From an uncultured Candidatus Saccharibacteria bacterium (GTDB lineage Bacteria; Patescibacteriota; Doudnabacteria; UBA920): DNA of 64,000 nt. The stretch spans positions 40,174 to 104,173 of the forward strand of contig CAZDIP010000001.1 of the NCBI GenBank assembly GCA_964505635.1, given 5' to 3'. A model generated the notes under the pieces. The model did no database searches. It was given only the letters and a program-made list of their open reading frames with translations, and was not told the DNA's origin. Below are positions 1 through 64,000 of this stretch, one piece after another. The translations under genes were made by a program, and so were the position numbers. How positions within the stretch are numbered: the stretch's first letter is position 1; the number at the start of each line of letters is the position of its first letter.

Positions 1-814
1 TTTGGATTGTTACTGTGCGAATACCTCTGTATTCTTTGGTAAAATCTTCAACATAATCCGGCCTTAAGCCGCCCCTAAATGGCAGGCTGCCTACGCCTAT
101 TATTGGGAAAAGTTTAATTTTATGTTTTTTTTCAAATTTTTTAAACCGTGAGAGGGCGATTTTTATGGCCAGAATAGTCGGTACCAGTCCTGAGTTAAGT
201 GCAGGGTCTGAGCGCGCCACGTAAGGCCTTAAATAAACGGGTCTTTTTTTAAACGCGGCATAATAGAGCTTAAGATATTTTTCTAAAATTGAGTCTGAAT
301 TAATTATGGTTTTTACCGATTCAAACAAAGGGATTAGTTCCAAAAACATTTCGCAGTTGTTGTCCCATCGGTTTAGGGGGTGTTTTAAGCAGGCCATTTC
401 GTTAAAAGCTTCCTGTATGCCTATCATTTCCTGGGCCGATTCGCACATTGGCAAAATAACTTCAAACAACGGCGGGGTTTTTAAGCTGAGTTGTTTTGCC
501 AAACCATGTGCCGTTAAAATGCCCATCAGCGCCCTAGACAGCCTGAATTCTTCCTGAACTTTGGGGTTAGGCAGACGGAAAGTTAAAAATTTATTCCGGC
601 CAATTTGCTGTTTTTTAAAGTAGTCGTAGTGCTGGGCCACTAAGCGTTCCATTACTGACTCGTCCACTAACTTACCCTCCCAATCCCACTTATACTCATC
701 AATGCCTAAATCCTGAAAATTTAAAAAGCATTCTTTGGCTTCCTCCATAGTGGGGATAAAGCTTGAAGAATGCCAAAAAGGTTTTTGGGAGTGATCAGGG
801 TGCTGGGTGGCCAT
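1..814 (-). CDS. Phosphoenolpyruvate carboxylase, archaeal type (atPEPC), N-terminal ~270 aa. The gene continues beyond the window start.
   Basis: Minus-strand translation from ATG at 812-814 reads MATQHPDHSQKPFW...MEEAKECFLNFQDLGIDEYKWDWEGKLVDE...GVGSLPFRGGLRPDYVEDF. The MxTQHPD N-terminus and overall sequence fit the archaeal-type PEPC family. It is absent from the ORF track because its stop lies outside the window. Confidence 0.6.
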   Translation of the reverse strand, partial: MATQHPDHSQKPFWHSSSFIPTMEEAKECFLNFQDLGIDEYKWDWEGKLVDESVMERLVAQHYDYFKKQQIGRNKFLTFRLPNPKVQEEFRLSRALMGILTAHGLAKQLSLKTPPLFEVILPMCESAQEMIGIQEAFNEMACLKHPLNRWDNNCEMFLELIPLFESVKTIINSDSILEKYLKLYYAAFKKRPVYLRPYVARSDPALNSGLVPTILAIKIALSRFKKFEKKHKIKLFPIIGVGSLPFRGGLRPDYVEDFTKEYRGIRTVTIQ

Positions 815-956
815 GGTGGCCGGGATTTTTCGGTAAATTTTCATCAATAGTCATTTTTTCACACTCTTTTACATATGTCAAAGTTTTGGTATTATTTAAA
901 AGGTTTAAATTAATAGTAGCATACAACATATTTTCATCCTCCCAAGCAGTGATAGC

Positions 957-1027
957 GCGAGATTAGTACAGTGGTAGTATACTTGCTTCCCAAGCAAGAG
1001 AGGCGGGTTCGCCCCGCAGCATTTGTC
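957..1027 (+). pseudogene. Degenerate tRNA-Gly(CCC)-like copy. The acceptor 5' strand, D-arm and anticodon arm are intact, but the T-arm and 3' acceptor are defective.
   Basis: GCGAGAT-TA-GTAC/GTAT D-arm, anticodon stem CTTGC/GCAAG with loop TTCCCAA (anticodon CCC). The following T-arm cannot form a 5 bp stem with a 7 nt loop, and the 3' end does not pair with the 5' acceptor. Confidence 0.35.
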
Positions 1028-1101
1028 GCGAGCGTAGTACAATGGTAGTATGCGACCTTCCCAAGGTTGAGACGTGGGTCCGATTCCCATCGCTCGCTCC
1101 A
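1028..1101 (+). tRNA. tRNA-Gly (anticodon CCC)
   Basis: Manual fold: acceptor GCGAGCG/CGCTCGC, D stem GTAC/GTAT, anticodon stem CGACC/GGTTG with loop TTCCCAA, T stem GTGGG/CCCAT, discriminator T and encoded CCA. Confidence 0.8.
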
Positions 1102-1107
1102 ATTGCT

Positions 1108-1136
1108 GTGGGGTAAAATTCCCGTATCTCGCTCCA
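1108..1136 (+). other. Orphan tRNA 3' half (T-arm, acceptor 3' strand ATCTCGC, discriminator T and CCA). It is complementary to the orphan 5' acceptor at 957-963.
   Basis: GTGGG-GTAAAATT-CCCGT-ATCTCGC-T-CCA. ATCTCGC pairs 7/7 with GCGAGAT at 957-963. The T loop is 8 nt, one longer than canonical. Confidence 0.4.
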
Positions 1137-1158
1137 CCGAGTCAAACTCGGTTTGATG
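1137..1158 (+). terminator. Intrinsic terminator after the tRNA-Gly cluster
   Basis: Hairpin CCGAG-TCAAA-CTCGG followed by TTTGATG. Confidence 0.45.
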
Positions 1159-1212
1159 AGGTGAGGCCAGTCAGACTGGTCCCAAAAAGTTTGTTAATAT
1201 AAGACGAAAATT

Positions 1213-1608
1213 ATGAAAATTATACTCGTAGACGCGGTAAATACTTTTGTGGTGGAAGAAAATGGCAAATATAAAATATTTACTCCTATGTTTGAGCTGC
1301 TTGAATCTTTCAAAAACAGAAAAATTATTTTAACTAATGCGGACGACGAGCAAATGCAGAAATTCGGTTTACGCCAAATGCCGTACGAAGTTTTTACCTT
1401 AAAGCATGAGCCCGAAAAAACAGATCCTAAGTATTTTAAAATAATGCTGGAGTATTATAATTTAAGCCCGGGCGATGTGGTTTATTTTGAGCATAATCCA
1501 GAGGCGGTTTTGTCGGCACAAAGTTATGGAATTAAAGCTTTTCATTACAATAAAGACATGCGAGATTTAGTTAACCTAAAAAATTTTTTAAACACAAACT
1601 TATGTTAA
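1213..1608 (+). CDS. HAD-like hydrolase family protein (putative). The catalytic motif I is atypical (VDAVNT).
   Basis: 131 aa. ILVDAVNTF...ILTNA...K...FEHNP are spaced like HAD motifs I-IV. The assignment is weak. Confidence 0.4.
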   Translation: MKIILVDAVNTFVVEENGKYKIFTPMFELLESFKNRKIILTNADDEQMQKFGLRQMPYEVFTLKHEPEKTDPKYFKIMLEYYNLSPGDVVYFEHNPEAVLSAQSYGIKAFHYNKDMRDLVNLKNFLNTNLC

Positions 1609-2252
1609 AAGAACGTGGTAGCCAGATTTTAAATACTGAAGATGTCGCGAGGCAGGAATCGGTTGATTGGACAACTTTGCAGGAAAGAATTGCTGAAGAA
1701 AAAACCCGCCAAGCGGCTCAGGAAGAGTTGTATTTGTTTATAAAAAAAATAGTTACAAATAACGGATATAAATTAAACAACTCTCATGACACTGAAGACA
1801 TGATTACCAAAACATTTATTGAAGTAATGGACGCTTTTATAAAAAATAAAGTTAAACATAAAGACAAAATACAGTCTTTTATACACGGTGTTATAAGAAA
1901 TCAGTTTAAAAGTTATTATAGAGAGGTATCGGTACGGGCAAAACGCCACGCGCCTTTAGAAGCTTACGACATAGAAAGCGAAAGAAGAAAAAGCGGACTT
2001 CCTGGCAATGAAGTTCATCAGGCTTTTAACCCTGAACTATGGCTTGCCGATAAAGAAAAAAAAGAGCGATTGATGAGCGTGGTTAATAGGCTCAAAGAAA
2101 AAGATAAAAAAATCATTTTAGATTTTTACTTTAACGAAAAGGACAAAGACACTATTATAAAAGAGATGGGTCTGACTGAAACACAATTTCGCTTACAAAA
2201 AAACAGGGCTTTGGCAAAAATAAAAAACACTTTATTTGCAATAAAGGAATAA
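1602..2252 (+). CDS. RNA polymerase sigma-70 family (ECF-like) sigma factor
   Basis: 216 aa. The C-terminal region-4 HTH pattern KKIILDFYFNEKDKDTIIKEMGLTETQFRLQKNRALAKIK and a region-2-like segment upstream. Confidence 0.5.
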   Translation: MLKERGSQILNTEDVARQESVDWTTLQERIAEEKTRQAAQEELYLFIKKIVTNNGYKLNNSHDTEDMITKTFIEVMDAFIKNKVKHKDKIQSFIHGVIRNQFKSYYREVSVRAKRHAPLEAYDIESERRKSGLPGNEVHQAFNPELWLADKEKKERLMSVVNRLKEKDKKIILDFYFNEKDKDTIIKEMGLTETQFRLQKNRALAKIKNTLFAIKE

Positions 2253-2259
2253 ATTAATT

Positions 2260-2703
2260 ATGAAAATCACTCTTTGCGGCAGTATAGCTTTTATTAACCA
2301 AATGGCCGAACTGCAAAAACAGCTGGAAACTTTGGGTTACGAAGTTAAGATGCCGCCAATAAAATTTACCGACGCTTTGGGCAAGGTGTGGGACGCGAAC
2401 GACTACTACGCTTACAAAAAAACCCAGCCTTTTAACGACCCGCAGTTTGTAGAGAGCCATCACCAGAGAATCCGCGATCATTTTGACAAAGTGGAATGGT
2501 CGGACGCGATTTTGGTGGCTAATTATGACAAGAACGGCGTTATAGGCTACATTGGCCCGAATACTTTAATGGAAATGGGTTTGGCATTTTTCTTGCGCAA
2601 GAAAATATTTTTGTTAAATTCCATCCCGCAAAACGCTTTTATGGAAGAAGTCATAGGGCTGGGTGCTATAGAAACAAAAGGCAATTTAGAATTAATTAAA
2701 TAA
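2260..2703 (+). CDS. Nucleoside 2-deoxyribosyltransferase / Rcl-like N-glycosidase family protein
   Basis: 147 aa. MKITLCGS...DAILVANYDKNGVIGYIGPNTLMEMGLAFFLRKKIFLL matches the NDT/Rcl fold signature. Confidence 0.5.
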   Translation: MKITLCGSIAFINQMAELQKQLETLGYEVKMPPIKFTDALGKVWDANDYYAYKKTQPFNDPQFVESHHQRIRDHFDKVEWSDAILVANYDKNGVIGYIGPNTLMEMGLAFFLRKKIFLLNSIPQNAFMEEVIGLGAIETKGNLELIK

Positions 2704-2704
2704 T

Positions 2705-3133
2705 ATGCCAAAGCCTTTGGTGACAGATTATAACGGCCATAAAATACACCATAGCGTGGGCGCGGTTATAAAGCGGGATAATAAATACTTGCTTATAGAG
2801 CGCCGCGAGTTTCCCTTGGGTTTTGCGGGCCTGGCTGGGCATATAGATGAAGGCGAAGAACCTAAAGCGGCGGTTGTAAGGGAAGTTTTTGAGGAAGGGG
2901 GTTTAGAGGTAACTAATGCCAAGTTGCTTTATAGCGAAATGGTGGAGTGGAATGAATGCAGTTACCATGTTAAAGGGCATTTTTGGCATTTGTATGAGTG
3001 CGAAACCAAGGGTGAGTTAAAAATTGATGCGCATGAGGCCAAAAGCTTTAATTGGTATTCGGCAGAGGAAATAAAACATTTACAACTTGAACTAGTTTGG
3101 AAATATTGGCTTGAAAAAATAGGTATAATTTAA
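2705..3133 (+). CDS. NUDIX hydrolase
   Basis: Nudix box GHIDEGEEPKAAVVREVFEEGGL. Confidence 0.75.
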   Translation: MPKPLVTDYNGHKIHHSVGAVIKRDNKYLLIERREFPLGFAGLAGHIDEGEEPKAAVVREVFEEGGLEVTNAKLLYSEMVEWNECSYHVKGHFWHLYECETKGELKIDAHEAKSFNWYSAEEIKHLQLELVWKYWLEKIGII

Positions 3134-3158
3134 TTTTATGTAAAAACAAATTAAATCT

Positions 3159-3734
3159 TTGATAGATTTTTTTCATAAAGCCGAGAAGTTAAAAACCGTT
3201 ATGCGCCATAGCTGGTTAAGTAATGGACGCAGAGAAAGCGTGGCCGAACATACTTGGCGAATGGGGATAATGGCTTTAATTTTGCATCCTTATCTAAAGA
3301 AGCCGGTTAACTTGGAAAAAGTTTTTAAAATGTTGCTTATACATGATTTGCCCGAGGTATATGCCGGTGATCATTTTGTCTGGAAAGGGGTTTTGAAAGG
3401 CAAGGAAAAAATTGAACGGAAAGCTTTGCTTAAAATCACTCAGAACTTGCCTTTCAAAAATCGTAAAGAGGTGGTCGGGTTGTGGGAGGAGCATGAGGCC
3501 TGGAAAACTCCGGAATCGCATTTTGTAAAAGCTTTAGACAAACTTGAAGTTTTATTGCAGCATTATGAGGCAGACATAAAACATTTAAATAAAAAAGAGT
3601 TTGGTTTTAACTTAACTTATGGGGTTAAATATTGTGAATTTGATCCTTTTATAAGAAGTTTCCGTAAGATTATAAATGAACTTAACTTAGAACATTATAA
3701 AAAACATAAAATAAACCCTAAACTTTATAAGTAA
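3159..3734 (+). CDS. HD-domain phosphohydrolase (YfbR-like 5'-deoxynucleotidase family)
   Basis: SVAEHTWRM...LIHDLPEVYAGD gives the H..HD..D metal ligands. Confidence 0.65.
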   Translation: MIDFFHKAEKLKTVMRHSWLSNGRRESVAEHTWRMGIMALILHPYLKKPVNLEKVFKMLLIHDLPEVYAGDHFVWKGVLKGKEKIERKALLKITQNLPFKNRKEVVGLWEEHEAWKTPESHFVKALDKLEVLLQHYEADIKHLNKKEFGFNLTYGVKYCEFDPFIRSFRKIINELNLEHYKKHKINPKLYK

Positions 3735-3764
3735 ACTACAAGAAAATTAAGATTAGAAAAGTAA

Positions 3765-4208
3765 ATGCAAGATAACGCCAAATTACATATAGTTATGGTT
3801 CAGGGCTGGGTTAAAAAAGACGGAAAGTTTTTAATGGCTCAGCGTTCATTTAAGGAGTTGCAGGCTCCGGGAGCCTGGTCTATTCCGGGCGGAAAAATAG
3901 AAGAAGGCGAAGGTCTTGGCGTAGTTGAACAGACTTTAAAAAAAGAAATTTTGGAAGAAGTCGGCGTAAGTATTAAAGACAACGTTAAATATATAAGCAG
4001 CGATGCTTTTACCCGCGTGGACGGCAAGCATGTGGTGTCTTTGTGTTTTTTGTGCGAGTGGAAAGAAGGCGAGGCTAAGGCTTTACAGGAAACAGAAACC
4101 GTAAAATGGTTTAGTTTGCAAGAACTTAGAGATTTTAAAGAAGCTAAGCCTTTTTTAAAGAATTTAATTAGCGCTTTGGAAACTTTTTTGTTAAAAGACA
4201 GTTCTTGA
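3765..4208 (+). CDS. NUDIX hydrolase
   Basis: Nudix box GGKIEEGEGLGVVEQTLKKEILEEVGV. Confidence 0.75.
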   Translation: MQDNAKLHIVMVQGWVKKDGKFLMAQRSFKELQAPGAWSIPGGKIEEGEGLGVVEQTLKKEILEEVGVSIKDNVKYISSDAFTRVDGKHVVSLCFLCEWKEGEAKALQETETVKWFSLQELRDFKEAKPFLKNLISALETFLLKDSS

Positions 4209-4210
4209 TT

Positions 4211-4239
4211 TTGACTTTTTATTTTTTAAAGAATACTAT
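4211..4239 (+). promoter_or_regulatory. Sigma70-like promoter (TTGACT-N17-TACTAT) for the GC-rich ORF at 4266
   Basis: TTGACT at 4211-4216, a 17 nt spacer and TACTAT at 4234-4239. A strong SD AAGGAGG at 4253-4259 lies 6 nt before the ATG. Confidence 0.45.
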
Positions 4240-4265
4240 TTTAGCAGACCCAAGGAGGCGTAAGT

Positions 4266-4871
4266 ATGAGGGCTTTGACGGCTCTTTTTTTGTTTTTGTT
4301 TTGCGCCTGCTTTTTAGAGGCGCCTCGCATGTTAAGTTTTGAAGAAGAGATTGCTTCCAGGTCTCTTATTTCAAAACAGCCTTTGCCTTCCTCGCTTTTA
4401 GACAACTTGTCTAAGGCGGTGGAGTTTGCCCTGCTTAGCGGGGCGGCAAGGGAGATAAGCCAACAAGATCTATTCCACGCGCATTTACTGTTTGCGCGGG
4501 GCAACAGGAACCTTTTGAGCCCAGACGCCATCCTCCTTCACGCGCAGGAAATGGTTGTTTGGTCGCCGGAGGAATTTAAAAAAAGAAACGTCCTTATTTC
4601 CTTGGCAGGACAGCCGGAAATTTTGGACTGTTCCCGTGGCCTCAGCCGGCGCAGGTTTTTCCCACAGGCAGAATGGCCAACGCTTTGTGTAGTTGATGAA
4701 CACGACCTGGGTCTGACAAATCCGGCGGACGTTTATATTGTCCGCGTTGACAGGATTTCTAAGGCTCTGGCCAGAAGCCTTGGCCACAACACCCGCTCCG
4801 TGCGAGGGCTGAAAGTCTTGTTTGTCGGTTTTGGGCTCACGCTCAAAAACGGCCGTCTCGCTCTACCATGA
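4266..4871 (+). CDS. Hypothetical protein. The ORF is GC-rich and atypical, with a hydrophobic N-terminus (possible signal or lipoprotein). It could be foreign DNA, or the region could be a structured RNA.
   Basis: 201 aa. It has its own promoter, a strong SD and a terminator. Composition is far above the window average. Overlapping ORFs on both strands keep a noncoding-RNA alternative open. Confidence 0.35.
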   Translation: MRALTALFLFLFCACFLEAPRMLSFEEEIASRSLISKQPLPSSLLDNLSKAVEFALLSGAAREISQQDLFHAHLLFARGNRNLLSPDAILLHAQEMVVWSPEEFKKRNVLISLAGQPEILDCSRGLSRRRFFPQAEWPTLCVVDEHDLGLTNPADVYIVRVDRISKALARSLGHNTRSVRGLKVLFVGFGLTLKNGRLALP

Positions 4872-4930
4872 CCCACGAAACCCCAATTAGATGTTTTCGT
4901 GGGTTTCGTTTGTTTAAAAGCGTTTTTTTT
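4871..4930 (+). terminator. Intrinsic terminator (10 bp stem ACCCACGAAA/TTTCGTGGGT followed by a T-run)
   Basis: The hairpin starts at the stop codon of the 4266 ORF and is followed by TTCGTTTGTTTAAAAGCGTTTTTTTT. Confidence 0.5.
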
Positions 4931-4951
4931 GTTAGAATAAAAGTAAATTTT

Positions 4952-6247
4952 ATGCAAAATCAGCAAACAAAACTTTCTTTAGAGCCGTATAAAGGCACGA
5001 GAGATTTTTATCCGAAAGACCAATTCGTGCAGAACTATATTTTTTCCGTTTGGAAAAAAGTTTGTGAAAGTTACGGGTATTTGGAGTACGGCGCTTCTAT
5101 TTTGGAAGAGACCGAGCTTTATAAAAGCAAGTCCGGCGAGGAAATTGTAAACGAGCAAACCTACACTTTTATAGACCGCGGCGGCAGGAATGTGACCATT
5201 CGCCCGGAAATGACGCCTACAGTAGCCAGAATGGTGGCGCAAAAGCGCAAAGAGCTAACTTTTCCTTTGCGGTGGTTTAGCATCCCTAACCTTTTTAGGT
5301 ACGAAAGGCCGCAAAGAGGCAGGCTTAGGGAGCACTGGCAGCTTAACGCGGACATTTTTGGTGTTGACTCAATAGAGGCGGATGTGGAAATAATCTCTTT
5401 AGCTTATAGTATAATGAAAGGCTTCAAAGCTAAAGACGAACAATTTGTTATTCATTTAAACAGCCGAAAGTTTTTAAATTATCTTCTTAGGGAATATTTT
5501 AGGCTTTCCGAAGAACAAGCTTTAAAAACCGGCAAACTTTTAGACAGGATGGCGAAAATGACGCCTGCCGCTTTTGAAGAAAACGGCGTAGAAATTTTAG
5601 GCGCGGCTGAATTTAAAACTTTGCAGAAAATTATCGGCACCAACGATTTAGCAGAGTTGCCCGAGGATTTGCAAAAGCACGATTCAGTTACCCAGCTAAA
5701 ATTGGTATTTGAAAAATTGCGGGGAAATGGAATAGAAAATTTGGTTTTTGATATTGGGCTTGTAAGGGGTTTTGACTATTATACCGGCGCGGTATTTGAA
5801 GTATTTGATACTAGTCCGGAAAACGCCAGGTCGCTTTTCGGCGGCGGCAGGTATGACGACTTAGTTGGAATTTTTGATGTTGAAAAAGTTTCCGGGGTTG
5901 GTTTTGGCGTGGGCGATGTAACCATCCGCGATTTTTTGGAAACCCATAATTTGTTGCCGGAATATGCCTCGCCGGTTAAGCTTTATATTTGCCACCTTGA
6001 AGGCTATGTTGAAGAGGCTAATAAGTTAGCAAACTACTTAAGAGAGCAGGGAGTAAATGCGGCCGTTGATCTATCTGATAGAAAAGTTTCCCAGCAAGTT
6101 AAAACTGCGGATAAAGAAAGCATCCCATATGTTTTGGTTGTTGGGGAAGAAGAAATTAAAAGCGGGAAGTTTAAATTAAAAAATTTAAAGGAGAGCAGGG
6201 AAGAGGAGTTGGAAACAAAAGACATCGCGGCTTATTTAAAAAAATAG
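4952..6247 (+). CDS. hisS: Histidine--tRNA ligase
   Basis: MQNQQTKLSLEPYKGTRDFYP... shows class II aaRS motifs and the HisRS HGGGRYD-like block GGGRYDDL. The ORF track starts at 4868, but that extension overlaps the upstream terminator. Confidence 0.9.
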   Translation: MQNQQTKLSLEPYKGTRDFYPKDQFVQNYIFSVWKKVCESYGYLEYGASILEETELYKSKSGEEIVNEQTYTFIDRGGRNVTIRPEMTPTVARMVAQKRKELTFPLRWFSIPNLFRYERPQRGRLREHWQLNADIFGVDSIEADVEIISLAYSIMKGFKAKDEQFVIHLNSRKFLNYLLREYFRLSEEQALKTGKLLDRMAKMTPAAFEENGVEILGAAEFKTLQKIIGTNDLAELPEDLQKHDSVTQLKLVFEKLRGNGIENLVFDIGLVRGFDYYTGAVFEVFDTSPENARSLFGGGRYDDLVGIFDVEKVSGVGFGVGDVTIRDFLETHNLLPEYASPVKLYICHLEGYVEEANKLANYLREQGVNAAVDLSDRKVSQQVKTADKESIPYVLVVGEEEIKSGKFKLKNLKESREEELETKDIAAYLKK

Positions 6248-6248
6248 C

Positions 6249-6866
6249 ATGCAGCATTTAACCAGGTTATTTAAATTTTTGGAAATCACCAGGGCGCAGC
6301 CGCAATACGGCTATGTTTTAGCCAATATCCCTAAGTCCGAATTAAGCGACTTGGCTCAGCACCATTATTTAGTCACTTTTTTCGGATGGCAGCTGGCAAG
6401 GCTATTGAATAGAAAAGGCGCTAAAATAAACGTGGAAAAAGTTTTGGCCTACTGCCTGGTGCATGATTTGGGAGAGCTTCTGGGCGGTGATATTTCCATG
6501 CCGTATGGCCGGGTTAACCCCAAAGCTAAAAAATTAGCCAGGGCTTTTGAATACGAAAATATAAAATACATTTCAAAGTTTTTTGGGCAAGACGAAGCTT
6601 ATATAAGAGGTTTAGGCCTGGAGGTTAACGAGTTTAAAAACGATGAAAGCATTATTGCCATGATATCCGACGTAATAGAGTGCACCCATTATAAAATTTA
6701 CAAAAACCGCTTTATTCCTTTGGACGTTAAAATGGCAAAGGAAAAAATAGAAAAGCACATTAGCAGACTGAAAGACAAAGCCGCTAAACGGGAATTAAAT
6801 GAGTTTTTGAAAAAATGGTATAAGGAATTGCCAAAAAATAATCAGTTGGATAAGCTTTTAATTTAA
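6249..6866 (+). CDS. HD-domain hydrolase
   Basis: LAQHHYLV...LVHDLGELLGGD. Confidence 0.6.
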   Translation: MQHLTRLFKFLEITRAQPQYGYVLANIPKSELSDLAQHHYLVTFFGWQLARLLNRKGAKINVEKVLAYCLVHDLGELLGGDISMPYGRVNPKAKKLARAFEYENIKYISKFFGQDEAYIRGLGLEVNEFKNDESIIAMISDVIECTHYKIYKNRFIPLDVKMAKEKIEKHISRLKDKAAKRELNEFLKKWYKELPKNNQLDKLLI

Positions 6867-6883
6867 ATTTTCTTTCTAAGTTT

Positions 6884-7651
6884 ATGCCTAGAAAAATTTC
6901 TAAAGAAATTTTTGGAAATGCGAGATCAGTAATTAACGAGCAGAAGCAAAAGTTTGAAGAGGGCTTACAGCATGAACGCGAGGCTTTTAAAAGTGGCTCA
7001 GAAAAAGGTCCTTATTTTATGTATGACGATGATTTAGAGAATATGGAATACAGCTTTAAAGATTTAATTCCTTGGGGTTTTAAATATTACCTTCGCGAAA
7101 GGTTCGGAGAAAACCAAAATTTAGTGGGGGTGGAATTAGGTGGTCCGGGCTCAAATTTTTTTGGAGGACTTAGCGAATTTTTTAAAAAAAGTGCCGGCGT
7201 TACAACACTCGATTTACGCCATAAGTATCAGACGGAGTTTCAAAAAAATTTTGATACAGCCATTAACCATTCCATTATTGCCGGTGATATTTTTAGCAAA
7301 AAAACTTTAGCTGAAGTTGATAAATGGCTAGGAAACCAGAGAGCAGATTTTATTATTGAAAGAATGCAGGCTGGTTGGAATTTTAACACCGACAGCTTGG
7401 TTCTTTTTGGGAAATATTTGGGAGATTGGTACAAGAGACTGAGTCAGGTTGGGGTTATGTTTGTACAAACTCCTTTCGCATCAAGTAAGCCAAAAATGGT
7501 TCAACCAGGTGTAAAAGCGGATTATGAAGCATGGATTAAATTAATGAGGGATAGTTATGGGGATTTTTTAACAATAAACGCCAATAATTACGTACTAAGC
7601 TTAGAAAAGACACCCAAAGCTCCCGAAAAAATAAATACTTTAAAATTTTGA
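6884..7651 (+). CDS. Hypothetical protein
   Basis: 255 aa ORF. The VGVELGGPGSNFFGG stretch is glycine-rich, with weak Rossmann-like character. No firm family assignment. Confidence 0.4.
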   Translation: MPRKISKEIFGNARSVINEQKQKFEEGLQHEREAFKSGSEKGPYFMYDDDLENMEYSFKDLIPWGFKYYLRERFGENQNLVGVELGGPGSNFFGGLSEFFKKSAGVTTLDLRHKYQTEFQKNFDTAINHSIIAGDIFSKKTLAEVDKWLGNQRADFIIERMQAGWNFNTDSLVLFGKYLGDWYKRLSQVGVMFVQTPFASSKPKMVQPGVKADYEAWIKLMRDSYGDFLTINANNYVLSLEKTPKAPEKINTLKF

Positions 7652-8064
7652 TCATGCTCTTACAGGTAGGCGTAAAAGTTTTGTTAAAAAATTCTGAGGG
7701 GAAATTTTTGCTTGTTCGCAGAAATCCCAAAAAATACCCCGAAGTCGGGCCTAAGTGGGACATTGTGGGGGGAAGGATTGAACCTGGAACATCGCTTTTG
7801 GAAAATTTAAAACGGGAAGTCTTGGAAGAAGTCGGTTTAAAATTATCGCTCCCTGTTAGGCTGGTTGGGGCGCAGGATATCCTTTTAGAGGACAAACATG
7901 TTGTGCGGCTAACCTATTTGGGAGAAATAGAAGGCGAGCCAAAAATTGACGAAGACCACACCGAAGCCAGATGGTTTTTAGCGGAGGAGTTAAAAAATTT
8001 GCCAAAAGCGGAGCTCGACAGTTATTTTTTGGAATTATTAAATAACCAAACTGTTAAAATTTAA
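7648..8064 (+). CDS. NUDIX hydrolase
   Basis: Nudix box GGRIEPGTSLLENLKREVLEEVGL. Confidence 0.75.
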   Translation: MIMLLQVGVKVLLKNSEGKFLLVRRNPKKYPEVGPKWDIVGGRIEPGTSLLENLKREVLEEVGLKLSLPVRLVGAQDILLEDKHVVRLTYLGEIEGEPKIDEDHTEARWFLAEELKNLPKAELDSYFLELLNNQTVKI

Positions 8065-8065
8065 T

Positions 8066-8278
8066 ATGCGAAGAAACCTGTTATTTTATATTTTTGTTAT
8101 GGTTTTTTTGGTTGCCATAGTTATATTTTGGTCAAACAAAAAATCCGGCAGCCAAGTTATGGTTAGCAGCTTTGAAGAATGCGTTGCCAAGGGCTTTAAG
8201 GTCATGGAAAGCTATCCCAGGCAGTGCAGTTTGCCTGACGGCAGATTTTTTGTGGAAACCATGGTAGAAAACAGGTGA
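8066..8278 (+). CDS. Small membrane-anchored hypothetical protein
   Basis: 70 aa with an N-terminal TM helix. Confidence 0.3.
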   Translation: MRRNLLFYIFVMVFLVAIVIFWSNKKSGSQVMVSSFEECVAKGFKVMESYPRQCSLPDGRFFVETMVENR

Positions 8279-8318
8279 TATGGTATAATTAATTTAGCAA
8301 GAAAATTAAGAAATAAAT

Positions 8319-8732
8319 ATGAATCATAAAAATTTGGGTTTGTTTTTGTTACGCTTGGGTTTGGCAATTGTTTTTATTGCCCATGGTTATGCCAAGCTTA
8401 CCGGGCTTGAAGGTACGGGTATGTTTTTTGAAAAGTTAGGTATCCCCATGCCAGCGCTTATGGCTTATGTGGTTACTGCGGTTGAATTCTTAGGCGGTAT
8501 TTTAATGCTTTTTGGCGTTTTGGTTAGGTATGTAGGATTGCTTATGTCTGTTACTATGCTGGTTGCGATTTTAACTGCCAAAATGCAGGGGGGCTTGATG
8601 CTTCCTATGGCGGGTAAGTATGAGTTGGAATTAATGCTTTTGTTGTCCGCTTTGGCCGTGGCTTTTTTGGGAGCCGGCGAATGGACGGTTTCAAGATTGT
8701 TTAAAAAAGAACAGAGTCAACCGCAAGTTTAG
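8319..8732 (+). CDS. DoxX family membrane protein
   Basis: LLRLGLAIVFIAHGYAKL and a 4-TM layout. Confidence 0.7.
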   Translation: MNHKNLGLFLLRLGLAIVFIAHGYAKLTGLEGTGMFFEKLGIPMPALMAYVVTAVEFLGGILMLFGVLVRYVGLLMSVTMLVAILTAKMQGGLMLPMAGKYELELMLLLSALAVAFLGAGEWTVSRLFKKEQSQPQV

Positions 8733-8748
8733 TTAATTTATTTTTTTC

Positions 8749-8780
8749 AGGCGGCTCTTTACAGAGCCGCCTCTTTGGTC
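8749..8780 (+). terminator. Intrinsic terminator (10 bp stem AGGCGGCTCT/AGAGCCGCCT)
   Basis: Hairpin followed by CTTTGGTC. Confidence 0.45.
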
Positions 8781-8783
8781 TAT

Positions 8784-9413
8784 ATGGCGGATAACAATCT
8801 AATAGAGAAAATTAACCAAGTTGTCAAAACAAAATTTTCAGGTGAAGGTACGGGTCACGACTGGCATCACATTCAAAGAGTTGTGAAGCTTTCTCGTTAT
8901 ATTGCCGGCCGGGAGAAAGCCGCGGATTTGTTTTTGGTTGAGGTTGTTGCTTTGCTGCATGACTTGGAAGATTGGAAATTTAATTCAAAAAAAGACGCCA
9001 AAGAATTGCCTCAGACCAGAAAATTGTTGGTAAATTTGGGCTTGGAAAATTCAGTTACTCAAAAAGTTTTAAGGAATATTTCTAAAATTTCTTTCAAAGG
9101 TACGGGTAAAAATATTCCGCCTGATTTGGAAGGCAAGATTGTCCAGGACGCGGACAGGCTGGACGCGTTAGGCGCTTTGGGAATAGCCAGAACTTTTGCT
9201 TATGGAGGAAAACTGGGCAGACCGATTTTTGACCCAAAAATTAAGCCCTTTGAATATTTTTCAACCAGCATAAATCATTTTTACGAAAAGCTTTTATTGT
9301 TAAAAAATAGAATGAATACCAAAACCGGCCGGAAGCTTGCAGCAGACAGGCATAAATTTATAATGCTGTTTTTAAAACAGTTTATGAAAGAATGGAAAGG
9401 TAAAATTGTATGA
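8784..9413 (+). CDS. HD-domain phosphohydrolase
   Basis: GHDWHHIQRV...LLHDLEDWKF...QDADRLDALGALGIARTF. The ATG at 8784 is preferred over the TTG at 8775 used in the ORF track. Confidence 0.7.
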   Translation: MADNNLIEKINQVVKTKFSGEGTGHDWHHIQRVVKLSRYIAGREKAADLFLVEVVALLHDLEDWKFNSKKDAKELPQTRKLLVNLGLENSVTQKVLRNISKISFKGTGKNIPPDLEGKIVQDADRLDALGALGIARTFAYGGKLGRPIFDPKIKPFEYFSTSINHFYEKLLLLKNRMNTKTGRKLAADRHKFIMLFLKQFMKEWKGKIV

Positions 9414-9976
9414 ATATAAATAGGCAGCAGGCTTACGGGCTAATGTGCGAATGGGTTGAGTCCGAGGCTTTGCGAAAACATATGCTGTGCGTGGAAGCGG
9501 CCATGCGGGCTTACGCAAAAAAATATGGAGAAAACGAAGAAGAATGGGGAATAGCCGGAATTTTGCATGATTTTGATTACGAAAAATTTCCGGACTATAA
9601 TGCCCAAGAAAAATCCGGACACCCATTTGAAGGCATTAAACACTTGCAAACGTTAAATTATCCCCAAAGCATTATAGACGCGATTTTAGGCCATGCGCTT
9701 TATAGCGGGGTAAAAAGGGAAACAAAAATGGCCAAATGCCTGTTTGCGGTGGATGAGCTTTGCGGGTTTTTGGTTGCCTGCGCTTATTTGCGCCCTGACC
9801 GTTTCGCTTCTTTAAGCGCCGAATCAGTTTTAAAAAAGTTAAAAGATAAAAAGTTTGCGGCTAAAGTAAGCAGGGAAGATATAGATTTGGGCGTGCAGGA
9901 ATTAAATGCGGACAAAAGCGAACATATTAATTTTGTGATTTCGGCTTTGAATAAAATAAGCGACCAAATTTTTTAG
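9410..9976 (+). CDS. HD/HDIG-domain protein
   Basis: EAAMRAY...GILHDFDYEKF...ILGHA. Confidence 0.6.
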   Translation: MNINRQQAYGLMCEWVESEALRKHMLCVEAAMRAYAKKYGENEEEWGIAGILHDFDYEKFPDYNAQEKSGHPFEGIKHLQTLNYPQSIIDAILGHALYSGVKRETKMAKCLFAVDELCGFLVACAYLRPDRFASLSAESVLKKLKDKKFAAKVSREDIDLGVQELNADKSEHINFVISALNKISDQIF

Positions 9977-9977
9977 C

Positions 9978-10886
9978 ATGCAAGAAAACCGGGATTATAA
10001 AAATCAAAATAACGGCGGGGGCGTAAAGAAATTAATTGCCTTGATTGTAATTTTAATTTTGGCTGCCAGCGCTTTTGACTACTACCAGCAGCATAAGGTT
10101 AAAATTAACAGCGTAGCGCAGCAAAGCCTTTCTAAGGCCTCGGAACTGGCGTCCTCGGCCAAAAAGGAAGTTGTTACTCCCGGGGCTTTGCGTTCCAGCA
10201 TCAACGAAACAGGTGCTTATTTAACCAGAGCGGGGACAATTAATTTTACCAATATTGAGAGGCAGCAAAACAATCTTCCGGCTTTGAAAGAAAACAGTTT
10301 GTTAAATAAGGCGGCTCAGGCAAAGGTTAAAGACATGTTCATGGGCCAGTATTTTGAACATATTTCCCCAAACGGTATAGGACCCTCGGGCTTGGCTGAC
10401 GCGGCCGGCTATGCTTATATTGCCGTGGGTGAAAATTTGGCTTTGGGCAATTTTAAAAACGATCAGGCCTTAGTGGAAGCATGGATGAACAGCAAAGGCC
10501 ACAGGGAAAATATTTTAAGCGGAAAATATACGGAAATAGGGGTGGCAGTTATGGAAGGCGTGTTTGAAGGCAAAAAAATCTGGCTGGCGGTTCAGGAATT
10601 TGGGAGGCCGCTTAGCGATTGCCCCTCGGTTGACCAAAACATAAAAAACCAGATAGAGATTATAAAGGCCGAAGCAGAAAGGCTGGAAGCTCAGATTAAC
10701 GCCTTGAAAAGTTATTTGGAAAATACCGAGCCAAAAACCAAACCAGAGGTGGAGGAATATAACCGTAAAGTCGACGAATTTAATAATTTAGTCAGAGCCT
10801 ATAACAATAAAGTGGACTGGCTCAAGAATTTGACCGCTGAATACAATAAACAAGTCCAGGCTTACAATGCCTGCCTGGGACAGTAA
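9978..10886 (+). CDS. CAP (SCP/PR-1-like) domain protein with an N-terminal TM and a C-terminal coiled coil
   Basis: GENLALGNF...WMNSKGHRENILSGKYTEIGVAV is the CAP signature. Confidence 0.6.
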   Translation: MQENRDYKNQNNGGGVKKLIALIVILILAASAFDYYQQHKVKINSVAQQSLSKASELASSAKKEVVTPGALRSSINETGAYLTRAGTINFTNIERQQNNLPALKENSLLNKAAQAKVKDMFMGQYFEHISPNGIGPSGLADAAGYAYIAVGENLALGNFKNDQALVEAWMNSKGHRENILSGKYTEIGVAVMEGVFEGKKIWLAVQEFGRPLSDCPSVDQNIKNQIEIIKAEAERLEAQINALKSYLENTEPKTKPEVEEYNRKVDEFNNLVRAYNNKVDWLKNLTAEYNKQVQAYNACLGQ

Positions 10887-10949
10887 TTTTGATTTTTTGT
10901 AAAATTTTCGTTAAAATATAAAGAGAAAATTGTAAATTAACAAACAAAT

Positions 10950-12098
10950 ATGAAAAAAATAAAAATAGTGTTTTTTGCCTTGCTTTTAAGTTTAAGCGTA
11001 GCGGCTTTAAAAACTGAGGCGGTTAGCCTCGCGGTTCCGGAAAAAGACGACCCAAACGTTGTTGTCGGTTCCGGTCAAAACCCCCGTAATCTTTACGCGG
11101 TTGGCTCTAACGTGACTGTTAATGGCGCTGTGCGTGGAGATTTGGCCTCGGTTGGCGGAATGGTGAGCGTGGTGGGTGACGTAGAACAGGACATTTTAGT
11201 TGTGGGTGGAACATTGACTTTTGGGGGGAAAGTAGGCGGTGACGCGAGAATTTTAGGAGGTAACGTGACTTTTTCTCAAAGCATAGGCGGTGACGTGGCA
11301 GCTTTGGGCGGTAATATTAATTTTACGGAAAAAGCCGAGGTCGGTGGTGATTTGCTGATTGCCGGGGGAAACGTAATTATAGATTCGCCAGTAAAAGGCA
11401 ATGTCACTATTGCCGGCGGCAATGTGACTATAAACAATCAAGTCTACGGGAATGTACAGGTAAAAACTAGCCAAAAGTTGGTTTTTGGATCCAGTGCAGA
11501 GGTTTTTGGAAAAATATCGCACAAAGGTACTAGCCAGGCTTTAATAAAAGACGGAGCAAAAGTTCCGAGCATAAGTTTTGAGCAAATACAGAAACGTGAT
11601 TACAAGGCCGGAATAAAAGCTTTATATACGGCAGGCTTTGTTATTAAATTAATGGCATTGTTTTTTGCCGCTTGGCTGTTTTTAATAATCAGGCCAAAGA
11701 AAGTTTATGACAGACTGCAGTCAATAGTGCAGAAACCGGTTGAATCTTTGGGTTGGGGTTTGGTTGGTTTGGTCGTGTTTCCAATAGGGGTGATTTTGTT
11801 GTTCGTTACTCTGGCGGGTTATTATGTGGGATTAATTGCTTTGGCGGTTTACGTGCTCATGCTCTTAACAGCTTGCGTATACGGAGTTTTGCTTTTAGGC
11901 CATTGGGCTATAAAATATATCAGTAAAAATCAAGGCCAGGCCGCATGGCAGGTGGCTTTACTCGGGGCAGTTTTATATAAGCTTTTGCAGTTAATTCCTT
12001 TTATTGGCTGGCTTTTATTGTTCCTGGTCTTTTTAATGAGCTTGGGCCAGATGGTTGTGGAAATGAAAGAAGCTTTAAAAAACCGGCATAATTTATAA
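10950..12098 (+). CDS. Bactofilin-like beta-helical repeat protein with a signal peptide and a C-terminal multi-TM region
   Basis: Repeated GGDVA/GGNVT/VxGxV units, then 4-5 TM helices. Confidence 0.45.
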   Translation: MKKIKIVFFALLLSLSVAALKTEAVSLAVPEKDDPNVVVGSGQNPRNLYAVGSNVTVNGAVRGDLASVGGMVSVVGDVEQDILVVGGTLTFGGKVGGDARILGGNVTFSQSIGGDVAALGGNINFTEKAEVGGDLLIAGGNVIIDSPVKGNVTIAGGNVTINNQVYGNVQVKTSQKLVFGSSAEVFGKISHKGTSQALIKDGAKVPSISFEQIQKRDYKAGIKALYTAGFVIKLMALFFAAWLFLIIRPKKVYDRLQSIVQKPVESLGWGLVGLVVFPIGVILLFVTLAGYYVGLIALAVYVLMLLTACVYGVLLLGHWAIKYISKNQGQAAWQVALLGAVLYKLLQLIPFIGWLLLFLVFLMSLGQMVVEMKEALKNRHNL

Positions 12099-12111
12099 TT
12101 AAATAGATTGT

Positions 12112-12393
12112 ATGGGGATATTTGATAAACTCAAAGATATTAACGAAATGCGCAAGCAAGCAAATCAAATGCAAGGCTTGCTTGCACAGCAAACCGTAGT
12201 CGGCCAGTCGGGCGGCGGGAAAATAAAAGTTACCATAGACGGCAATATGGACGTAAAAAGCGTAGAGGTTTCGCCGGAAGTAGCAGGAGATAAGTCGGAA
12301 GTGGCCAGACACGTCCGTTCCGCGTTGGAAGATTTGTTCAAACAGCATAAAAAAATGCTACAGAAAAATTTTGGCAACATGCTTCAACAATAA
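12112..12393 (+). CDS. YbaB/EbfC family nucleoid-associated protein
   Basis: 93 aa. MGIFDKLKDINEMRKQANQMQ...GGGKIKVTIDGNMDVKSVEV. Confidence 0.8.
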   Translation: MGIFDKLKDINEMRKQANQMQGLLAQQTVVGQSGGGKIKVTIDGNMDVKSVEVSPEVAGDKSEVARHVRSALEDLFKQHKKMLQKNFGNMLQQ

Positions 12394-13307
12394 TGAAAAA
12401 ATTAGCCATAACCGCAATTACATTGGTTTTCTTTATCGCCGCCAGTCCGGCGCTGGCTTTGCAGTTGCCCTCTACTGCCAATGAATTGGCGCAAACTTTA
12501 AATTTAAATGCCGAAAGTTATATGGTCTCCGATTTTAAAAGCGGAGAAATTTTGTTTTTTAAAGACGCCGACAAACAATGGGTACCCGCTTCTTTAACTA
12601 AACTATTGACGGTTTTAGTCGTGCTTGATACCAAACCCAAATTAAATAAGGCTGTAACCATGTCCAGTGTCGACCAAACGGCCGGTGGTTGCGCGCAGGG
12701 CGGAGCCTGTATTAAATCAAAGCCTGGGGTGAAATTTTCTGTTGACACTCTAATTAAGGCGGCACTGCTTCCTTCGGCCAACAACGCGGCCAATGCTTTG
12801 GCCAGAAGCACTGGGTTTAGCGCTCAAAAATTTGCGGAAAAAATGAACGAAAAAGCTAAAATTTTAGGCGCTAAAAACAGTTATTTTGTAGAACCCACAG
12901 GAATGAGCCCTGAGAACAAAATTACCGCCTCAGACTATGCTAAAATCACTCAGGCAGCCTTTTTAAATCCATATGTAAAAAATATAGCTACAAAAACCAG
13001 CTTGCGGCTTTTGTCTTTAAATAATTCCAAGTACCACCAGACAGTTAAAAATACTAATAAAATGCTGCTGGATCCGGAATCAAAAGTGGTGGCGGCTAAA
13101 ACCGGCTTTATAGATGAATCTAAATATAATTTTTCCAGCTTGGTTAAGACAGAGGGGGGGCGTGAGGTAATTATTACGGTTTTGGGAGAAAAATCTTTAA
13201 ATCAGGCGTTTTCGGAAACCAAGCTTTTAACTTCATTGGTGAAAACGGCCACTGACCTGGCGCTTTTAAAAACTTCCGGCCTAGTTGCCGGCGCTTTAAC
13301 TAATTAA
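12393..13307 (+). CDS. D-alanyl-D-alanine carboxypeptidase (PBP5-type, peptidase S11)
   Basis: SxxK in PASLTKLLT, SxN in LPSANN and KTG in AAKTGF. Confidence 0.75.
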   Translation: MKKLAITAITLVFFIAASPALALQLPSTANELAQTLNLNAESYMVSDFKSGEILFFKDADKQWVPASLTKLLTVLVVLDTKPKLNKAVTMSSVDQTAGGCAQGGACIKSKPGVKFSVDTLIKAALLPSANNAANALARSTGFSAQKFAEKMNEKAKILGAKNSYFVEPTGMSPENKITASDYAKITQAAFLNPYVKNIATKTSLRLLSLNNSKYHQTVKNTNKMLLDPESKVVAAKTGFIDESKYNFSSLVKTEGGREVIITVLGEKSLNQAFSETKLLTSLVKTATDLALLKTSGLVAGALTN

Positions 13308-13323
13308 TGTTTAGAAAAATTTT

Positions 13324-13992
13324 ATGAAGAAGCAAGTCACGGTAAGCATAATAGTTTTATTGGTTTTGGGTTTCGGATTTTTTTTATTCAAGATATCGCC
13401 GCAAACTCAAAACGGAACTAATTCGCAGAATAATTTTAATTTGGGCAATATAGATTCCATGTCCGCGCCTTCGGAAGTCAAAGCTGACGACCATGTTTTA
13501 GGTAATCCGGAAGCAAAAAATACTATTGTGGCTTATGAGGATTTGCAGTGCCCGGCTTGCGCTAATTTTGAACCTATTTTACAAAGTCTTCCCGCAGAGT
13601 TAAAAGACACAAAAGTAGTTTTTAGGCATTTTCCCTTGTTATCTATTCACAAAAATGCTTCTTTGGCCGCCATTGCTTCTGAAGCTGCGGCAGCTCAGGG
13701 GCGTTTTTGGGAATTTGTGAATTTGATGTACAGCGGTCAGGATAAGTGGTCAAACTTGTCTGATCCAAGTCCGGCTATTATAGAAATTGCCAAGCAGTCC
13801 GGAATTGCCAACATAGAGCAGTTTAGTTCGGATTTAAGTTCTCAAAAATACAAAGATAGAGTAGAGAGGGATTTAAGGGAGGCAACAGGCCTTAAGGTAG
13901 GCGGTACCCCGAGTTTATATTTTAACGGCGTACCGCTGGAATTAGGCGGGGTTGAAGCTATTAAACAGCAGGTGGAAAAGCTTTACAAATAA
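13324..13992 (+). CDS. DsbA-like thiol:disulfide oxidoreductase
   Basis: CPAC active site in YEDLQCPACANFEP, with a signal/TM N-terminus. Confidence 0.7.
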   Translation: MKKQVTVSIIVLLVLGFGFFLFKISPQTQNGTNSQNNFNLGNIDSMSAPSEVKADDHVLGNPEAKNTIVAYEDLQCPACANFEPILQSLPAELKDTKVVFRHFPLLSIHKNASLAAIASEAAAAQGRFWEFVNLMYSGQDKWSNLSDPSPAIIEIAKQSGIANIEQFSSDLSSQKYKDRVERDLREATGLKVGGTPSLYFNGVPLELGGVEAIKQQVEKLYK

Positions 13993-14010
13993 AGTATTCA
14001 TAGATCTACC

Positions 14011-14038
14011 AAAACGCGCTTTACTGGCGCGTTTTGAT
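14011..14038 (+). terminator. Intrinsic terminator after the dsbA-like gene
   Basis: AACGCGC-TTTACTG-GCGCGTT followed by TTT. Confidence 0.5.
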
Positions 14039-14039
14039 A

Positions 14040-14068
14040 TTGATTTAGCAGCTGTTTAATGTTATAAT
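14040..14068 (+). promoter_or_regulatory. Sigma70-like promoter (TTGATT-N17-TATAAT) for mnmA
   Basis: Exact hexamer spacing, 9 nt before the mnmA ATG. Confidence 0.45.
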
Positions 14069-14076
14069 CTTTTCCC

Positions 14077-15306
14077 ATGAAAGATAATCAGATAAAAATT
14101 AAAAATAAGGGAAGTGTGCTAATGGCGCTTTCCGGCGGCATAGATAGCGCGGTTTCAGCGTATCTACTAATTAAGCAGGGATATAAAGTACAAGCCGCGT
14201 TTATGAAGAACTGGAGCAGCCAGGAAGGCCTTTTGAAAAATGAATGCCCGTGGCTTTTAGACCGCAGGGAGGCTTTGCGCGTGGCTGCGTTTTTAAACAT
14301 CCCGCTTCATACATTGGATTTTGAAAAGCAGTACCAAAGTACGGTAATGAAATATTTTTTTAACGAATACAAAAAAGGCCGTACGCCAAACCCGGATGTC
14401 ATGTGCAATAAAGAAATCAAATTTAAGCTTTTATATAACTGGGCAATGAAAAACGGGTTTGATTATTTGGCTACGGGACACTACGCGAGAATTAGTAGAA
14501 AGAAGCAAGTAGTAAGTAGCAAGGGAAGGCAAAAAAAATCCATACTACATGCTACTAACTACACGCTACAGCGAAGCCGGGATGAATTCAAAGACCAAAC
14601 TTACTTCATCTATAACATAAAAACAGAGCAGCTGCCGCATGTGCTTTTTCCGATTGGGGGAAAGAAAAAAGAACAGGTGCGCAAAATGGCCAGGAAAATC
14701 GGTCTGCCTAACGCGGAACGCAAAGAAAGCATGGGTCTGTGCTTTGTTGGGAAAATTAGGCTGAAGGATTTTTTAGAGCAAAGGCTAAAAGAAAAAAAGG
14801 GGGAGATAATCTTTTTACCCCCTGCTTCGTCTTTGCGAGGAGTGCGGCCGACGAAGCAATCTTCCCCTAAAGAACAGATTGCTTCGGATGCACTCGCAAT
14901 GACGAAATCAATTATAGGACACCATTACGGCTTACATAACTACACCATTGGCCAGCGTCAGGGTATAAAAGTTGGCGGAAGCGGCCCGTATTATGTAGTA
15001 AGCAAGGATTTAAAAAGCAATACTTTGTTTGTAACTAATAATCCTGAAGACGAGCGTTTGTTTGTAAAAGAAGTACAGATCCATTCTGTAAACTGGATTG
15101 ATTCTAGCTACAAGCTAAAAGCTATAAGCTGTAAGCTTGTCGGAAGGTATAGGCACCAGGGGGAATTGGTTCCGCTAGGCATTTCAAAAATAGACAACAA
15201 GTATTATCGCGTAATTTTTAGAAATCCACAGAAAGCTGTTGCCTCGGGACAAAGTTTGGTATTATATAAAGGTAAGGAATGTGTCGGCGGAGGGGTAATT
15301 GCTTAG
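14077..15306 (+). CDS. mnmA: tRNA-specific 2-thiouridylase MnmA, carrying in-frame insertions
   Basis: PP-loop ALSGGIDSAVSAYLL and the conserved C-terminal domain. Extra segments ISRKKQVVSSKGRQKKSILHATNY and PPASSLRGVRPTKQSSPKEQIASDALAMTK coincide with palindromic DNA. Confidence 0.85.
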   Translation: MKDNQIKIKNKGSVLMALSGGIDSAVSAYLLIKQGYKVQAAFMKNWSSQEGLLKNECPWLLDRREALRVAAFLNIPLHTLDFEKQYQSTVMKYFFNEYKKGRTPNPDVMCNKEIKFKLLYNWAMKNGFDYLATGHYARISRKKQVVSSKGRQKKSILHATNYTLQRSRDEFKDQTYFIYNIKTEQLPHVLFPIGGKKKEQVRKMARKIGLPNAERKESMGLCFVGKIRLKDFLEQRLKEKKGEIIFLPPASSLRGVRPTKQSSPKEQIASDALAMTKSIIGHHYGLHNYTIGQRQGIKVGGSGPYYVVSKDLKSNTLFVTNNPEDERLFVKEVQIHSVNWIDSSYKLKAISCKLVGRYRHQGELVPLGISKIDNKYYRVIFRNPQKAVASGQSLVLYKGKECVGGGVIA

Positions 15307-15335
15307 CTTATAGGATAGACTTGTAATCTTTATAT

Positions 15336-16418
15336 ATGCCCGAGTTTCAAGGTGATATTGACCCGAGTGTTCAAAATCAGGCTTTTACTTCCAAAACTTC
15401 TAAGGTTTCCAGAAGGGAATTTTTTAAGGCAATAGGAGGCGCTGCGGCTTTTTTGACAACCGGAAAAGAAACAGCGGAGGCCCGGCCGCAAAATTATAGA
15501 ACCGGGCCTTTGGCCGGGAAAAAATTTAACGACTTATATAGCGAGTATACCGGAATAAAAGGAGAAGTTCCGGAAGCCGTAACGATTGATTTTAACAGGC
15601 AGCTCAATAATCTTTGGGAGAAAAAGGTCAGGCGTTCCGGCAATAATCCGGTAGTGGTAAAAACCCGCAATGAAGTTTTGGCCGAATATAACCGCACAGG
15701 ACCCGTAAAAACCGATTTAAGCAAGTATTCCGCTGAAATAGGCAGGGTAATTAGTTCCTTAAATTCAACTTTAGATTGGAAGGCTTATGCCCAAAAAAAA
15801 GGTTTAAGCGCGCAAGAAGTTAATTTATTACAGCAACTGTCTTATTCTATTAAAGGTAAGGACTTGGCCGCATATGCCATGACCGAGTTAATGCCTTCTA
15901 AAGACGGGCGGTTAAATCGGGATGTAATGAATTTTTTACTCAGCAACGCGGGAAAAAATTATGTTGAAACCATTCCTGCAATTTATGATAAAAAAACTTC
16001 TTTTGGCCCGTATCAATTTACCGAATACGCGCTTTATGAAGTAGACGGCGTTAGGAGAGGTGCTTCCATTCCCAACCAATTTTTAAGAAGCGGAAAGATT
16101 AGGGATTCCGTAGCCATGCTAAGAGGAACTGACCACCATAAGGCCGCTTATTTGTTTGTTGTAGACAACCTGGCAAATTTGGTAAACCGTTCTACAAAGA
16201 AACAGTTAAATGCCTTGACCCGAGTTTTAAGGGAGAAACACGACGATTTAGTGGCTTACGCGGCGACTGCCCACCATGGTCCGGGAGCTGCCATGAAAAT
16301 AGCCAAAAGGTGGCTAGATAACAACGCCCAATTGCCCTATGAAGTTTCCTGCGGCAGAATCTATAGGCTATACGCGGAAAAAACCAAGGCTAATTTAGGG
16401 GCGCTAAAGAATTTTTAA
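15336..16418 (+). CDS. Hypothetical protein with a twin-arginine-like signal peptide
   Basis: SRREFFKAIGGAAAFLTTG near the N-terminus. Confidence 0.4.
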   Translation: MPEFQGDIDPSVQNQAFTSKTSKVSRREFFKAIGGAAAFLTTGKETAEARPQNYRTGPLAGKKFNDLYSEYTGIKGEVPEAVTIDFNRQLNNLWEKKVRRSGNNPVVVKTRNEVLAEYNRTGPVKTDLSKYSAEIGRVISSLNSTLDWKAYAQKKGLSAQEVNLLQQLSYSIKGKDLAAYAMTELMPSKDGRLNRDVMNFLLSNAGKNYVETIPAIYDKKTSFGPYQFTEYALYEVDGVRRGASIPNQFLRSGKIRDSVAMLRGTDHHKAAYLFVVDNLANLVNRSTKKQLNALTRVLREKHDDLVAYAATAHHGPGAAMKIAKRWLDNNAQLPYEVSCGRIYRLYAEKTKANLGALKNF

Positions 16419-16431
16419 TCACTAAAAATTT

Positions 16432-16593
16432 ATGGTAAAAATTTCGGAAAGCGGCGGAGTGAGTCCCATTCAGGCTATTGAAAAGCCCAGAAACGAGCCT
16501 AAAAATTCAAAACCGCCACAAGAGACAGTAGAAGAAATAAAAGATGTAATTCAGTTGTCCGAAGAAGTTAAAAAAATTTTAGACAAAAAATAA
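16432..16593 (+). CDS. Small hypothetical protein (53 aa)
   Basis: An intact ATG-to-stop ORF, MVKISESGGVSPIQAIEKPRNEPKNSKPPQETVEEIKDVIQLSEEVKKILDKK. It is below the ORF-track length cut-off. Confidence 0.25.
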   Translation: MVKISESGGVSPIQAIEKPRNEPKNSKPPQETVEEIKDVIQLSEEVKKILDKK

Positions 16594-16606
16594 TTAATTA
16601 AAAAAT

Positions 16607-16819
16607 ATGTCACAACCTTTAGAATACAATCCTAATATGGGAGACGAGGAAAGCCACTTGGCAGTAATGGAGAATCGTCTAAATAGCGCAAGGGAAGAAT
16701 TAAGAATTGCGCAGGAATTAGGTAAGCCCACAGAGCAAATATCTGCACTTGAAACTGAGGTTGATAGATTGGCAGAGGAAGTTGAAGAATTTAAAAATAG
16801 TTTGCCAACAGCAGCATAA
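16607..16819 (+). CDS. Hypothetical coiled-coil protein
   Basis: 70 aa ORF followed by a clean terminator. Confidence 0.35.
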   Translation: MSQPLEYNPNMGDEESHLAVMENRLNSAREELRIAQELGKPTEQISALETEVDRLAEEVEEFKNSLPTAA

Positions 16820-16823
16820 AAAA

Positions 16824-16852
16824 TACCCCCTTGAAAAGGGGGTATTTTTTAT
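16824..16852 (+). terminator. Intrinsic terminator (TACCCCCTT-GAAA-AGGGGGTA followed by TTTTT)
   Basis: Seen directly in the sequence. Confidence 0.55.
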
Positions 16853-16947
16853 GCTATAAATATATGTTATTCCTGCCGGTCTAGGGATAGCTGTTGCGCG
16901 CGCGTTGCCGCAATAAAACTTCCGGTAAAGCTCTAAAGGGGGGCTTT

Positions 16948-17445
16948 ATGACAAAGACTGAAGTTGTTTTTATGGCGTGTTTTTGGGTGCTCGGCCTTGC
17001 GGCCTTGAGTACCGAGTGGGGAGGGAGTGCGGAAATGTTCCTTCTGGCTTCGTTCTTGGCTGGCGCGATGTTTGAGATGCTGGGGGAAAATATGCCGCGG
17101 CCCCCGTACTGGAATTTCGTGGGCAGAGGAGCTTTGCGGACTTGGGGGTTTGTTTTTGTCTGCATTCTCGTAATTGTTTTTATGGGTGCGGCAGTGAACG
17201 ACAGGCCTGCGGCCACAGATTTTGTGCGGCAAGCGCTGGGACTCGGAGGTCTGCTGCCCGCCTTCGCGCTGGCTGGCATCGCGTTTTGCTTAGGTCTCGT
17301 AGGGATGGCGGCGGAGGTTCCGAGAAGGATACTTCAGTTAGTGCGAAATCGGTGGCTGGACATACTTTGTTTTGTCTTTGTGTTGACAGCCTTGTACACC
17401 ATCATTCGCGGCGTGTTGTTTTGGCCAGAGCCCGGGCGGCCTTAG
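16948..17445 (+). CDS. Hypothetical GC-rich 4-TM membrane protein (possible foreign origin)
   Basis: MTKTEVVFMACFWVLGLAAL... The longest ORF starts at 16894. An SD-like AAAGGGGGG precedes the ATG at 16948. Composition is markedly GC-rich against an AT-rich genome. Confidence 0.4.
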   Translation: MTKTEVVFMACFWVLGLAALSTEWGGSAEMFLLASFLAGAMFEMLGENMPRPPYWNFVGRGALRTWGFVFVCILVIVFMGAAVNDRPAATDFVRQALGLGGLLPAFALAGIAFCLGLVGMAAEVPRRILQLVRNRWLDILCFVFVLTALYTIIRGVLFWPEPGRP

Positions 17446-17472
17446 AGCCACCCGAACAACCAACTTCAAACT

Positions 17473-17560
17473 ATAAGACCGGCCTTGGGTGCGTCAAGCA
17501 TTCCTACGGCCGGTCTTTGCTATTTTTAAAGGCTCACATGGAGTGAGCCTTTTTGACTAA
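17473..17560 (+). terminator. Two tandem intrinsic terminators (AGACCGGCC...GGCCGGTCT, then AGGCTCAC...GTGAGCCT)
   Basis: Each hairpin is followed by a T-run. Confidence 0.55.
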
Positions 17561-17583
17561 AGGAATTATCAATTGAAATCTGG

Positions 17584-17609
17584 ATCCCGCATCAAGTGCG
17601 GGATGACAG
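17584..17609 (-). terminator. Hairpin (ATCCCGCA/TGCGGGAT) downstream of the hppA 3' end. This is the probable hppA terminator.
   Basis: 8 bp perfect stem immediately 3' of the minus-strand hppA stop. Confidence 0.4.
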
Positions 17610-17620
17610 AACGTAGATAG

Positions 17621-19624
17621 TTAGCCTTTCAAGAATTTTACAAGCAACAAAGCTACAATGTTTATAATTTTGATCATCGGGTTAATTGCCGGGCCGGCTG
17701 TGTCTTTGTAGGGGTCGCCTACGGTGTCGCCGGTAACCGCGGCTTTGTGGGCATCTGAGCCTTTGCCGCCAAAACTGCCTTCCTCAATATATTTTTTAGC
17801 ATTGTCCCAGGCAGCGCCTCCGGTAGTCATGGAAATACCGACAAACAAACCGGTGACTATGGAGCCGACCAAAAGTCCGCCCAAAGCTTCGGCGCCTAAA
17901 ACAAACCCGACTGCCACCGGCACAATTACGGGGATTAAAGCCGGTACCACCATTTCTTTAATTGCGGCTTTAGTAACAATGTCCACGGCTCTGGAATAGT
18001 CGGGTTTGCCCGTGCCTTCCATTATGCCTTTTATTTCCCTAAACTGCCTGCGCACTTCTTCTACCACCGCCTTTGCGGCATTTCCAACCGCAGACATGGC
18101 AATGCTGGCAAAAAGATAGGGGAGGAGTCCGCCTATGAGAAGGCCAACTAAAACGCGGCTGTCGGAAAGGTCAAAAACCGCGCTTATGCCTTCTAACTTT
18201 AATTCCTGGGTGTAAGCGGCAAAAAGTACCATGGCCGCAAGTCCGGCACTGGCAATAGCGTAGCCTTTGGTAACTGCTTTGGTGGTGTTGCCTACGGCGT
18301 CTAACGGGTCGGTAACGTCCCTGACAGATTTATCTAGTCCGGCCATTTCCGCAATGCCTCCCGCGTTGTCGGTTATGGGCCCAAAAGCGTCTATAGCAAC
18401 CACAATGCCGGTTAAGGAAAGCATGGACATAACAGCCAGGGCAATGCCGTACAAACCTGCAAGCTGGTAGGCGGCTAAAATAGCCAGCACAATTACGATT
18501 ACCGGAGCCGCGGTAGACTGCATGCCCACGGCCAGCCCTTTAATAATGTTGGTGCCGTGGCCGGTGGTGGAAGCCTCCGCAATGTCTTTGACCGGAGAGA
18601 AATTTTTGGCCGTGTAGTATTCAGTAATAAACACTACGGCCGCCGTAACAACCAAACCGATTAAAGAGGCGTAATAAAGGTTTATGGGGCTGTAAAGGCC
18701 ATTATTTTGCATTAAGCGCATGGTAATGGGGTAAAAGGCAATAGCGCTTAAAATGCCCGATACCGCAAAGCCTTTGTACATCGCGCCCATAATGTTATTT
18801 GATTTGCCTAAGCGCACGAACCAAGTGCCAATAATGGAAGTAATAATGGAAGCAGCGCCTATTAATAGAGGATAAATTATTGCGTTTGAATTTGAAGAGT
18901 CGGTAAAAATAAACGAGCCTAAAAGCATAACCGCTACAGTGGAGACGGCGTAGGTTTCAAACAAGTCAGCGGCCATGCCGGCGCAGTCGCCCACGTTGTC
19001 GCCCACGTTGTCGGCTATAACGCCTGGGTTTCGCGGGTCGTCTTCAGGGATATTGCTTTCTATTTTACCTACCATGTCTGTTCCTACGTCCGCGCCTTTG
19101 GTAAATATGCCTCCGCCAAGCCTGGCGAATACGGAAATTAAGGAAGAGCCAAAAGCCAGACCCGCTAAGGCAGATAAATCTTTGGTTAAAGCGTAAAAAC
19201 CGGCTACGGACAAAAGTCCCAAGCCTACCACGAACAAGCCGGTTACCGCGCCGCCTTCAAAAGCTAAAGACAGTGCTGCGCCTAGGCCCTTTTTGGCTGC
19301 TTCGGCTGTTCTGACATTTGCGCGCACGGAAATATTCATGCCTATAAAACCGGCAACAGCGGAAAGCGCGGCGCCGATTACAAAAGCGGCCATGGTAGAG
19401 GTGGAAAAGCCTCCAAAAAACATAAGCGCTAAAATAGCCACAGCCACTAAACCCACGGTTTTATATTGCCTGGAAAGATAGGCTTTGGCGCCGGCTTGAA
19501 TAGCTTTTGCTATTTCCAGCATCTTGCCTTCGCCTTGCGGAGATTTTAAGATTTTCCAAATTAAAAACGCCCCGTAAAGTAGCGCTAAAATCGCCGCACC
19601 TAACACATAAGCCATGTAGTTCAT
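17621..19624 (-). CDS. hppA: Membrane-bound proton-translocating pyrophosphatase (H+-PPase)
   Basis: 667 aa multi-TM protein with [15 protein letters not shown] and [14 protein letters not shown] motifs. Confidence 0.9.
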
Positions 19625-19726
19625 ATTTTAAGTTTATAATTATTATGAATAAAATTCAATCAAAATTATAGCCTTTTAAGCCAATTTTGGCAAATTTAAA
19701 AACCCTTTTTAAAGGGCTTAATAAAA

Positions 19727-20302
19727 TTAGTTAAAGCTCGCGCTTAAGACCAGCGCTTTAAATTGCGGCCTTAGGCTCATGGAAAGACCCACGTCAAAAG
19801 TATAAAAATAGGAGCCGCTTTTAATGCCGTACAGGGAGTCAGTCACGTTCAAAGCCGTAAACCCGGCAATAGTTTCTTTTGTGTAAGGCAGCCCGTCAAG
19901 CGCGTAAAATTCGGAGGCGTGAATGTAAATTTTAATATTGTAATACTTTAAGCCCGGATCAATTTCCAAAACATTAAACCCGTTTTTACTTTTGCCCTCC
20001 TTAACTTGCCATTCCGCAGGGTATTTAAAGCTTAAGTTATATTTTTCGCTACGAAAAATTTGCCAGTTTTCCGTGCTTGCCGGTTCTATGGTTTCCAAAG
20101 CCTCGGCAGTTTGAATGTTTAGCGGGTTTAAGGAGTTTTTTGGTTCAGGGTACTTTACGGCTTCGTTTCCGTTTATGTTGTAGTTATATTCTTCGGCATT
20201 TTTTTGCAGGCCCGAATATAAATTAACGCATACAAAAGTGCCGATTATTGCAAACGACAACAGGAAAATAAAACTTTTGGTTTGGGGAGAAATTTTTTGC
20301 AC
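19727..20302 (-). CDS. Hypothetical secreted or membrane-anchored protein
   Basis: 191 aa with an N-terminal TM/signal. A terminator hairpin follows at about 19700-19722. Confidence 0.4.
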   Translation of the reverse strand: MQKISPQTKSFIFLLSFAIIGTFVCVNLYSGLQKNAEEYNYNINGNEAVKYPEPKNSLNPLNIQTAEALETIEPASTENWQIFRSEKYNLSFKYPAEWQVKEGKSKNGFNVLEIDPGLKYYNIKIYIHASEFYALDGLPYTKETIAGFTALNVTDSLYGIKSGSYFYTFDVGLSMSLRPQFKALVLSASFN

Positions 20303-20750
20303 TTTTTTTAGGGCTTTTTTATTTCTAGCTTTGAATTAGTAAGTAGCAAAATTTTAATCTTCGACTTATATGGAGAAGCTAAAATTTTGGCTTAAAAGCT
20401 CAATATTATTCGACCCTGTGGAGAATAATATTGAGTTTCGTAATTCATGGTTCCAACTGATTCCCAGTTCAGTTTTATTAAAGCAAAGTTATTTTGTTTT
20501 GTCAAAAAGTTTATCCAAGCCGGCATTTTGCCCGCAGTAGTAAAGATTTTTGGTCAGGTTAACGCAAAAGCCCGGGTTTTTTTGCAAGTAGGAATACTTG
20601 GGCAAAAACCAGTATAAAAAGGCTGCCACCAGAAATATAACCAGGTAGAAAAAAAGTTTTAGAAGTTTAAACATAAAGTCTATTTCTATTCTACCATACT
20701 TGATAAAATAAGGTAAAAATTTTATAATATTGTTTGTTAAGCATGTATAT

Positions 20751-20825
20751 TGGGGTGTAGCCAAGCGGTAAGGCAAACGGCTCTGAACCGTTCATTCCTA
20801 GGTTCGAATCCTAGCACCCCAGCCA
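20751..20825 (+). tRNA. tRNA-Gln (anticodon CTG)
   Basis: Acceptor TGGGGTG/CACCCCA, anticodon stem AACGG/CCGTT with loop CTCTGAA, T arm GGTTCGAATCC, and discriminator G plus CCA encoded. Confidence 0.85.
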
Positions 20826-22283
20826 CTTCTTATCATCGTGTGCTTTTACGATGCCAGCGAACACGGGTTTGAGCGTGAACATTGGCGTTTTTTGTTTCAA
20901 ACGGCAGTTCTGAAGAATGAAGTTCAGGAATTGCCTTTTTTCATTTGGTTCAGAACTTTCAAAGATTGAAAACGCACGCTTAGAAATATCCAGTATTCTA
21001 GCGGCGATTAAATAATGATTTTCATCAGCCTTGCTATGCTCGGCAATTTGCTGGGCAATGTCGGCCTGTTTTTCTTTATACTCTTTCAACTTTCTGTCAT
21101 ACATTTCGGGAGTAATACTACTGTCCATTTTTTCATCAAACATTTTGCTTATCCGGTCATCAATCTTGTTATACTCGGCTTGTAAGTTAGCAATGGCCTG
21201 CCTGTAAAAGTCCTGTTCGGCTTCAGTAGCCTTTCGTAAGCCCTTAACTACATAATCAATGCCTGCTTGGGGCAATTCTAAGCGTTTGAGCGTGTCATAA
21301 ATAGGCTCTAGCAAGACTTTTTCCGGCACATAGAGCCGTTTGCACTTGCCTCGGTAATTGGTGCAACTGTAATAGGTATATTTGCCCTTAGCTGTTTCGG
21401 GCGTAATTGTGCAGTTGCATACATCGCAACTTACTAGGCCTCTAAAAATAAAAGGTTTGGCCGCATACTGGAATGGTTTTTTATTCCAGCTCTCTCTGAC
21501 CTTTTGGCATTTCAAAAATAATTGTTTGGAAATTAAAGTTTCGTAATGGTGCGGATATTCAATGCCCTTAACCAACATAATGCCATAGTAAAAAGGTTCG
21601 CTTAAAATCTGTTCTATTTGGCTGGTTGATAGAGCCTTGCCTGACTTGGCCGTTAAGCCTAAATTTTTTACCAACTCGGAAATGGTTTTCATTGAGTATT
21701 TGCCGGTAGCATATAGCTCAAAAACTTTAACAACTAAAAAGCCTTTGTCTTGGTCAACAATAACATTGCTTTTGTCTTCATCATCCCTAAAATTTAAGTA
21801 GCCAATAGGGGCTTGGCCAATACATTCGCCTCGCTTTAGTTTTTGCTCAATACTGCGCTTAACATTATCGCTTAATTGCAAAACATAACTTCTTGCAAAC
21901 ATTACGGCCATATCCCATTGCAAAAGTTGCGAGCTGTTTGCGTCTTTGGTTAAAACTAAATTTTCTCTTACAAAGTGCAATTCAACTTTGCCTTGTTTCC
22001 GCAAGTCATCCAATACAACGCTTTCCTTAAAACTTCTTTGCAGCCTATCTACTGTTTCAACAACAAGCGCAAGCGTTTCTTTTGAGTTCTTTATAAGTGT
22101 TAAAACCTTTTCAAATTTTTTTCGGGTATCGTGAGTAGAACTCTCGGCAATTTCAAAAATGACTGGTGCTTCCAGTCCTTTTTTGTTTGCATATTCTTTC
22201 AACCGCCTAACCTGCGCCGGATTGGAATGGTCTTTTTCTTCCTGCTCTTTGGTTGAAACACGAGCTAAAATTATTGCTTTCAT
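20811..22283 (-). CDS. Large serine recombinase (phage-type integrase)
   Basis: N-terminal resolvase domain with the catalytic Ser in ILARVSTKEQ, a recombinase domain, a Cys-rich zinc ribbon CDVCNC...CTNYRGKC and a C-terminal coiled coil. 490 aa. Confidence 0.9.
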   Translation of the reverse strand: MKAIILARVSTKEQEEKDHSNPAQVRRLKEYANKKGLEAPVIFEIAESSTHDTRKKFEKVLTLIKNSKETLALVVETVDRLQRSFKESVVLDDLRKQGKVELHFVRENLVLTKDANSSQLLQWDMAVMFARSYVLQLSDNVKRSIEQKLKRGECIGQAPIGYLNFRDDEDKSNVIVDQDKGFLVVKVFELYATGKYSMKTISELVKNLGLTAKSGKALSTSQIEQILSEPFYYGIMLVKGIEYPHHYETLISKQLFLKCQKVRESWNKKPFQYAAKPFIFRGLVSCDVCNCTITPETAKGKYTYYSCTNYRGKCKRLYVPEKVLLEPIYDTLKRLELPQAGIDYVVKGLRKATEAEQDFYRQAIANLQAEYNKIDDRISKMFDEKMDSSITPEMYDRKLKEYKEKQADIAQQIAEHSKADENHYLIAARILDISKRAFSIFESSEPNEKRQFLNFILQNCRLKQKTPMFTLKPVFAGIVKAHDDKKWLGC

Positions 22284-25200
22284 ACGGATTTGAAGTTATT
22301 AATTAGCTCCAAATCCGAGTTAGAATTTATCCCATACAGATTATAGACAATTTTATCAATTTCAATAAGGCATCTGTTTATTTTTTCCGAAATAAGAATT
22401 AAATTATCCTTTTCTTTCAGAATTAAATTTACAGCAGTAATTTTTTTATCAGTTTCAATTTCCTTAGACGCATACATACCTATGCTGTCGTCCAATTCGG
22501 TTAAATCCTTTATAGTCTTTGGCAGTTCATTAATGTGGAGTTCAAAATTTAATAACTGTAATAATTTTTTTTCTTGATTTTCTTTATTGGTAATTTCTTC
22601 TTTTAATTGGTAATAAAGTTTTTTGAAATTATTTTTTATGTCTGAATTAATTTTGTCTAATTTTAAGGGTATGCTCCTTATTAAATCAGGGGAAAAGTTA
22701 ATGCCTCCGCCCATTCCTGAAGTAGAATGTTTGTTTTTTAGATAATAAGTTATTAGCTTTGAGTTGAGAATGCAAATCAAAGTATATGGGTCTACTGATT
22801 CTTTAAAATTGTTTATTACTGAAGTAGATTTGCCTGCAACAAACTCATTTTTATCGTCTAAAATACATTCAAAATGCCTAATCCCAGCTACTATAATTTT
22901 TACATTATCAAATTTTTGAAACCTTTTAGGGAATTGTTTTTTAAAATCTTCTTTTTGGACGACTGGGTATAAATATTTATTTTTCAGATAAGCTGTTTTT
23001 TGAATACCCCAGAGAGTATAGTATTTTTCTATTGTCCCTGTGTTAATCAATTTTAAATAGTCTGAATTGTCATTAATTTTTAAGTCCTTGATTAAATCAA
23101 TCAATTCGTAAGCTTCACCTGTGGTAAATGCTCCAAATACGTCTGCAAAATCACCAAGCGGCAAGCTCCCATTTTCTACATCCTTAAGCAAGCCCCTGTT
23201 CTCAACAAAAATGTCGCCCCAATTGTCATCCGACAATTCTTCTAGTTTATTAGATTCTTCAGAATACTCTGAACTGCTTGTAAATTTAGAAACGACAAAA
23301 TTATCAAACGACCCTTTTTTTATTGAAAAAATAATTGAGCTAAGGTTTGCATCTTCAAAAACTTTTACAGGCGAGAGGTCGGCCAGTAATACGACATTAT
23401 TTTTAATAAGCTTCCTTAATGATTTGCCATAATCCATTGAAAGCCATTTATTTGGGACAATCATACTTAAGTAGCCATTCTTTTTTAATAGCTCAAAGGA
23501 TTTTTCAATAAATGGGATATACAAGTCCCAGTTGCCTGTGGCTGATTGATACGCTTGTGAAATAAATTTTCTACCTAATGGGTCATTTTTAACCATTGAT
23601 TCTGAATCAACATACGGCGGATTTCCAACTATTACATCAAATCCGCCAGCAGTAATAATCTCTGGAAATTCTTTTGCCCAATCAAAAGCCCGTTCGCCTG
23701 CAAATTCTGGGTTATCAATAAGGCTATTACCGCACTTGATATTATTTTTTAAAGTAGTTAGCTTTTGTCCTTTTTTAGCCGATTTAAACCAAAGAGATAA
23801 TTTGGTAATTTCAACACTTTCGGGGTTTAAATCTACGCCGTAAATATTATTTTGTAGCAAAGATTTTACATAATCTTCGGTATCCCAAAGACTTGTAGCT
23901 CCGACTAAAGAGCCGATAATGTTTGAAATTCTTTTATTTTCAGCTAGCAAATAATCAAAAACTTTCACTAAAAATGCCCCAGAGCCGCAAGCAGGGTCTA
24001 ATACTTTGATATTGAGAATAAGATTCCTATATTCTGTGTATGCCTCAACCATTTTTTTATTATAGGTTTCGTCCTTTTTTATTCTGTTGCTATCAAGCTT
24101 ATGTTTAGCAAAGACATCCTGCTCCATTTTTTCTAAAAATTTTACAAGCGAATTTTTTACAATATAATCTACAATATATTCAGGAGTATAATAAACTCCT
24201 TCCTTTTTGCGCTTCGTTTCATTTTTTTTGACTTCCGGCGTTTCGCTTTCCGAATACTTTTTTAATCTTTCAAGGTCTACGATTGATTGCTCAAAAATAT
24301 GGCCGAGAATGTTTACAGACAAATCCTCTTCAAAATCAAATTTTGAAAGTTCTACAAAGTGTTTACAAATCTCATTGCTTATTTTTAAGTTGTTTATTTC
24401 ATCATCGTGTTTAAATAACTCGCCATTATAGCCGTCCGGCACGCCAAGTTTTTGGCTACCCTCATCTACTGCTTTAAAGAATTTTTTTAGTGTGTCCCAT
24501 ATCGGCTCATCCAATGCGCCTTTTTGGGCGTATTCCACAACCTCGTAAAGTTTACCTTGTGGGAGCAATCCGGCATCCTCAAAAAAACAGATAAAAACTA
24601 TACGGTCTATAATTTTTTGTGCTTTTTCAACAACGTGGTTATAAAAATTACTTCGTTGGATTTTCTCATTATTTTGTATTATGTCCTTAATTAGTTGCTC
24701 TCGTAATTGCTTGTATTCTTTATAAAATTTATTAGTTATTTTTTCCTGTTCAATCCGTATGGCAGACAATAATTTTTCAGTATTAGTTTGCCCTTTTTCA
24801 GTAATAAAATTATTCGCGCAAAATAAGAAGTAAAACTTTTTAAAATTAAAGTAGTCATCGTTAGGGTTAATCAGGTCTTTAAGCGTAAATTTTTCATAAT
24901 CCAATTGGTTATCTCTAAAAATCCGTATTTCAAAAAAATTGGTTGCAATAACAAAACCACAATCCTTATATTGAGGTTTGTATTTAAAAGCTTGTTGAAT
25001 TGGGCTTAGGTTGCCCTCACGCTGTTGAGATTTATCAAGAGATGTATTAGCATCTTTTATCTCAACTACGGCAATAACTCTTTTATCATTTTTGCTAAAA
25101 TATCCGAGAGTTGCATCGGGCATTTGACCACCACCTGTTTCAACATTGTCTTTTGGTTGGATTGAATAAATATTTGCTGGAAATGGGGTGTAGTCTAATA

Positions 25201-25381
25201 CTTTAATAAAAAAATCTGAATTAAATGCTTGCTCGCATTGCGTTTCATTTTTTTTCTGCAGCTCCTTTGTATTATAAGCGTCATACCACGATTGAATAAT
25301 CCCAAGCTTTTGCTCAAGATTAGGAATCTCAAATTTTTCAAGTTCCCCTTTAATCATTTTGTTTTTGAAAAGTCCAGCCAT
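22280..25381 (-). CDS. Type IIG restriction-modification enzyme (fused endonuclease and N6-adenine methyltransferase, MmeI-like)
   Basis: 1033 aa. N-terminal PD-(D/E)xK-like D...VVEIKD. SAM motif I VLDPACGSGAFLV and motif IV VIVGNPPY, then a large C-terminal TRD. Confidence 0.85.
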   Translation of the reverse strand: MAGLFKNKMIKGELEKFEIPNLEQKLGIIQSWYDAYNTKELQKKNETQCEQAFNSDFFIKVLDYTPFPANIYSIQPKDNVETGGGQMPDATLGYFSKNDKRVIAVVEIKDANTSLDKSQQREGNLSPIQQAFKYKPQYKDCGFVIATNFFEIRIFRDNQLDYEKFTLKDLINPNDDYFNFKKFYFLFCANNFITEKGQTNTEKLLSAIRIEQEKITNKFYKEYKQLREQLIKDIIQNNEKIQRSNFYNHVVEKAQKIIDRIVFICFFEDAGLLPQGKLYEVVEYAQKGALDEPIWDTLKKFFKAVDEGSQKLGVPDGYNGELFKHDDEINNLKISNEICKHFVELSKFDFEEDLSVNILGHIFEQSIVDLERLKKYSESETPEVKKNETKRKKEGVYYTPEYIVDYIVKNSLVKFLEKMEQDVFAKHKLDSNRIKKDETYNKKMVEAYTEYRNLILNIKVLDPACGSGAFLVKVFDYLLAENKRISNIIGSLVGATSLWDTEDYVKSLLQNNIYGVDLNPESVEITKLSLWFKSAKKGQKLTTLKNNIKCGNSLIDNPEFAGERAFDWAKEFPEIITAGGFDVIVGNPPYVDSESMVKNDPLGRKFISQAYQSATGNWDLYIPFIEKSFELLKKNGYLSMIVPNKWLSMDYGKSLRKLIKNNVVLLADLSPVKVFEDANLSSIIFSIKKGSFDNFVVSKFTSSSEYSEESNKLEELSDDNWGDIFVENRGLLKDVENGSLPLGDFADVFGAFTTGEAYELIDLIKDLKINDNSDYLKLINTGTIEKYYTLWGIQKTAYLKNKYLYPVVQKEDFKKQFPKRFQKFDNVKIIVAGIRHFECILDDKNEFVAGKSTSVINNFKESVDPYTLICILNSKLITYYLKNKHSTSGMGGGINFSPDLIRSIPLKLDKINSDIKNNFKKLYYQLKEEITNKENQEKKLLQLLNFELHINELPKTIKDLTELDDSIGMYASKEIETDKKITAVNLILKEKDNLILISEKINRCLIEIDKIVYNLYGINSNSDLELINNFKSV

Positions 25382-25382
25382 A

Positions 25383-25558
25383 TTATTTGGTTTTAGCCTT
25401 ATCTAAAAATTTATTAAATTCTATTTTATCAATTCTAAATTCCTTGCCAATTTTATAAGCCTTAAGCTGTTTAGCTTTGATTTTTCGGTATATGGTCATT
25501 ATGTTGACCTTGAGGGCTTTGGCCAGTTCTTCGGCGGTGTAAAAGGGGTCTTGTTGCA
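25383..25558 (-). CDS. Excisionase/AlpA-like HTH DNA-binding protein (58 aa). It is not in the ORF track.
   Basis: Manual translation: MQQDPFYTAEELAKALKVNIMTIYRKIKAKQLKAYKIGKEFRIDKIEFNKFLDKAKTK. This matches the Xis/HTH_17 pattern (LAxxLxVSxxTIYRxIKxGxLPAxKIGxxxRI). Confidence 0.55.
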
Positions 25559-25614
25559 TAGGGGTATTATAGTTTACTATTCTTTACATTGCAAATGACG
25601 GGCTGTGGGTAAGT

Positions 25615-26772
25615 CTAATGCAAACTCATAGGGTCAAAAGCGTCCTTTGGCGGCTCAATTTTAGCGGCCTGCGGCAAGGCATAAGGTTTAAACTGCTGTA
25701 AGGCCGTTTTTATCTGCTTAATGTATTCGTGGCAATTTTCAATGATTGCTGTTTTATTTAGCAGTTTAATTTTAACTCCTATTCTATCCCAGCTACGCTT
25801 GCTTGCCCTTTTGCCCAACATTTGGCGCAAATCTTTAACGCCGCCTTTGTCTTTGCAAGCCATTTTGAGCAGGGCTAATTGAAAAATAGTTGCGGTTCTC
25901 ATTTTAGGATTGTTTTTAAATAGCATTCTTAAAATCTTTTGTGGTGTATCTTCAAAGTCAAAAATAAATAGACTCGGTTCAATGTAAGTTTGAAAATAAT
26001 CTAGCAGTATTTTTTGGCATACTGCCAATTTAAAAATGTCGGAAAAAGTTGGATTTTGAGCAAAGCCAAGTCTTGCTAAAACAGCGTTCATTTTTGGCTT
26101 TTCAGATAGCCTAACTTCCATTCTTAAAATTTCGGGTTTTGCTTTCCTTTCCAAAAAATCAAAAAGACTTTGCCGTTGTATTTTTTGGTCTACGTCAATA
26201 GCCTTGTTTTCGCTTTTCTCTAAATCTTTCATTTTGTCATAAAAAACTAACGAATGGGACTTAGAGTAATACTGCAAGCCGTGTCCGCCATTTCTAAATG
26301 TAGTTTTTTGCAAATCCATTTTTTCGGTTAAGTTTATTTTTTCAAACTCCTTAATAATTCCCGTTGCGGAATAACCGCCAGTTATGAGTATGTTTTTTGA
26401 GGGATGAAAAGAGGCAACTATCGCCCGTCTAATAACATTTTCCGCCACGCTAACTCCCATACTGGAAACTTTTTCTTGCAGCATTGCAACTTCCAAATCA
26501 AAATCATTTTCCGTAATTTCTATCAGATTATTGTTATTGATAACTTTAGCGGCTGAAGCCTCAATCCTTAAAGTCGCCTCTGCTCCACGCTTGTAAATAA
26601 GCAGCTTGGGTTTATATTTGCCGGAGCGTTTATCTTCGGCTGTGGGGTTGTTTACATACTTGCGGTAAAAAGTCCTGTCTAAGTGCATTTTTTCTGTTGA
26701 GGGACTAAACATATCGTGCCGCACAATCCGGTAATAGCCCTTTGGAATATCTAAAATATAAGTATCTAACAT
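25615..26772 (-). CDS. Hypothetical protein, possibly a rolling-circle replication initiator (Rep_trans-like)
   Basis: 385 aa. LVFYDKMKDLEKSE resembles the Rep_trans xIYDKxxE motif. Otherwise unassigned. Confidence 0.35.
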   Translation of the reverse strand: MLDTYILDIPKGYYRIVRHDMFSPSTEKMHLDRTFYRKYVNNPTAEDKRSGKYKPKLLIYKRGAEATLRIEASAAKVINNNNLIEITENDFDLEVAMLQEKVSSMGVSVAENVIRRAIVASFHPSKNILITGGYSATGIIKEFEKINLTEKMDLQKTTFRNGGHGLQYYSKSHSLVFYDKMKDLEKSENKAIDVDQKIQRQSLFDFLERKAKPEILRMEVRLSEKPKMNAVLARLGFAQNPTFSDIFKLAVCQKILLDYFQTYIEPSLFIFDFEDTPQKILRMLFKNNPKMRTATIFQLALLKMACKDKGGVKDLRQMLGKRASKRSWDRIGVKIKLLNKTAIIENCHEYIKQIKTALQQFKPYALPQAAKIEPPKDAFDPMSLH

Positions 26773-26802
26773 TTCATTACTTCTTTAAAAATAAATAGTG
26801 CA

Positions 26803-27060
26803 TTAAAACAAGGTTTTAGCCTTATCTAAAACAGCTTTTTCTATATCTTTTGCCAGCATTTGGTTAATAGGGTGGTAGATATTTAGCCCTCGGTCGCCAA
26901 TCTTTTTAGTAGGATAAGTTAGCCGGTATCCCGTGCCGTCCAGCCGTGTGTAAACGCCGATTGAGCCAAGATACAGGCAATCGTCCAAAACAAGGCTCGC
27001 AAAGGCTACAAGGCCGCCTTGAGGTTTTACCGGTGTTATATTGACCTCGCTAATCTTCAT
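26803..27060 (-). CDS. SpoVG family protein
   Basis: MKISEVNITPVKPQGGLVAFASLVLDDCLYLGSIGVYTRLDGTGYRLTYPTKK...IYHPINQMLAKDIEKAVLDK aligns well to SpoVG. The start is trimmed from the ORF-track start at 27114 to the MKISEV Met. Confidence 0.65.
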   Translation of the reverse strand: MKISEVNITPVKPQGGLVAFASLVLDDCLYLGSIGVYTRLDGTGYRLTYPTKKIGDRGLNIYHPINQMLAKDIEKAVLDKAKTLF

Positions 27061-27211
27061 AAAGTTGCGAGTTATATTTTCTATCCATTTCAACCAGCCA
27101 GCCAAATGCGCCAATCAAATCCTGCTTGGCTTCAAAAACTTCCTGCTCGTTCAACTCCTTGCCGGATAGCTTTTCTAATATTACTTTGTCGTGGCTTGTT
27201 ATTTCGGACAT
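27050..27211 (-). CDS. Small hypothetical protein (53 aa) upstream of SpoVG
   Basis: MSEITSHDKVILEKLSGKELNEQEVFEAKQDLIGAFGWLVEMDRKYNSQLYED. It overlaps the SpoVG start by a few codons. Confidence 0.3.
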   Translation of the reverse strand: MSEITSHDKVILEKLSGKELNEQEVFEAKQDLIGAFGWLVEMDRKYNSQLYED

Positions 27212-27305
27212 AAAAAAACTGGTTATAAAACCAGTCTAAATGTTTATGCCTTTGCCGTATAAGAAATTATTGAACTACGCTAAAAGAAATTAGGAAATTA
27301 TTGAC

Positions 27306-28058
27306 CTACACTAGTTTCCTAAATCTTCTTCTTTTTTCAAGGCTAATTATTTTGCCAATTTCGTTATAGACCAGCCCATTGTTTGGGTGGCTTTTATCAA
27401 GTTCTTTTTTTAGCTCTTTGAGGCTTAAATTTTTATGTTCCCAAATGAAATCGGTAATTTTGCGGTCTAATTTTCTCTGTCTAAAATTGACCTTGTTTTC
27501 TCTGTAATCTTCTATAAAACTAACAATTATATCCCAATTTTTGTTAATGTAATCTAACACATCCCTTTTCGTGGCAAACTTATGAATGTTAATGCTCACG
27601 GGGTAGGCCGATACAAAAGTCTGCAAGCGATGATTTATCATTGGCGGCATCCACGCATCTTCAGGGTGCAGTAGCAAATCAACAGTATCTCTCATTACAG
27701 CCAAATCGCATACTTCGCCCAAGTAATCGCTTTTGCCCATAATATCTTCAAGTAATATACCGTGCATTAATTCATCATCCAGACCGTATTCTTCGGCGAT
27801 TTCATCGTATATTTTCCAATGCGGTATATAATCATCTTCGGGAAAAAGTGTCATAAATTCTTCCGACAAGGCTTTGTATTTATCCAGTATTACCTCAAAC
27901 TGCTTAACCCTCTTATCTTTATCGGAATTTTTGGTTAATTTACGGAGTTGCTTAACTTTGGCCATAAAGTGTTTGTTGCGCTTTAGGTCTGCCAAATACT
28001 GCTGCAACTTTTTATGCCCTTGAGTTTCTTTTCTTATTATTTGCATTACATTTTTCAA
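27306..28058 (-). CDS. Hypothetical protein
   Basis: 250 aa ORF with no recognisable motifs. Confidence 0.5.
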   Translation of the reverse strand: MKNVMQIIRKETQGHKKLQQYLADLKRNKHFMAKVKQLRKLTKNSDKDKRVKQFEVILDKYKALSEEFMTLFPEDDYIPHWKIYDEIAEEYGLDDELMHGILLEDIMGKSDYLGEVCDLAVMRDTVDLLLHPEDAWMPPMINHRLQTFVSAYPVSINIHKFATKRDVLDYINKNWDIIVSFIEDYRENKVNFRQRKLDRKITDFIWEHKNLSLKELKKELDKSHPNNGLVYNEIGKIISLEKRRRFRKLV

Positions 28059-28132
28059 AATTAGCTTTATTCCTTATATTTTATCAATAAGTTCTGATTT
28101 GTGGAAATTCAATAAAAAATGGTATAATATGC

Positions 28133-28771
28133 TTGCATTATTATATGGAGCAAATACCAATGATTACCTCACTTTGTAAAAAAAGTGTTCAGGCAATAAA
28201 CTATTTTGCCCGTAAAAAAGACGGCCCAATAAATAAAATGAAGGCAATTAAGCTCATTTATTTTGCCGATAGATATCATCTTAGGAAATATGGCAGACCT
28301 GTTGTTGGGGATGATTATTGGGCGATGAAATTGGGGCCGGTTGCTTCAAACACTCTAGATACAGCTAATTTAGCTAGTAATAGTCTTGAAAAAGACTGTT
28401 TTCAATATGCCAAAACATTTATTTCACATCCAAAGGGCGATATAAAAATGGAGAATATTATCTCTAAAGAAAATGTTGACTTAAGCATTTTTTCTCAAAC
28501 AGATATAGACGCATTAGAAATAGCATTTAAAGAATTTGGGGACAAAGACCAATTTGAGCTTGCAGACACTTCACATATTTATCCCGAATGGTTAAAGCAT
28601 AAACACGATATTTTGGTTGAGGGTAAAAAAAGGGTTAAAATGGACTACTTAGACTTTTTCTTAAACCCAAGAAGTGGCGGCTCTCATATTTTTGATTTAC
28701 CTGAAGAACATCTTGATTTAGCAAAAAATTCTTACTTAGAAAGCCAAGATGCCGATTTAATTTTGGGATAG
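28133..28771 (+). CDS. Panacea-domain (DUF4065, SocA-like) putative antitoxin
   Basis: KAIKLIYFADRYHLRKYGRPVVGDDYWAMKLGPVASNTLD matches the Panacea/DUF4065 core. Confidence 0.65.
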   Translation: MHYYMEQIPMITSLCKKSVQAINYFARKKDGPINKMKAIKLIYFADRYHLRKYGRPVVGDDYWAMKLGPVASNTLDTANLASNSLEKDCFQYAKTFISHPKGDIKMENIISKENVDLSIFSQTDIDALEIAFKEFGDKDQFELADTSHIYPEWLKHKHDILVEGKKRVKMDYLDFFLNPRSGGSHIFDLPEEHLDLAKNSYLESQDADLILG

Positions 28772-28782
28772 AAATACCGCCT

Positions 28783-29235
28783 ATGCAGATTAACCCTGAA
28801 ATTTCTATCCCTATTTGTATTGAACAAGGCTCAATATATCTTTACCAATTAGATACTGTGAATAAGGACGGGACGCCATATAGCGGAAACCGTTTTTTTA
28901 TAGTTCTTAACCTAAACCCTCAAACCGATGAGATTTTGATACTTTCCACAATCACAACGAAAATTGATAAACAAAAAGAATTTATTAAAAAAATCGGCGA
29001 AGACCCAAGCACATTAGTTTCTATTACTGTATCCGATTTCCCTAACCTATCTCAAGACAGTGCCGTAAATTGCAACCGTATTTACGAAACAACGCTTAAA
29101 GAGTTAGTAGAAAAGGTTAAGAATGGTGGCAAAATTTTTAATCACAATTTACCTAAAACCGTTATGAGCGCCTTGATTAGCGGAGTGTTAAAAAGTAAAC
29201 AGGTATCTCCTGAAGTCAAACAGAGATTAATTTAA
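28783..29235 (+). CDS. Hypothetical protein, a candidate cognate toxin (PanT) of the upstream Panacea antitoxin
   Basis: 150 aa. It begins 12 nt after the antitoxin stop on the same strand. No known domain recognised. Confidence 0.4.
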   Translation: MQINPEISIPICIEQGSIYLYQLDTVNKDGTPYSGNRFFIVLNLNPQTDEILILSTITTKIDKQKEFIKKIGEDPSTLVSITVSDFPNLSQDSAVNCNRIYETTLKELVEKVKNGGKIFNHNLPKTVMSALISGVLKSKQVSPEVKQRLI

Positions 29236-29312
29236 TAAGCTGGCTGCAAGTTTAACAAGCTTAAATCCTGCTCCAGTTCTGCCCAGTTCAAAGTTCTAAA
29301 CATATTCAATAA

Positions 29313-29373
29313 GGGCAGCCACGTCGCTCGCGAGCGACGTGGCCAGCCTGCCCTGTCGTTCGAGAACGACAGG
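29313..29373. repeat. Nested perfect palindromes. The first is GCCACGTCGCTCGCGAGCGACGTGGC (26 bp) enclosed by GGGCAG/CTGCCC, and the second is CCTGTCGTTCGAGAACGACAGG (22 bp).
   Basis: Read directly from the sequence. GC-rich in an AT-rich intergenic region upstream of a GIY-YIG gene. Confidence 0.8.
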
Positions 29374-29415
29374 ACCACAGAATAAGGTTGGCCATGTTTC
29401 TATCGTTCTTGTACG

Positions 29416-29676
29416 ATGTGGTATTTTTACGTTTTGCAAAGTAAAAACAAACCTGACTACTTTTATAAAGGATCAACAAACGACTTAAAGCGTCGTTTAG
29501 AGCAGCATAATAAAGGTGATGTAGATTCTACCCGCCCATACAAGCCTTTTAAGCTGGTATATTATGAGGCTTATGTTTCCGAGCATGCTGTGCGCTTTAG
29601 AGAATCATCCGTAAAAACCAGCGGGTCTGTTTCAACGCCTTTGATGAAACGAATAAAAGAAAGTTTAAAAGATTGA
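29416..29676 (+). CDS. GIY-YIG nuclease family protein (YhbQ/UPF0213-like)
   Basis: WYFYVLQSKNKPDYFYKGSTNDLKRRLEQHNKG...YKPFKLVYYEAY. Confidence 0.75.
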   Translation: MWYFYVLQSKNKPDYFYKGSTNDLKRRLEQHNKGDVDSTRPYKPFKLVYYEAYVSEHAVRFRESSVKTSGSVSTPLMKRIKESLKD

Positions 29677-29724
29677 GCAGCCATCAAGGCTTAGTATCGT
29701 AGAGGCCGAGGAGAGTTTATTGAG

Positions 29725-30240
29725 ATGAATATTCCAAAGTTTACAAAAAATCAGTGGATTGCAATTGCAGCAATAGTCGTGCCGGCTATTTTAGGATTTA
29801 TTTACTTTATTTTCCAAAAATCTAGCCTTATCCAATCAGGTAAAATTAATACAATTGGGCAATCTGGCGGTACTAATTTAGTCATAAATGATGAAGCAAC
29901 ATATACTTGGGTGAATGAAACAAATTGGAAACCAGATGGAAAACAGGTCAACTTGTTATTTATTGCAAATGGACCTGTTATACCAGTAAGTCCCTGTTTA
30001 TATATTGATTCTGATGCAGAAGTCAAAAATGCTGGTCCAATTGGCTATTCTGTGCGTTGGCAAAAAATCGATCCCCCAAAGAACTATGTTGGATGTTTTA
30101 GCGGTCTTAACAATACAACTACATTCCAAGTATTTTTTGACAAGACACCAACTAAAATTAAGGCAAGCTTGATACAGGAAGATACAGGAATTAACAATAA
30201 TAAAACAGAAACACATTTTACAGCTCCTGTATTTCAATGA
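29725..30240 (+). CDS. Hypothetical membrane-anchored protein
   Basis: 171 aa with an N-terminal TM helix. Confidence 0.45.
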   Translation: MNIPKFTKNQWIAIAAIVVPAILGFIYFIFQKSSLIQSGKINTIGQSGGTNLVINDEATYTWVNETNWKPDGKQVNLLFIANGPVIPVSPCLYIDSDAEVKNAGPIGYSVRWQKIDPPKNYVGCFSGLNNTTTFQVFFDKTPTKIKASLIQEDTGINNNKTETHFTAPVFQ

Positions 30241-30474
30241 AAACGACCCTAACCGGGGCGCATCAAAGAAAAACCTCAAAAAACCCTTACAATATCCCTA
30301 AAGGCTTGGTTCTAAACCGAGTCACACAGCTACGAAAAATCACTAATAAACATCGGTGGTTTTTTGTTGAATAGTCAGTAGCTTACTAACTTTTTTGGAT
30401 GATATATAATTTATTTATAAAGATTAACGTTCGCTAAAAAGAATTATAAAAATAATAATTCTATTAACTGAATT

Positions 30475-30903
30475 ATGTTACCTGACGAAAAATCTCAACG
30501 TTTTGTAGCTATTTTGAATAAAAAAATTGAAACAGGCAAACTTATGAATGCCTTAGGTCATATGACAGCTGGCTTGGCCGGTGGTTTTGGCAAAGGTCAG
30601 GAAATGCACTTTTTGGAGTACAAAGATAAAGATGGCGGTGTTCACCCGTATATATCGCACTTTCCTTTTATAGTTCTCAAAGCGGAAAATTCTAATCAAA
30701 TTCGAAAGATCAGGAATGAAGCCTTATCGCGTAATGTAATGTTTACAGACTTCACTAGCACAATGACTGTTGGAACTTCGGCAGAGCAGCGGGAACGAAC
30801 AAAAAATACGCCGGAATTAGAATTGGAGTATTATGGCATTTGTTTGTTTGGCCAGACCGATACTTTAAAAGAGTTTACAGGGAAATTTTCCTTATTTAAT
30901 TAA
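30475..30903 (+). CDS. Hypothetical protein (DUF2000-like)
   Basis: 142 aa. The MLPDEKSQRFVAILNKK...NALGHMTAGLAGG pattern is reminiscent of DUF2000. Confidence 0.4.
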   Translation: MLPDEKSQRFVAILNKKIETGKLMNALGHMTAGLAGGFGKGQEMHFLEYKDKDGGVHPYISHFPFIVLKAENSNQIRKIRNEALSRNVMFTDFTSTMTVGTSAEQRERTKNTPELELEYYGICLFGQTDTLKEFTGKFSLFN

Positions 30904-30963
30904 GTATTTAAATAATTTTTTATTAAAAACGCCACCCTTCAAGTTTATAATTTATATTAAAAC

Positions 30964-30990
30964 AAACCGCCAAAAAGGCGGTTTTGTGTT
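30964..30990 (+). terminator. Intrinsic terminator (AAACCGCC-AAAAA-GGCGGTTT followed by TG)
   Basis: Seen directly in the sequence. Confidence 0.55.
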
Positions 30991-31003
30991 AAAATTAACT
31001 CAT

Positions 31004-31867
31004 ATGGAATATGAGCAGAATATAAGAGTAAATAGCCGGAATTTTTCATTGTTAGAGGCGCAAAGGGGTGGCTGCGCTATTTATGCTGGCGATGACTGTT
31101 TTTTAAGAATGGGCCTGCCGCAAAAGCTTTTAAAAGATTTAAAATTGCATAAGCAAATGGAGGGATTGGGTTTTCCGGTCGCCAGGCTGTTAGAAGAGGG
31201 GAAGTTTAAAGATTTTTCGTATTTTATAGAAGAATCTTTGGGACAAGAACATTTTGGGCGAATATTTAAAAATGACACCCAAAAGTTAGGTCATGTTTCA
31301 GACGAATTTTTTGCTAAATTTCTGGATGTTTGTTTAAAATTTGCCAAGGCTCAGCTTAAAAGTGTTGTTACCGGCAAAGACTGGCCTGGGTTTGAATATG
31401 GTATTCATTTGGACATTTTAGTTCAGGAATTGCCAAAAGAAAAAAAAGCTATTTTGATTAAATACGAAGCTTGCAGGGAGAAATTAAAAGTGTTTCCTTT
31501 TGGTATTTTGCACGGCGATTTCACCCCGTTTAATATTTGTCCAAAAGGCGTAATGGATTTGGAGGATTCTTTTTTAGGTCCCGTCGCTTTTGACATAAGC
31601 TCTCTTATGAGACTTCAGGATTGGTTTCCAGACACCTCAAACGACGAGTATCATAAAGTTTATAGGTTAACGCTTGAACAAAAAAATAATTTTATTTCAG
31701 CAGTGGATGATTTGTATGCAATAAATAATTTACCCAAACCTTCTTTGTTTGAAGAAGAATTCAATTTTTTAAAGGGAGTTTGGTTTTGTGTGCGCATGCA
31801 ACATATGCCGGAATTGCAAAGTTTTAGGTATAAAAAATTGTTAAGCTTGCTTTATGCCCAAAGTTAG
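31004..31867 (+). CDS. Phosphotransferase enzyme family (APH / choline-kinase-like) protein
   Basis: Brenner motif ILHGDFTPFNI and DLEDSFLGP. The ATG at 31004 is preferred over the GTG at 30986. Confidence 0.6.
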   Translation: MEYEQNIRVNSRNFSLLEAQRGGCAIYAGDDCFLRMGLPQKLLKDLKLHKQMEGLGFPVARLLEEGKFKDFSYFIEESLGQEHFGRIFKNDTQKLGHVSDEFFAKFLDVCLKFAKAQLKSVVTGKDWPGFEYGIHLDILVQELPKEKKAILIKYEACREKLKVFPFGILHGDFTPFNICPKGVMDLEDSFLGPVAFDISSLMRLQDWFPDTSNDEYHKVYRLTLEQKNNFISAVDDLYAINNLPKPSLFEEEFNFLKGVWFCVRMQHMPELQSFRYKKLLSLLYAQS

Positions 31868-32435
31868 GCTGAAAAAAATATTCAAATGGTTTTTTATATG
31901 TTTAGCCTCGCTGTTTTTGCTAAACGCGCTTACCATCGCGTTTTTTGCCAACTTCAGGCCGCAAATTAAGCAGGCCGACGCCATAATAGTTTTGGGCGCG
32001 GCCATAAACACGCCCGCGCTTTACAACCGCAGTCTTAAGGCTTTGGAGCTTTATGAGCAAAAAAAAGCGCCTTTACTGCTTTTGTCCGGAGGAAGAATAT
32101 CGCCCAAATTTATTTCCGAGGCTACCTACATGCAAAGAACCATGCAGTCCAAAGCCACCGCCCCTTTGAATTTGGTTTTAGAGGAAGAATCTTCCAATAC
32201 CTTTGAAAATTTTAAATTTACCAAGGAAAAGTCCGGAGAGGTAAAAAGCCTAATTGTGGTAAGCGATGAGTTCCATTTGGCCAGGGCGGTTTTGGTTGCT
32301 TTAAAAAGCGGTTTTTATCCGGTTTACTGGGACGCGCCAGAGCCTAATTACTACAAGAACAAAGAGTTAACGTTTTATTATATTCGTGAATTTTTTGCCA
32401 TGTTTTCCTATTTGCCGAAATTTGTTTGGAAATAG
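31854..32435 (+). CDS. YdcF/SanA/ElyC (DUF218) family protein
   Basis: N-terminal TM, then DAIIVLGAAIN...LLLLSGG and VVSDEFHLARA. Confidence 0.65.
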   Translation: MPKVRLKKIFKWFFICLASLFLLNALTIAFFANFRPQIKQADAIIVLGAAINTPALYNRSLKALELYEQKKAPLLLLSGGRISPKFISEATYMQRTMQSKATAPLNLVLEEESSNTFENFKFTKEKSGEVKSLIVVSDEFHLARAVLVALKSGFYPVYWDAPEPNYYKNKELTFYYIREFFAMFSYLPKFVWK

Positions 32436-32440
32436 GAAAA

Positions 32441-32482
32441 GCCGGCGGTTCGCTTACGTGATGCGTGCCGCCGGCTCTTAGT
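32441..32482. terminator. Bidirectional terminator hairpin (GCCGGCGG...CCGCCGGC) between convergent ydcF-like and xylA genes
   Basis: 8 bp GC stem flanked by A/T runs on both sides. Confidence 0.5.
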
Positions 32483-32520
32483 TAGTTTGCCTATTGTTTT
32501 GCCGCTATTCGGCGGCAGAA

Positions 32521-33756
32521 CTAAATCGAGTAGGTGCGACCTTTGTGTTGGTCGATCAGGATCTGGAAGAGTCGGTGGCCGATCAATTCATGCAGCGTCA
32601 GTAGTTCCTTGTGCGCTTCCGTGATGGCCGCAACATCGCGCGGGTCAGAAACTTCGCCGCCTGCTTTCAATGCATCGGTGGCTTCGCGGATGACGGGATC
32701 TTCCAGGACTTCTCCCGCCATCTCCCAAAGAGTAATGAAGCGATCGACGGCGGTGGGGAAGCTGACAGCAAATACTCCCCAGTTGCTGGTGGTGCGCGGC
32801 GGCTTGTAGTCAAGGTTGAACGGTCCGTTGTAGCCGTGGCTGCGAAGCAGGATAAGCACATTTAGCCAATCGAGAGGATTCACCAACCCGACGGCGATGT
32901 CGACGTCGTGTTTGAGGCGATAGCCGTCATTGATGTCGAAGTGCCACAGCTTACCTGCGCTGATAGCGCGGGCAAGGGCTGCGCGCGGGGCGCCGCCCCA
33001 CATCAGTTCGTGCAAATATTCCGGGTTGAGCCCCACCATTTCGGGATGCTTCAGCAGGCCACTGCCGATGAAAGCGAGCATGGAGTCGGAAGTGGGCAGC
33101 AGAATTTCGGCCTGGGGTTCAAACGGCTTGGCCTCCATGCAGTGCTTCAGTGTGGGTTGCCCCAATTTGCCGGCGAGTTCAATATCGGCTTCGCAGGCGG
33201 CATTGAGACCCTCGGCGTACCACTGCAATGCTTGGGTCTCTTCCACGGCTCCCTGGATCTGGTAGCCGAAGGAGCCGGGCCAGTAAACAGCGAATCGCGC
33301 GCCCAACTCGTGGCCGATTTTGACAGTATTCTTGAGGCGCTCGGCGGCGTATTGGCGAACGTAGGGGGATTCCGCGGCGGGTCCGGCGGAAAACACGGCG
33401 TGGTAGAAAGTTTCGGTGGTGACCATGGAGCAGGCGAGTCCGTTGGCCTTAAGTGTGTCGCCGATGCGTCCGACGATTTCATCCTGCTTGCTGGTGAAGA
33501 GATTGCCCGCTGGGATGACGTCCGTGTCATGGGTGGCCCAGTAGCCAATGCCGATTTCGGCATAGTGGCGGATGACTTCTTCGAAGGTGACGGGCTTGCG
33601 GGTGGGGGCGTGAAAGAGAGCTTGGCCTTCATAGGCGCCGGCCCATTGGGGCCCCGTGATGAAGTACTTGCGGCGCTGGTCCGGAGAGTAAGAACCGCCG
33701 CACGAACGCACTAGGCGTTCGACCAGCGGAAGCTGGTACTCTAATTTAATAGGCAT
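32521..33756 (-). CDS. xylA: Xylose isomerase. The gene is GC-rich and its composition is foreign to this genome.
   Basis: MPIKLEYQLP...FITGPQWAGAY...WATHDTDVIP...AVYWPGSFG...MEAKPFEPQAEILLPT...LNPEYLHELMWGG...WHFDINDG...LDYKPPRT aligns motif-for-motif with class I xylose isomerases. A perfect SD AGGAGGA precedes the ATG at 33756. The ORF track extends to 33852. Confidence 0.85.
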   Translation of the reverse strand: MPIKLEYQLPLVERLVRSCGGSYSPDQRRKYFITGPQWAGAYEGQALFHAPTRKPVTFEEVIRHYAEIGIGYWATHDTDVIPAGNLFTSKQDEIVGRIGDTLKANGLACSMVTTETFYHAVFSAGPAAESPYVRQYAAERLKNTVKIGHELGARFAVYWPGSFGYQIQGAVEETQALQWYAEGLNAACEADIELAGKLGQPTLKHCMEAKPFEPQAEILLPTSDSMLAFIGSGLLKHPEMVGLNPEYLHELMWGGAPRAALARAISAGKLWHFDINDGYRLKHDVDIAVGLVNPLDWLNVLILLRSHGYNGPFNLDYKPPRTTSNWGVFAVSFPTAVDRFITLWEMAGEVLEDPVIREATDALKAGGEVSDPRDVAAITEAHKELLTLHELIGHRLFQILIDQHKGRTYSI

Positions 33757-33959
33757 AGTTTTCCTCCTATGCTTTTTGTTTTCCGTCTGTCTTCGGAAAG
33801 TAAATAAATTGCCTGAAAATAGGGAGACAGACCCCTTTAAGCAAAAAATCAAGCCAATGCTTGACCTTTTATCTTAATGGTTTTTTCGTGCCTTTGTCAA
33901 TTATGGTTTTTAATTGTGAGTAAAAATGTAGTTGACGATTTTGTATTAAAGTGTTAAAC

Positions 33960-34268
33960 TATATTTAGTTTCTCACAGAAGCGGTTTCCGCCTCTGGAGG
34001 ATAATAAATATCCAATGACAGTTGGTCCCCGCCCCTCGTTGAGAGGCGGAGTTAATTCCCATTAAGGGAGCCCACCGAGGAATCTAATTAGCGTTTAGCG
34101 CAAAAGCGCCTAGCGTTTAGAATTTCACTCGGCTTGCCCGAGTTTTTTATTAGGATATTTAACTCAAAGGTCGATTTATAGAAACTTGTAACAAGTAATT
34201 AATAACTTATAACAGATTTCGGAGCAGGTTACTTGTTATAAATTATTAGTTACAAGTTAATTCAAATT
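33960..34268 (+). promoter_or_regulatory. Candidate rplJ (L10) leader: structured 5' UTR with a terminator/attenuator hairpin at 34128-34150 and AT-rich inverted repeats before the start codon
   Basis: GCGGTTTCCGCCTC...GAGAGGCGGAG helices, the repeat TTAGCGTTTAG twice, and CTCGG-CTTGC-CCGAG followed by TTTTTTATT. Confidence 0.4.
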
Positions 34269-34784
34269 ATGTCAAAATCTAAATCTCAAAAACAGACCGA
34301 TTTGCAGGAACTGACCGACAAGGTCAAGGCTGCCAAGTCAATAGTGTTTACCGACTATCGCGGTACCACGGTTAAAGACATGGACAAATTGCGCAAAGCT
34401 TTGCGCAAAGAAAATGTTTTTTCCAAAGTCTATAAAATTACCTTGGTAAAAAAAGCTTTGGAAGCCAACCAAATTGACGCAAAAAGCATAGACTACAAAA
34501 CCCCGGTCATTTTGTCAGTTTCCCAAGACGACGAAACCACGCCGGCCCGGGTTATTAAAAATCTTTTAAAGGATTTAAAAACCGTCTCTATTATAGAGGG
34601 TGTGGTGGACGGAAAAATAATTTCCAAAAGCCAGGTTACGGCTTTGGCCGACTTGCCTTCCAAGGACCAGTTAAGGGCTCAGGTAGTAGGAACAATTAAC
34701 GCTCCTATTAGCGGCTTTGTTAACGTTTTGGCCGGCAACATTAGAGGCTTGGTAAATGTGCTTAATGCAATAGCAACCAAATAG
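34269..34784 (+). CDS. rplJ: 50S ribosomal protein L10
   Basis: MSKSKSQKQTDLQELTDKVKAAKSIVFTDYRGTTVKDMDKLRKALR... Confidence 0.9.
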   Translation: MSKSKSQKQTDLQELTDKVKAAKSIVFTDYRGTTVKDMDKLRKALRKENVFSKVYKITLVKKALEANQIDAKSIDYKTPVILSVSQDDETTPARVIKNLLKDLKTVSIIEGVVDGKIISKSQVTALADLPSKDQLRAQVVGTINAPISGFVNVLAGNIRGLVNVLNAIATK

Positions 34785-34866
34785 CAGCAAGGGTTTAGTA
34801 GCTAGTATAAAGCTTAATACTTACTTCTTGCTACTTAATACTAATTAATATTTTGAAAGGAAATTT

Positions 34867-35274
34867 ATGTCAGAAGAAAATAAAGTAGAAGTTCCGGAAA
34901 AGTTCAAAGCTTTGGTGGAACAAATTGAAAAATTATCGGTTTTGGAACTCTCCGAACTGGTAAAAGTTTTGGAAGGTAAGTTTGGCGTTTCAGCCGCTGC
35001 TCCTATGATGATGGGCGCCATGCCTGCCGGAGCTGGCGCAGCTGCCCCGGCTGCCGAAGAAAAGACCGAATTCACAGTTGAATTGGCCGATGCCGGCGCA
35101 AACAAAATAAACGTGATTAAAGTTGTTCGCGAAGTAACCGGTCTTGGACTTAAAGAAGCCAAAGATATTGTGGACGCCGCTCCAAAAGTAGTTAAAGAAA
35201 ATATGCCGAAAGCCGACGCTGAAGGCTTAAAAAAGAAATTGGAAGAAGCCGGCGCAAAAGTGAATTTAAAATAA
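34867..35274 (+). CDS. rplL: 50S ribosomal protein L7/L12
   Basis: Ala-rich hinge [24 protein letters not shown] and [24 protein letters not shown]. Confidence 0.9.
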
Positions 35275-35338
35275 TTTTTAGAATAAAATTATTTTAAATT
35301 CATCCTGAGCGAGCGCTAGCGAGCGAAGGATCTTTATA

Positions 35339-35370
35339 AAACCACCCGTCAAAACGGGTGGTTTTATGTT
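35339..35370. terminator. Terminator hairpin (AACCACCCG-TCAAAA-CGGGTGGTT followed by TTATGTT) between rplL and a convergent gene
   Basis: Seen directly in the sequence. Confidence 0.55.
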
Positions 35371-36251
35371 GTCTGCTTGTCAGGTCTTGTCAAAAAATAA
35401 ACCCCGCACAGCATGGGCGCGATTGCGGCTAGCTGCCAAAATTGAGGAAGCTCTTTTATTATTAAATAGGAAAAAAGCATGGTTAAAAAAGGGCGAATGC
35501 TTGCCAGGGCATTGGCTTTGGTCACTGAAATCCGTAAAATTGATTCCAGCCAGAAAATTTTGGAAACGCCCAAAATCACCACCCCGTTAAAAATTAAAAA
35601 TAAAAGCAGGCTTAAATTTACGGCAGGCAAATTAAAACCGTGAAAAATAAAAGCCAGCAAGAAAATAAACGGCAGGGACATGGCTGTTCGCATCAGCATA
35701 AGGCTTTCACCGCTGATTTGCCGGCGGATTTTGCGCTGTAAAAAATTGCCCATGGGCGGGAGCGCGGTACAGAGCAAGATGAGCAAGTCGCCTTTATTAA
35801 AATCCAATTTTTGCATCTGCGGGTAAAAAATTAACAAAGTGCTCAGCAGCATCAATCCGGCTCCAAACAGATGCGCTTTAGTCAGGGACTCTTTTTTCCA
35901 GACATTGAAAAATAGGAAACTGAAAAAAAGTTCCATTTGCAGAATAATACCCGAGTTGTTGGCCGAAGTATAATTAAGCCCCCAAAAGTAAAGCCCATAG
36001 TAACCAACGCCAATTAATAACGCAACACCCAGCGCGTCTTTTATGATTTGGCGATTTTTCAGCTCGCCGAATTTATTTTTTAAAAATACCCAGAAAGCGA
36101 AAAATAGGGCGCTAAGCGCCAGGCTGTAAGCGAGGGAAAACAGGGGTTTTAAAATGGAAAATGAAAGCAGGGTTACAATGGGTAAAAGGCTGTTTATAAG
36201 AGATTCTGCCAAAATGGCCAGTTCGCCTTTGCGGGTTTCGGTTAAGTTCAT
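35364..36251 (-). CDS. DMT-superfamily (EamA-like) membrane transporter
   Basis: 295 aa with about 10 TM helices in two halves. Confidence 0.45.
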   Translation of the reverse strand: MNLTETRKGELAILAESLINSLLPIVTLLSFSILKPLFSLAYSLALSALFFAFWVFLKNKFGELKNRQIIKDALGVALLIGVGYYGLYFWGLNYTSANNSGIILQMELFFSFLFFNVWKKESLTKAHLFGAGLMLLSTLLIFYPQMQKLDFNKGDLLILLCTALPPMGNFLQRKIRRQISGESLMLMRTAMSLPFIFLLAFIFHGFNLPAVNLSLLLFLIFNGVVILGVSKIFWLESILRISVTKANALASIRPFLTMLFSYLIIKELPQFWQLAAIAPMLCGVYFLTRPDKQTT

Positions 36252-36320
36252 ATTTTAAAATTATAACACAAGCCTTGAAAAAATAAGTGAAAAATGGGAA
36301 AATACATAGGCTAAAAAATT

Positions 36321-37610
36321 ATGGCAAAAGAATTAATTGATCTAAATAAAACCATAAACTTAGGGTTTTGGCAGAAGTTGCCTAAACCGGTTTTTTGCCT
36401 TGCGCCTATGGAAGAGGTAACAGACGTGGTGTTTAGGGAAATGTTTGCGAGGTATAGTGGCGGTAGAGAAAAAAATGTTCTTCGACCTAACGGAGAAGAT
36501 ATTTTTTCTGATGAAAATAAAAATATTAGATTCTCCACAAGAGCCTGTCCTGAGCCTGCCGAAGGGTCGAATATTAACATTTTAAATAACTTTGTCATGT
36601 TTACGGAATTTATAAACGTAGACGGAATACTACATCCCACGGGTTTTGAGCGTTTAAAAATTGACTTGGAATATACAGAAAACCAAAGGCCAATTGTCGT
36701 ACAAATTTGGGGCACTGACCCGGAAAAGTTTTTTAAGGCCGCGCAGTTAATGGTTAAAATGGGTTTTGATGGCATAGATATAAATATGGGTTGTCCGCAG
36801 GACAAAGAAATTGGCATTGGCGCGTGCGCAGCTTTAATACGCAACCCAAAATTAGCATCGCAAATTATTGAAGCAACCATAAAGGGTGCCCGCCTGCAGT
36901 CGCCTTCGGCTCCAGCAAATGGCGGGCAGGCCGGCAGTTTGCCGGTTTCCGTTAAAACCCGTACCGGATATTCTAAACCTGAAACCGAAGCATGGATTGC
37001 TCATTTGCTTAAGCATGGCTTAGCCGCAATAACTTTACACGCCAGGACAAAACTGGAAAAAAGTAAAGTGCCGGCGCAGTGGGAAGAAGTTAAAAAAGCG
37101 GTTGATGTCAGAAATGCTATGCAATCGCAAACCTTAATTATTGGCAATGGCGATGTAAAAAACAGAGAGGAAGGTTTAAAAAGAATAGAGGAGACCGGCT
37201 GCGACGGGGTTATGATAGCGCGTGGAGCTTTTGGGCACCCATGGATATTTAGAACTATTGAGAGGGAAAACCCAAAAGAGGGTTTTTCCCTCTCAACGTC
37301 CCAGACTTCGTCTGGGACTGCTCTCCCTTTCCAAAGTTTTAATAGCCCCGAAGTAAATTCGACGGCTATTAAGTCAACAAAAAGTTATCAACCCTCAGCA
37401 AAAGAACGCCTTATGGTAATGCTTGAGCATGCCAGGCTGTTTGACGCAAAATTAGGCAAAGAAAAATCTTTTGTGATTATGCGAAAACATTTTAAATCGT
37501 ATTTAAGCGGGTTTGACGGCGCGGCTGAGCTTAGGGCAAAGCTTCTAGAAACAAAAAACCTTCAGGAAACAGAAGGTATTTTGGCAGAGTTTTTAAAAAG
37601 TTTTAGTTAG
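36321..37610 (+). CDS. tRNA-dihydrouridine synthase (Dus family), carrying in-frame low-complexity insertions
   Basis: CLAPMEEVTD..., IDINMGCPQDK and GCDGVMIARGAFGHPWIF. Extra segments ARLQSPSAPANGGQAGSLP and ENPKEGFSLSTSQTSSGTALPFQSF correspond to DNA hairpins. Confidence 0.8.
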   Translation: MAKELIDLNKTINLGFWQKLPKPVFCLAPMEEVTDVVFREMFARYSGGREKNVLRPNGEDIFSDENKNIRFSTRACPEPAEGSNINILNNFVMFTEFINVDGILHPTGFERLKIDLEYTENQRPIVVQIWGTDPEKFFKAAQLMVKMGFDGIDINMGCPQDKEIGIGACAALIRNPKLASQIIEATIKGARLQSPSAPANGGQAGSLPVSVKTRTGYSKPETEAWIAHLLKHGLAAITLHARTKLEKSKVPAQWEEVKKAVDVRNAMQSQTLIIGNGDVKNREEGLKRIEETGCDGVMIARGAFGHPWIFRTIERENPKEGFSLSTSQTSSGTALPFQSFNSPEVNSTAIKSTKSYQPSAKERLMVMLEHARLFDAKLGKEKSFVIMRKHFKSYLSGFDGAAELRAKLLETKNLQETEGILAEFLKSFS

Positions 37611-39625
37611 GGCAGGGTTGCTTTTAAAAGGCTGGAGTCATTTAAAATATAAACAGTTTTTGAAGGTTCATCCACGTAAAAATCTTTTAAATTGTTAAAC
37701 GCGGGATTTTTGTAGGTGGCAACAAGGTTGGCTTTTTTGTCTATAACCACAAGCCTGTTGTTTTGTATATCTAACAAGTAAATATTTTTCCAGTCTTTTA
37801 AAGTTTGAATTTTTCCGGGGCCGGAAAATTTATCAAATAAAAAAGGCAGGTTAAAGTCCGCCAGTTTGCCGGATTGAAATTTTAAAATATTATTTTGGGT
37901 AAGCACGTAAATACTGCCGTCAATTGCTAAATCCTGGGCACTTTCTAAAGTCTCATATTTTACAGAAATAACCGGTTTGGAAATTTCGCTGCCGACTAAA
38001 AAGCTGGTTATTTGTTTTTGCAGCTTATCAATTACATAAACCCTGGAGTTGGTGGAATAAAATTTAATTCCTCCGAAATCAGCTTCAGCCGGAACATTCT
38101 GGGTAAAAGCCTTGGAAAAGAATTTTTTTTCAAACTCCCAAACCAAAAGCGCGCTTTTGTTATAAATCACGGCTGTCTGGTCTTTTATATACACCGCATC
38201 CGCAATACTTTCCGAAGACATTAAAACCCCATCCTGAACGGTTTTATCCGATAAATTATAACTGACAATACTGTTGCCGGATTGGGCTCCCAGGAAATTA
38301 TTAAGCTTAAAAAGTTTTTGTCCCGAACCTAAATTACCCAAGTTGTTAACGGCAATCTCAGACTCTTTTTGGTAGCCTGAAGTTAAGTCGGTAAACTGTT
38401 TTTTTAAGGCATTTAAATTTTCTTTACCCTGCTCGCTTAGGCTCTCTTCCGGCATGGCCAGAAGAGTTTGGGCTTTTTGCAGCGCGTCCACCGCATTTTT
38501 TTCTTCTTTATACAAAACATAGGTTTCGGCATCGGACAAAAGTTTTTGGATTTCATTTAAAGACTGTTCTACCTCTGTCTGGGAAATTTTTGTTTTTTTG
38601 GTTTTTGCCGCCAAATAAATATTAACTATCCCGGCTAACAGCAGCAAAAAAATGGAGATAAACAAAAATTTTTTCCAGGGCGAGTAGGCCTTAAATTCAG
38701 CCAGGTTAACTTTTCTTTTTCCGGCTTCGTAGGTTTTTTCTACGGCTCGCTGGCTTTTGCCGAGCATGCTTCTGGCCTGGTCGTTTAAGCGTTTTAAGCG
38801 GTCAGTTATTTTGATTTTAGGCAGCTCAGTAGCCGGTTTGCGTTTGTTTTTGGCTAATGCCAGGGTATCTTTAAAAAAATTCATTGCCGAACTGAAAACC
38901 GCTAAACTTTTGCTCGGCGGTTCAACAACATAATTCTCCAAATCAATTTCTTCGTCCTGAATTTTGCCTAAAGGCACCTGCTGGTTTAAAAGTGTTGCGA
39001 AAGCAACTTCCGGTCCCGCGTTGTTTTTTAAAATCTCAATTATTTTTTGAGTTGCGGTTAAAAACTGATTTTCTTCCAAAATTTTTTTAAGCCTGTCCAG
39101 GGAAACGTGATTTAAAAGCTGCGAGGTAGAAAAAATTATAATGTCGTCAAGTTTAATTTTTCCAGTAGCCAGGTTTTCAAAAGTTTTTAGCGGGTGAGGA
39201 TCTTTGCTTGAGCAGGAAATGTCGGTGAATTCCCCGTTCCTGAACAAGAAAGCGGCAATTTTGCCCGCGGTGGCAATGTGCAAAACCCCATTTTCTTTTA
39301 CCGCAATAACCGCGCCCAGCTTTTCCAGCCAGTTGCCTTGCCCAAGACTAACCAGCTTGCCGACTTCCTCGTTAATTTCCGAGACCGCATTTTCAAAACC
39401 GGCCTTCGGGTTTTTTTTGTAGGCTCGTTTTAATGTTGCGCTTAGGCTTTGGCAGATTTGTTCGCATGACTCCAAGGCGGCTGGATTTAGCATCGGCAAT
39501 TCTGCCACTGAGTAAAGCTCAGCTTCGCTGCCAGGCGCTTTTTCTGCCGAGCAATGCACATAACTGCTGGTTTTTTTAAAGTTCCCCAGTTGGATTTTCG
39601 CAATTTGGCTTTCAGTTTTTTCCAT
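37607..39625 (-). CDS. Hypothetical membrane protein (672 aa; central TM, C-terminal beta-rich region)
   Basis: Large ORF. The N-terminal domain has weak PPM-phosphatase-like character. No firm assignment. Confidence 0.5.
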   Translation of the reverse strand: MEKTESQIAKIQLGNFKKTSSYVHCSAEKAPGSEAELYSVAELPMLNPAALESCEQICQSLSATLKRAYKKNPKAGFENAVSEINEEVGKLVSLGQGNWLEKLGAVIAVKENGVLHIATAGKIAAFLFRNGEFTDISCSSKDPHPLKTFENLATGKIKLDDIIIFSTSQLLNHVSLDRLKKILEENQFLTATQKIIEILKNNAGPEVAFATLLNQQVPLGKIQDEEIDLENYVVEPPSKSLAVFSSAMNFFKDTLALAKNKRKPATELPKIKITDRLKRLNDQARSMLGKSQRAVEKTYEAGKRKVNLAEFKAYSPWKKFLFISIFLLLLAGIVNIYLAAKTKKTKISQTEVEQSLNEIQKLLSDAETYVLYKEEKNAVDALQKAQTLLAMPEESLSEQGKENLNALKKQFTDLTSGYQKESEIAVNNLGNLGSGQKLFKLNNFLGAQSGNSIVSYNLSDKTVQDGVLMSSESIADAVYIKDQTAVIYNKSALLVWEFEKKFFSKAFTQNVPAEADFGGIKFYSTNSRVYVIDKLQKQITSFLVGSEISKPVISVKYETLESAQDLAIDGSIYVLTQNNILKFQSGKLADFNLPFLFDKFSGPGKIQTLKDWKNIYLLDIQNNRLVVIDKKANLVATYKNPAFNNLKDFYVDEPSKTVYILNDSSLLKATLP

Positions 39626-39737
39626 TATATTCTGGAGTTATTGCGTTCATAAATGTTTATGCTTACAATCTTTATTATTATACAACATTTTTGATGAAAA
39701 GAAAAATATGTTATACTTTTAAGGTAATATTCTTTAA

Positions 39738-40298
39738 ATGCTAGAAGATATAGTAGATTCAAAAATAGATTCCTCAATTTTGGCCTTCTTTTTGGCTGCG
39801 CCGGTAAGAAGTTACGGGGTTTTGGAAGTTTCCAGACGCTTAGGCTTTCCAATTCAAAAGACAGCCCGAGCCTTAAGCAGCATGTCCAAAAGTTCGCAAA
39901 TCAAAATTTTTCATAAAAAAGGGAAAAGCTATTATTTGCTGAATGAAAAGTACAAGCTGCTGCCCGCTTTGTCTTCCGCGCTTTTAAAGAACGCGCCTAA
40001 ATACCAAGACGAACTTTTTATTGCCATAAAAAAATTGGGCACTGTAAAGGCCGCCTTTCTTTCCGGCTTGTTTACCGGCTACGCAAATTTACCAGTTGAT
40101 ATTTTACTGGTGGGCAAAATTAACTTAAAGAAACTGGATATATTTTTAACCCAATTACAGAAGCTTATGGGCCAGGAAATTAATTACAGCATTATGTCGG
40201 AAGATGAATTTTTATTGAGACGCGATACTTTTGACCGGTTTATAAAAGATATTTTTGACTACCGCCATTTGGTTGTATGCGATAATTTAAAAAAGTAA
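39738..40298 (+). CDS. Hypothetical protein
   Basis: 186 aa ORF. Confidence 0.45.
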   Translation: MLEDIVDSKIDSSILAFFLAAPVRSYGVLEVSRRLGFPIQKTARALSSMSKSSQIKIFHKKGKSYYLLNEKYKLLPALSSALLKNAPKYQDELFIAIKKLGTVKAAFLSGLFTGYANLPVDILLVGKINLKKLDIFLTQLQKLMGQEINYSIMSEDEFLLRRDTFDRFIKDIFDYRHLVVCDNLKK

Positions 40299-40310
40299 CT
40301 TAAACAGATT

Positions 40311-40547
40311 ATGTCTGAAATCCAAAATTTGTATTTACAATTTTTAGGAAATTTTCCGGAAAATTTACGTCCTGTTGTTTCCGTTGTTTTGGCTGTGCTG
40401 GTAGTGTATTCGGCTTTTAAAGTTATAAAAAAAGATTTTATTTTTTTGATTGTGCTGATAATTTTATTGCCGGCATCAGTACCTATTTTAAAAGGTGTTT
40501 GGCAGGGGATAGTCGCGGTGGTTAAATTTCTCCTAAATACGAAATAG
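40311..40547 (+). CDS. Small membrane protein (78 aa, 2 TM)
   Basis: Hydrophobic ORF. Confidence 0.3.
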   Translation: MSEIQNLYLQFLGNFPENLRPVVSVVLAVLVVYSAFKVIKKDFIFLIVLIILLPASVPILKGVWQGIVAVVKFLLNTK

Positions 40548-40576
40548 TTGACTAACCTATAACTCGCAATTTATAA
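40548..40576 (+). promoter_or_regulatory. Sigma70-like promoter P1 (TTGACT-N17-TTATAA) upstream of lexA
   Basis: Hexamers with 17 nt spacing. Confidence 0.4.
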
Positions 40577-40635
40577 CTAGTAACAAAAAGCATCTCAGTT
40601 ATGAGTTATTAGTTACTATAAGTGTGGATAACTTT

Positions 40636-40657
40636 AAGGTAAACGTAGGTTTACCTT
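40636..40657 (+). promoter_or_regulatory. Perfect palindrome AAGGTAAAC-GTA-GGTTTACCTT (9 bp arms). It is a candidate LexA operator, or alternatively a terminator.
   Basis: Lies 14 nt upstream of the -35 of promoter P2 and is followed by a T-run. Confidence 0.3.
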
Positions 40658-40671
40658 GTTTTTATTATATT

Positions 40672-40700
40672 TTGACGTAAGGTGAACGAAAGTATACAAT
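40672..40700 (+). promoter_or_regulatory. Sigma70-like promoter P2 (TTGACG-N17-TACAAT) for lexA
   Basis: 30 nt upstream of the lexA ATG. Confidence 0.45.
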
Positions 40701-40729
40701 CAAAATATAAAGATTAAACACAAAGTATT

Positions 40730-41347
40730 ATGAGTAGCGAAATTACCAAACGCCAAAAAGAGCTTTTAAGGTTTATAGTCAGGCAAGTCCGTGAATACAA
40801 TTTGCCGCCCAGCATTTCCGAAATGGCGGAATATTTAAAAGTCAGATCCAAAAACGCGGTGGCTAAGTTGTTAAAAGCCCTGGAGGAAGGCAAGTATATT
40901 AAAACCAGCGGAAAGGCACGCGGCATAGAAGTTTTAAATACTTTAGGAGAGAGTTTAGAAAAAGGCTTTGTGTCCGTACCTTTGCTCGGACATATCCAGG
41001 CCGGAAGCCCGCATTTGGCTGAAGAACATATAGAGGAATGGATAAATCTGCCTCAAAGTTTAATTAAGGGACGCAGGGACGTATTTTTGCTCAAAGTTCG
41101 GGGCGACAGCATGATTAATGCCGGAATTTTTGAAGGGGATTTGGTCATAGTCAAGCCTACCAAAGACGTAAAAAACAATGACATCGTAGTTGCCCTTTTG
41201 CACGACGAAGCTACGGTCAAGCGGTTTATACAAATTAAAAACAGAGCTTACTTAAAAGCCGAAAACCCTGACTATAAAAATATTTACCCAAAAGAAGAGT
41301 GGATGGTGCAGGGGAAGGTGGTAGGAGTTATAAGGAATTTGGAATAA
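40730..41347 (+). CDS. lexA: LexA repressor (S24 peptidase)
   Basis: N-terminal wHTH, cleavage site Ala-Gly in HIQAGSP, Ser in GDSMINAGI and Lys in ATVKRF. Confidence 0.85.
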   Translation: MSSEITKRQKELLRFIVRQVREYNLPPSISEMAEYLKVRSKNAVAKLLKALEEGKYIKTSGKARGIEVLNTLGESLEKGFVSVPLLGHIQAGSPHLAEEHIEEWINLPQSLIKGRRDVFLLKVRGDSMINAGIFEGDLVIVKPTKDVKNNDIVVALLHDEATVKRFIQIKNRAYLKAENPDYKNIYPKEEWMVQGKVVGVIRNLE

Positions 41348-41381
41348 GTAGTATCAAGTAGTTAGTATTAAGCGAAAATCC

Positions 41382-41771
41382 ATGAATGAGTCATCTAATA
41401 AAATTAAATCATTTACTGATTTAATAGCTTGGCAAGAAGGTCATAAGCTAGTTTTAATGACTTATCAGATGACAAAAAATTGGCCAAACGAAGAACAGTT
41501 TGGACTTATTAGCCAAATTCGCAGAGCAGCGGTTTCTATTACTTCCAATATTGCCGAAGGCTTTAGTAGGAGTTCTTGGAGGGACAAGGTACACTTTTAT
41601 TCTATATCCGTAGCATCAGTGTCGGAGTTACAAAACCAGTCCTTGGTTTCTAAAGATTTAGGCTATACCGCAAAAGACATTTTTCAAATCTACGCAGGCT
41701 TGACAGTAAAAGTAAATAAGTTAATAAATGGATTAATAAAAAGTTTAAAGCAAAATAATAAAGATGCTTAA
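41382..41771 (+). CDS. Four-helix-bundle protein (TIGR02436 / 23S rRNA IVS protein family)
   Basis: LIAWQEGHKLVLMTYQMTKNWPNEEQFGLISQIRRAAVSITSNIAEGFSR. Confidence 0.7.
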   Translation: MNESSNKIKSFTDLIAWQEGHKLVLMTYQMTKNWPNEEQFGLISQIRRAAVSITSNIAEGFSRSSWRDKVHFYSISVASVSELQNQSLVSKDLGYTAKDIFQIYAGLTVKVNKLINGLIKSLKQNNKDA

Positions 41772-41803
41772 TACCAGCTACTTGCTACATTATACTAACT
41801 GAC

Positions 41804-41989
41804 ATGAACGAAGCAATAAAAATAAAACAAAATATTTTAAAACAGCTCCAGGGTTTATGCGCGCACTGTGTCACTAATTCAGTTAAGCCTCACAATTGTC
41901 CCGTTAAGCAGATTTCCTTGCGCATTCAGTCCCTTCGCGGCGTGCCTTTGGTGGTCAACAGCCAGTTTAAAGGCATGCTTTGGACATAA
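41804..41989 (+). CDS. Small Cys/His-containing hypothetical protein (61 aa)
   Basis: CAHC...HNCP could bind metal. Weak. Confidence 0.25.
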   Translation: MNEAIKIKQNILKQLQGLCAHCVTNSVKPHNCPVKQISLRIQSLRGVPLVVNSQFKGMLWT

Positions 41990-42039
41990 AAAGAGGGCTG
42001 CCTTCGTTCCTGGTGGGAAACTTGGGCAGCCCTGAGGGA

Positions 42040-42335
42040 AGCGTTCCATTGGGCAAATATTATTCCAACCCGCTTTCGCGCGGCTCAGTATGGCTGCTCC
42101 ATAGAGCGACAATCCGTCATGCGACGGGAAAGTCTTGCCATAAGGCCAGTTTTTGAAAGCGGGTCGCTCGCGGGAGCAAGCTTATAAGCTTAATGAGAAC
42201 GTTATGGATCCCCCTTTTATTGGCGGGTTGCCACTGCTTGTTAGGCAGCTCTCTACGGCAACCCGCCCTCTCGTCGGAGTACATATATTTTATTCTAAGG
42301 TGATTTTTTAGTCAAACAAATTAAAACCCCCTAAA
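42040..42335 (+). ncRNA. GC-rich structured segment with an RNase P RNA CR-I-like motif, a possible 5' part of an RNase P RNA gene
   Basis: CGTCATGCGACG hairpin, then GGGAAAGTC-TTG-CCATAAGGCCAG at 42126-42149, compared with the consensus P3-GGAAAGUCCGGGCUCCAUAGGGCAG. Also GGAGCAAG. A terminator hairpin follows at 42323-42352. Confidence 0.3.
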
Positions 42336-42352
42336 TTTTAGGGGGTTTTAAG
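42323..42352. terminator. Hairpin AAAACCCCCTAAA-TTT-TAGGGGGTTTT. It is the terminator for the minus-strand GIY-YIG gene and possibly for the plus-strand RNA.
   Basis: The stop codon of the GIY-YIG gene lies inside the hairpin. T-runs on both sides. Confidence 0.55.
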
Positions 42353-42580
42353 TAACTTTTGTTTTTTTGTTTTAGGCCATTTTTTTATTTCAGCCTCACG
42401 TTTTAAGGCCTTTATTTTGGTTTTGAATTTTTCAAAGTAGATTATTTTTCCGCCGCCGCGGCTTTTTACATATTTAGACCCCTTGCCTTGGTTATGAGCC
42501 AGTTCCCGTTTTTTAAGGTCATTGGTAATGCCGGCATAAAGGGACTTGTCTTTGCATAAAAAAAGGTAAAAGTAGTACAT
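42338..42580 (-). CDS. GIY-YIG nuclease family protein (YhbQ/UPF0213-like), 80 aa
   Basis: MYYFYLFLCKDKSLYAGITNDLKKRELAHNQGKGSKYVKSRGG. The ORF-track N-terminal extension (42581-42853, TTG start) is GC-rich and not protein-like, so it was trimmed. Confidence 0.75.
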   Translation of the reverse strand: MYYFYLFLCKDKSLYAGITNDLKKRELAHNQGKGSKYVKSRGGGKIIYFEKFKTKIKALKREAEIKKWPKTKKQKLLKTP

Positions 42581-42905
42581 ACAGGTATTATAACAATTTT
42601 TAAATTCAGTATTGTTTAAAATAGGAAGGCGCGCGTTTGCTTTGTGGGGCAAAACGCGCGCCGGAATGTGGCATACATCGCACGGGCATGTGCCCTTGTT
42701 TTTGTTACGACCGGGGAGTTTACCCGTGTAATGTATACCTTGGAGGAGACTATGAATCCTCTTTATAAAAAATGCGGGTTTGCGGCCAAGACAGGCTCTT
42801 GATTCCCCTTGCAAAGGAACTTGGTAGAAACCGCAAACCCGCTTCTCTCTCAAACGAACAGGAATAAAATGACTTTAGCATAGTTTTTGTAAATGGTAAA
42901 GAAGT
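42581..42905. ncRNA. GC-rich structured segment with RNase P-like motifs. Orientation unresolved.
   Basis: Read on the minus strand, CACGGGTAAACTCCCCGG (rc of 42709-42728) resembles the P15/L15 motif CACGGUAAACUCCACCCGG. Read on the plus strand, ACAGGAATAAAATGACTTTAGC (about 42857-42878) resembles the P4 3' strand ACAGAA..GGCUUA and can pair with GAAAGTC at 42126. Confidence 0.25.
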
Positions 42906-42914
42906 TTAAAAAGC

Positions 42915-42950
42915 AAAAAACCCCACATTGCAATGGGGATTGAAGAAATT
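42915..42950 (-). terminator. Intrinsic terminator for the minus-strand gene 43025..43537
   Basis: rc: CCCCATTGCAATGTGGGG hairpin followed by TTTTTTGCTTTTT. Confidence 0.5.
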
Positions 42951-43024
42951 TTTTATCTACAAAACCTTGAACTGCCAAAATCTAACTAAGGTAAGGAGGT
43001 TTATAAGAAAAGGTTATTTAAGTT

Positions 43025-43537
43025 TTACAAATAGCGAGCTAACAGCAAAAACACCACAGCCAACACCAATCCGCTAACATAAGATTTTGGCAAGTAATTG
43101 TTTTTGGAAATTTTTATCCATTTTTGATGCCACCAAATATTGCCATTAGGACCTTTCAGAAGCTGTTTTAGGGAGTCAAAATACCAATTAAAAACAAACC
43201 AGGAAAAATCCTCAACAAAACAAACAGCAGCAAAAATAGCCAGTAACAAAAAAATATTTTGGGTCAAAAGGAAATATTCAGCTATTAAAATTATTGGAAT
43301 AATAACCCCGTACATTACCAGTCCATAACCAAAAATATAGGGCACATTAATGGCTTTACAGATTGCCACCATGACTGGATTATTTTGACCAATGATTTTT
43401 CCATACCACTTGTCTTTAGGGTGACCCGCGCCCCAGCCTTTGTCTTTCTCAATAATAATTTCTAACAAAGCTACCGGCCAGGCAATTAGTAGCACGTTGA
43501 TAATAAAAAATAGGTAGATGTTCATTTGGATATCCAA
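43025..43537 (-). CDS. Hypothetical multi-TM membrane protein
   Basis: 170 aa with 4-5 TM helices. Confidence 0.5.
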   Translation of the reverse strand: MDIQMNIYLFFIINVLLIAWPVALLEIIIEKDKGWGAGHPKDKWYGKIIGQNNPVMVAICKAINVPYIFGYGLVMYGVIIPIILIAEYFLLTQNIFLLLAIFAAVCFVEDFSWFVFNWYFDSLKQLLKGPNGNIWWHQKWIKISKNNYLPKSYVSGLVLAVVFLLLARYL

Positions 43538-43572
43538 CTGAATTGGAAAGCTGAATTTAAAATTTTAAATAT

Positions 43573-44625
43573 TTATGGTCTTCCTTTATCCCGTTTATTT
43601 TTTAAATAATCAACCGCAAAAAGTGCAAAGGGTAACTCTTTGGTGTTTAGGTGCAAGAGGCTAGATCGACTGCCCTCCGCAACAAAATCGAAAGGAATAA
43701 AATCTGCGGAGCCGGGTTCTTTTACAGCCTGTTTGCGAAGCCATTCCATAGTTTTTTCAAATACTTCCTTGGTCAATCCGCCTTCCCCAGTCCTTCTAAT
43801 AAGCTCAGCTGCTATTAGCGAGGTTTTTAAGAAGAATAGATTACGTTTGTATTCCTGACCTTTTCTAATATAATCGGGCTGCATTCTCATTCGTTTTTCA
43901 GACTCAAATAGTGAGTTTACATTCCTATCCGGGTGATGGGTTCTGGATTTTTCTAGATCAAAACCCCAGCTCGCTAATTTATGTGGATAATAATTTGCGG
44001 TTGCAGTAATCAATCCTTGAAACTTTGAATCATTGGCAATGATGCCTCTACGGCTTCTGACTTTTGTTAAAGTGTTTATTACTGCGGCCGGACCATGTAA
44101 AAATTTAAAAGCATGTTCTTTGTATACTTTTTGTAAATCGCCGCTAGAGGCCGCATCCTCATAAATGTTCGGTAATGGTCGCGTGCTATCTCTGCCAAGG
44201 TTGGGACTGGCTTTTGTATCTTTTATTTTTCTGGTTCTTTGTAAGAAACTTTTTTCTCTTCCCGAAAAAATCTTGGCTACATCTTCACTACTCGGTACTT
44301 CCAAACAAGAAGTCCAGTCACCTTTATAAAACCAATCTTCAATTAACCGAATAGCCGTGTTAATAAACCTCTGATCTTCTTTAGTTTCTATATCTACCTC
44401 GCCAAAGCTTTCGTATCTAAAAAAATATTTTATCCTATCCCAAATGTGGGCTTCTAAAGCATTAATATCCAAATTATCTTTTGGAAACGCCTTGACTACG
44501 TTGGCTAGAGAGGTTGCATAATTTCGAATAAAACTGCGCAAATCCAATTTTTCTGGCTCCCCTTTAGACTTAGTGTCGTTTTCAAGAAGATTTTGGTAAG
44601 CTTTGAAAATTTCAGGTCTTTTCAT
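43573..44625 (-). CDS. Hypothetical protein
   Basis: 350 aa ORF. No motif recognised. Confidence 0.5.
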   Translation of the reverse strand: MKRPEIFKAYQNLLENDTKSKGEPEKLDLRSFIRNYATSLANVVKAFPKDNLDINALEAHIWDRIKYFFRYESFGEVDIETKEDQRFINTAIRLIEDWFYKGDWTSCLEVPSSEDVAKIFSGREKSFLQRTRKIKDTKASPNLGRDSTRPLPNIYEDAASSGDLQKVYKEHAFKFLHGPAAVINTLTKVRSRRGIIANDSKFQGLITATANYYPHKLASWGFDLEKSRTHHPDRNVNSLFESEKRMRMQPDYIRKGQEYKRNLFFLKTSLIAAELIRRTGEGGLTKEVFEKTMEWLRKQAVKEPGSADFIPFDFVAEGSRSSLLHLNTKELPFALFAVDYLKNKRDKGRP

Positions 44626-44872
44626 ATGTTTTTATAAGTATAGCGTATAGTTTGAATTTCTGAAAATTTTGGCAAAAGTAGAATACCAACAGAGATTTAA
44701 ATGATTTTTGCGGCAGTTTCATCCCACAGGGTATGATGAAAAAAGTCGGGGAATCTAAGTAGTAAAGCCTGAAGGGTCTACTACGGGATGCAGTTAAACC
44801 CCAATCGGGCTTCTCAGCTCCGGTGTCATTACTTAAACAAAACACTTCCACCATTAAGGTGAAAGTTTTTTT

Positions 44873-44948
44873 GGTAGCGCTACCCCGCACAACTTTCCGC
44901 CAGTTGGCGGAAAGTTGTGCGGGGCGCAGCGGGGAATTCCCCGAACCC
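44873..44948 (-). other. Partial duplicate of the tRNA-Glu 3' end interrupted by a perfect 19 bp-stem palindrome (candidate att remnant)
   Basis: Plus-strand TGGTAGCGCTAC + [CCCCGCACAACTTTCCGCC-AGTT-GGCGGAAAGTTGTGCGGGG] + GGGGAATTCCCCGAACCC, compared with the tRNA-Glu plus-strand TGGTAGCGCTACGGGGAATCGAACCCCGA at 46774. Confidence 0.4.
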
Positions 44949-44989
44949 AAAACCATGAAAAAGACCCGACGCAAGGTCGGGTACTTTTC

Positions 44990-45022
44990 ATGGTAGACCA
45001 AGTCGAGACAGGTGGAAAACTT
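44990..45022. repeat. Left copy of a perfect 33 bp inverted repeat (ATGGTAGACCAAGTCGAGACAGGTGGAAAACTT)
   Basis: Exact reverse complement of 48617-48649. Verified base by base over 29 nt, with about 2 nt more on each side. Confidence 0.8.
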
Positions 45023-45089
45023 TTCTCGCATTGGTAAAAGAGATTTATAATTTGTTTGTTACCAAGCCTATTGTCCCTAATGCTACTTT

Positions 45090-45686
45090 TTAGGTTTTGT
45101 TTTTTTGTTTATTTAATATGTCTGAAATTTGATAGCCTTTATAAATTATATGGCTATTTTCTCGTTCATAAATTTCTTTTTTCTCTTTTGAAGTAGAAAT
45201 CTCTCCGTCTAAGTATAAAGGATGGATGCCTATAGTAAACCAAATGGCTTTATATAACTCATCAATTTCATATAAGGTTAGGCTGTATTCTTTATGAACA
45301 CCAGAAGGTCGGTCATAATAAATTATCCAGCCATCATTTATTTTCATACTTTCATTTATATCCTCATTGTTATCTGGATAGCGAATTTCTTCCCATTGAT
45401 GCAATCTTTCTATAGTTTTTCGTTCGTCATATAGACTTAAATCCGCCTTTGGATACATTTCTTTAAATTTTTCCCAAATAGCTGGCAAATTATGACCAAG
45501 CTTTTCTTTTATAACTTTTTTTAGCAACATTTCAATAGCGTGATGAAAAAGATTTGCAGCTATAGGAATTAAACCGCCAAAAGTTGCCCATCTGGCTGCT
45601 AAATAGTATTGCACAGATATAGTCATATGCCGGTCTCGTGTAGTTTTGTCGTCCATAAATTTGTAATTACACCTTAAGACTTTCAT
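45090..45686 (-). CDS. HEPN-like domain protein (putative)
   Basis: LFHHAIEMLLKKVIKE and ERKTIERLHQ (Rx6H-like). The start may be M21 at 45626 (MTISV), which would avoid overlapping the kinase gene. Confidence 0.4.
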   Translation of the reverse strand: MKVLRCNYKFMDDKTTRDRHMTISVQYYLAARWATFGGLIPIAANLFHHAIEMLLKKVIKEKLGHNLPAIWEKFKEMYPKADLSLYDERKTIERLHQWEEIRYPDNNEDINESMKINDGWIIYYDRPSGVHKEYSLTLYEIDELYKAIWFTIGIHPLYLDGEISTSKEKKEIYERENSHIIYKGYQISDILNKQKNKT

Positions 45687-46650
45687 CTAACCAAGAGTTC
45701 TCATAAAAGTCAGAAATTTTATCTGCTGCTTTTTTTAAAGCACGCCCTTCCCATAAACCATTTTGGTGGTCAATTAAAGTCTCTAAAAATGGATCTAGGT
45801 AATAAAGCCTTACTCTGTTCGCTAAGTTAGGAACTTGAAATAGTGTCGGGTAATACTTTTTTAGCCAACCAAGTTCTTTAGTCATTTGGTAATCGCCGTA
45901 TAGGTGTTCTATTTTTTCTTCTACTGTAAATTTTGGGCGATGAAAGGTGTCCATAATTTTCCAAAGTTCGTAGTCCCTTGGTGCTTGGCAAGCCCAGTCT
46001 AAATCTATAATTCCGGTAAGCTGACCGTTTTTATGGAAAATATTTTCTAAATGTATATCTTGGTGAACCATTACGGCCGTGCCAGCTTCATCTAAGCTGG
46101 AAATGTTATTTTTGTAAAATTGCACTAACATATCGATTTTGTCAGCAATTTCCTTTGGAAGCTTGTCTTTTTGGATTAACTTAATTTCTTTTTCCGTTAA
46201 CCTTTCTACTGCATACTTTAAGTTGTTAAAAGAAGTATAGGAAACAATAGGCATACTATAACTGTCGCAGCTAATAGAGTGCCAAAGTTGTAGCTGTTCG
46301 GCTAGTTGTTCTATAAGGCTTTCTTTTTGACTATTGCTAAATGACATCCAATCGTAGACTAAATTATTACCTACTACCATTTCCATTAATATATAACGAT
46401 TGTCTTCAAATGAACCAAAGTCAATTATTTTAGGAACTTTTGCTCCTTTGCTTAAAAGTTTAGCTGTTATTTCTTGTGCTGGTTTTAAAATTTCATGTTC
46501 ACCTTTACCTTCCACCTTTAAAGCATATTTACCGCCTAGATTGTAGACACGATTAATAGAACCGCTTGAGAAACGTTTGGTTTCAAGCGATTGGTCTAAG
46601 TTATTTTTGTTAATTACAGACTGAATAATTTTAGAATATATGTCGTCCAT
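45667..46650 (-). CDS. Phosphotransferase enzyme family (APH / protein-kinase-like) protein
   Basis: VMVHQDIHLENIF (Brenner motif), IIDLDWA and a Gly-rich N-lobe. 327 aa. Confidence 0.6.
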   Translation of the reverse strand: MDDIYSKIIQSVINKNNLDQSLETKRFSSGSINRVYNLGGKYALKVEGKGEHEILKPAQEITAKLLSKGAKVPKIIDFGSFEDNRYILMEMVVGNNLVYDWMSFSNSQKESLIEQLAEQLQLWHSISCDSYSMPIVSYTSFNNLKYAVERLTEKEIKLIQKDKLPKEIADKIDMLVQFYKNNISSLDEAGTAVMVHQDIHLENIFHKNGQLTGIIDLDWACQAPRDYELWKIMDTFHRPKFTVEEKIEHLYGDYQMTKELGWLKKYYPTLFQVPNLANRVRLYYLDPFLETLIDHQNGLWEGRALKKAADKISDFYENSWLDESLKV

Positions 46651-46773
46651 TTATAAATTATAGCCCAAATTACTAATAAATAAAACAAAAAAGTTCTCCA
46701 CTTGTAGCATTGGAAAACTCTTGTGAATCAATATTGATAGTCAAAATTGTAACTTTTTAAACAAAAATTCATT

Positions 46774-46848
46774 TGGTAGCGCTACGGGGAATCGAACCCC
46801 GATTTGGTGGATGAGAACCACCTGTCCTAACCATTAGACGATAGCGCC
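46774..46848 (-). tRNA. tRNA-Glu (anticodon CTC)
   Basis: rc: GGCGCTA-TC-GTCTAATGGTTAGGACA-GGTGG-TTCTCAT-CCACC-AAAT-CGGGGTTCGATTCCCCG-TAGCGCT-A-CCA. Confidence 0.85.
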
Positions 46849-46976
46849 AAATTCCTAACAATTCTAGCAGTTATGAAAAAAATACTCAATAAACGAAAAT
46901 AAGTTGTTTTTTTAAAAAGCCTATTGCTCAAGCAAAGGAAAATGGAAAACTTTTTTGTTTAAAACAAAAGCAAATT

Positions 46977-47005
46977 TTGACAAAAGCTTAAAAATCGGCT
47001 ATACT
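46977..47005 (+). promoter_or_regulatory. Near-consensus sigma70 promoter (TTGACA-N17-TATACT) driving the RT leader
   Basis: TTGACA at 46977-46982, a 17 nt spacer and TATACT at 47000-47005. Confidence 0.55.
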
Positions 47006-47011
47006 GTGGTC

Positions 47012-47298
47012 ATCGGGGTGGAAACCGAATAGGTTTTAACACCGACCAAAGGAATTTAACCTTTATAACAAATCGGAGAGCCAGAGCGCCCTAGCCATAA
47101 GGCAGACAGATATGAGCAGATATGCTATAATAAAGTTAGAGACCTTCCGCTTTGAGACAAACATTAAAATGTTCGCCGACAAAGTGGGAAATGCCTTTAA
47201 AAGAATACCAAGTAAAGTTGGAGCTATTAAAGAGCACTCCATTTGGAAGCTGATTAGGCGCTTGAGTTATGTAATCAGCCTCCTCCCAAATTAAAAAT
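47012..47298 (+). ncRNA. Candidate RT-associated noncoding RNA / structured leader (~285 nt) between the promoter and the RT start codon
   Basis: No SD before the RT. Contains a 12 bp hairpin GGAAGCTGATTA...TAATCAGCCTCC at 47245-47283, ending 15 nt before the RT ATG. Only a weak 60 aa ORF lies inside. Confidence 0.35.
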
Positions 47299-48609
47299 AT
47301 GGAAAATTTATTGAGCCGGCTTGGCTCTTTTATTTTGCTTGAGAAACAGGCAAAAAACGTTAATAAGCAAATTAAACGGAATGCGAAAAAGAATAAAATC
47401 GCCAATCCGCGCTTTTTTAACTTGGAAGAACTTAAGACATTACCAGAAAAAATATTAAATAAAAGTTTTACATTTGATTTACTCCGTGCCAAGACTATAC
47501 CAAAGCCTGGCAAAACCAAACGAAGACCGCTCTCAATACCAACGCCGAGAGACAGGGTCGTTTATGGTGTATTAAACAGACTGCTAAAACCTGCTCTTAT
47601 TGGGTATTTAAATCAAGCGCCTTCTTATGGAATATTAAAAAAACGCGGCGTGCATGGAGCGTATACTGAGATAAAAAAGCATTTAGCAGATGGTTGTCAT
47701 TATGTTCTAAAAGTTGATATCCAAGATTTTTTTAATAAAATTGACAAGGGAATTTTATCATTTATTTTATTTCCAAGAATTGCCAATACCGCTGACTCCT
47801 CAATTAACCATTTAATTAGGGACTGCTTAAAATTTGAATATAAGTCTTTACCGGAAGAGGAGGAGTTAAGAAAACTTTTTCCTACAAAATATTATGGCAT
47901 CGCACAAGGCAACGCTTTATCTCCACTATTTGCTGATGTCTACCTAAAGCTATTTGACTCGGAACTTAAACGTTCCGGTTTTAAAGTTGTTAGGTATGTT
48001 GATGATTTAATTGTTTTTACAAAAACAAAAAAGGAACTTTATCCAGCTTACATAAAAATTAAAAACTGTCTTAAGCCTCTAAAGCTAACTATAGATAAAT
48101 ACAATACGGGTAAATGTATAGCAACTGATATTACTCGGCATGTTGAATTTTTAGGCGTAGACATTGGACCGGGACAGATTTTAACAATACAGGGAAATAG
48201 GGTGCAAGCACTTAGGAGTAAGCTCTCGGCTTTATTAGATAGATTCTATAACAAGCGCTTTGTTCATATTTCCTATAAAGAAAAAATGGACGGTATTAAT
48301 GGACTGATTGAAGGTTGGGCTGGCGCGTATAGTATGTGTGACCGTGCTTATTTAGCAGATTTGTATGAGAAGCTAAATAAAATGATAAATAGTAATATTG
48401 ACAGCCTTTTAAATCGCGGGCTTATTGTCCAAAAAGAGCACGATTATCTATTTAATAATGTAAGACGTTTCCATTTACCTACTGGCAAAAAACGAAAGAT
48501 TACGAGGAAGAAAAAATCTCGCTATAGTTACGGAGTCAAGCCATCAAAAGGCCAATTGAAGATTTGGAGTGGCGGTATTTATAATTTAAGAGTAAATGTC
48601 CTTTACTAG
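47299..48609 (+). CDS. Reverse transcriptase (retron/group-II-like RT domain with a thumb; no endonuclease domain)
   Basis: RT motifs: RRPLSIPTPRDRVVYGVL (1/2), SYGILKKRGVHGAY (2a), YVLKVDIQDFFNKI (A), GIAQGNALSPLFADVYL (B'), RYVDDLIVF (C) and EFLGVDI (7), then a GLIEGWAGAYS thumb motif. 436 aa. Confidence 0.85.
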   Translation: MENLLSRLGSFILLEKQAKNVNKQIKRNAKKNKIANPRFFNLEELKTLPEKILNKSFTFDLLRAKTIPKPGKTKRRPLSIPTPRDRVVYGVLNRLLKPALIGYLNQAPSYGILKKRGVHGAYTEIKKHLADGCHYVLKVDIQDFFNKIDKGILSFILFPRIANTADSSINHLIRDCLKFEYKSLPEEEELRKLFPTKYYGIAQGNALSPLFADVYLKLFDSELKRSGFKVVRYVDDLIVFTKTKKELYPAYIKIKNCLKPLKLTIDKYNTGKCIATDITRHVEFLGVDIGPGQILTIQGNRVQALRSKLSALLDRFYNKRFVHISYKEKMDGINGLIEGWAGAYSMCDRAYLADLYEKLNKMINSNIDSLLNRGLIVQKEHDYLFNNVRRFHLPTGKKRKITRKKKSRYSYGVKPSKGQLKIWSGGIYNLRVNVLY

Positions 48610-48616
48610 AGCCAAA

Positions 48617-48649
48617 TAAGTTTTCCACCTGTCTCGACTTGGTCTACCA
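48617..48649. repeat. Right copy of the perfect 33 bp inverted repeat, 8 nt after the RT stop and before the RT terminator
   Basis: AAGTTTTCCACCTGTCTCGACTTGGTCTACCAT is the rc of 44990-45022. Confidence 0.8.
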
Positions 48650-48669
48650 TCATTTAGATAATCCCTTCT

Positions 48670-48695
48670 AAACCGCTAATTTGGCGGTTTTTGTA
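48670..48695 (+). terminator. Intrinsic terminator after the RT (AACCGC-TAATTT-GCGGTT followed by TTTTGTAATTT)
   Basis: Seen directly in the sequence. Confidence 0.5.
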
Positions 48696-48867
48696 ATTTA
48701 TTGTATAATTAACCAGTAAAAAGTGAAAAGTCTAGGTAAAATTGAAACAAAAATACCATTAAACATAAATGGGTAAACCCGCCTAAAATATATTTATATC
48801 TATTACAAGTTTTAAAAGTATAAAGGGGTTAAAATGTTAGGAGCTATCAAATTTCAAACAAATATTT

Positions 48868-50082
48868 ATGGCGGGTAAACAAATTTTAAAATTCCCGCAA
48901 GGGTTTTTATGGGGCGCGGCTACCGCGGCTCATCAGGTAGAAGGCAATAACAAAAATTCCGACTGGTGGATTTGGGAATATTCTCTAAGGCGCGCTAACG
49001 GCTTAAAAGCTTTGGGTTTAAATCCTTCCGATTTCCAAAGCGGGATTGCCTGCGACTCCTATAACCGCTATGAGGAAGATTTTTCATTGGCTCAAAAGCT
49101 CGGTCATAATGCGCACCGTTTAAGCATAGAATGGGCAAGAATAGAGCCTAAGGCGGGGATTTACGACGAAGCCGAACTTTCTCATTATGAAAAAGTTTTG
49201 CGGGCAGCCAAGTTTTACGGCCTTGCCACATTCGTAACCCTGCATCATTTTACAAACCCTAAATGGTTTTCTGACCAGGGCGGCTTTACCCGGAGCGAAA
49301 ATCTTATTTTCTATCAAAATTATATTGAGCTAGTCACTAAGAGATTGGGGGAATATGTTGACTTTTGGTTAACTTTTAACGAACCGGAATTGTATGCCAC
49401 GTCCAGCTATTCAGCCAGCCTTCCCAAATATTTTACCCTAAGGGAAAAATGGAAGGTGGTTAATAATTTAATAAAGGCGCACAATAACGCCGCGAATTTC
49501 ATAAGGCATTATATCCGTAAGCCCGTAAGCATGGCCTACCATCTTTCCGACTGGCAGCCCATAGGCCTTTTGGGTTTTTTTGCTTCCAATATAGCGCACT
49601 ATTTTGCCAATGAATTTTTTATAAGCAGAACCATTAAACAATGCGACTTTATAGGAGTAAATTATTATTTCCACCACCACATCGGGCTTTTTGGAACCCG
49701 CAGCCGCAGCCACAGCGGGCATAAAAAAACAGACGTGGGTTTTGGCATCCACCCCGAGGGTTTACAGCGGGTTTTGCTGAATTTAAAGAAACACAACAAA
49801 CCCATATATGTGACCGAGAATGGCTTGGCCGACTCCAAAGACGAAAAAAGAGAAAAGTTTATTGTTGACCATTTGTACTATCTTCATAAGGCAATTGAGC
49901 AGGGCGCTGACGTAAAAGGCTATTTGCATTGGAGCTTAATAGATAATTTTGAATGGGGTTATGGTTTCAAACCCCGTTTTGGGCTTATAGAAATTGACCG
50001 CGAAGACTTGTTAAGGCGCAAGGTGCGTTACAGCGCCGTAAAATATGCCGAAATATGCCGAAAGAATTATTTGGAAATTTAA
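48868..50082 (+). CDS. Beta-glucosidase, glycoside hydrolase family 1
   Basis: FLWGAATAAHQVEGN, acid/base LTFNEPE and nucleophile YVTENGLAD. Confidence 0.85.
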   Translation: MAGKQILKFPQGFLWGAATAAHQVEGNNKNSDWWIWEYSLRRANGLKALGLNPSDFQSGIACDSYNRYEEDFSLAQKLGHNAHRLSIEWARIEPKAGIYDEAELSHYEKVLRAAKFYGLATFVTLHHFTNPKWFSDQGGFTRSENLIFYQNYIELVTKRLGEYVDFWLTFNEPELYATSSYSASLPKYFTLREKWKVVNNLIKAHNNAANFIRHYIRKPVSMAYHLSDWQPIGLLGFFASNIAHYFANEFFISRTIKQCDFIGVNYYFHHHIGLFGTRSRSHSGHKKTDVGFGIHPEGLQRVLLNLKKHNKPIYVTENGLADSKDEKREKFIVDHLYYLHKAIEQGADVKGYLHWSLIDNFEWGYGFKPRFGLIEIDREDLLRRKVRYSAVKYAEICRKNYLEI

Positions 50083-50105
50083 AACAGTTTAAATTATAGT
50101 TTGTA

Positions 50106-50990
50106 ATGGTTATTTTTTTAAGCATAATCCAATATTTTGTAGCCGCCGCAGTTGACGTAATGGATAAATTTTTAATTTCCCGAGAAAAAGTCCAGGCCGT
50201 CAACTATACTTTTTTTACTGTGGTGACCGGCGCGGCGCTGCTGGTACTCTGGCCGTGGGTTTATAGTCCTTTGCCGGCTAAATTTATAGCTTTAAATTTA
50301 CTTTCCGGGGTTTTATTTTCCGGAGCCATGTATTTATTTTTTAAGGCTTTGTCGCAGGGCGAGGTCAGCAGGGTAATTCCGTTTATTTTTGGCCTGGTGC
50401 CGGTTTTTGATTTGCTCTTGGCAAAAATATTCGGCCGCGGCCAACCCCAAATGCTGGAAATGGCTGCGATTTTTTTGTTGGTTCCGGGCGCGTTAATAAT
50501 TTCCCATTCTCCAAAAGCGGATTGGGGCAGGCATATTGGACTTAAGCTTTTAAGCGCCGTCAGTTTCAGCCTTTATTTTTTATTTTGGCAATATTCCGCT
50601 CAGGAGGGGCCGGTTTTAAATAACTTGATGTGGAACCGCCTGGGAGCGGCTTTAATACTGCTTGTTTTGTTGCTTGCAAGGCCTTTTAGGCAAAAGGTGT
50701 TTGAAGTTAAGCAGGCTAAAAACAAAAAACAGACCGGTTGGCTTTTTTTGCTTAAGCAAGCCGTAGGCGGGGCTAATTTTATTTTTTACAGCGTGCTTTT
50801 AGCTAAAGGTAAAATTTCGGTCATAAACTCTTTACAGGGTTTTAGGTACGCGTTTGTGTTTTTATTGGCAATTTTTCTAAGCCGCAAATTTAAGAAAATT
50901 TTAAACGAAGAAGTAAGCAAGAAAACAATTAACCAAAAATTATTCGGCCTGTGCTTGATATTTTTTGGAGCTTTAATTTTATTTTTATGA
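50106..50990 (+). CDS. EamA-like/DMT membrane protein (about 10 TM)
   Basis: Hydrophobic 294 aa with two-fold TM repeat architecture. Confidence 0.4.
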   Translation: MVIFLSIIQYFVAAAVDVMDKFLISREKVQAVNYTFFTVVTGAALLVLWPWVYSPLPAKFIALNLLSGVLFSGAMYLFFKALSQGEVSRVIPFIFGLVPVFDLLLAKIFGRGQPQMLEMAAIFLLVPGALIISHSPKADWGRHIGLKLLSAVSFSLYFLFWQYSAQEGPVLNNLMWNRLGAALILLVLLLARPFRQKVFEVKQAKNKKQTGWLFLLKQAVGGANFIFYSVLLAKGKISVINSLQGFRYAFVFLLAIFLSRKFKKILNEEVSKKTINQKLFGLCLIFFGALILFL

Positions 50991-51976
50991 AGAAAAGATA
51001 TAAAGTTTTGTTTTTTTTAGCCGTGCTCGTATTGTTGGGATTTTTACTTTCTTTAAACGCCGGCAAAAAACCCAAAAAATTTGAATACGGGGCGACCTTT
51101 AGCCCGGCTTATGCGCAAAGTTTAGGACTTGACTGGAAACAGGTTTATACCTTGGCTCTCTCAGACCTTGGCGTGAAAAGATTAAGAATTTCGGCTTACT
51201 GGAATCAGGTAGAAAAAAGCAAAGGACAGTATGATTTTACTGATTTAGACTATCAGGTTAAAGAGGCAGAGCGGTATAATGCAAAATTAGTTCTCGCGGT
51301 CGGAAGGCGATTGCCTCGCTGGCCGGAATGCCATGACCCCGAGTGGCTTAAAGATTTGGATATAAAAGAACAGCAAAATAGCCAATTAGCATATGTTGAA
51401 GCGGTCATTTTAAGATATATGGCTTCCCCGGCGGTAGAAATTTGGCAAGTGGAAAACGAGCCTTTTTTATCGTCGTTCGGCGAATGTCCTGACTTGGATG
51501 TAAAATTTTTTGACACGGAAATCGCGCTGGTTAAAAAATTTGACCCCTCCAGGCCTGTTTTAATTTCCGACAGCGGCGAACTTTCTTTGTGGCTTAGTTC
51601 CGGCAAGCGGGGAGATATGTTTGGTACGACTCTTTACCGCTATGTTTTTTCCGACGTTTTTGACCGTTATTGGGTAAACTATATACCTTTTTGGTTTTAC
51701 CGTGTTAAAGGCGGATTTTTAAGGCTTTTGAATCCAAATAAACCGCTTGTTATAATTGAATTGCAGGCAGAACCCTGGACTACCAAGGGTATAACCCAAA
51801 CTCCCATAGATGAGCAGTTTAAAACCATGAGTATTCAAAAATTTGAAAGTATTTTGGGTGTGGCTAGGGCTACCGGATTTAACCCGCAGTATTTGTGGGG
51901 CATTGAATGGTGGTATTGGATGAAGCAGCAAGGTTACCCGGAATTTTGGGAAAAATTTAGAAAATTAAATAATTAG
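50987..51976 (+). CDS. Clan GH-A glycoside hydrolase (GH5/GH113-like) with a signal peptide
   Basis: WQVENEPF acid/base motif, (beta/alpha)8-like spacing, and the MKKRYKVLFFLAVLVLLGF signal. The ORF-track start at 50951 was trimmed to this Met. Confidence 0.5.
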   Translation: MKKRYKVLFFLAVLVLLGFLLSLNAGKKPKKFEYGATFSPAYAQSLGLDWKQVYTLALSDLGVKRLRISAYWNQVEKSKGQYDFTDLDYQVKEAERYNAKLVLAVGRRLPRWPECHDPEWLKDLDIKEQQNSQLAYVEAVILRYMASPAVEIWQVENEPFLSSFGECPDLDVKFFDTEIALVKKFDPSRPVLISDSGELSLWLSSGKRGDMFGTTLYRYVFSDVFDRYWVNYIPFWFYRVKGGFLRLLNPNKPLVIIELQAEPWTTKGITQTPIDEQFKTMSIQKFESILGVARATGFNPQYLWGIEWWYWMKQQGYPEFWEKFRKLNN

Positions 51977-52004
51977 GCTAATAGTTTATTATTAAGCGCC
52001 TGCT

Positions 52005-52778
52005 ATGAATATTATTGGTTTGGATATAGGTGGGACTAAAATCACGGCCTTAAGATTAATGCAAGGAAGGCCGGTAAAAGTTTTAACAATTTTAACCCCG
52101 AAAAATTTAACCGATTTTAAAGCGGCTGTTTTAAGTCTGGTTAACGAGCTTTCTGAAAACAAGTCATACGTTTTAGGTATTGGGGCGGCGGGATTGGTTG
52201 ACCGCAAAAAAAAGATTCTCTTACATTCACCCAACCTTAAATTTATTAAAAATTTGCACTTTCAAAAACTTTTCTCAAAAACAAAGACTCTGAAACTTGA
52301 CAACGATGCCAACTGTTTTGCCCGGGCGGAAGCCGCCTTGGGTCAGGGAAGGAGTTTTCATAATTTTGCGGGATTGACTTTGGGTACCGGAATTGGCGGC
52401 GGATTAGTTTTAAATAAAGAAGTTTACACTGGCGCGCATGGCTGGGCGGGTGAGCCGGGGGGTATGTTGCTTGGTTTGAACATAAAATTGGAACAGGCTT
52501 ACCAACAAGCAAAAAATAGTTCCGATTACAAAAAGCTGGCTCAAGTTGTCGGCATCCTTCTGGTTAATGTCTGCAAATTGTTTGACCCCGAAGCTGTAAT
52601 TTTAGGCGGGGGAATTGCGCAAAATATTCATGGTAAATTTTTGCCGCAGGCTTTAAAAATATTTAACAGCCGCTACTCAAGCCGTAGTTTAAAAAAGTTT
52701 AAAATTATTGTTTCAAAATTAAAAAATGCCGGCGCGTTAGGCGCGGCATTAATGTGTCAACAGAAACAGAAAGAGTAA
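52005..52778 (+). CDS. ROK family glucokinase/sugar kinase
   Basis: IIGLDIGGTKITA, LDNDANCFARAEA and GLTLGTGIGGG. Confidence 0.8.
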   Translation: MNIIGLDIGGTKITALRLMQGRPVKVLTILTPKNLTDFKAAVLSLVNELSENKSYVLGIGAAGLVDRKKKILLHSPNLKFIKNLHFQKLFSKTKTLKLDNDANCFARAEAALGQGRSFHNFAGLTLGTGIGGGLVLNKEVYTGAHGWAGEPGGMLLGLNIKLEQAYQQAKNSSDYKKLAQVVGILLVNVCKLFDPEAVILGGGIAQNIHGKFLPQALKIFNSRYSSRSLKKFKIIVSKLKNAGALGAALMCQQKQKE

Positions 52779-52785
52779 AAGTTTT

Positions 52786-52908
52786 ATGAAAAAAATTTTT
52801 TTAATTTTTATGTCCGCGGCTTTGCTTTCGGCAGGCTGCGCCAAAATTACTTTAAAACAGGAAGTACCCTCAAGCCCCAGGGAATCCTACGAACAGCTGC
52901 CCAGGTAA
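52786..52908 (+). CDS. Small lipoprotein (40 aa)
   Basis: MKKIFLIFMSAALLSAGC lipobox. Below the ORF-track cut-off. Confidence 0.3.
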   Translation: MKKIFLIFMSAALLSAGCAKITLKQEVPSSPRESYEQLPR

Positions 52909-52946
52909 ATTAAGGAAAAAAATTAATTTATTTCCGCCGTTTTTTG

Positions 52947-53579
52947 CTAAGGGTTTGCTTCTAGACCGCTGTTAAACTTTTCGGCTGGCCCGTTTTGAAG
53001 CTTTGTGTCAACTTTTTGTGGATTTTCTTCGGAAGAAGCTAAACTAGGCGAGGCAGCCGGCAATTTTATTTGAGAAACCAGTTTTTCAAATTCCGGCAAA
53101 TCTTTAAACCCGTTTAATCCCAGATGCTGCAAAAATTCCGTCGTTGTCCTGTACAAGGCGCTTCTTTGGTCGTCCGGATTGTGTATTTTTTCTATCAACC
53201 CCCTCATAAGCAGGGCTCGCAGGCTGTATTGGGAATTAACTCCCCTTATGGCCTCAATTTCCGCTTTGGAAATTGGCTGTCTGTAAGTTATGATTGCTAA
53301 AACTTCAACTGTGGCATCGGTTAGCTTTTCCCTCAACTCCGAGTTTAAAAAGTTTTTTACGAGCGAGGAATTTTCGCTGTTGGTGGCAAATTGGTATTCA
53401 CCCTGGTTATTTAAAAGAACAACCCCTGAGTTTTTACGAGAATTCTCGAGATTTTCCAAAGCCTGTAAAATTTCTGTTTCGGGCCGTTCTAAAATTTTAA
53501 CAAGTTCCTTAAGCTTGAGCGGCTTTTCGGAAACAAATAAAATACTTTCCAGGGCTGAGATTAAGTTTGATAGTTCCAT
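52947..53579 (-). CDS. scpB: Segregation and condensation protein B
   Basis: LESILFVSEKPLKLKELVKIL..., a tandem wHTH pattern. Confidence 0.8.
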   Translation of the reverse strand: MELSNLISALESILFVSEKPLKLKELVKILERPETEILQALENLENSRKNSGVVLLNNQGEYQFATNSENSSLVKNFLNSELREKLTDATVEVLAIITYRQPISKAEIEAIRGVNSQYSLRALLMRGLIEKIHNPDDQRSALYRTTTEFLQHLGLNGFKDLPEFEKLVSQIKLPAASPSLASSEENPQKVDTKLQNGPAEKFNSGLEANP

Positions 53580-53797
53580 AATAAAAATAATCCTAAGCTT
53601 ATTAAAATTAAACTATAAAAAATTATAGTGGTTTTTCTGCCCAATGCCGGCCTATAGCCTTTGGCCGAAGGCGGCAGCTTAATAAAGCCTTTTTCAACCA
53701 AAAAACCCAAAGTGCGTTCATATATAAAATCTACAGCTAAACTCCCGTACAGAAAACCTACTATAATAAAAGTCAATCCAATTGAAAATTTGCTCAT
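53561..53797 (-). CDS. Small membrane protein (78 aa) between scpA and scpB
   Basis: 2 TM helices. Confidence 0.35.
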   Translation of the reverse strand: MSKFSIGLTFIIVGFLYGSLAVDFIYERTLGFLVEKGFIKLPPSAKGYRPALGRKTTIIFYSLILISLGLFLLWNYQT

Positions 53798-53798
53798 T

Positions 53799-54512
53799 TT
53801 AAGCTCCTTGATCCGGATGCTTTATGATTGTGACGTCGGCAAACAAAGCTTCCTGGTTGGCGACAAAAATTTTCTGCTTGATTAATTCCAGCAAGGCTAA
53901 AAAGGTTACAATAACTTCAGTTTTATTTTTCGCGCTTTGTAAAAGTTCGTTTAAGCTTGTTTGGACGCGGCCTGACAAGTGCTCCCTTAAATGGTCAATT
54001 TTTTCTTGGATAGAAATAGCTTCTTTAACTTTGGCTTTGGGCAAATTATCTAATTCTTTTAACCCAAATAAAACTTTTAAAATAGCCGCGTGGATCTCCT
54101 TGGCGCTTACTGAATTGTCGGGAAAAAAATTAATACGCTGTTCAAAAGTTAATGCTCGCGTGAAGCTTTGGCTTCTTTTAGCATCCAAAACTTTTAAATA
54201 TTTAGAAACTTCCTTAAATTGCCTGTATAAAAGCAACATGCTTTCTAGGTCCTGAGCCGAATCTTCCTCTTCTTTTTCCAGTTCCAAAGTGGGTAAAATA
54301 GCCTTAGATTTAATAACCAAAAGTTTGGCGGCAATGGCTAAATAATCAGCCAGCACCGTCGGGTCAATTTTTTCAAGCTCCTTTAAATATTTTAGAAATT
54401 GTTCGGTAACCTCGGCCAGGGCGATTTGGGTAATATCTAAATGCCGCTGTTCTATTAAAGAAAGCAGTAAATCAAGCGGTCCTTCGAACTGTGAGATTTT
54501 GACTTTTTGCAT
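53799..54512 (-). CDS. scpA: Segregation and condensation protein A
   Basis: FEGPLDLLLSLIEQRHLDITQIALAEVTEQFL. Confidence 0.8.
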   Translation of the reverse strand: MQKVKISQFEGPLDLLLSLIEQRHLDITQIALAEVTEQFLKYLKELEKIDPTVLADYLAIAAKLLVIKSKAILPTLELEKEEEDSAQDLESMLLLYRQFKEVSKYLKVLDAKRSQSFTRALTFEQRINFFPDNSVSAKEIHAAILKVLFGLKELDNLPKAKVKEAISIQEKIDHLREHLSGRVQTSLNELLQSAKNKTEVIVTFLALLELIKQKIFVANQEALFADVTIIKHPDQGA

Positions 54513-54618
54513 TAAGCGAGCTAATGAAGCTTATAGGACTAATAATGCAGATATGACCTATATGTCATAAAAACAAATAGCATGTATAAGACCTGTAAGA
54601 CTTATTAGGTTCATAAAG

Positions 54619-55230
54619 TTACTTTTTTGCTTTACTAAAAGCCCCTTTAATCGGTTTTACCAACTTTTCAAAATCTTTAACAGCCAATTCCACGCTGTGG
54701 GTATAGGTTCCGGCGGAGGCTATTATTTTCTTCGCCTTGCTCATTCCTTTGTCCATCAGCGTCTGTAAATTGTAATGAATCCCGAATGGGTGAAGCAGGC
54801 CGACTTTGGTTTTTAGGTGTTTAGTTATGTCTTTTTCACTGGCCATGCTGACTTTTTTTGCTTTTAAAGCTTTTTTAATACCGTTGAAATCAACGTATTT
54901 GGCAGCCGGCAGGACAATTAGCGCAAAATAGTTATTTTTCGTCATTGCGAGTGCAGCCGAAGCAATCTTTTTCCGCGGTGAGATTGTTTTGTCGGATGCG
55001 CTCCTCGCAATGACAGCAGACGGGGAACCCTCCACTTTGACTAATACCACTTTCGCGATTTCGGAAAGTTTTTTCTTGGTTGTCGCGCCTACGTCATGCG
55101 CTGTAAAAACCACTTTATGCTCCAAGACTTTGTATTTAACCTTAGCCTGGTCTAACAATTTGGTTATCTGGTTTGAAAGGTGTTTTATTTGCTTTTTTGT
55201 TTTGTTATTAAATTTATGTTTCTTTTTCAT
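54619..55230 (-). CDS. YbaK/ProX-type aminoacyl-tRNA deacylase domain protein with an in-frame palindromic insertion
   Basis: KVLEH..VFTA.D..., IAKVVLVK, ALIVLPAAKYVDFNGIKK and GLLHPFG. The insertion is SAVIARSASDKTISPRKKIASAALAMTK. Confidence 0.6.
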   Translation of the reverse strand: MKKKHKFNNKTKKQIKHLSNQITKLLDQAKVKYKVLEHKVVFTAHDVGATTKKKLSEIAKVVLVKVEGSPSAVIARSASDKTISPRKKIASAALAMTKNNYFALIVLPAAKYVDFNGIKKALKAKKVSMASEKDITKHLKTKVGLLHPFGIHYNLQTLMDKGMSKAKKIIASAGTYTHSVELAVKDFEKLVKPIKGAFSKAKK

Positions 55231-55433
55231 AACATTTTGAGTTAAGAAGCTTTTTTTCCGGCTAGCATGTCTTCCAGCTGTTTTATATCTTTTTCCAACC
55301 CTTCAATTATAGCCGGGTTTTCTGGGTCGCTCCCCGGATTTGATCGCAAATCTTCTATTTGCTTTTTGTGGCCTGATATGGCTTTTTCTAATTCTTCAAT
55401 AGAAGCATGTTTCCAAGCCTCGGGATTAATTTG

Positions 55434-57347
55434 CTATTTATTTTTTTCCACAGGTAGATTCAACTTAATATGCAACTCCTTTAGTTGTTTTTCTTCTACA
55501 GTGCCTGGGGCTGACATCATTACGTCTTCGGCCGAACCGTTTTTAGGAAAAGCGATTACTTCACGGATGTTTGGCTCGTTTTCAAGAAGCATTAAAAGCC
55601 TGTCTATGCCAGGAGCAAAACCACCATGTGGGGGAGCGCCATATTCAAATGCGCGAATCATAGCTCCAAATTTTTCATCTACAGTTTCTTTACTGTATCC
55701 GACTAATTCAAATGCTTTATACATTATTTCCGGATTATAGTTTCTAATTGCCCCACTGGAGAGCTCTAGCCCATTAGCAATAATGTCGTATTGGTAGGCG
55801 CGAATGGTAAGGGGGTCCTGGTTGTTTAAAGCATCTAGCCCACCTTGCGGCATTGAAAATGGATTATGCATAAAGTCGAGTTTTCCTTCTTTGTTAAGCT
55901 CATACATAGGAAAGTCGGTAATCCACGCCCAGGCTACAATAGTAGGATCCTTAAGTCCAAATATGTCGCCCATTTTGTCTCTTAGCTTTCCTAATACTTT
56001 GTTTACGAGCGTTTTATCATCCGCGCCAAAGAAAATAATGTCACCGGATTGGGCTTTAAGTTTGTCAATTAGCGCTTTCTTTTCTGCGTCAGAAAATTTG
56101 TTTACTATTGTGCCTGATAAATCACTAATATCGACTGTTTCTAAAGAATGGCCGCTTGATGACATTCCTTTTCCAGCAAATAAGTGCTCTTTTTTTCCAC
56201 ATATTACATATGGTAATCCACCAGCACCTTCTTTTTTTACCATTTCTGTTAATTCATCAATCTGGCTTCGGGTAAGTTTGGCGCCTCCTTGCACGCAAAT
56301 GGCTTTTACAGAGCCGCTATTTTCTATAGCATTGTAAAAAATTTTAAATTCGGTTCCTCTAAAAATATCTGTTAAATCCACCAGCTTCATTTCAAACCTT
56401 AAGTCTGGTCTGTCAGAACCATATTCCTCTAAAGCCTGTAAATAGGGGATTCGTGGAAATGGTTTTTGCATGCATTTTTTGCCTGCAAATTTTTCTGTTA
56501 GTTCTATAAATAAAGGTTCTAGTTCCTGGAAAACTGTTTCGTCACGGTCTGCAAAACTAATTTCAAGGTCTAACTGATAAAATTCGCCAGGAGATCTGTC
56601 GGCTCTCGGGTCTTCGTCACGGAAACATGGGGCTATTTGAAAATATTTTGGAACTCCGCCAACCATTAATAATTGTTTAAATTGCTGGGGAGCTTGTGGA
56701 AGCGCGTAAAATTTACCCGGATGTAAACGGGACGGCACTAAAAAGTCGCGAGCGCCTTCAGGCGAGCTGGAAGTTAGAATTGGAGTGTTTATTTCTATAA
56801 ATCCTTTGTCATCCATCCAGTCGCGGATGTATTTTATCATTTTATGCCTCTTAAGAAGCATGCGCTGCATTTTTTCACGTCGTAAATCTAAGAAACGGTA
56901 TTTAAGGCGAATATCCTCGCCAATGCTTGCTTCTTCACCGTGGCCGTGGGCTATGGGAAAGGGAAGGGGCTTGGAAGAGTTTAAAAGTTGTAAGTTGTAA
57001 GTTGTAAGTTCTACGTTGCCGGTGGGTAAGTTAGGATTTTTTGTGGAATCGCTTCGTTCAACAACTTGGCCGGTGACCGTAATTACAAATTCATCCCTGC
57101 ATTTATCGGCAGCGCTAAAAGCCTCAGCCTGATCGGGGTGGATTGCTAGTTGGACTATGCCGGTGTGGTCGCGGAGGTCAATAAAAATCACGCCGCCATG
57201 GTCGCGTCGTGAATTAACCCAGCCGGACAAACTGACGGTTTGACCAATGCTTTGGGGTGTATGGATTGCTAGTGTTCTTTGCATATGTTTGATGCTGTAT
57301 TTCCCGGTCAAATAATATAAATTTGACGGGATAAATCCGATAGACAA
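55434..57347 (-). CDS. aspS: Aspartate--tRNA ligase
   Basis: OB-fold N-terminus, class II motifs FRDE, GGG.R and the QLDLE-type core. 637 aa. Confidence 0.9.
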
Positions 57348-57429
57348 TCGGCACAGCAGTTATTAATTGTGTTTGAATTTTAACACTTTTTGCCACTTTT
57401 GCCAAGGAGATGTTAAACTTTGTTTATGA

Positions 57430-57918
57430 ACGACTTTTGTCGTTTACGTGTAGCTTTTGCGGCAGTAACGTCGTTGGGGCGACCAGCTTTGCAAACGGTA
57501 ACGCATGTTGCCACGCCACTCTCGGTTCGCCTTCAAAACAACGGTATTGTTGGGTTCCGGATACCCGGAACCCTTACGCAGGTAATTCCTTTTAACCCCG
57601 CCCTGGGGCGGAACAGTTCAACTTCTACAAGGAGAGGGAAATGTCAGATTTTCGCAAGCTGTTGATTAGCCTGTTGCAGGGCTTTTGAACAAAGGAGGAA
57701 GGTCAAGGGACTTTGGTAATGTTCTTCGCATCATGAACTAGTAAGTGAAAACCAATTTTCGCATGCGTAGTCTGCGGAGGTTGGAATTCAGACTCTAGTT
57801 TTCGGCCCGCCGCCCCAAGCCGGCCTACCACGCGAGCGATACGCTGCGATGTTTGAATTACAGTATACGCAACTTCGTAGCGTCCCCCCGACTATCTTGG
57901 GTAAGTCGGGGTTTTTAT
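57430..57918 (+). ncRNA. Unassigned structured GC-rich noncoding region ending in an intrinsic terminator (57886-57918)
   Basis: No credible ORF. Many stable hairpins, for example GGTTCCGG-ATAC-CCGGAACC, CCGCC-CTG-GGCGG and the terminator CCCCGAC...GTCGGGG followed by TTTTT. GC is well above the flanks. Confidence 0.35.
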
Positions 57919-58180
57919 TGTGCCTTTTTGGCTACAAAAAATAAATCTGATACACTAAGCTACAGAAGAAGCCTATATACCACTACATAAAACTATAAAA
58001 ATTAAGAAACAAACTTTTGCTGGATTTTGTAGTTTTATGTAGATTTGCATAATTAGTAATTCTGTAGAAATAAAATGACATTAAAAAAATAGTTTTAGAT
58101 TTAGAAACCCATCCATCTTCGCCAAGGCTTCGATGGACTTAGGCGCTATACAAAATATAAAATTAATTTTGTAACATAAA

Positions 58181-58759
58181 ATGTTGAAAAAAATAGTTTT
58201 AGATCTTGAAACCCAGAAGTCTTTTCAGGAAGTCGGGGGGCGGGGAAAAAACAATGTTTTAAAAATCAGCGTTTGTGGAATTTATGATTTTAGCACAGAT
58301 AAGTATTCTATTTATGAAGAATATGAAATTCCCAAACTTAGTTCGCTTTTGCAAACCGCGGATCAAATAATCGGTTTTAACATTAAAGACTTTGACTTTG
58401 AAGTACTGCAGCCATATTTGAATTTTCAGGTTTCCCAAACCCCGTATTTGGATTTGCTAGAGGAAATAGAAAAAACTTTGGGGCACAGAATTAAACTGGA
58501 AGATGTGGCTCAGGGAACTTTAGGCAAGGGTAAAAGCGGGACAGGCCTGGAAGCGATTATGTATTATAAAAACGGGCGCATGGATTTGCTAAAAAAGTAC
58601 TGCCTGGACGATGTTAAGGTTACCAAGCAAATTTACGATTACGCCTTAAAAAATCAAAAAGTGCTTTACAGGGATTTTTTTAAGACCAAAGAAATTGCTT
58701 TAAAAATCAGCGAGCCCAAAGCCCGAGTGGGGGTATTGCACCAGGCAGCGCTTTTTTAG
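58181..58759 (+). CDS. DEDD-family 3'-5' exonuclease (DnaQ-like fold)
   Basis: Exo I VLDLETQ, Exo II IGFNIKDFDFEVL and Exo III YCLDDVKVT. Confidence 0.6.
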   Translation: MLKKIVLDLETQKSFQEVGGRGKNNVLKISVCGIYDFSTDKYSIYEEYEIPKLSSLLQTADQIIGFNIKDFDFEVLQPYLNFQVSQTPYLDLLEEIEKTLGHRIKLEDVAQGTLGKGKSGTGLEAIMYYKNGRMDLLKKYCLDDVKVTKQIYDYALKNQKVLYRDFFKTKEIALKISEPKARVGVLHQAALF

Positions 58760-58809
58760 GTATTAGGCACTAGGTATTAGGTATTAGGCGAAAGCCTTTT
58801 ATTTGCTGC

Positions 58810-59850
58810 GTGTTTCCTAATACAAAAAAAACTTTTTCTTATTTAAGGTGGGCTGTTTTTGCATTGACTTTATACTTTATATTTTATCTTTTATACCGGG
58901 TTTTTTCGGGTTCGTTAATTCTTTCCCAATTTTTTTCTTTAGGGTTTTTAAATATTCGATTTTACGGTATATTTATTGCCCTGGCAGCGGCAGCGGGTTT
59001 TTATCTGGCTTTAGCACGCGCGGAAAAATTTGGAATAGAAAAAAAACAGGCCGAAGATATTTTATTTTGGACGATTATCGCCGGATTTATCGGCGCGCGT
59101 ATCTACCACATATTTTCTTCGTGGCAATTTTATTTAAACCACCCCGCTGATATTTTAAAAGTATGGAACGGCGGCCTCTCTATTTACGGTGCTGTGTTTG
59201 GAGGCGTGCTTTCTTTGGTTTTGTGTCGCAAGCTCTTCACTTTTCACTTTCCGCTTTTCACTTTGTTTAATTGGCTGACCCCGTCTTTAATAGTTGGGCA
59301 AATTATCGGCCGCTTCGGTAATTTTTTTAACTACGAGCTTTTTGGTTATCCGACCACTCTGCCATGGGGTATGTTTGTTCCAAGGCATTTTAGGCCGGTT
59401 GGTTTTGCCGACCAGGTTTTTTTTCACCCTCTTTTTCTGTATGAACAATTAGGACTTGTAGTTATTTTATTTTTTATTTTTTACTTAGAAAAAAAAGCAA
59501 CCAGTGCAGGAACAAATACCCGGTCAGTGGCTTTGAGTCAGCCCGGGGCAAGCCCGGCAGATTTTTTTAAAGGTAATAATGAGGTATTTATAAAAACCGT
59601 GGATGTTTCTCAGAATATTAACATGCAGAACAATGCTCAAAAGTCCAGTTGGGCAAGCTTGTTTTTAAGCTATCTTTTATTGTATAATATATTGAGGTTT
59701 GGACTGGAGTTTTTGCGAATAGACACGGTTTATTTGGGAAATATCAGGCAGAACGCGCTAGTGAGTTTGGTTTTAGCCGTTGTTTCGTTGCTGCTAATTT
59801 ACTCAAGTTTAAGCGCCAAGCAAAGCTTTAGAGAAATAAATGGGCAATAG
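58810..59850 (+). CDS. lgt: Prolipoprotein diacylglyceryl transferase with an inserted ~55 aa low-complexity segment
   Basis: GFIGARIYH, GGLSIYGAVFGG and GRFGNFFNYELFGYPTTLPWGM. Confidence 0.8.
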   Translation: MFPNTKKTFSYLRWAVFALTLYFIFYLLYRVFSGSLILSQFFSLGFLNIRFYGIFIALAAAAGFYLALARAEKFGIEKKQAEDILFWTIIAGFIGARIYHIFSSWQFYLNHPADILKVWNGGLSIYGAVFGGVLSLVLCRKLFTFHFPLFTLFNWLTPSLIVGQIIGRFGNFFNYELFGYPTTLPWGMFVPRHFRPVGFADQVFFHPLFLYEQLGLVVILFFIFYLEKKATSAGTNTRSVALSQPGASPADFFKGNNEVFIKTVDVSQNINMQNNAQKSSWASLFLSYLLLYNILRFGLEFLRIDTVYLGNIRQNALVSLVLAVVSLLLIYSSLSAKQSFREINGQ

Positions 59851-60601
59851 ACGCCACAATTTTATAAGTTTGGGAATAGGGGTTTTGTATTTGGCTGTTT
59901 TGCAAACTTTTTCAACACCGCAGCCGGCGTTTGGGCCGCTAATCATTGGCCTGCTTTTTTTTTCAGGACTACTGTATTCGTATAACCGTTGGTATTTAAG
60001 GCAAAACGAAAAGTGGAATTTATGGCTTGGGCTTCGCGCAATTTTACCTTTGTGGTCTGGATTTGGGATTTTTTTGCTTTTACCCACGCCCTTTTTACGA
60101 GCCGTGTTTTTGTTTTTAAGTATCGGTGTCATTTATCTCCATGAAGTTTTTATAGACAACACCTCGGAAAACGTAACAATTAATTTGTCCACATTGTCGT
60201 TATTTGGTTTTTTCCTGGGCATTTTTGGCCTTAAGCATTATTTTCCGCCAGTAAATTCTTCCTGGTTGTATGTAATTTATCTTTTTTTGATTTGTACAAT
60301 CAGCTATCTAACAAGCAGGATATTTTATGAGTTTACTCCTTTATCTACTGCCCGGAAAAACGCCGCCTCCATAATTATTGCCTTTTTTTCTTCCCAATTG
60401 TTCTGGGCTTTTAGTTTTTTACCCTTTCATTTTTCGGCTTTGGCCGCATTATTTTTTAACATCGTGCTATTGCTGCTCGTGCTTAATTACTATTTTTATT
60501 TCCAAAATTTAACCTACAAAAAATTTCAGTTTACTTTAATGTTAATTTTTATTACCAGCAGCGTGGTTTTGCTAGCCACGCCATGGAGAATTATTAAGTA
60601 A
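59840..60601 (+). CDS. Hypothetical multi-TM membrane protein
   Basis: 253 aa with 7-8 TM helices. Confidence 0.4.
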   Translation: MGNRRHNFISLGIGVLYLAVLQTFSTPQPAFGPLIIGLLFFSGLLYSYNRWYLRQNEKWNLWLGLRAILPLWSGFGIFLLLPTPFLRAVFLFLSIGVIYLHEVFIDNTSENVTINLSTLSLFGFFLGIFGLKHYFPPVNSSWLYVIYLFLICTISYLTSRIFYEFTPLSTARKNAASIIIAFFSSQLFWAFSFLPFHFSALAALFFNIVLLLLVLNYYFYFQNLTYKKFQFTLMLIFITSSVVLLATPWRIIK

Positions 60602-60602
60602 T

Positions 60603-61670
60603 ATGATAAAAAATCGAGACGTCAAACTGGTGCTTATTGCGTGCATTATGGCATTTTTCCTGAATTTATTTTTTGGCAGATACTTGACCGCCAAGTTTTC
60701 TACTTTGCCAATTTTAAATAGGTTTAAAATTATTAATCCTCAGACGCCGATAGTAATAAACACTCGCGAGGAGGTTCGTGTAAATGACAACTCCGATATA
60801 TTAAACGCCAATTCCCAGCTCAGGCAAAAAATTGGGGCGCTTTTTTTGGCCAAAGACAGCAATGCCGAATATTTGGGAACGGTTATTAACTTAACCGACA
60901 ACGGCTTGGTTGTGGGCATGCCGCTAAATTTGCCGACTCAAAAAAAGGACCAGGAGCAATTGTATGTCAAGTTTTATGACGGCAGCTTTGCCAAGGCAAA
61001 AATTATGTCACTTGATCCTTATACCCGTTTGAGTATACTTCAGACAGAGGCTAAAAATTTGCCCGTGGCACATTTTAGCGACTTAAAGCAGTTGCAGCTC
61101 GGGCAAAAGTTAGGGCTCATGTCGGCCGGGCTCAAAGACCAGTCGTCAGAATTTTATACTGTTGAAATTTCGTCTTTTCCAGACCAAAATTTAAGATCGG
61201 ATTATCCAAACTCTCCTTTTTTGTTTAGCACACACGAAAACGCGGCCGTGGGCGCGGTTCTTTTTAACAGCAATGCCGAAGTGGTAGGGCTGTGGGACGG
61301 TAAACAGGTTATTTCCTCAAAAAATTTAAAAACTCTTTTTCAAATTTACACCAAGGATAAAAAACTACAGCGTCCTTTTTTCGGATTTACTTATAAAGTT
61401 TTACAGCCCTGGGAAAAAACTTTGTTTGCTTTCAAAGATTCCGGAATTATAATTTTATCCATCCCGGACACGCAGAATCCGTCCCCCGCTGCAGTTTCCG
61501 GCCTCAAGTCGGGAGATATAATAACCTCAATTGAAGGCGTTTCGTTTTCTGACCCTTGGGCAACGGAAGAGTTTTTACAAAAACTCAGCCCGGGGCAGAA
61601 AGTTTCGTTGAGTGTTTTAAGGGGCGAGCAAAAATTGAACCTAACCTTAACCGCGGGGACTTTAAAATAA
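60603..61670 (+). CDS. PDZ-domain protein with a degenerate trypsin-like (HtrA-like) domain
   Basis: The C-terminal PDZ is GLKSGDIITSIEGVSFSD. The protease-like region lacks the GNSGGP serine motif. Confidence 0.45.
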   Translation: MIKNRDVKLVLIACIMAFFLNLFFGRYLTAKFSTLPILNRFKIINPQTPIVINTREEVRVNDNSDILNANSQLRQKIGALFLAKDSNAEYLGTVINLTDNGLVVGMPLNLPTQKKDQEQLYVKFYDGSFAKAKIMSLDPYTRLSILQTEAKNLPVAHFSDLKQLQLGQKLGLMSAGLKDQSSEFYTVEISSFPDQNLRSDYPNSPFLFSTHENAAVGAVLFNSNAEVVGLWDGKQVISSKNLKTLFQIYTKDKKLQRPFFGFTYKVLQPWEKTLFAFKDSGIIILSIPDTQNPSPAAVSGLKSGDIITSIEGVSFSDPWATEEFLQKLSPGQKVSLSVLRGEQKLNLTLTAGTLK

Positions 61671-61675
61671 GTTGA

Positions 61676-62698
61676 ATGAAAGAACCAGAAAACAAGAAAA
61701 TATTGGTAACAGGAGGAGCCGGTTTTATAGGCTCTAACTTCGTACATTATTGGGTTAATAAGTATCCTAACGACAAGGTAATAGTTTTAGACAAATTAAC
61801 TTATGCGGGCAACCTTTCTAATTTAGAAAGCATAAAAGACAAAGTCAGGTTCGTAAAAGGCGATATTTGCGACCCTAAAATTGTGGATGAAGTAATGAGT
61901 AATTCTGAAATAGTCGTGCACTTTGCCGCGGAAACTCATGTGGATAGGTCAATTGAGGGGCCGGATGAATTTATCCGAACCAATGTCCTGGGAACTCAAA
62001 ATTTATTGGCCTTTGCCCTAAAATACCAAGTAAAAAGGTTTCATCATGTTTCTACCGATGAAGTTTTTGGACAACTGCCCTTAGACAGCAAAGAAAAATG
62101 GACTGAAAGTACCCCTTATAATCCAAGAAGCCCTTATTCGGCCTCAAAAGCAAGTTCCGACCATCTTGTCCGGGCTTACTATCATACCTACGGTTTGCCA
62201 ATAAGCATCACTAACTGTGCAAATAACCTGGGTCCTTTTATGTATCCGGAAAAACTTTTGCCTTTGGCAATCACGAACTTGCTTGAAGGCAAAAAAATCC
62301 CAATTTATGGCAAGGGTAATCAGATAAGGGAATGGCTAAATGTGCGAGACCACTGCACTGCCATAGATTTAATTTTGCAAAAAGGCAAGGCGGGGGAAAC
62401 TTATTTTGTCAGTCCGGATAACCAGGAACTGACAAATTTAGAGGTAGTGAGAATGTTGCTAAAAGTTATGGGCAAAGGGGAAGAAAGTTTGGAGTTTGTA
62501 AAAGATCGCCCCGGACACGATCAAAAATATGCAAATGATCACGGCAAAATTACAGCCGAGCTTGGTTGGAAGCCGAAATACAGTTTAGAGCAGACATTAG
62601 AAGAGCTGGTGGATTGGTATAAGAATAATGTACAGTGGTGGAAAAGCATTAAGTCAGGCGAGTATTTAAAATATTATGAAAAACAGTACGGTAAATAA
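61676..62698 (+). CDS. rfbB: dTDP-glucose 4,6-dehydratase
   Basis: ILVTGGAGFIGSNFV, YSASKASSDHL (YxxxK) and the extended SDR fold. Confidence 0.9.
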   Translation: MKEPENKKILVTGGAGFIGSNFVHYWVNKYPNDKVIVLDKLTYAGNLSNLESIKDKVRFVKGDICDPKIVDEVMSNSEIVVHFAAETHVDRSIEGPDEFIRTNVLGTQNLLAFALKYQVKRFHHVSTDEVFGQLPLDSKEKWTESTPYNPRSPYSASKASSDHLVRAYYHTYGLPISITNCANNLGPFMYPEKLLPLAITNLLEGKKIPIYGKGNQIREWLNVRDHCTAIDLILQKGKAGETYFVSPDNQELTNLEVVRMLLKVMGKGEESLEFVKDRPGHDQKYANDHGKITAELGWKPKYSLEQTLEELVDWYKNNVQWWKSIKSGEYLKYYEKQYGK

Positions 62699-62709
62699 AT
62701 TAAATTTTT

Positions 62710-63552
62710 ATGCAATCTGTACTAATTTTGGGTAACAAGGGCATGCTTGGAGGGGAATTCATGAGGCAGTTTGGCTTAGTGGCTTTGGGCTGGGACAGGG
62801 AGGAAGCCGATGTAACCGACATAGCTGGACTTAGATTAAAAATTTTAAATTTAAATCCCTTGCCCGAGGCCATAGTCAATTGCGTGGCTTATAATGACGT
62901 TGATGGGGCTGAATCAAAAAAAGATTTGGCTTTCTTGCTGAATGCCAAAGTGCCGCAGGATTTGTCCCAAATTAGCAACGAGCTTAATATACCTTTGGTG
63001 CATTTTTCCAGCAACTATGTGTTTGACGGAAAAAAAGAAAGTTACGAAGAGGCTGATTTACCAAATCCTCTTTCAACCTATGGCAGGTCTAAGTTTTCGG
63101 GCGAACAGGCCGTTGCAAGCACGGCCAAAAAATATTATTTAATAAGAACTTCGGTATTATTTGGCCCGAAGGCTCAAAGCGCAGGTAGCAAAAGAAGTTT
63201 TATTGAGCTTATGCAGGATGCCTCTTATAAGCAGGATTTTGTATCTGCTGTAGAAGATGAAGTAAACAGTTTAACCTATGTGGCGGATTTGGTGAAATCT
63301 GTTAGAATTTTACTTGAGACTTCAGCTGAATACGGTATTTATCACATAACTAATTCCGGTCGGGCCAGTTGGTATGATTTTGCAAAAGAAATTTTTAAAA
63401 TTACCAGGCCGGGTTTTCTGGTTAAGCCGGTTAAAGCTGACTTTTTTAAGCGCCCGGCGCAAAGGCCGCAAACCGCAGTCTTGGTGAGTAGAAAACTGCC
63501 GGCATTAAGACCTTGGCAGGAAGCTCTAAGAGAGTTTTTGATAAGCACCTGA
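62710..63552 (+). CDS. rfbD: dTDP-4-dehydrorhamnose reductase
   Basis: N-terminal [12 protein letters not shown] Rossmann motif and YGRSKFSGE (YxxxK). 280 aa. Confidence 0.7.
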
Positions 63553-63608
63553 TAATTAGCAGTATTTTAGTTCTAATTATAGTAATTACTAATAATAATT
63601 TAAAAAAA

Positions 63609-64000
63609 ATGAAAGGCATTATACTTTCGGGGGGCAGCGGAACCAGGTTAAGCCCTTTAACTAAGGTTACCTCCAAGCAGCTTTTACCGGTTTACAACAA
63701 ACCGATGATTTTTTATCCGCTGGAAACTTTACTGAAGGCAGGCATAAGAGATATTTTAATAATTGTTGCGCCGGAAAGAGCGGGTGATTATTTAAGGCTT
63801 TTAGGCAGCGGCAGGGAATTTGGGGCAAAATTTACTTATGAAATTCAGGATAAGCCCGAAGGTCTTGCCCAGGCATTTATAATAGCCGAGAATTTTATAG
63901 ACGAAGACAATGTTTGTATGATTTTAGGCGACAATATTTTTGAAGACGACTTTTCTCAAACTATAAGTGATTTTAAGTCCGGGGCTTTAATTTTTGCTAA
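63609..64000 (+). CDS. rfbA: Glucose-1-phosphate thymidylyltransferase (partial; continues past the window end)
   Basis: [41 protein letters not shown]... Confidence 0.85.

Follow-up and report, generated by a model that had tools for sequence, protein, structure and literature searches.

Comparative analysis points to a conserved, structured leader RNA travelling with a reverse transcriptase of group II intron-like type

Group II intron reverse transcriptases (RTs) repress translation and bind DIVa, located at the start codon of their own ORF. Group II intron-like enzymes are generally viewed as RNA-free domesticated polymerases, and the G2L RTs are thought to mark a step from selfish introns to host enzymes in which the RNA component was lost. 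The G2L4 RT, a DNA-break repair enzyme, is not known to require an RNA. Conserved repeats upstream of the gene modulate G2L4 RT activity and leave the protein level unchanged (bioRxiv 10.1101/2022.03.14.484287). Each characterised bacterial RT family with a conserved adjacent noncoding RNA (ncRNA) uses it as template or ribozyme partner (PMC11100668, PMC12632851, PMC12483538). The DRT10 lineage has been described as group II-like with a YVDD motif (PMC4244168) and has been equated with UG17 (PMC8632793).

Here we describe an RT locus in a DNA stretch of 64,000 nucleotides, the whole of which is called the window. A first-pass annotation had reported a promoter, a noncoding leader with a 12-bp hairpin and a 436-aa RT, and all of these lie where it had placed them. 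The RT ORF (47299..48609, plus strand, 436 aa) matches Pfam RVT_1 with E=3.8e-24. The -10 box lies 293 nt before the ATG, giving a leader of ~287 nt, a length unusual for the window, where in many genes only 7-12 nt separate the -10 box from the ATG. The missing Shine-Dalgarno (SD) sequence before the RT, to which the annotation had drawn attention, carries no weight, since an SD-like motif precedes only 4 of the 40 long ORFs of the window. The elements of the locus are as follows.

45667-46650, opposite strand: APH-family kinase gene (Pfam E=1.5e-17)
46977..47005, plus strand: promoter P1, TTGACA-17-TATACT, 11 of 12 consensus positions, predicted start near 47012
47014..47044, plus strand: SL1, a stem-loop in two tiers whose pentaloop is of YUAAA type; a conserved GACC comes next (RNAalifold on 3 and on 6 sequences)
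47048..47064, plus strand: SL2, a short hairpin (AAAGG/CCUUU) conserved in position and not in sequence, the weakest helix
47080..47103, plus strand: SL3, a short stem with a conserved loop of 12-15 nt (GAGCRCC.UAAU), part of covariance model R2
47103..47131, plus strand: internal promoter P2, CAGACA-17-TATAAT with TG upstream, 10 of 12 consensus positions plus the TG extension, predicted start near 47138
47147..47187, plus strand: SLa, a hairpin with an A-rich loop, its apical stem (47160-47173) lying inside a longer stem
47195..47232, plus strand: SLb, a long stem-loop with a basal CUUUAA/UUAAAG and an apical CCAA/UUGG stem, helices 1 and 2 of covariance model R1
47245..47283, plus strand: SLc, the 12-bp hairpin of the earlier annotation, GG..GCUGAUUA / UAAUCAGC..CC, helix 3 of R1
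47299..48609, plus strand: RT gene, group II intron-like, with motifs RT0-RT7 and thumb, active site YVDD and a basic C-terminal tail
47313..47336, plus strand: terminator-like hairpin GAGCC-N5-GGCUC followed by UUUUAUUUU, over RT codons 5-13
48670..48700, plus strand: intrinsic terminator-like hairpin 3' of the RT gene, a nine-pair stem and a T run

The first-pass annotation had assigned the enzyme to the retron, DRT2 or DRT9 type and had proposed a comparison with curated RT classes as a check. This comparison placed the RT among group II intron-like enzymes and in none of those three classes, the scores for which fell far below threshold or far below those for group II intron RTs. The top NCBIfam match was TIGR04416 (group II intron RT/maturase), at 161.6 bits (cutoff 300), and the alignment spanned model positions 34-349 of 353, thumb included. 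When a profile of the family was compared with PDB sequences, the GsI-IIC RT scored 152 bits (E=3e-43), the G2L4 RT 132, DRT9 72, DRT2 35 and the retrons 25-36 (E=1e-8 to 1e-4 for retron chains); in a PDB search with the single protein, the G2L4 RT was the best match (77 bits). A fold search with the AlphaFold model of the RT (pLDDT 89.9) again returned the G2L4 RT as best match (E=2e-20, TM 0.69), with the GsI-IIC RT next. The thumb motif GLIEGWAGAY is present as annotated, and its G339 and W340 are invariant across the family. The active-site motif of the window RT is RYVDD, with V, I or L among members of the subclade, and the C-terminal tail is absent in P0013 and L025 and disordered in the AlphaFold model.

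Neither an endonuclease domain nor ribozyme domains were found, in keeping with the annotation; a search with the Rfam group II intron domains gave no match in 45000-50000 at E up to 10, and none at the gathering score in 20 related loci. As grounds against its own reading, the annotation had named a clustering of the RT with group II intron maturases together with a ribozyme foldable around it. The clustering, with RTs of group II introns and with the G2L4 RT, is what we observed, but no such ribozyme was found around the ORF. Both marks of a G2L enzyme were seen, namely closest similarity to group II intron RTs with a maturase/thumb region and no ribozyme around the ORF. Judged from sequence comparison and the predicted fold, the RT is a free-standing group II intron-like enzyme of the G2L/G2L4-like lineage.

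Comparison of related loci revealed that a structured leader of ~290 nt with six stem-loops precedes RTs of one small subclade, that of the window RT, in nine lineages, which appear to be mostly CPR bacteria. Blocks of the leader could be aligned across loci with RTs only 46% identical at the amino-acid level. The window leader gave blastn matches at the syntenic site (E=3e-5 and 2e-4), and a downstream control region gave no syntenic match. Two covariance models, R1 and R2, were each built from three sequences, and the other members were matched only at the expected site. R1 scored 31.7 bits for locus L092, 24.8 for L161, 19 for L095 and 18.6 for L093, and R2 scored 29.2 bits for L093 and 27 for L092; nothing comparable was obtained when the models were run against ~70 other RT loci. 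Covariation in the 3' domain was counted on seven sequences in an alignment fitted to the model: 87.9% of cells were paired, as opposed to 70.7±1.8 in shuffles, and 29 of 40 pairs had changed on both sides, as opposed to 13.7±2.4. None of 500 shuffles reached either value, and slid controls gave at most 46% paired cells and at most 8 pairs changed on both sides. An alignment of whole leaders from six lineages with MAFFT was misaligned in the middle, and segment-wise analysis and covariance models were used instead; global pairwise identity of leader versus ORF was dropped as uninformative in AT-rich sequence.

The individual stem-loops behaved as follows. Hand tables, for which each helix was picked in each sequence by eye, showed 2-3 pair types at most positions of SL1. 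Model R2 recovered SL1 at 29 bits in L093 and at 27 bits in L092; weaker matches lay at the expected site in L095 (12.8 bits) and L160 (15.8 bits, truncated by the contig end). A hairpin at the SL2 site appeared in single-sequence folds of the window, L092 and L095; in the Buchananbacteria locus, L009 and L093 it was placed by eye, and it is absent from the L093 fold. The loop of SL3 is kept in the Buchananbacteria locus, L009, L095 and the window, and the stem in L095 is wholly different (CUUGAA/UUCAAG). Six lineages share the position of the SLa hairpin, whose paired positions show 3-4 pair types each, and both sides have changed in 13 of the 14 pairs of SLb. SLc, whose arms (47245-47256 and 47272-47283) are 92% complementary, ends 15 nt before the AUG; here 10 of 13 pairs have changed on both sides, 92.6% of cells are paired, and the stem sequence differs in L092, L093, L095, L160 and L161.

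There was no credible coding sequence in the leader, as the annotation had held: a 60-aa ORF (47112-47294) is broken by stops in every frame of homologous leaders, and no reading frame is conserved among these. A small protein encoded by the leader was ruled out on that ground, and so was a neo-like antisense ORF, as the 127-aa minus-strand ORF of the window is not conserved. We also discarded the SL3 loop as a primer-binding site for the neighbouring tRNA-Glu: judged by eye, only 6 nt are complementary, on the 5' acceptor strand. The window contains a single copy of the leader. Direct repeats longer than 18 nt were absent from 46850-47400, and no inverted repeat joining the two ends of the leader was among those reported. 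Beyond the homologue in Buchananbacteria, no close relatives were found in metagenome contigs, viral contigs, or phage and plasmid records. Taken together, the compensatory changes in six stem-loops, the conservation over nine lineages and the model matches confined to sites upstream of the RT subclade indicate that the leader is a real, conserved, structured RNA that travels with the RT. This bears out the dedicated noncoding RNA that the annotation had proposed, as against an ordinary 5' UTR of no conserved structure, which it had given as the contrary outcome. Rfam gave no match to the leader even at E up to 10, and the leader adds an RNA family absent from that collection.

Both promoters and the terminator are recognised only as consensus matches, and the start sites are predicted. 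P1, already described by the annotation as a near-consensus sigma70 promoter, is by consensus match the best sigma70-like site in the region scanned, and near-consensus promoters lie at the equivalent position in L009, L092, L093, L025 and L161. P2 and the early-ORF hairpin with its U-tract are additions to the annotation. Seven of the nine lineages have a clear second, internal sigma70-like promoter: a -35/-10 pair equivalent to P2 is found in the Buchananbacteria locus, L009, L092, L095, L025 and L161, with a spacer of exactly 17 nt whose sequence is not conserved; in L093 the pair is degenerate, and in L160 it is displaced.

The early-ORF hairpin begins 14 nt past the AUG and is present in all nine lineages. 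In six of these its codons AGC/GGC/UCU/UUU are identical; in L025 and L160 the stem has been swapped for CGCAG/CUGCG and GGACC/GGUCC, respectively, and the amino acids are altered. These fixed synonymous codons and compensatory swaps with changed amino acids indicate that the hairpin is under selection at the nucleotide level, although protein constraint contributes to its conservation, since the conserved residues G-S-F are read from its 3' half and the U-tract. Termination may be weak, as the stem has only 5-6 pairs. An antiterminator pairing of 47070-47083 with 47322-47335 was discarded; it is seen in the window and partly in L009 and is not conserved elsewhere. The presence of a putative terminator in the first codons suggests an unusual coupling of ncRNA and protein output.

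The surroundings of the RT gene showed no such constancy. Its gene neighbours differ in every locus compared, and the RNA and the RT are thus the only conserved unit and the whole of the module; sequence 3' of the RT gene is not conserved between these loci either. Downstream in the window lies a GH1 glycosidase gene (Pfam E=1.5e-71), annotated earlier as a GH1 glucosidase. The kinase on the opposite strand was correctly named, but the other neighbour there, described as HEPN-like, is a 198-aa protein with no match in Pfam, NCBIfam, PADLOC or PDB sequences. Neither is conserved with the RT in other loci, and both are probably unrelated to it. No SLATT protein was found among the window neighbours (PADLOC, Pfam) or among the Pfam families recorded for genes of related loci, and no Avd gene is adjacent to the RT. 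Distant RT matches in Planctomycetes do carry bAvd together with the RT.

We tentatively favour a model, which we rate as quite possible though somewhat short of an even chance, in which the leader is bound by the RT, released by early termination and used to control RT expression. It treats the module as two-part: the RT itself, free-standing and group II intron-like, and ahead of it a structured leader of ~290 nt, transcribed from two tandem promoters. The leader would be the RT's own RNA partner, and binding is modelled on that of intron RTs to DIVa at the start codon. The early-ORF hairpin and U-tract would end most transcripts, releasing discrete RNAs of ~325 nt (from P1) and ~200 nt (from P2), and read-through would yield a small amount of RT mRNA. 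A ribosome at the AUG would prevent the hairpin, and RT on SLc would block the ribosome and favour termination, the whole acting as a feedback loop. RT-leader binding, termination at the hairpin and the feedback loop are inferred, as would be any role of the RNA in programming DNA synthesis, whether as template, primer or cofactor. Against the model stands the G2L4 RT, the nearest characterised relative, for which no need of an RNA is known. Alternatively, the leader could be a template RNA, part of which is reverse-transcribed to a functional cDNA in the manner of retrons, DRT2, DRT9 and DRT10, making the module a self-contained anti-phage system. All characterised RT families with a conserved adjacent ncRNA, in which the RNA is template or ribozyme partner, offer a precedent for this, and the leader is more elaborate than a simple attenuator needs, with its best-kept primary sequence in the loops of the 5' domain; however, the RT falls outside the UG/Abi and retron lineages, no stop-free frame that could give a neo-like gene is conserved on either strand, and there is no conserved U-run. 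An AUCAG repeat flanking SL3, its copies 25 nt apart, resembles the A-B-A' template layout of DRT10 in three leaders but is missing from the window, L093 and L095, and the tail with a possible priming residue is missing from two members of the family and disordered in the model. Defence-type genes neighbour the RT in Buchananbacteria (an AAA_21 ATPase and RloB pair), in L161 (a SNF2 helicase and a methyltransferase), in L095 (a C5 methylase) and in L092 (an HNH-like gene 10 nt downstream), but no effector gene is conserved and no relatives were found on phage or plasmid records or viral contigs. On balance, we consider a template role possible but rather unlikely.

It is also conceivable, if slightly more doubtful, that the leader is a cis-acting riboswitch or attenuator that senses a cellular signal, and that the RT acts elsewhere, for example in DNA repair, and never binds it. 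A multi-stem leader followed by a hairpin and U-tract is the classic layout for attenuation, the nearest solved relative of the RT is a DNA-repair enzyme, the active-site A is replaced by V, I or L (compare I in G2L4), and the RT of L025 is convergent with a UmuC/UmuD-like pair. On the other hand, the leader matches no Rfam riboswitch or leader even at E up to 10, no conserved alternative of terminator and antiterminator was found, and the RNA is limited to this RT subclade, which would be unusual for a metabolite sensor; moreover, transcripts from P2 would escape control, as the 5' domain lies upstream of that promoter. That the locus is a mobile group II intron, decayed or unusual, with the leader as the remains of ribozyme domains I-IV, is highly improbable. 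In favour of this reading, the RT is closest to intron-encoded RTs and has kept the maturase/thumb region, the position of the RNA, 5' of the ORF, is the one expected for domains I-IVa, and both the window and L009 have adjacent tRNA genes. Domains I-III of group II introns are, however, expected to be longer than the ~290 nt of the leader, there is no conservation 3' of the ORF, the expected site of domains V-VI, and the Rfam searches for group II domains were negative in the window and the 20 related loci. A single leader copy in the window, the lack of an endonuclease domain and the sub-cutoff TIGR04416 score also speak against an intron, and purifying selection and covariation over nine lineages are unlike a decaying remnant.

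Conservation of the leader with the RT implies that this RT type may own a dedicated RNA partner or control element. A G2L subclade that keeps or has regained a six-helix RNA would mean that the step to a host enzyme need not entail loss of the RNA partnership. Were the RNA both bound and copied, which we regard as possible but improbable, the subclade would form a new class of ncRNA-templated RTs, independent of retrons and of the UG/Abi DRTs, in which the early-ORF terminator sets the ratio of RNA to enzyme. At ~1.7 kb, the leader and RT form a defined, small module of two parts that lends itself to testing in E. coli, and systems of this kind have been little studied in CPR bacteria.

As in retrons, a noncoding RNA precedes the RT within one transcript; the locus differs in that no VTG motif was seen after YVDD, no flanking inverted repeats were among those reported, and Rfam gave no match. 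A retron was rejected, with retron_St85_RT at 54.2 bits against a cutoff of 235 and retron structures ranking far below the top matches. A diversity-generating retroelement (DGR) was also set aside, in agreement with the annotation, there being no template/variable repeat pair, no adjacent Avd gene and an RT4 motif reading QGNALSP. The layout of promoter, ~280-nt ncRNA and RT with no partner protein is shared with DRT2 and DRT9. DRT2 was rejected (Drt2 43.3 bits against a cutoff of 390; DRT2 structure 49th in the fold search), and for its neo frame, most leaders had stops in each of the six frames and none of these was conserved, in a search not exhaustive for concatenated sub-regions. DRT9 was rejected as well, with no U-run common to the aligned leaders by eye and a PADLOC Drt9 score of 58 bits, as compared to 146 for the generic RT model and 118 for RT_UG17. 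The last, corresponding to DRT10, was the best DRT model, over positions 46-300 of 429. DRT10/UG17 also has a structured ncRNA with its own promoter upstream, but it consists of an RT, a 137-nt ncRNA and a SLATT protein and synthesises tandem-repeat DNA, whereas the window locus has no SLATT, its RNA is twice as long and of another structure, the RT match covers the core only, and the C-terminal priming region is not conserved in the window RT family. An Acinetobacter plasmid RT considered as a UG17 reference proved not to be UG17, its neighbour being AbiEi-like.

The mobile group II intron RTs (GsI-IIC RT, LtrA) provide the best profile match and share a stem-loop just 5' of the start codon, but the window locus lacks ribozyme domains, an endonuclease domain and a conserved 3' flank, and stays below the TIGR04416 cutoff. 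Compared to the G2L4 RT, the window enzyme has only ~20% identity, and YVDD in place of the YIDD that defines G2L4; its hosts are CPR-type bacteria, whereas those of G2L4 are Proteobacteria. Upstream of G2L4 lie two ~140-bp direct repeats (reported in ~70% of cases), unlike the non-repetitive leader of the window, with its six stem-loops, its two promoters and the terminator-like hairpin early in the ORF. Long upstream repeats do occur in distant YADD relatives of the RT. The present results suggest that the unexplained upstream repeats of G2L4 and of its relatives in Bacteroidota and Acidobacteria are perhaps RNA partners too. Like the window RT, the G2L4 RT is free-standing, ~410-440 aa long, with RT0-RT7 and thumb and with neither endonuclease domain nor intron RNA; both have a bulkier residue replacing the Ala of YADD, and both have a conserved noncoding region upstream of the gene.

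The open reading frame at 47299..48609 (+) encodes the 436-aa reverse transcriptase (RT) expected from the first-pass annotation, with a match to Pfam RVT_1 (E=3.8e-24) and a YVDD active site. That annotation had assigned the enzyme to the retron, DRT2 or DRT9 families, an assignment that curated models, PDB sequences and fold comparison all overturned. The top NCBIfam match was a group II intron RT/maturase model (161.6 bits, under its 300-bit cutoff), aligned over positions 34-349 of 353, thumb included, while retron St85 (54 bits vs a cutoff of 235), Drt3a (51 vs 200) and Drt2 (43 vs 390) scored far below their cutoffs. A search of PDB sequences with the family profile gave GsI-IIC RT (152 bits), another intron RT (135) and G2L4 RT (132), with lower scores for Cas6-RT-Cas1 (128), DRT9 (72), DRT2 (35) and retrons (25-36), and the best PDB match of the window RT as a single protein was G2L4 RT (77 bits). 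The AlphaFold model (pLDDT 89.9, residues 399-436 disordered) also retrieved G2L4 RT as the best fold match (E=2e-20, TM 0.69), followed by GsI-IIC RT (~3e-18), DRT9 (4e-15), and DRT2 and retrons (~1e-10). The top PADLOC match was a generic RT model (146 bits), and the best PADLOC DRT model, UG17 (118 bits), aligned over the RT core only. Searches for group II intron RNA domains, run up to E=10 on the window and with the gathering score on 20 related loci, found none, and the sequence 3' of the RT reading frame was not conserved between loci. We therefore conclude that the enzyme is a free-standing group II intron-like (G2L) RT; that the locus is a decayed intron appears highly improbable.

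The sigma70-like promoter reported upstream of the gene (P1, TTGACA-17-TATACT) was confirmed: with 11/12 consensus positions, it ranks first among promoter-like sites of the region scanned, and its -10 box lies 293 nt from the ATG; promoters and terminator are called here as consensus matches only. As had been proposed, the gap holds no credible coding sequence, since no reading frame is conserved in it and the 60-aa frame of the window is interrupted by stop codons whichever frame of the homologous leaders is read. The 12-bp hairpin described earlier was also located (arms at 47245-47256 and 47272-47283), and the predicted fold of the leader is more stable than that of shuffled sequence (z = -2.86).

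Features of the leader and the start of the RT gene (+ strand)
46977-47005: promoter P1
47014-47044: stem-loop SL1
47048-47064: stem-loop SL2
47080-47103: stem-loop SL3, with a conserved loop of 12-15 nt
47103-47131: internal promoter-like site P2
47147-47187: stem-loop SLa
47195-47232: stem-loop SLb
47245-47283: stem-loop SLc
47299: AUG of the RT
47313-47336: early hairpin and U-tract

Among 5.8 billion protein clusters, a word-indexed search returned just three close relatives (30-46% identity). An exhaustive profile search gave a broad RT family of 1,425 cluster representatives at E<=1e-30, only a few of which carry the window-type N-terminus ..LLS.LGSF... DNA was fetched for relatives with this type of N-terminus, and the leader was found in nine lineages, several of them from short contigs. 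The relatives suggest that the window, too, belongs to a CPR bacterium.

Leader-bearing lineages (L-numbers are fetched loci) and genes near the RT
Window: tRNA-Glu, kinase, GH1
Candidatus Buchananbacteria genome (L001-L008, L011, L097): AAA_21 ATPase and RloB pair upstream of the module
L009
L092: 231-aa HNH-like gene (4447-5142), starting 10 nt after the RT stop
L093/L094: SecE, NusG, L11 and L1 as flanking genes; housekeeping neighbours in L093
L095/L096: C5 methylase (L095)
L025, Saccharibacteria genome: convergent Y-family polymerase (IMS) and S24 peptidase gene (1723-3574), a UmuC/UmuD-like pair
L160
L161-L163: 979-aa SNF2/DEAD helicase, 213-aa protein and N6/N4 methyltransferase, downstream on the RT strand (L161, 1705-5617)

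Parts of the leader can be aligned as DNA between loci whose RTs share only 46% identity. With the window leader alone, blastn matched the syntenic site (E=3e-5 and 2e-4), and a downstream control gave no syntenic match. With just three sequences to build on, the covariance models scored exactly at the expected site, the 3'-domain model in L092 (31.7 bits), L161 (24.8), L095 (19.0), L093 (18.6) and L160 (13.3), and the 5'-domain model in L093 (29.2) and L092 (27.0), with SL1 found in L160 and L095; nothing comparable was seen in ~70 other RT loci. A single copy of the leader is present in the window, and Rfam has no family that matches it. RNAalifold recovered SL1, SLc and the last hairpin on both three and six sequences. 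In a model-fitted alignment of seven lineages, which is biased towards the model structure, 87.9% of cells were paired vs 70.7±1.8 in shuffles and 29/40 pairs had changed on both sides vs 13.7±2.4, neither value being reached by any of 500 shuffles; slid controls gave at most 46% paired cells and at most 8 two-sided pairs. In hand tables, with the helix picked by eye in each sequence, most positions in SL1, SLa, SLb and SLc had 2-4 kinds of base pair. We conclude that the leader RNA is both conserved and structured.

Two elements had escaped the first-pass annotation. The site P2 (CAGACA-17-TATAAT with an upstream TG, 10/12 positions) lies inside the leader, and -35 and -10 boxes with an exact 17-nt spacer occupy it in the Buchananbacteria locus, L009, L092, L095, L025 and L161; L093 has a degenerate version, and in L160 the pair is displaced. 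Exact spacing around a spacer sequence that is not conserved is more consistent with a promoter acting in the DNA than with a motif of the RNA. The other element is a hairpin with a U-tract in RT codons 5-13. Codons AGC, GGC, UCU and UUU are identical in six lineages whose RTs are ~32-47% identical to the window RT, and form a GAGCC-N5-GGCUC-UUUU hairpin. The stem is extended in L161, and is replaced by GGACC/GGUCC in L160 and by CGCAG/CUGCG followed by six U's in L025, with altered amino acids in both. The fixed codons and altered stems show that this hairpin is under selection on the nucleotide sequence and not on the protein alone. Relatives outside the leader-bearing subclade lacked both the motif and the hairpin. 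We also observed that a 14-nt segment of the 5' domain (47070-47083) has 79% complementarity to the part of the early hairpin made up of its 3' strand and the U-tract (47322-47335), a possible long-range antiterminator pairing that is partly retained in L009 and absent from other leaders.

The missing Shine-Dalgarno (SD) motif, which the annotation had counted in favour of a non-coding gap, carries no meaning here, since only 4/40 window ORFs of at least 200 aa have one. Many window genes have a TATAAT-like box 7-12 nt ahead of the ATG (e.g., 45667-46650, 35364-36251 and 28145-28771), which suggests that most mRNAs in the genome lack a leader or are translated independently of an SD, and would make a leader of ~290 nt exceptional in the window. 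Elsewhere, a tRNA-like Rfam match (957-1021, 38 bits) not called by ARAGORN lies directly upstream of tRNA-Gly (1028-1101).

No gene was conserved next to the RT among the compared loci, so RNA and RT constitute the whole, two-part module. In the window, the downstream GH1 glycosidase and an opposite-strand kinase, of the APH family, were found as annotated. The label 'HEPN-like' for the 198-aa protein beside the kinase (45090-45686, -) was not borne out by Pfam, NCBIfam or PADLOC, or by any significant match among PDB sequences, and a 350-aa protein there (43573-44625, -) likewise lacked matches in the first three of these. The 231-aa protein of L092 has a weak HNH_5 match (E=1e-4) and may act as a distinct nuclease partner confined to that lineage. 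The surroundings in L161 are defence-island-like, and the UmuC/UmuD-like pair of L025 is a DNA-damage context in one lineage. In L001 (3784-5643), the module lies directly 3' of the ATPase and RloB pair, which we take to be an AbiL-like layout, with a GIY-YIG gene nearby. RT relatives were not found in phage records, plasmid records or viral contigs.

Intron RTs bind the DIVa stem-loop at their own start codon. Our preferred, though tentative, reading is that the leader is the RNA partner of the RT and would be bound in the same manner, that the early hairpin would stop most transcripts to yield discrete RNAs of ~325 and ~200 nt, and that a ribosome starting 14 nt upstream would keep the hairpin from folding. 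With RT bound at SLc, the ribosome would be blocked and termination favoured, resulting in feedback. It is somewhat unlikely that the leader is a template for functional cDNA, as in DRT2, DRT9, DRT10 and retrons: an AUCAG repeat flanks SL3 in three leaders, with copies 25 nt apart, but it is missing from the others, including that of the window, and neither a stop-free frame nor a U-run is conserved. A purely cis-acting sensor or attenuator, with the RT serving in DNA repair like G2L4, is unlikely.

The proposal of an ncRNA-plus-RT module is thus partly supported: the module holds, with a conserved leader in nine lineages, and the retron/DRT family assignment falls. The module resembles RT-plus-upstream-ncRNA systems and is a member of none, and no description of the leader RNA or the RT subclade was found in the literature searched by full text. 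Planctomycete genome-scan matches (L043 2612-2989, L045 2633-2989) were bAvd and RT pairs of diversity-generating retroelements, outside the RT family. By lineage the window RT is a G2L enzyme with G2L4 as its nearest relative, but both defining features of G2L4, YIDD and long direct repeats upstream, are missing here. Distant YADD relatives (Bacteroidota, Acidobacteria) have 450-600 nt of conserved non-coding sequence ahead of the RT, each with a pair of direct repeats that measure 113-133 nt, share 98-99% identity and start 322-449 nt from one another (L030, 349-461 and 671-783; L012, 1811-1943 and 2260-2392; L022, 2336-2462 and 2669-2795). Their near-identity within each locus suggests ongoing homogenisation. 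Long direct repeats in the same layout are reported ahead of the Pseudomonas G2L4 RT gene, where they altered the effect of the RT with its protein level unchanged (bioRxiv 10.1101/2022.03.14.484287). Given this shared layout, the G2L/G2L4-like lineage may in general have a conserved non-coding partner upstream, and the present leader would be one version of it.

Follow-up and report, generated by a model that had tools for sequence, protein, structure and literature searches.

The window, by which the whole 64-kb stretch of DNA under analysis is meant, comes from a member of the Doudnabacteria and carries on its minus strand an intact gene for a YbaK-type deacylase, within which an imperfect palindrome is read in frame. 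A sister copy of the palindrome is located in mnmA on the opposite strand. The features are given below, those inside ybaK in the direction of the gene.

54619–55230, minus strand: gene of a YbaK/ProX-type aminoacyl-tRNA trans-editing deacylase, 203 aa (open reading frame, Pfam and structure matches)
54928–55035, minus strand: whole inserted block as compared to empty orthologues, residues 66–101, VEGSPSA-VIARSASDKTISPRKKIASAALAMT-KNNY, in place of ADKD (protein and DNA alignments)
55015–55035, minus strand: 5′ linker, codons 66–72 (VEGSPSA), between the conserved strand and the palindrome
55004–55014, minus strand: outer left arm, GTCATTGCGAG in gene sense, the family terminus; the T that precedes it makes a TGTC tag
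54991–55003, minus strand: variable module of the long arm, GAGCGCATCCGAC, exceeding its short-arm counterpart by 6 nt
54981–54990, minus strand: inner left stem, AAAACAATCT, a degenerate match to the family consensus GAAGCAATCT with two substitutions
54969–54980, minus strand: terminal loop, CACCGCGGAAAA, variable across the family
54959–54968, minus strand: inner right stem, AGATTGCTTC (arm comparison and family alignment)
54952–54958, minus strand: short-arm module, GGCTGCA (arm comparison and family modules)
54941–54951, minus strand: outer right arm, CTCGCAATGAC; the G that follows it makes a CGTC tag on the other strand
54928–54939, minus strand: 3′ linker, codons 98–101 (KNNY; alignments with orthologues)
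14829–14903, plus strand: sister copy of 75 nt inside mnmA (14077–15306, plus strand), read as SSLRGVRPTKQSSPKEQIASDALAMT and splitting the Pfam PRC-barrel domain

The ybaK palindrome occupies 74 nt (54941–55014), reads GTCATTGCGAGTGCAGCCGAAGCAATCTTTTTCCGCGGTGAGATTGTTTTGTCGGATGCGCTCCTCGCAATGAC and extends to 54940–55015 if the flanking C and A of the CGTC and TGTC tags are included. An earlier note, made from the letters of the window, had quoted an element that is indeed present there and had placed it at 54941–55016; its start is retained, whereas its end is 1–2 nt too long, as the palindrome proper ends at 55014. The imperfect hairpin proposed in that note was corroborated by folding. The 85-nt stretch with the element folds as one long imperfect hairpin on either strand, and the fold surpasses that of shuffled sequences both as RNA (z = −3.9 for the gene strand and −4.6 for the plus strand) and as DNA (z = −3.3 and −5.2). 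When half-units of the window copies are folded in isolation, they do not surpass shuffled sequences (z = −1.6 to +0.5). The gene reads the element as VIARSASDKTISPRKKIASAALAMT, residues 73–97, in agreement with the in-frame translation claimed earlier. Two of the three frames through the arms are free of stops and the length of the element preserves the reading frame, which indicates that the element is transcribed and translated with the gene; the open reading frame remains intact despite the insert.

The two copies agree at 80% of 75 aligned nt (E = 1.5e-13 by blastn in a search of the window), as expected from the earlier view that the ybaK element is a second copy of the one in mnmA. The alignment, on the significance of which that view depended, scores 64 bits, while 200 shuffled queries reach at most 25.4 bits. 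The terminal 11-mer GTCATTGCGAG, with one mismatch at most, occurs four times in the window against 0.35 expected, and none of 100 shuffles reaches four. With a profile HMM of 124 family members, exactly two copies are detected within the 64 kb, a small sample for speaking of a repeat family in this genome. The copies align with a score of 45 in gene sense and 24 in the opposite sense, since their arms differ by 6 nt and the long arm comes first in both genes; co-orientation with the host genes, also claimed earlier, is thus correct, although two copies give it no statistical weight. The mnmA copy bears CGTC at both ends, and in the ybaK copy one CGTC is paired with a TGTC. In the left arm the frames of ybaK and mnmA are one base out of register, and a one-base difference between the loops restores the register in the right arm. 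The left-arm difference means that the two genes have DNA in common and not peptide: the DNA, i.e. the boxes and the potential to form a hairpin, is conserved, and the peptide is not. Palindromic inserts occur in three genes of the window, and all three act on tRNA.

The nearest homologues of the window protein are named YbaK/EbsC and belong to Candidatus Doudnabacteria; among the best 120, most are unnamed metagenome proteins and the named ones are from Candidatus Doudnabacteria. The Pfam tRNA_edit domain (PF04073) matches with E = 1.7e-19, with residues 86–190 corresponding to profile positions 18–123 only. The window protein reads VKVEGSPSA...KNNYFALIVL at a position where 71 of these 120 homologues make a tight turn, VKAD-KDFVLIVL, and comparison with them defines the insert as residues 66–101, with four residues replaced. 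The homologues align on either side of a gap of 32 residues and the tRNA_edit match resumes at residue 86, so that the insert lies between conserved YbaK blocks, as had been noted. When the family profile was aligned to the solved structures 3op6, 2dxa, 1dbu and 1vki, the insert site fell on the two-residue turn of KMDGR-LAMVV.

Structural modelling, which the earlier note had recommended as a check on tolerance of the insert, was carried out with AlphaFold. A first model based on close homologues only (pLDDT 57) was discarded; addition of a Legionella-type subfamily to the alignment, which made it deeper, raised the mean pLDDT to 83.8, with a pTM of 0.76. The model displays the YbaK/ProX fold, as evident from target TM-scores of 0.80–0.89 against 3op6, 2dxa, 1dbu/1dbx and 1wdv. 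Strands 58–67 and 100–108 have pLDDT above 90, and residues 68–99 have values of about 46–55 and no secondary structure. The insert is therefore predicted to be disordered, between two confidently modelled strands, at the tip of a β-hairpin. The invariant K60, equivalent to the lysine required for deacylation by YbaK, stands at the start of strand 58–67. The insert is at the strand end distant from K60, which suggests a flexible excursion of the hairpin tip, the kind of place that tolerates inserts. A longer Legionella-type homologue (P0302), considered as another case of a loop insert, was set aside because its extension is N-terminal instead.

A hand count on the alignment gave an insert at this turn in 49 of the best 120 homologues. 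Among the listed Doudnabacteria orthologues, about one in three has a palindromic insert, and the palindromes are of several kinds. Those of the same family as the window element fall into the subtypes VIARSASDEAIS..., VIASPEALRGARQS..., VIARSEATKQS... and VIAKERERLKQS...; a sister family has ATTCTGAG-type ends and reads VILSERSESK..., and short unrelated hairpins are also present, e.g. TCAAAGGACAGTCCTT-CACAAA-AAGGACTGTCCTTTGA at locus L125. Most inserts have the flanking residues V-x-G...Y in common, and the kinds ADLPRVAGGKAGKS and ADPASPRLRRASPE retain the original AD...K(D/S) flanks, which implies at least three independent events. The turn is struck unusually often by palindromic repeats. 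The seven filled alleles that were sequenced have 39, 63, 90, 93, 96, 102 and 105 extra nucleotides, all different and all multiples of three, which further supports translation of the insert. The insert is found at the identical codon in independent assemblies from several sources. At the junctions, the insert stands in place of 11–12 nt of the empty site instead of interrupting them, and a clean empty-versus-filled junction is absent. A GGCCAG...CTGGCC hairpin with a 6-bp stem has taken the place of the short-arm module TGCA in the orthologues L329 and L330, a gain of 12 nt that keeps the frame.

Scanning of one genome per species with a pattern of exact termini revealed at least 120 loci, with 124 elements among the matches listed, of the layout (C)GTCATTGCGAG...GAAGCAATC-loop-GATTGCTTC...CTCGCAATGAC(G). 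The matches listed come from more than ten phyla; pattern scans demand intact termini, and the following taxon lists, drawn from these matches, are neither complete nor proportional. The loci are in Bradyrhizobium and other Alphaproteobacteria, Sphingomonadales, Gammaproteobacteria, Legionellales, Coxiellaceae, Betaproteobacteria, Burkholderiales, Deltaproteobacteria, Rickettsiales, Bacteroidota, Chloroflexota, Planctomycetota, Cyanobacteria, Zixibacteria, Margulisiibacteriota and Patescibacteria including Berkelbacteria. At least 120 IMG/VR viral contigs also match the element pattern, some with three copies, and so do plasmids of Novosphingobium, Methylosinus, Methylocystis, Calothrix and Legionella; one Novosphingobium replicon has the element in at least 40 places. 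The family is also present in complete isolate genomes. Most copies are intergenic, with in-frame copies in GMP synthase GuaA (L033) and UvrA (L038), and one copy (L046) precedes the transglycosylase domain of a PBP from Patescibacteria.

Two near-identical boxes, of 11 nt and 9 nt, are common to all 124 listed elements, and the modules and the loop vary. Of the 124, 88 have C and 28 have T at position −1, and 94 have G at position +1, which gives the CGTC tag. All copies are inverted pairs of units. The arms are of equal length in 30 of the listed elements and differ by 6 nt in 32, as do those of both window copies. Each arm has its own module, which is GCGNAGC (with any N), GA-hairpin-GAC, or a GC-rich hairpin followed by G(T/C)GGCAAT. 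At least 20 different module stems of 3–8 bp occur, and the two arms of one element often have unlike modules. The separate modules per arm suggest that the half-element is the evolutionary unit and that the palindrome is an inverted pair of such units. The oligonucleotide d(GCGNAGC) is well known as a DNA mini-hairpin of very high stability; this stability is not captured by the energy model used here, in which half-units have no significant fold. Rfam contained no family at the gathering threshold for the window or for 17 loci with the element; a search with the element itself, relaxed to E up to 10, gave matches of chance level only. Neither the 124 listed junctions nor two filled-versus-empty comparisons have a direct repeat indicative of target-site duplication. 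A search of the searchable full text of papers for the terminal 11-mer, other element strings and the encoded peptides returned nothing relevant.

The closest described relatives are the CGTC-tagged REPs, CGTC-1 to -4 (Di Nocera, De Gregorio, Rocco 2013, BMC Genomics 14:522, PMC3733652). According to that paper, these have an unpaired CGTC outside a stem that starts with AT, and a CCA tail. The usual form is a head-to-head dimer, often a heterodimer, and nesting of some repeats within further palindromes also occurs. Intergenic sites prevail, and uvrA, dnaE2 and aminoacyl-tRNA synthetase genes contain copies in frame. The paper also reports flanks that continue as palindromes, as is seen here for many elements (e.g. 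L002, L068, L091, L092 and L111), and names hosts in five phyla, among which no candidate-phyla-radiation, Chloroflexota or Planctomycetota hosts are listed; no transposase was found there to be associated with or flanked by CGTC repeats. CGTC-1 comprises Neisseria dRS3 and Rickettsia RPE-6, CGTC-4 is RPE-4, and the peptides VIPAKAGI, SFPRKRES, VIAGLDPAIH and VIPWLDHGI are given in the supplement (PMC3733652).

The window copies resemble these repeats in the unpaired CGTC tag (with TGTC and CCTC variants) directly outside the stem and in a stem that starts and ends with AT, ATTGC...GCAAT being present in three of the four window units and ACAAT in the left ybaK unit. A frame CGTC-ATTGC...GCAAT-CCA appears to be common to the element and CGTC-3, as deduced from the peptide VIAGLDPAIH. 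Head-to-head dimers, often of unlike units, nesting in palindromes, an intergenic bias and in-frame genic copies (uvrA) are further points of likeness. However, the stem of the described repeats has 8–9 bp and a loop of 4–5 nt, whereas only 5 bp (ATTGC/GCAAT) are complementary in the window units, which have in addition a non-complementary GAG/GAA step and a variable inner module; in other family members this inner module is a separate small hairpin. The tails of proteobacterial members read GCAATCCAG, and those of the window copies CAATCTC, CAATCTT and CAATCTG, with CT as against the CCA of the CGTC REPs. Comparison with CGTC-2 was made through Novosphingobium aromaticivorans, the plasmid copy of which is a heterodimer, whereas PMC3733652 gives only homodimers there. 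The tag, the AT start, the dimeric form and the intragenic copies place the element in a CGTC-REP superfamily in the broad sense, from which its lack of an 8–9-bp stem departs. It is possibly a CGTC-REP type that has not been described, or it may be CGTC-2.

The Rickettsia RPEs are likewise in-frame palindromic repeats in genes that still encode functional proteins, to which they add a short surface segment, and RPE-4 and RPE-6 are themselves CGTC repeats (PMC3733652). The ybaK copy behaves in the same manner, being inserted in frame in an intact gene at a position that the fold tolerates. However, the stems and peptides differ, with VIPAKAGI, SFPRKRES and VIPWLDHGI there and VIARS..., SLRG... 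and ...LAMT here; for the two RPE families compared, the R. conorii peptides of RPE-6/CGTC-1 and RPE-4/CGTC-4 differ throughout from those of the window element. The host is also different, being a member of the Patescibacteria, and the family spans phyla rather than one genus. The REPIN/RAYT and IS200/IS605 systems also consist of short hairpins, which are frequently paired in inverted orientation and have a conserved tetranucleotide at their side, and by analogy they would offer the best available model for the cutting and moving of such repeats; the REPIN/RAYT tag is GTAG, whereas that of the present family is CGTC, and no RAYT or other HUH transposase has been linked to this family. MITEs such as Correia/NEMIS, RUP, ERIC and Nezha are similar in being small non-coding repeats with inverted ends that form hairpins and are sometimes found in genes, but the present element has given no target-site duplication and is palindromic as a whole and not just at its termini.

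Taken as a whole, the feature is probably a selfish, non-autonomous palindromic repeat of the CGTC-REP-like kind, the translation of which gives a disordered loop that is tolerated at a permissive turn. Its closest description is that of a head-to-head dimer of CGTC-tagged REP-like units, of the ‘ATTGCGAG / GAAGCAAT’ type. The insert would add to the enzyme a flexible loop of about 32 residues, which the enzyme would tolerate. By analogy with REP/RAYT and IS200/IS605, the family may be spread or renewed by a DNA-level process that acts on single-stranded hairpins, in which the tetranucleotide tag together with the hairpin would be recognised on single-stranded DNA. Such a process may favour existing palindromes or loops as targets, and persistence in genes would be filtered by which protein loops accept inserts. 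Recognition of tag and hairpin, with a preference for existing palindromes, would explain both the nesting and the swaps of modules.

The fate of the palindrome after insertion was assessed by a conservation comparison of five orthologous type-A copies (ten pairs). Identity of the palindrome ranges from 72 to 95% with a mean of 84%, and is 89–95% within a subtype. Identity in the core is 90% at codon positions 1 and 2 and 51% at position 3, and the linkers among orthologous filled alleles are 52–58% identical. The comparison indicates that the palindrome, third positions included, is conserved like replacement sites, which is unexpected of inert junk and points to selection on the sequence or to its ongoing renewal. 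The former is the essence of an explanation that we regard as rather unlikely, namely that the hairpin is a domesticated regulatory structure, retained for a cis effect on host-gene mRNA or DNA, where it would slow ribosomes, protect the transcript from RNases or expose it to them, or serve as a site for protein binding or supercoiling. Besides conservation far above that of neutral sites in the same genes, the strong hairpin predicted on both strands is in its favour, together with the role in tRNA metabolism of all three insert-carrying window genes and the proposal that REPs act as RNA elements (PMC3733652). However, most orthologues have no insert whatsoever, unrelated palindromes occupy the identical turn in other lineages, the family is elsewhere mostly intergenic and also found in unrelated genes, and the two substitutions in the window copy weaken its inner stem.

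The palindrome would also appear conserved if the filled allele were long-lived and passed among related Doudnabacteria by homologous recombination in a homing-like manner, so that in each background it is of recent date. A tree of the core only (about 420 nt, from a small sample) has filled alleles interspersed with empty ones, and filled alleles are nearest overall to empty ones: L325 has 87% identity with the empty L326 and 76% with other filled alleles, and for L202 the empty L203 gives 88%. Near the site, the identity to the empty relative drops from 92–100% to 67–78% over about 40 nt on each side, and there L202 is nearer to the filled L123. This mosaic fits an exchange of alleles by recombination or a faster local change after insertion, and the V-x-G...Y flanks common to most filled alleles are in line with exchange. 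The linkers that adjoin the palindrome, which are as diverged as synonymous sites, argue, however, against transfer of the whole block in recent times. Exchange of a long-lived allele is considered unlikely as the full explanation, a little more so than action in cis.

Selection might alternatively concern the protein, the loop giving YbaK and MnmA a new surface for interaction with tRNA or with a partner protein. The loop is rich in lysine and sits on enzymes that handle tRNA, and the peptide is conserved among type-A orthologues. On the other hand, mnmA reads the left arm in a different frame and hence as a different peptide, the site in other orthologues is empty or encodes unrelated peptides, the loop is predicted to be disordered, and the conservation reaches synonymous positions, for which selection at the level of protein does not account. 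The difference in frame between the genes, the disorder and the synonymous-site conservation make this explanation weak, and it is held to be very unlikely.

Removal of the segment after transcription or translation, in the manner of an intron or intein, so that the mature enzyme is without it, is less credible still and has been rejected. Genomes of the candidate phyla radiation do have insertions in rRNA genes, and the stable stem of the element brings its ends together. However, the frame is kept free of stops in all seven sequenced filled alleles despite their unlike lengths, which splicing would not require, a segment of 25–36 residues without splicing residues is far too short for an intein, and Rfam gave no ribozyme or intron match. 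A chance similarity or an assembly artefact, for which there is the general risk of metagenome assemblies and nothing more, is effectively refuted by the E-value of 1.5e-13 against the second copy, the identical codon in independent assemblies and the presence of the family in complete isolate genomes.

The reading as a CGTC-REP-like repeat translated at a permissive turn may be carried further, to a proposal that is put forward as speculation and is more probably wrong than right by a good distance. The ATTGCGAG/GAAGCAAT palindrome might be an active, structure-seeking DNA module of more than ten phyla, of viruses and of plasmids, renewed in essential genes of the candidate phyla radiation by a possibly widely conserved machinery. 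It would re-enter the same hairpin or loop targets, swap its inner modules in place and be kept by homing or gene conversion rather than by selection on the host protein.

With the ybaK copy, a reduced genome of the candidate phyla radiation provides a clean case, beyond Rickettsia, of a palindromic repeat that is part of a coding sequence, and the copy marks the tip of the β-hairpin after the strand with the conserved YbaK lysine as a tolerated place for inserts. It also belongs to one repeat family that has near-identical boxes in very distant phyla, viral contigs and plasmids. The many pairs of filled and empty alleles at known codons constitute a natural test bed for the origin, movement and persistence of REP-like repeats. 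For genome annotation, such inserts split Pfam domains, inflate protein lengths and yield recurrent ‘hypothetical’ peptides, e.g. VIARSEATKQS and DCFASLAMT. In the Doudnabacteria, the YbaK turn and several loops of MnmA have been filled repeatedly by different palindromes. Among 121 MnmA sequences, i.e. the window protein and its best 120 homologues, 51 have at least six extra residues at the site of the window copy, and the alignment displays other hot spots of insertion at the N-terminus and near residues 149, 344 and 350.

The order of genes encoding aspartyl-tRNA synthetase, the YbaK-like deacylase, ScpA, a small ORF and ScpB is common to window positions 52947-57347 and to the related contigs (loci L201-L204), and the ybaK genes compared here are therefore true orthologues. 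In two of the ybaK orthologues (L329, positions 101-682, and L330, positions 101-730) the short-arm module TGCA of the in-frame element is replaced by GGCCAGACAAAG(C/A)CCTGGCC, the element being otherwise orthologous. The new side hairpin so formed adds four residues to the encoded peptide, converting ASAALAMT to ASARQSPGLAMT. This replacement shows in-place turnover of a module.

Palindromes are also found at other positions of the ybaK orthologues. L123 and L124 contain a second in-frame insert of 48 nt, palindrome-rich (TCATCCGCCAAAGGCGGATCC...CACCTTTGGCGGA) and situated between the KKAL and KAKK codons, ~90 nt downstream from the main YbaK site. It is absent from every sequenced ybaK orthologue other than these two. 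The orthologue at L325 (positions 236-865; protein P0003) carries the small palindrome CCACGC-GGA-GCGTGG followed by CCGGCTCCGCCGG at codons ~10-22, in the lysine-rich N-terminal tail of the protein; both are missing from L326, a close relative with the empty allele.

Copies of the element were observed outside ybaK as well. The IMG/VR viral contig L284 contains three of them at positions 3052-3440, spaced by 156 nt and alternating with another palindromic repeat, CATCCTTCGAGGCTCGCTGCGCTCGC...CAGGATGAG, to form a composite tandem array. At the uvrA locus L038, the element is present in frame in UvrA, and just upstream of the uvrA start there is a member of the sister family whose ends are of the ATTCTGAG type; this copy is translated as CHSEQSEES...SFTAFRMT. 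Elements of this sister family fill the YbaK turn of the homologues P0027, P0028 and P0032.

Alignment of the MnmA homologues (P0121-P0240) revealed lengths of 347 to 472 residues, a range explained by inserts at no fewer than five hot spots. Many of these inserts are peptides derived from palindromes of several families, as exemplified by PPLTPPSKGGESAVVPPLTKG, LLGRRGGSADVLGGSAEPPSFLRRST and ESSRAERGISS...SLAMT.

A third gene of the window carries two more in-frame palindromes (37258-37323), of kinds differing from the element under study:

36321-37610, plus strand, tRNA-dihydrouridine synthase ORF (Pfam Dus, E 4.9e-58)

The first palindrome, TTGAGAGGGAAAACCC-AAAAGAG-GGTTTTTCCCTCTCAA, is immediately followed by the second, CGTCCCAGAC-TTC-GTCTGGGAC, and the two are jointly translated as ERENPKEGFSLSTSQTSSG. 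All three window genes found with palindromic inserts have functions that act on tRNA.

Two further palindromes, 28 nt apart and unrelated in sequence to the ybaK/mnmA element, are a perfect one with 20-bp arms (44883-44924) and one with 19-bp arms (44952-44994). Both lie in a single reading frame, for which no match was obtained in Pfam:

44612-45031, minus strand, ORF of 139 codons containing both palindromes

An inverted repeat of 58 nt, 86% complementary, was also recorded at window positions 44990-45047 and 48593-48650, its arms enclosing ~3.5 kb of sequence in which a tRNA gene (46777-46848) is located. The repeat may delimit a segment capable of inversion or movement; alternatively, it may represent two diverged gene starts.

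Follow-up and report, generated by a model that had tools for sequence, protein, structure and literature searches.

Dual-function small RNAs such as SgrS/SgrT, RNAIII/hld and SR1/SR1P are structured RNAs of a few hundred nucleotides that have their own promoter and terminator, contain a very short SD-preceded ORF, and are constrained in their RNA parts at least as much as in the peptide. The mRNAs of type I toxins (the hok, aapA1, ldr and tisB classes) are long and highly structured; they encode short hydrophobic peptides, carry SD-like tracts able to pair with an internal anti-SD, and are found in variable intergenic slots together with tandem and decayed copies. In Patescibacteria (CPR), almost nothing is known about regulatory RNAs and micro-proteins, and full-text literature searching returned no described CPR small RNA. 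Screens of intergenic regions by length and GC content, as in the Breaker-lab pipelines (PMC6429828, PMC8632094, PMC11109978), find GC-rich intergenic orphan candidates for structured RNAs.

We analysed an element of approximately 490 nt, located at 57427-57918 on the plus strand of a 64,000-nt stretch of DNA (the window). The element occupies about the left two-thirds of an 887-nt intergenic region. On one side is aspS (minus strand, 55434-57293), whose homologues bear the name aspartate--tRNA ligase and carry PF01336/PF00152/PF02938; on the other is an RNase_H_2 / PolB-exonuclease-like gene of 192 aa (58181-58759, plus strand). The predicted terminator is separated from the exonuclease gene by an AT-rich spacer of 262 nt, where promoter-like sites lie along with inverted repeats and a uORF-like repeat. 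The gene neighbours are housekeeping genes, with ScpB, ScpA and a YbaK-like editing domain on the aspS side, and Lgt and an HtrA-like protease after the exonuclease. GC content is 0.49-0.51 over 57400-57900, 0.26-0.27 over the spacer (57900-58200) and 0.396 over the whole window. The locus fits exactly the signature for which these screens select, namely a long intergenic region far above its AT-rich genome in GC content, predicted to be structured and devoid of a coding signal. Their candidates are, however, accepted as motifs only with covariation in several representatives, whereas the RNA body in the window has no alignable one.

An AspRS scan of genomes and an exonuclease scan of metagenomes yielded 160 loci, to which protein look-ups added 13 (173 in total). 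These relatives are Patescibacteria MAGs, labelled variously Saccharibacteria or Doudnabacteria, and the divergent aspS / exonuclease pair is kept in 59 entries including the window, with 88-3116 nt in the slot between the two genes. Minimal slots hold only a conserved hairpin, CCGATAGACAATCGG, beside aspS and a TTTTGCCAAAT box, which on our reading of both strands would give the -35 elements of both genes; in these relatives, by sequence reading, the exonuclease gene is driven straight from a TTGCCA promoter. In longer slots there is an insert, or cassette, which lies on the exonuclease strand, has a promoter of its own and ends in a hairpin and a T-run, and a conserved TTGTCT/TTGTGC-17-TATACT promoter stands directly after the relatives' cassette terminators.

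The inserts are mostly unalignable with each other or with the window, although synteny is kept and the flanking proteins are 62-84% identical (for AspRS, no relative exceeds 82% identity among the matches listed). Comparison of the RNA with the 173 loci by blastn, nhmmer and Smith-Waterman gave matches only in L128, L161 and, weakly, L099. L161 (Logan runs SRR11567540 and SRR16481182), the relative with a 99% identical exonuclease, has contigs that cover only the part from 57855 onward; over 57855-57957, which takes in the last ~64 nt of the element, they are 97% identical to the window, and the terminator is unchanged. The sequence between the L161 cassette terminator and the exonuclease gene differs from that of the window, which, together with the unalignable inserts, marks the slot as a hot spot of replacement. 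L128 aligns with 57625-57729, or ~105 nt (Smith-Waterman z 4.3), having in common with the window SD-ATG-xCA-GAT-xTT-CGC, a hairpin of differing sequence and then AACAARGGAGGARGG, while the weak match in L099 consists of GGAAATGTCA...AAGCTG with an in-frame 9-nt gap. Some relatives lack a cassette altogether (slots of 88-142 nt), and the element is therefore dispensable; given the lack of conservation, the window RNA does not belong among the conserved housekeeping RNAs. The earlier note had made its case depend partly on conservation in related genomes, and this was found only in part, with no conserved sequence in relatives whose flanks are 62-84% identical and matches confined to the L161 3' end and the ~105 nt of L128. 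On sequence comparison, the window element is a species-level orphan, the conservation of which stops at the species.

By consensus scanning, we identified a promoter-like site at 57390-57419 on the plus strand, in which TTGCCA and TAAACT stand 18 nt apart and a TG precedes the -10 (9/12 matches plus TG). A transcript from this site would start at about 57427, immediately with the predicted 8-bp hairpin of the 5' end. A promoter-like site for aspS lies back-to-back with it (57405-57377, minus strand) and was the only minus-strand promoter-like site that the scan found in 57200-58300, with none inside the element. At the other end, the minimum free energy (MFE) fold contains an intrinsic-terminator-like hairpin, CCCCGACU(AUC-UUG-GGU)AAGUCGGGG followed by UUUUUAUU, at 57886-57918 on the plus strand. 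As DNA, the stem reads CCCCGACT...AGTCGGGG at 57886-57911 and then TTTTTATT; as RNA, its arms over the same positions read CCCCGACU...AGUCGGGG, followed by the U-run UUUUUAUU. The consensus terminator scanner made no call at 57886-57918 because the outer stem has a loop of 10 nt, above the scanner's loop limit of 8, and the terminator is therefore read from the fold, backed by analogous hairpin/T-run ends in the cassettes of relatives (in 42 slots after removal of duplicate sequences, this strand has 36 such ends and the opposite strand 12). A canonical intrinsic terminator had been claimed here, and the claim stands for the hairpin and the U-run, though not for a scanner call. Judged by promoter consensus and predicted fold, the region has the appearance of a structured transcription unit that is autonomous and does not code for protein.

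The predicted fold was more stable than that of dinucleotide shuffles, with an MFE z of -2.9 for the plus strand and -3.4 for 57427-57918; the minus strand gave -2.2, and four coding controls from the same window, one of them a GC-rich membrane-protein ORF, gave -1.3 to +0.8. A long-range closing helix of the MFE structure is missing from the centroid, in which the local hairpins are retained. All hairpins described here lie on the plus strand. The MFE structure begins with the 5' terminal hairpin UGAACGAC-UUUU-GUCGUUUA (8 bp, 57427-57446), followed by a long imperfect stem (57462-57550; GGGGCGA/UCGCCUU and others) with the cap GGUAAC-GCAU-GUUGCC at 57497-57512. A 10-mer within this stem, TTGCCACGCC (57507-57516), recurs in the L001 cassette, which may be chance. 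Visible in the sequence as well as in the MFE structure are a perfect 9-bp hairpin at 57552-57573, GGGUUCCGG-AUAC-CCGGAACCC (as DNA, GGGTTCCGG-ATAC-CCGGAACCC), and the hairpin CCGCC-CUGG-GGCGG at 57598-57611, both of which had been singled out as perfect hairpins in the earlier note. A long hairpin, GAACUAG/CUAGUUU around the 12-bp CCAAUUUUCGCA/UGCGGAGGUUGG, at 57735-57801, is retained in the centroid, and the MFE hairpin GCUGCGA...UCGUAGC (57843-57881) lies just upstream of the terminator. In the latter, the stem 57843-57849/57875-57881 stays paired with the two L161 substitutions, C57876U changing G-C to G-U and U57878C changing G-U to G-C; these transitions are weakly consistent with the structure, as the 5' arm is outside the L161 coverage and pairing is often kept by chance. 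The description of a GC-rich, hairpin-dense region between aspS and the exonuclease gene was thus confirmed by composition, hairpins and fold z alike.

An SD-like tract, AAGGAGAGGG, precedes a 15-codon micro-ORF running from ATG 57641 to TGA 57688, found in the ORF listing (57629-57688, plus strand), which encodes the peptide MSDFRKLLISLLQGF. A second SD-like tract, AAAGGAGGAAGG, is followed by a decayed second ORF start, ATGTTCTTCGCATCATGA (57691-57737, plus strand), which aligns with the intact ATGGCAGATTTTCGC... ORF of L128 (z 4.3); in the window the frame of this copy is lost, reading ATGTTCTTCGC against the intact ATGGCAGATTTTCGC. The pyrimidine tract UUCCUUUU (57586-57593, plus strand) is anti-SD-like and complementary to the AAAGGA of these downstream SD-like tracts, and in the MFE structure 57587-57592 pairs with 57705-57710 and 57622-57626 with 57630-57634, suggesting that the SD-like tracts could be masked by internal pyrimidine tracts.

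The N-terminus M[AS]DFR[KR]xL is common to the window peptide MSDFRKLLISLLQGF, to MADFRRALFALAVTGLVLATNGIAAGCL of L128 and to MADFRKYLYAVAAIAVAGVSVYTASAN of L114. A search of 1.07 Mb gave only three SD-preceded M[AS]DFR[KR] starts, every one of them in this slot and on the same strand as here, and the codons of the homologues differ (GAT/GAC, CGC/AGA, TTG/CTT/CTC), which argues for conservation at the peptide level. The peptides of L114 and L128, at 27-28 aa, have a charged N-terminus followed by a hydrophobic, transmembrane-like stretch; that of the window has 15 aa and is too short to span a membrane. The micro-peptides of the slot belong to no family, toxin or other, in Pfam or NCBIfam. The statement that the region holds no plausible ORF is right for long ORFs, with no Pfam match for its 61 and 81 aa ORFs and, for the six-frame translation (stop-to-stop, at least 23 residues, concatenated into a 704-aa query), no match at E<=10 in 5.8 billion proteins, but it overlooked the SD-preceded 15-codon ORF.

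Searches of RNA models returned no family for the element. Rfam 15 at the gathering threshold gave four tRNAs only in the whole window and tRNAs only in 15 related loci; at E<=10 on both strands over 57250-58250, it gave AT-rich miRNA-like and terminator look-alikes only, all of them outside the GC-rich body. With ARAGORN, the window yielded three tRNAs and zero tmRNA, and 22 related loci likewise zero tmRNA. The 5' and 3' ends of tmRNA form a tRNA-like domain (acceptor stem, T-arm GGUUCGAnUCC, 3' CCA context), and its tag frame has neither SD nor AUG; the element has no tRNA-like 5'/3' pairing or T-arm in its sequence, its ORF has both SD and AUG, and ARAGORN and Rfam are empty. RNase P RNA of type A/B (models RF00010/RF00011) contains CR-I (GAGGAAAGUCCGGGC) and CR-V (ACAGAAnCCGGCUUA), which form P4; only GGAGGAAGGUC is present here, the partner ACAGAA.CCGGCUUA is absent, Rfam is empty at E<=10, and the element is unconserved in relatives. 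SRP RNA is recognized by its domain IV hairpin, which combines a GNRA loop with symmetric/asymmetric loops that are conserved (AGGUCAGGUCCGGAAGGAAGCAGC-like); this motif is absent from the sequence and Rfam at E<=10 is again empty. The earlier failure to match the element to tmRNA, RNase P or SRP RNA is therefore upheld by Rfam and ARAGORN. Its suggestion of a 6S-like RNA is not: 6S RNA is a rod-like hairpin of ~180-200 nt with a large central bubble and conserved synteny and structure, whereas Rfam at E<=10 is empty for the element, and its predicted fold of 490 nt has many branches. A mobile element (MITE, IS remnant, phage or plasmid) was also considered but found no support, given the housekeeping neighbours, the lack of a second copy in the 64-kb window or of convincing terminal repeats, the lack of any match in phage and plasmid collections, and the absence of two exact patterns from viral contigs.

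The cassettes in the slots of relatives are alike in other respects. Ten other cassettes were folded, and 10/10 were more stable than shuffles (z -2.4 to -7.2), while a further 23 GC-rich cores had a median z of -2.7, with 61% below -2; L114 and L128, which have intact MADFR... ORFs, folded no better than shuffles (z -0.4 and -0.5). In the same 42 slots in which the 36 and 12 terminator-like ends were counted, the cassette strand had 96 SD-like hexamers and the opposite strand 50, where shuffles gave 33 +/- 7; for the combination of SD and ATG, the corresponding numbers were 31, 14 and 16.5 +/- 4. The SD-like AAAGGAGG was the only GC-containing 8-mer common to cassette bodies, being present in 10/37 non-redundant slots (shuffle maximum 6). 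Several cassette types have a conserved micro-ORF of their own, such as an Asn/Lys-rich one of 28-34 aa in L009, L010 and L163, and one of 22-25 aa containing RGRPV in L007, L082 and L167; between cassette types the micro-ORFs are unconserved and have no common codon bias. Small membrane-protein genes are found in other slots (L128, 76 aa; L102, 103 aa; L018, 63 aa).

With confidence about evenly balanced, we read the element as an independently transcribed, fast-evolving structured RNA of a positional cassette class, with a minimal or vestigial micro-ORF. In this model, a sigma-70-type promoter, recognized by its consensus, would start an RNA of ~490 nt, which is predicted on thermodynamic grounds, significantly against shuffles, to fold into a series of stable hairpins and would end at its own intrinsic terminator, before the spacer of the exonuclease gene. 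The window cassette would be one of the fast-evolving, GC-rich, strongly folding cassettes in the aspS / RNase-H-like exonuclease slot of a Patescibacteria clade, the only common motif of which appears to be the SD-like AAAGGAGG, in many cases with a very short ORF after it. It would most likely act as RNA, either a regulatory or a dual-function small RNA, with its SD-like tracts masked by the internal UUCCUUUU/CUUCU anti-SD, and the 15-codon ORF may be a shortened relic or a minimal version of the 27-28 aa hydrophobic peptide gene that is intact in two relatives. Counting against this reading, the RNA body has no alignable homologue, and the sole comparative evidence for its structure is two transitions in one stem. 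The proposal of an uncharacterised CPR ncRNA in the earlier note is compatible with all of our results.

The nearest analogues for how the element would work are dual-function small RNAs and the mRNAs of type I toxins, although it does not show the full defining features of either. It resembles dual-function small RNAs in being a structured RNA of a few hundred nucleotides with a probable promoter and terminator of its own, in its SD-preceded very short ORF and, to go by the related L010/L163 cassette, in RNA parts constrained at least as much as the peptide; it differs in having no sequence or Rfam relationship, in an ORF of 15 codons that looks truncated and in its species-limited conservation. 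The likeness to type I toxin mRNAs lies in the short hydrophobic peptides of the relatives L114 and L128, in the length and structure of the RNA with SD-like tracts able to pair with an internal anti-SD, and in the variable intergenic slot with tandem and decayed copies. By contrast, the consensus scan detected no antisense promoter or antitoxin RNA here, the window peptide is too short for a membrane and has no toxin family match in Pfam/NCBIfam, and other cassettes of the slot encode hydrophilic Asn/Lys-rich or RGRPV peptides. We class the element, which is outside any Rfam family, as an orphan among the small-RNA or micro-ORF loci that are specific to one bacterial lineage, a kind already known in general.

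Because L114 and L128 fold like their shuffles, a cassette of the window type may be primarily a small-peptide gene of which the window holds a decayed copy. In its full form, this explanation makes the locus a decaying and now functionless small-peptide cassette, possibly type I toxin-like, with hairpins left over from translational control; we regard it as unlikely but not negligible. It would account for the shortened window ORF (15 aa against 27-28 aa), the out-of-frame second copy, the membrane-protein genes in the slots of L128, L102 and L018, and a turnover of the slot so quick that it is seen even in L161. However, neutral decay should not retain perfect 8-9 bp hairpins or a z of -3.4, and it is the intact relatives that fold worse than the window copy. 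The region also has no antisense promoter-like site inside it, the peptides belong to no toxin or other family in Pfam/NCBIfam, and L161 retains an identical terminator and pairing at both substitutions in the adjacent stem. Alternatively, the element could be a long cis leader or attenuator of the exonuclease gene, with conditional read-through of the terminator that is perhaps governed by translation of the micro-ORF. Riboswitches and cis leaders lie immediately upstream as an aptamer or leader, are co-transcribed, and recur before homologous genes. The element does lie upstream of the exonuclease gene on the same strand, its SD with micro-ORF, alternative pairings and terminator resemble leader-peptide attenuators, and in minimal-slot relatives the TTGCCA promoter drives the exonuclease gene directly. 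Nevertheless, we find this improbable, since the 262-nt spacer of 26% GC comes between, with its promoter-like sites, its inverted repeats and its uORF-like repeat, the conserved TTGTCT-17-TATACT promoter stands after each cassette terminator in relatives, the micro-ORFs are neither conserved between cassette types nor alike in codon bias, and no Rfam leader scored in the target region. The narrower idea of a riboswitch-type leader, put forward earlier, found no support; Rfam holds no family for it at E<=10, the AT-rich spacer with a promoter-like site precedes the exonuclease gene, and the exonuclease genes of relatives have unrelated upstream elements or none.

Divergently encoded pairs of small RNA and target are known in bacterial small-RNA biology, and the element might accordingly be a trans-acting antisense regulator of aspS, with 57713-57731 pairing with the aspS start-codon region and modulating its translation. 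This stretch is complementary in 16/19 nt to the aspS AUG and the next 16 nt, which may be chance, and the window has a z of 2.4 in an ungapped complementarity test. We nonetheless consider the idea very improbable, given that by our own estimate ~0.05-0.2 such matches are expected by chance per 1 kb, that the cassettes of the other relatives tested do not pair in this way with the aspS of their own genome (noise throughout, apart from a z of 2.6 for L105), and that 57713-57731 is better explained as a decayed ORF start homologous to L128. Complementarity to the aspS or exonuclease 5' region is not a common property of the cassettes, and unconstrained duplexfold against all gene starts gave no informative target. 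That the element is a known housekeeping RNA (tmRNA, RNase P RNA, 6S or SRP RNA) too divergent for the models is scarcely credible. CPR genomes do have divergent RNAs, the size range overlaps those of tmRNA and RNase P, and GGAGGAAGGUC bears a weak likeness to CR-I of RNase P; against this, Rfam at E<=10 is empty on both strands, ARAGORN gives no tmRNA, and tRNA-like pairing, a T-arm and the ACAGAA.CCGGCUUA partner motif are all absent. Moreover, such an RNA would be expected to be conserved in relatives with 80% identical flanks, in which the slot content is unrelated or absent, and on sequence grounds this non-conservation effectively refutes it.

Taken alone, the window element is a species-restricted orphan that answers no open question, and the phenomenon at the level of the class is more interesting. 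If the cassettes are transcribed, the slot would be a defined syntenic site at which structured RNAs and tiny ORFs turn over rapidly between close relatives, and a natural system for the origin and decay of small RNAs and micro-ORFs in reduced genomes. We also entertain, as a speculative and rather doubtful extension of the preferred reading, a hitherto undescribed class of rapidly diversifying dual-function RNAs in this slot, made up of an SD, a micro-ORF and a folded body and exchanged between strains by recombination. The window cassette and another group, Family A, would be types of this class, and the RNA bodies rather than the peptides would have a common function, such as ribosome- or RNase-directed regulation, or addiction or competition in episymbionts.

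Family A is the commonest cassette type in relatives (L003, L008, L009, L010, L012, L082, L092, L098, L123, L163 and L167) and is marked by a stem of variable sequence with a near-invariant GCAAUCAUAA 0-3 nt after it. Motif and hairpin scans found no such hairpin with GCAAUCAUAA in 57427-57918, a regex scan being otherwise too permissive. The two are alike in slot, strand, own promoter, GC-rich hairpins and similarly negative fold z, as well as in a layout of AAGGAGG with a short ORF, a tract resembling CCUUCC, and a terminator that immediately precedes the promoter of the exonuclease gene. They differ in that the window lacks the hairpin with GCAAUCAUAA, has its pyrimidine tract upstream of the SD-like tracts rather than downstream as in Family A, and has no alignable sequence. 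MAFFT aligned ten Family A cassettes too poorly for RNAalifold or covariance modelling to be applied. When the stem was compared across the 11 relatives, with arms picked by eye and loops replaced by GAAA, 77/77 cells paired and both-sided changes occurred at all 7 pairs. Between L010 and L163, most of the variation falls in the ORF, whose frame nevertheless survives because its indels are of 3 nt, while the flanking non-coding RNA is ~95% identical, a pattern suggesting that constraint in the class is stronger on the RNA body.

The slot between aspS (55434-57293, minus strand) and the exonuclease gene (58181-58759, plus strand), which harbors the predicted structured RNA of the window at 57427-57918, is occupied in some related Patescibacteria by the commonest cassette type, designated Family A, whose defining hairpin and motif are absent from the window's own RNA. 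Family A probably constitutes a hitherto undescribed family of structured RNAs. Its cassettes span 250-430 nt and were assigned at loci L003/L094, L008, L009, L010, L012/L100, L082/L083, L092, L098, L123, L163/L165 and L167. Each contains a GC-rich stem that differs in sequence between members, with AAGGAGG and a short ORF located upstream of it; the near-invariant GCAAUCAUAA lies 0-3 nt beyond the stem and precedes a CCUUCC(AG)-like tract. Both-sided changes were observed at 7/7 stem pairs, the arms having been picked by eye, and the fold z of the cassettes (minimum free energy relative to dinucleotide shuffles, negative values denoting better folding) ranged from -2.4 to -7.2. Rfam searches of the Family A members among L001-L015 returned no family match.

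On the exonuclease side of the slot, we observed a uORF-like duplicate of the exonuclease gene's 5' end (its first ~12 codons, MLKKIVLDLET...) upstream of the gene itself (window 58075-58143 versus 58181-58215), displaying 93% identity over 29 nt at a separation of 104 nt. Such copies were likewise found upstream of the exonuclease in L001, L009, L011, L089, L092, L096, L105 and L123, with L011 carrying two of them, or three when the gene's own start is counted. A hairpin located 3' of the copy is conserved, reading ccatcttcgccaaggcttcgatgg in the window and ...CCTTCGCCAAGGCTACGGCGG... in relatives, and because the copy of the window is out of frame with respect to the HPSFAKATAD consensus, this hairpin may be the conserved part. 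In the preceding AT-rich spacer (57930-58075), CTACA/TGTAG motifs recur, and CTACATAAAACTATAAAA at 57983-58000 forms an 18-nt inverted repeat with TTTTGTAGTTTTATGTAG at 58025-58042, the two arms being 94% complementary; similar repeats are present in L001 and L123, and the spacer may serve as an operator region of the exonuclease gene.

We compared positions 1-290 of L161 (Logan SRR11567540), a relative whose exonuclease is 99% identical to that of the window, with window 57855-58180. The 3' end of the cassette and its terminator shared 97% identity. Unrelated DNA, which lacks the uORF-like copy, replaces the window sequence from ~57960 up to the exonuclease start, a pattern that indicates recent recombination in the slot.

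On the aspS side, the hairpin CCGATAGACAATCGG (variants CCGATAAACAGTCGG; window 57343-57357, minus strand) is retained across relatives whose intergenic sequence is otherwise unalignable. The aspS start lies ~50-65 nt downstream of it, as in most related loci, and a possible role for the hairpin is that of a leader or operator element of aspS. A conserved TTTTGCCAAAT box, present at window 57396-57405 and in related loci, gives TTGCCA when read along the plus strand and TTGGCA along the minus strand; the divergent promoters of aspS and of the exonuclease/cassette apparently share it as their -35 region.

Another GC-rich non-coding island, at 41985-42295 with a 61-aa ORF on one side and the gene at 42338-42853 on the other, is a stronger candidate for an orphan structured RNA than 57427-57918. 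Its fold z was -5.9 on the plus strand and -7.0 on the minus strand, its minimum free energy structure approximates the centroid, and a hairpin with a U-run ends it on the minus strand. At E<=1, the sole Rfam match was the adjoining terminator.

Directly upstream of tRNA-Gly (1028-1098), Rfam yielded a weak tRNA call of 38 bits over 65 nt (957-1021), where ARAGORN called no tRNA; the element may correspond to a tRNA of degenerate or unusual form. Elsewhere, an ORF at 16949-17445, flanked by terminator-like hairpins, encodes a 165-aa multi-pass hydrophobic protein at a GC content of ~55-60% versus 40% in the surrounding region; its product is possibly a membrane protein that was acquired or is specific to the lineage.
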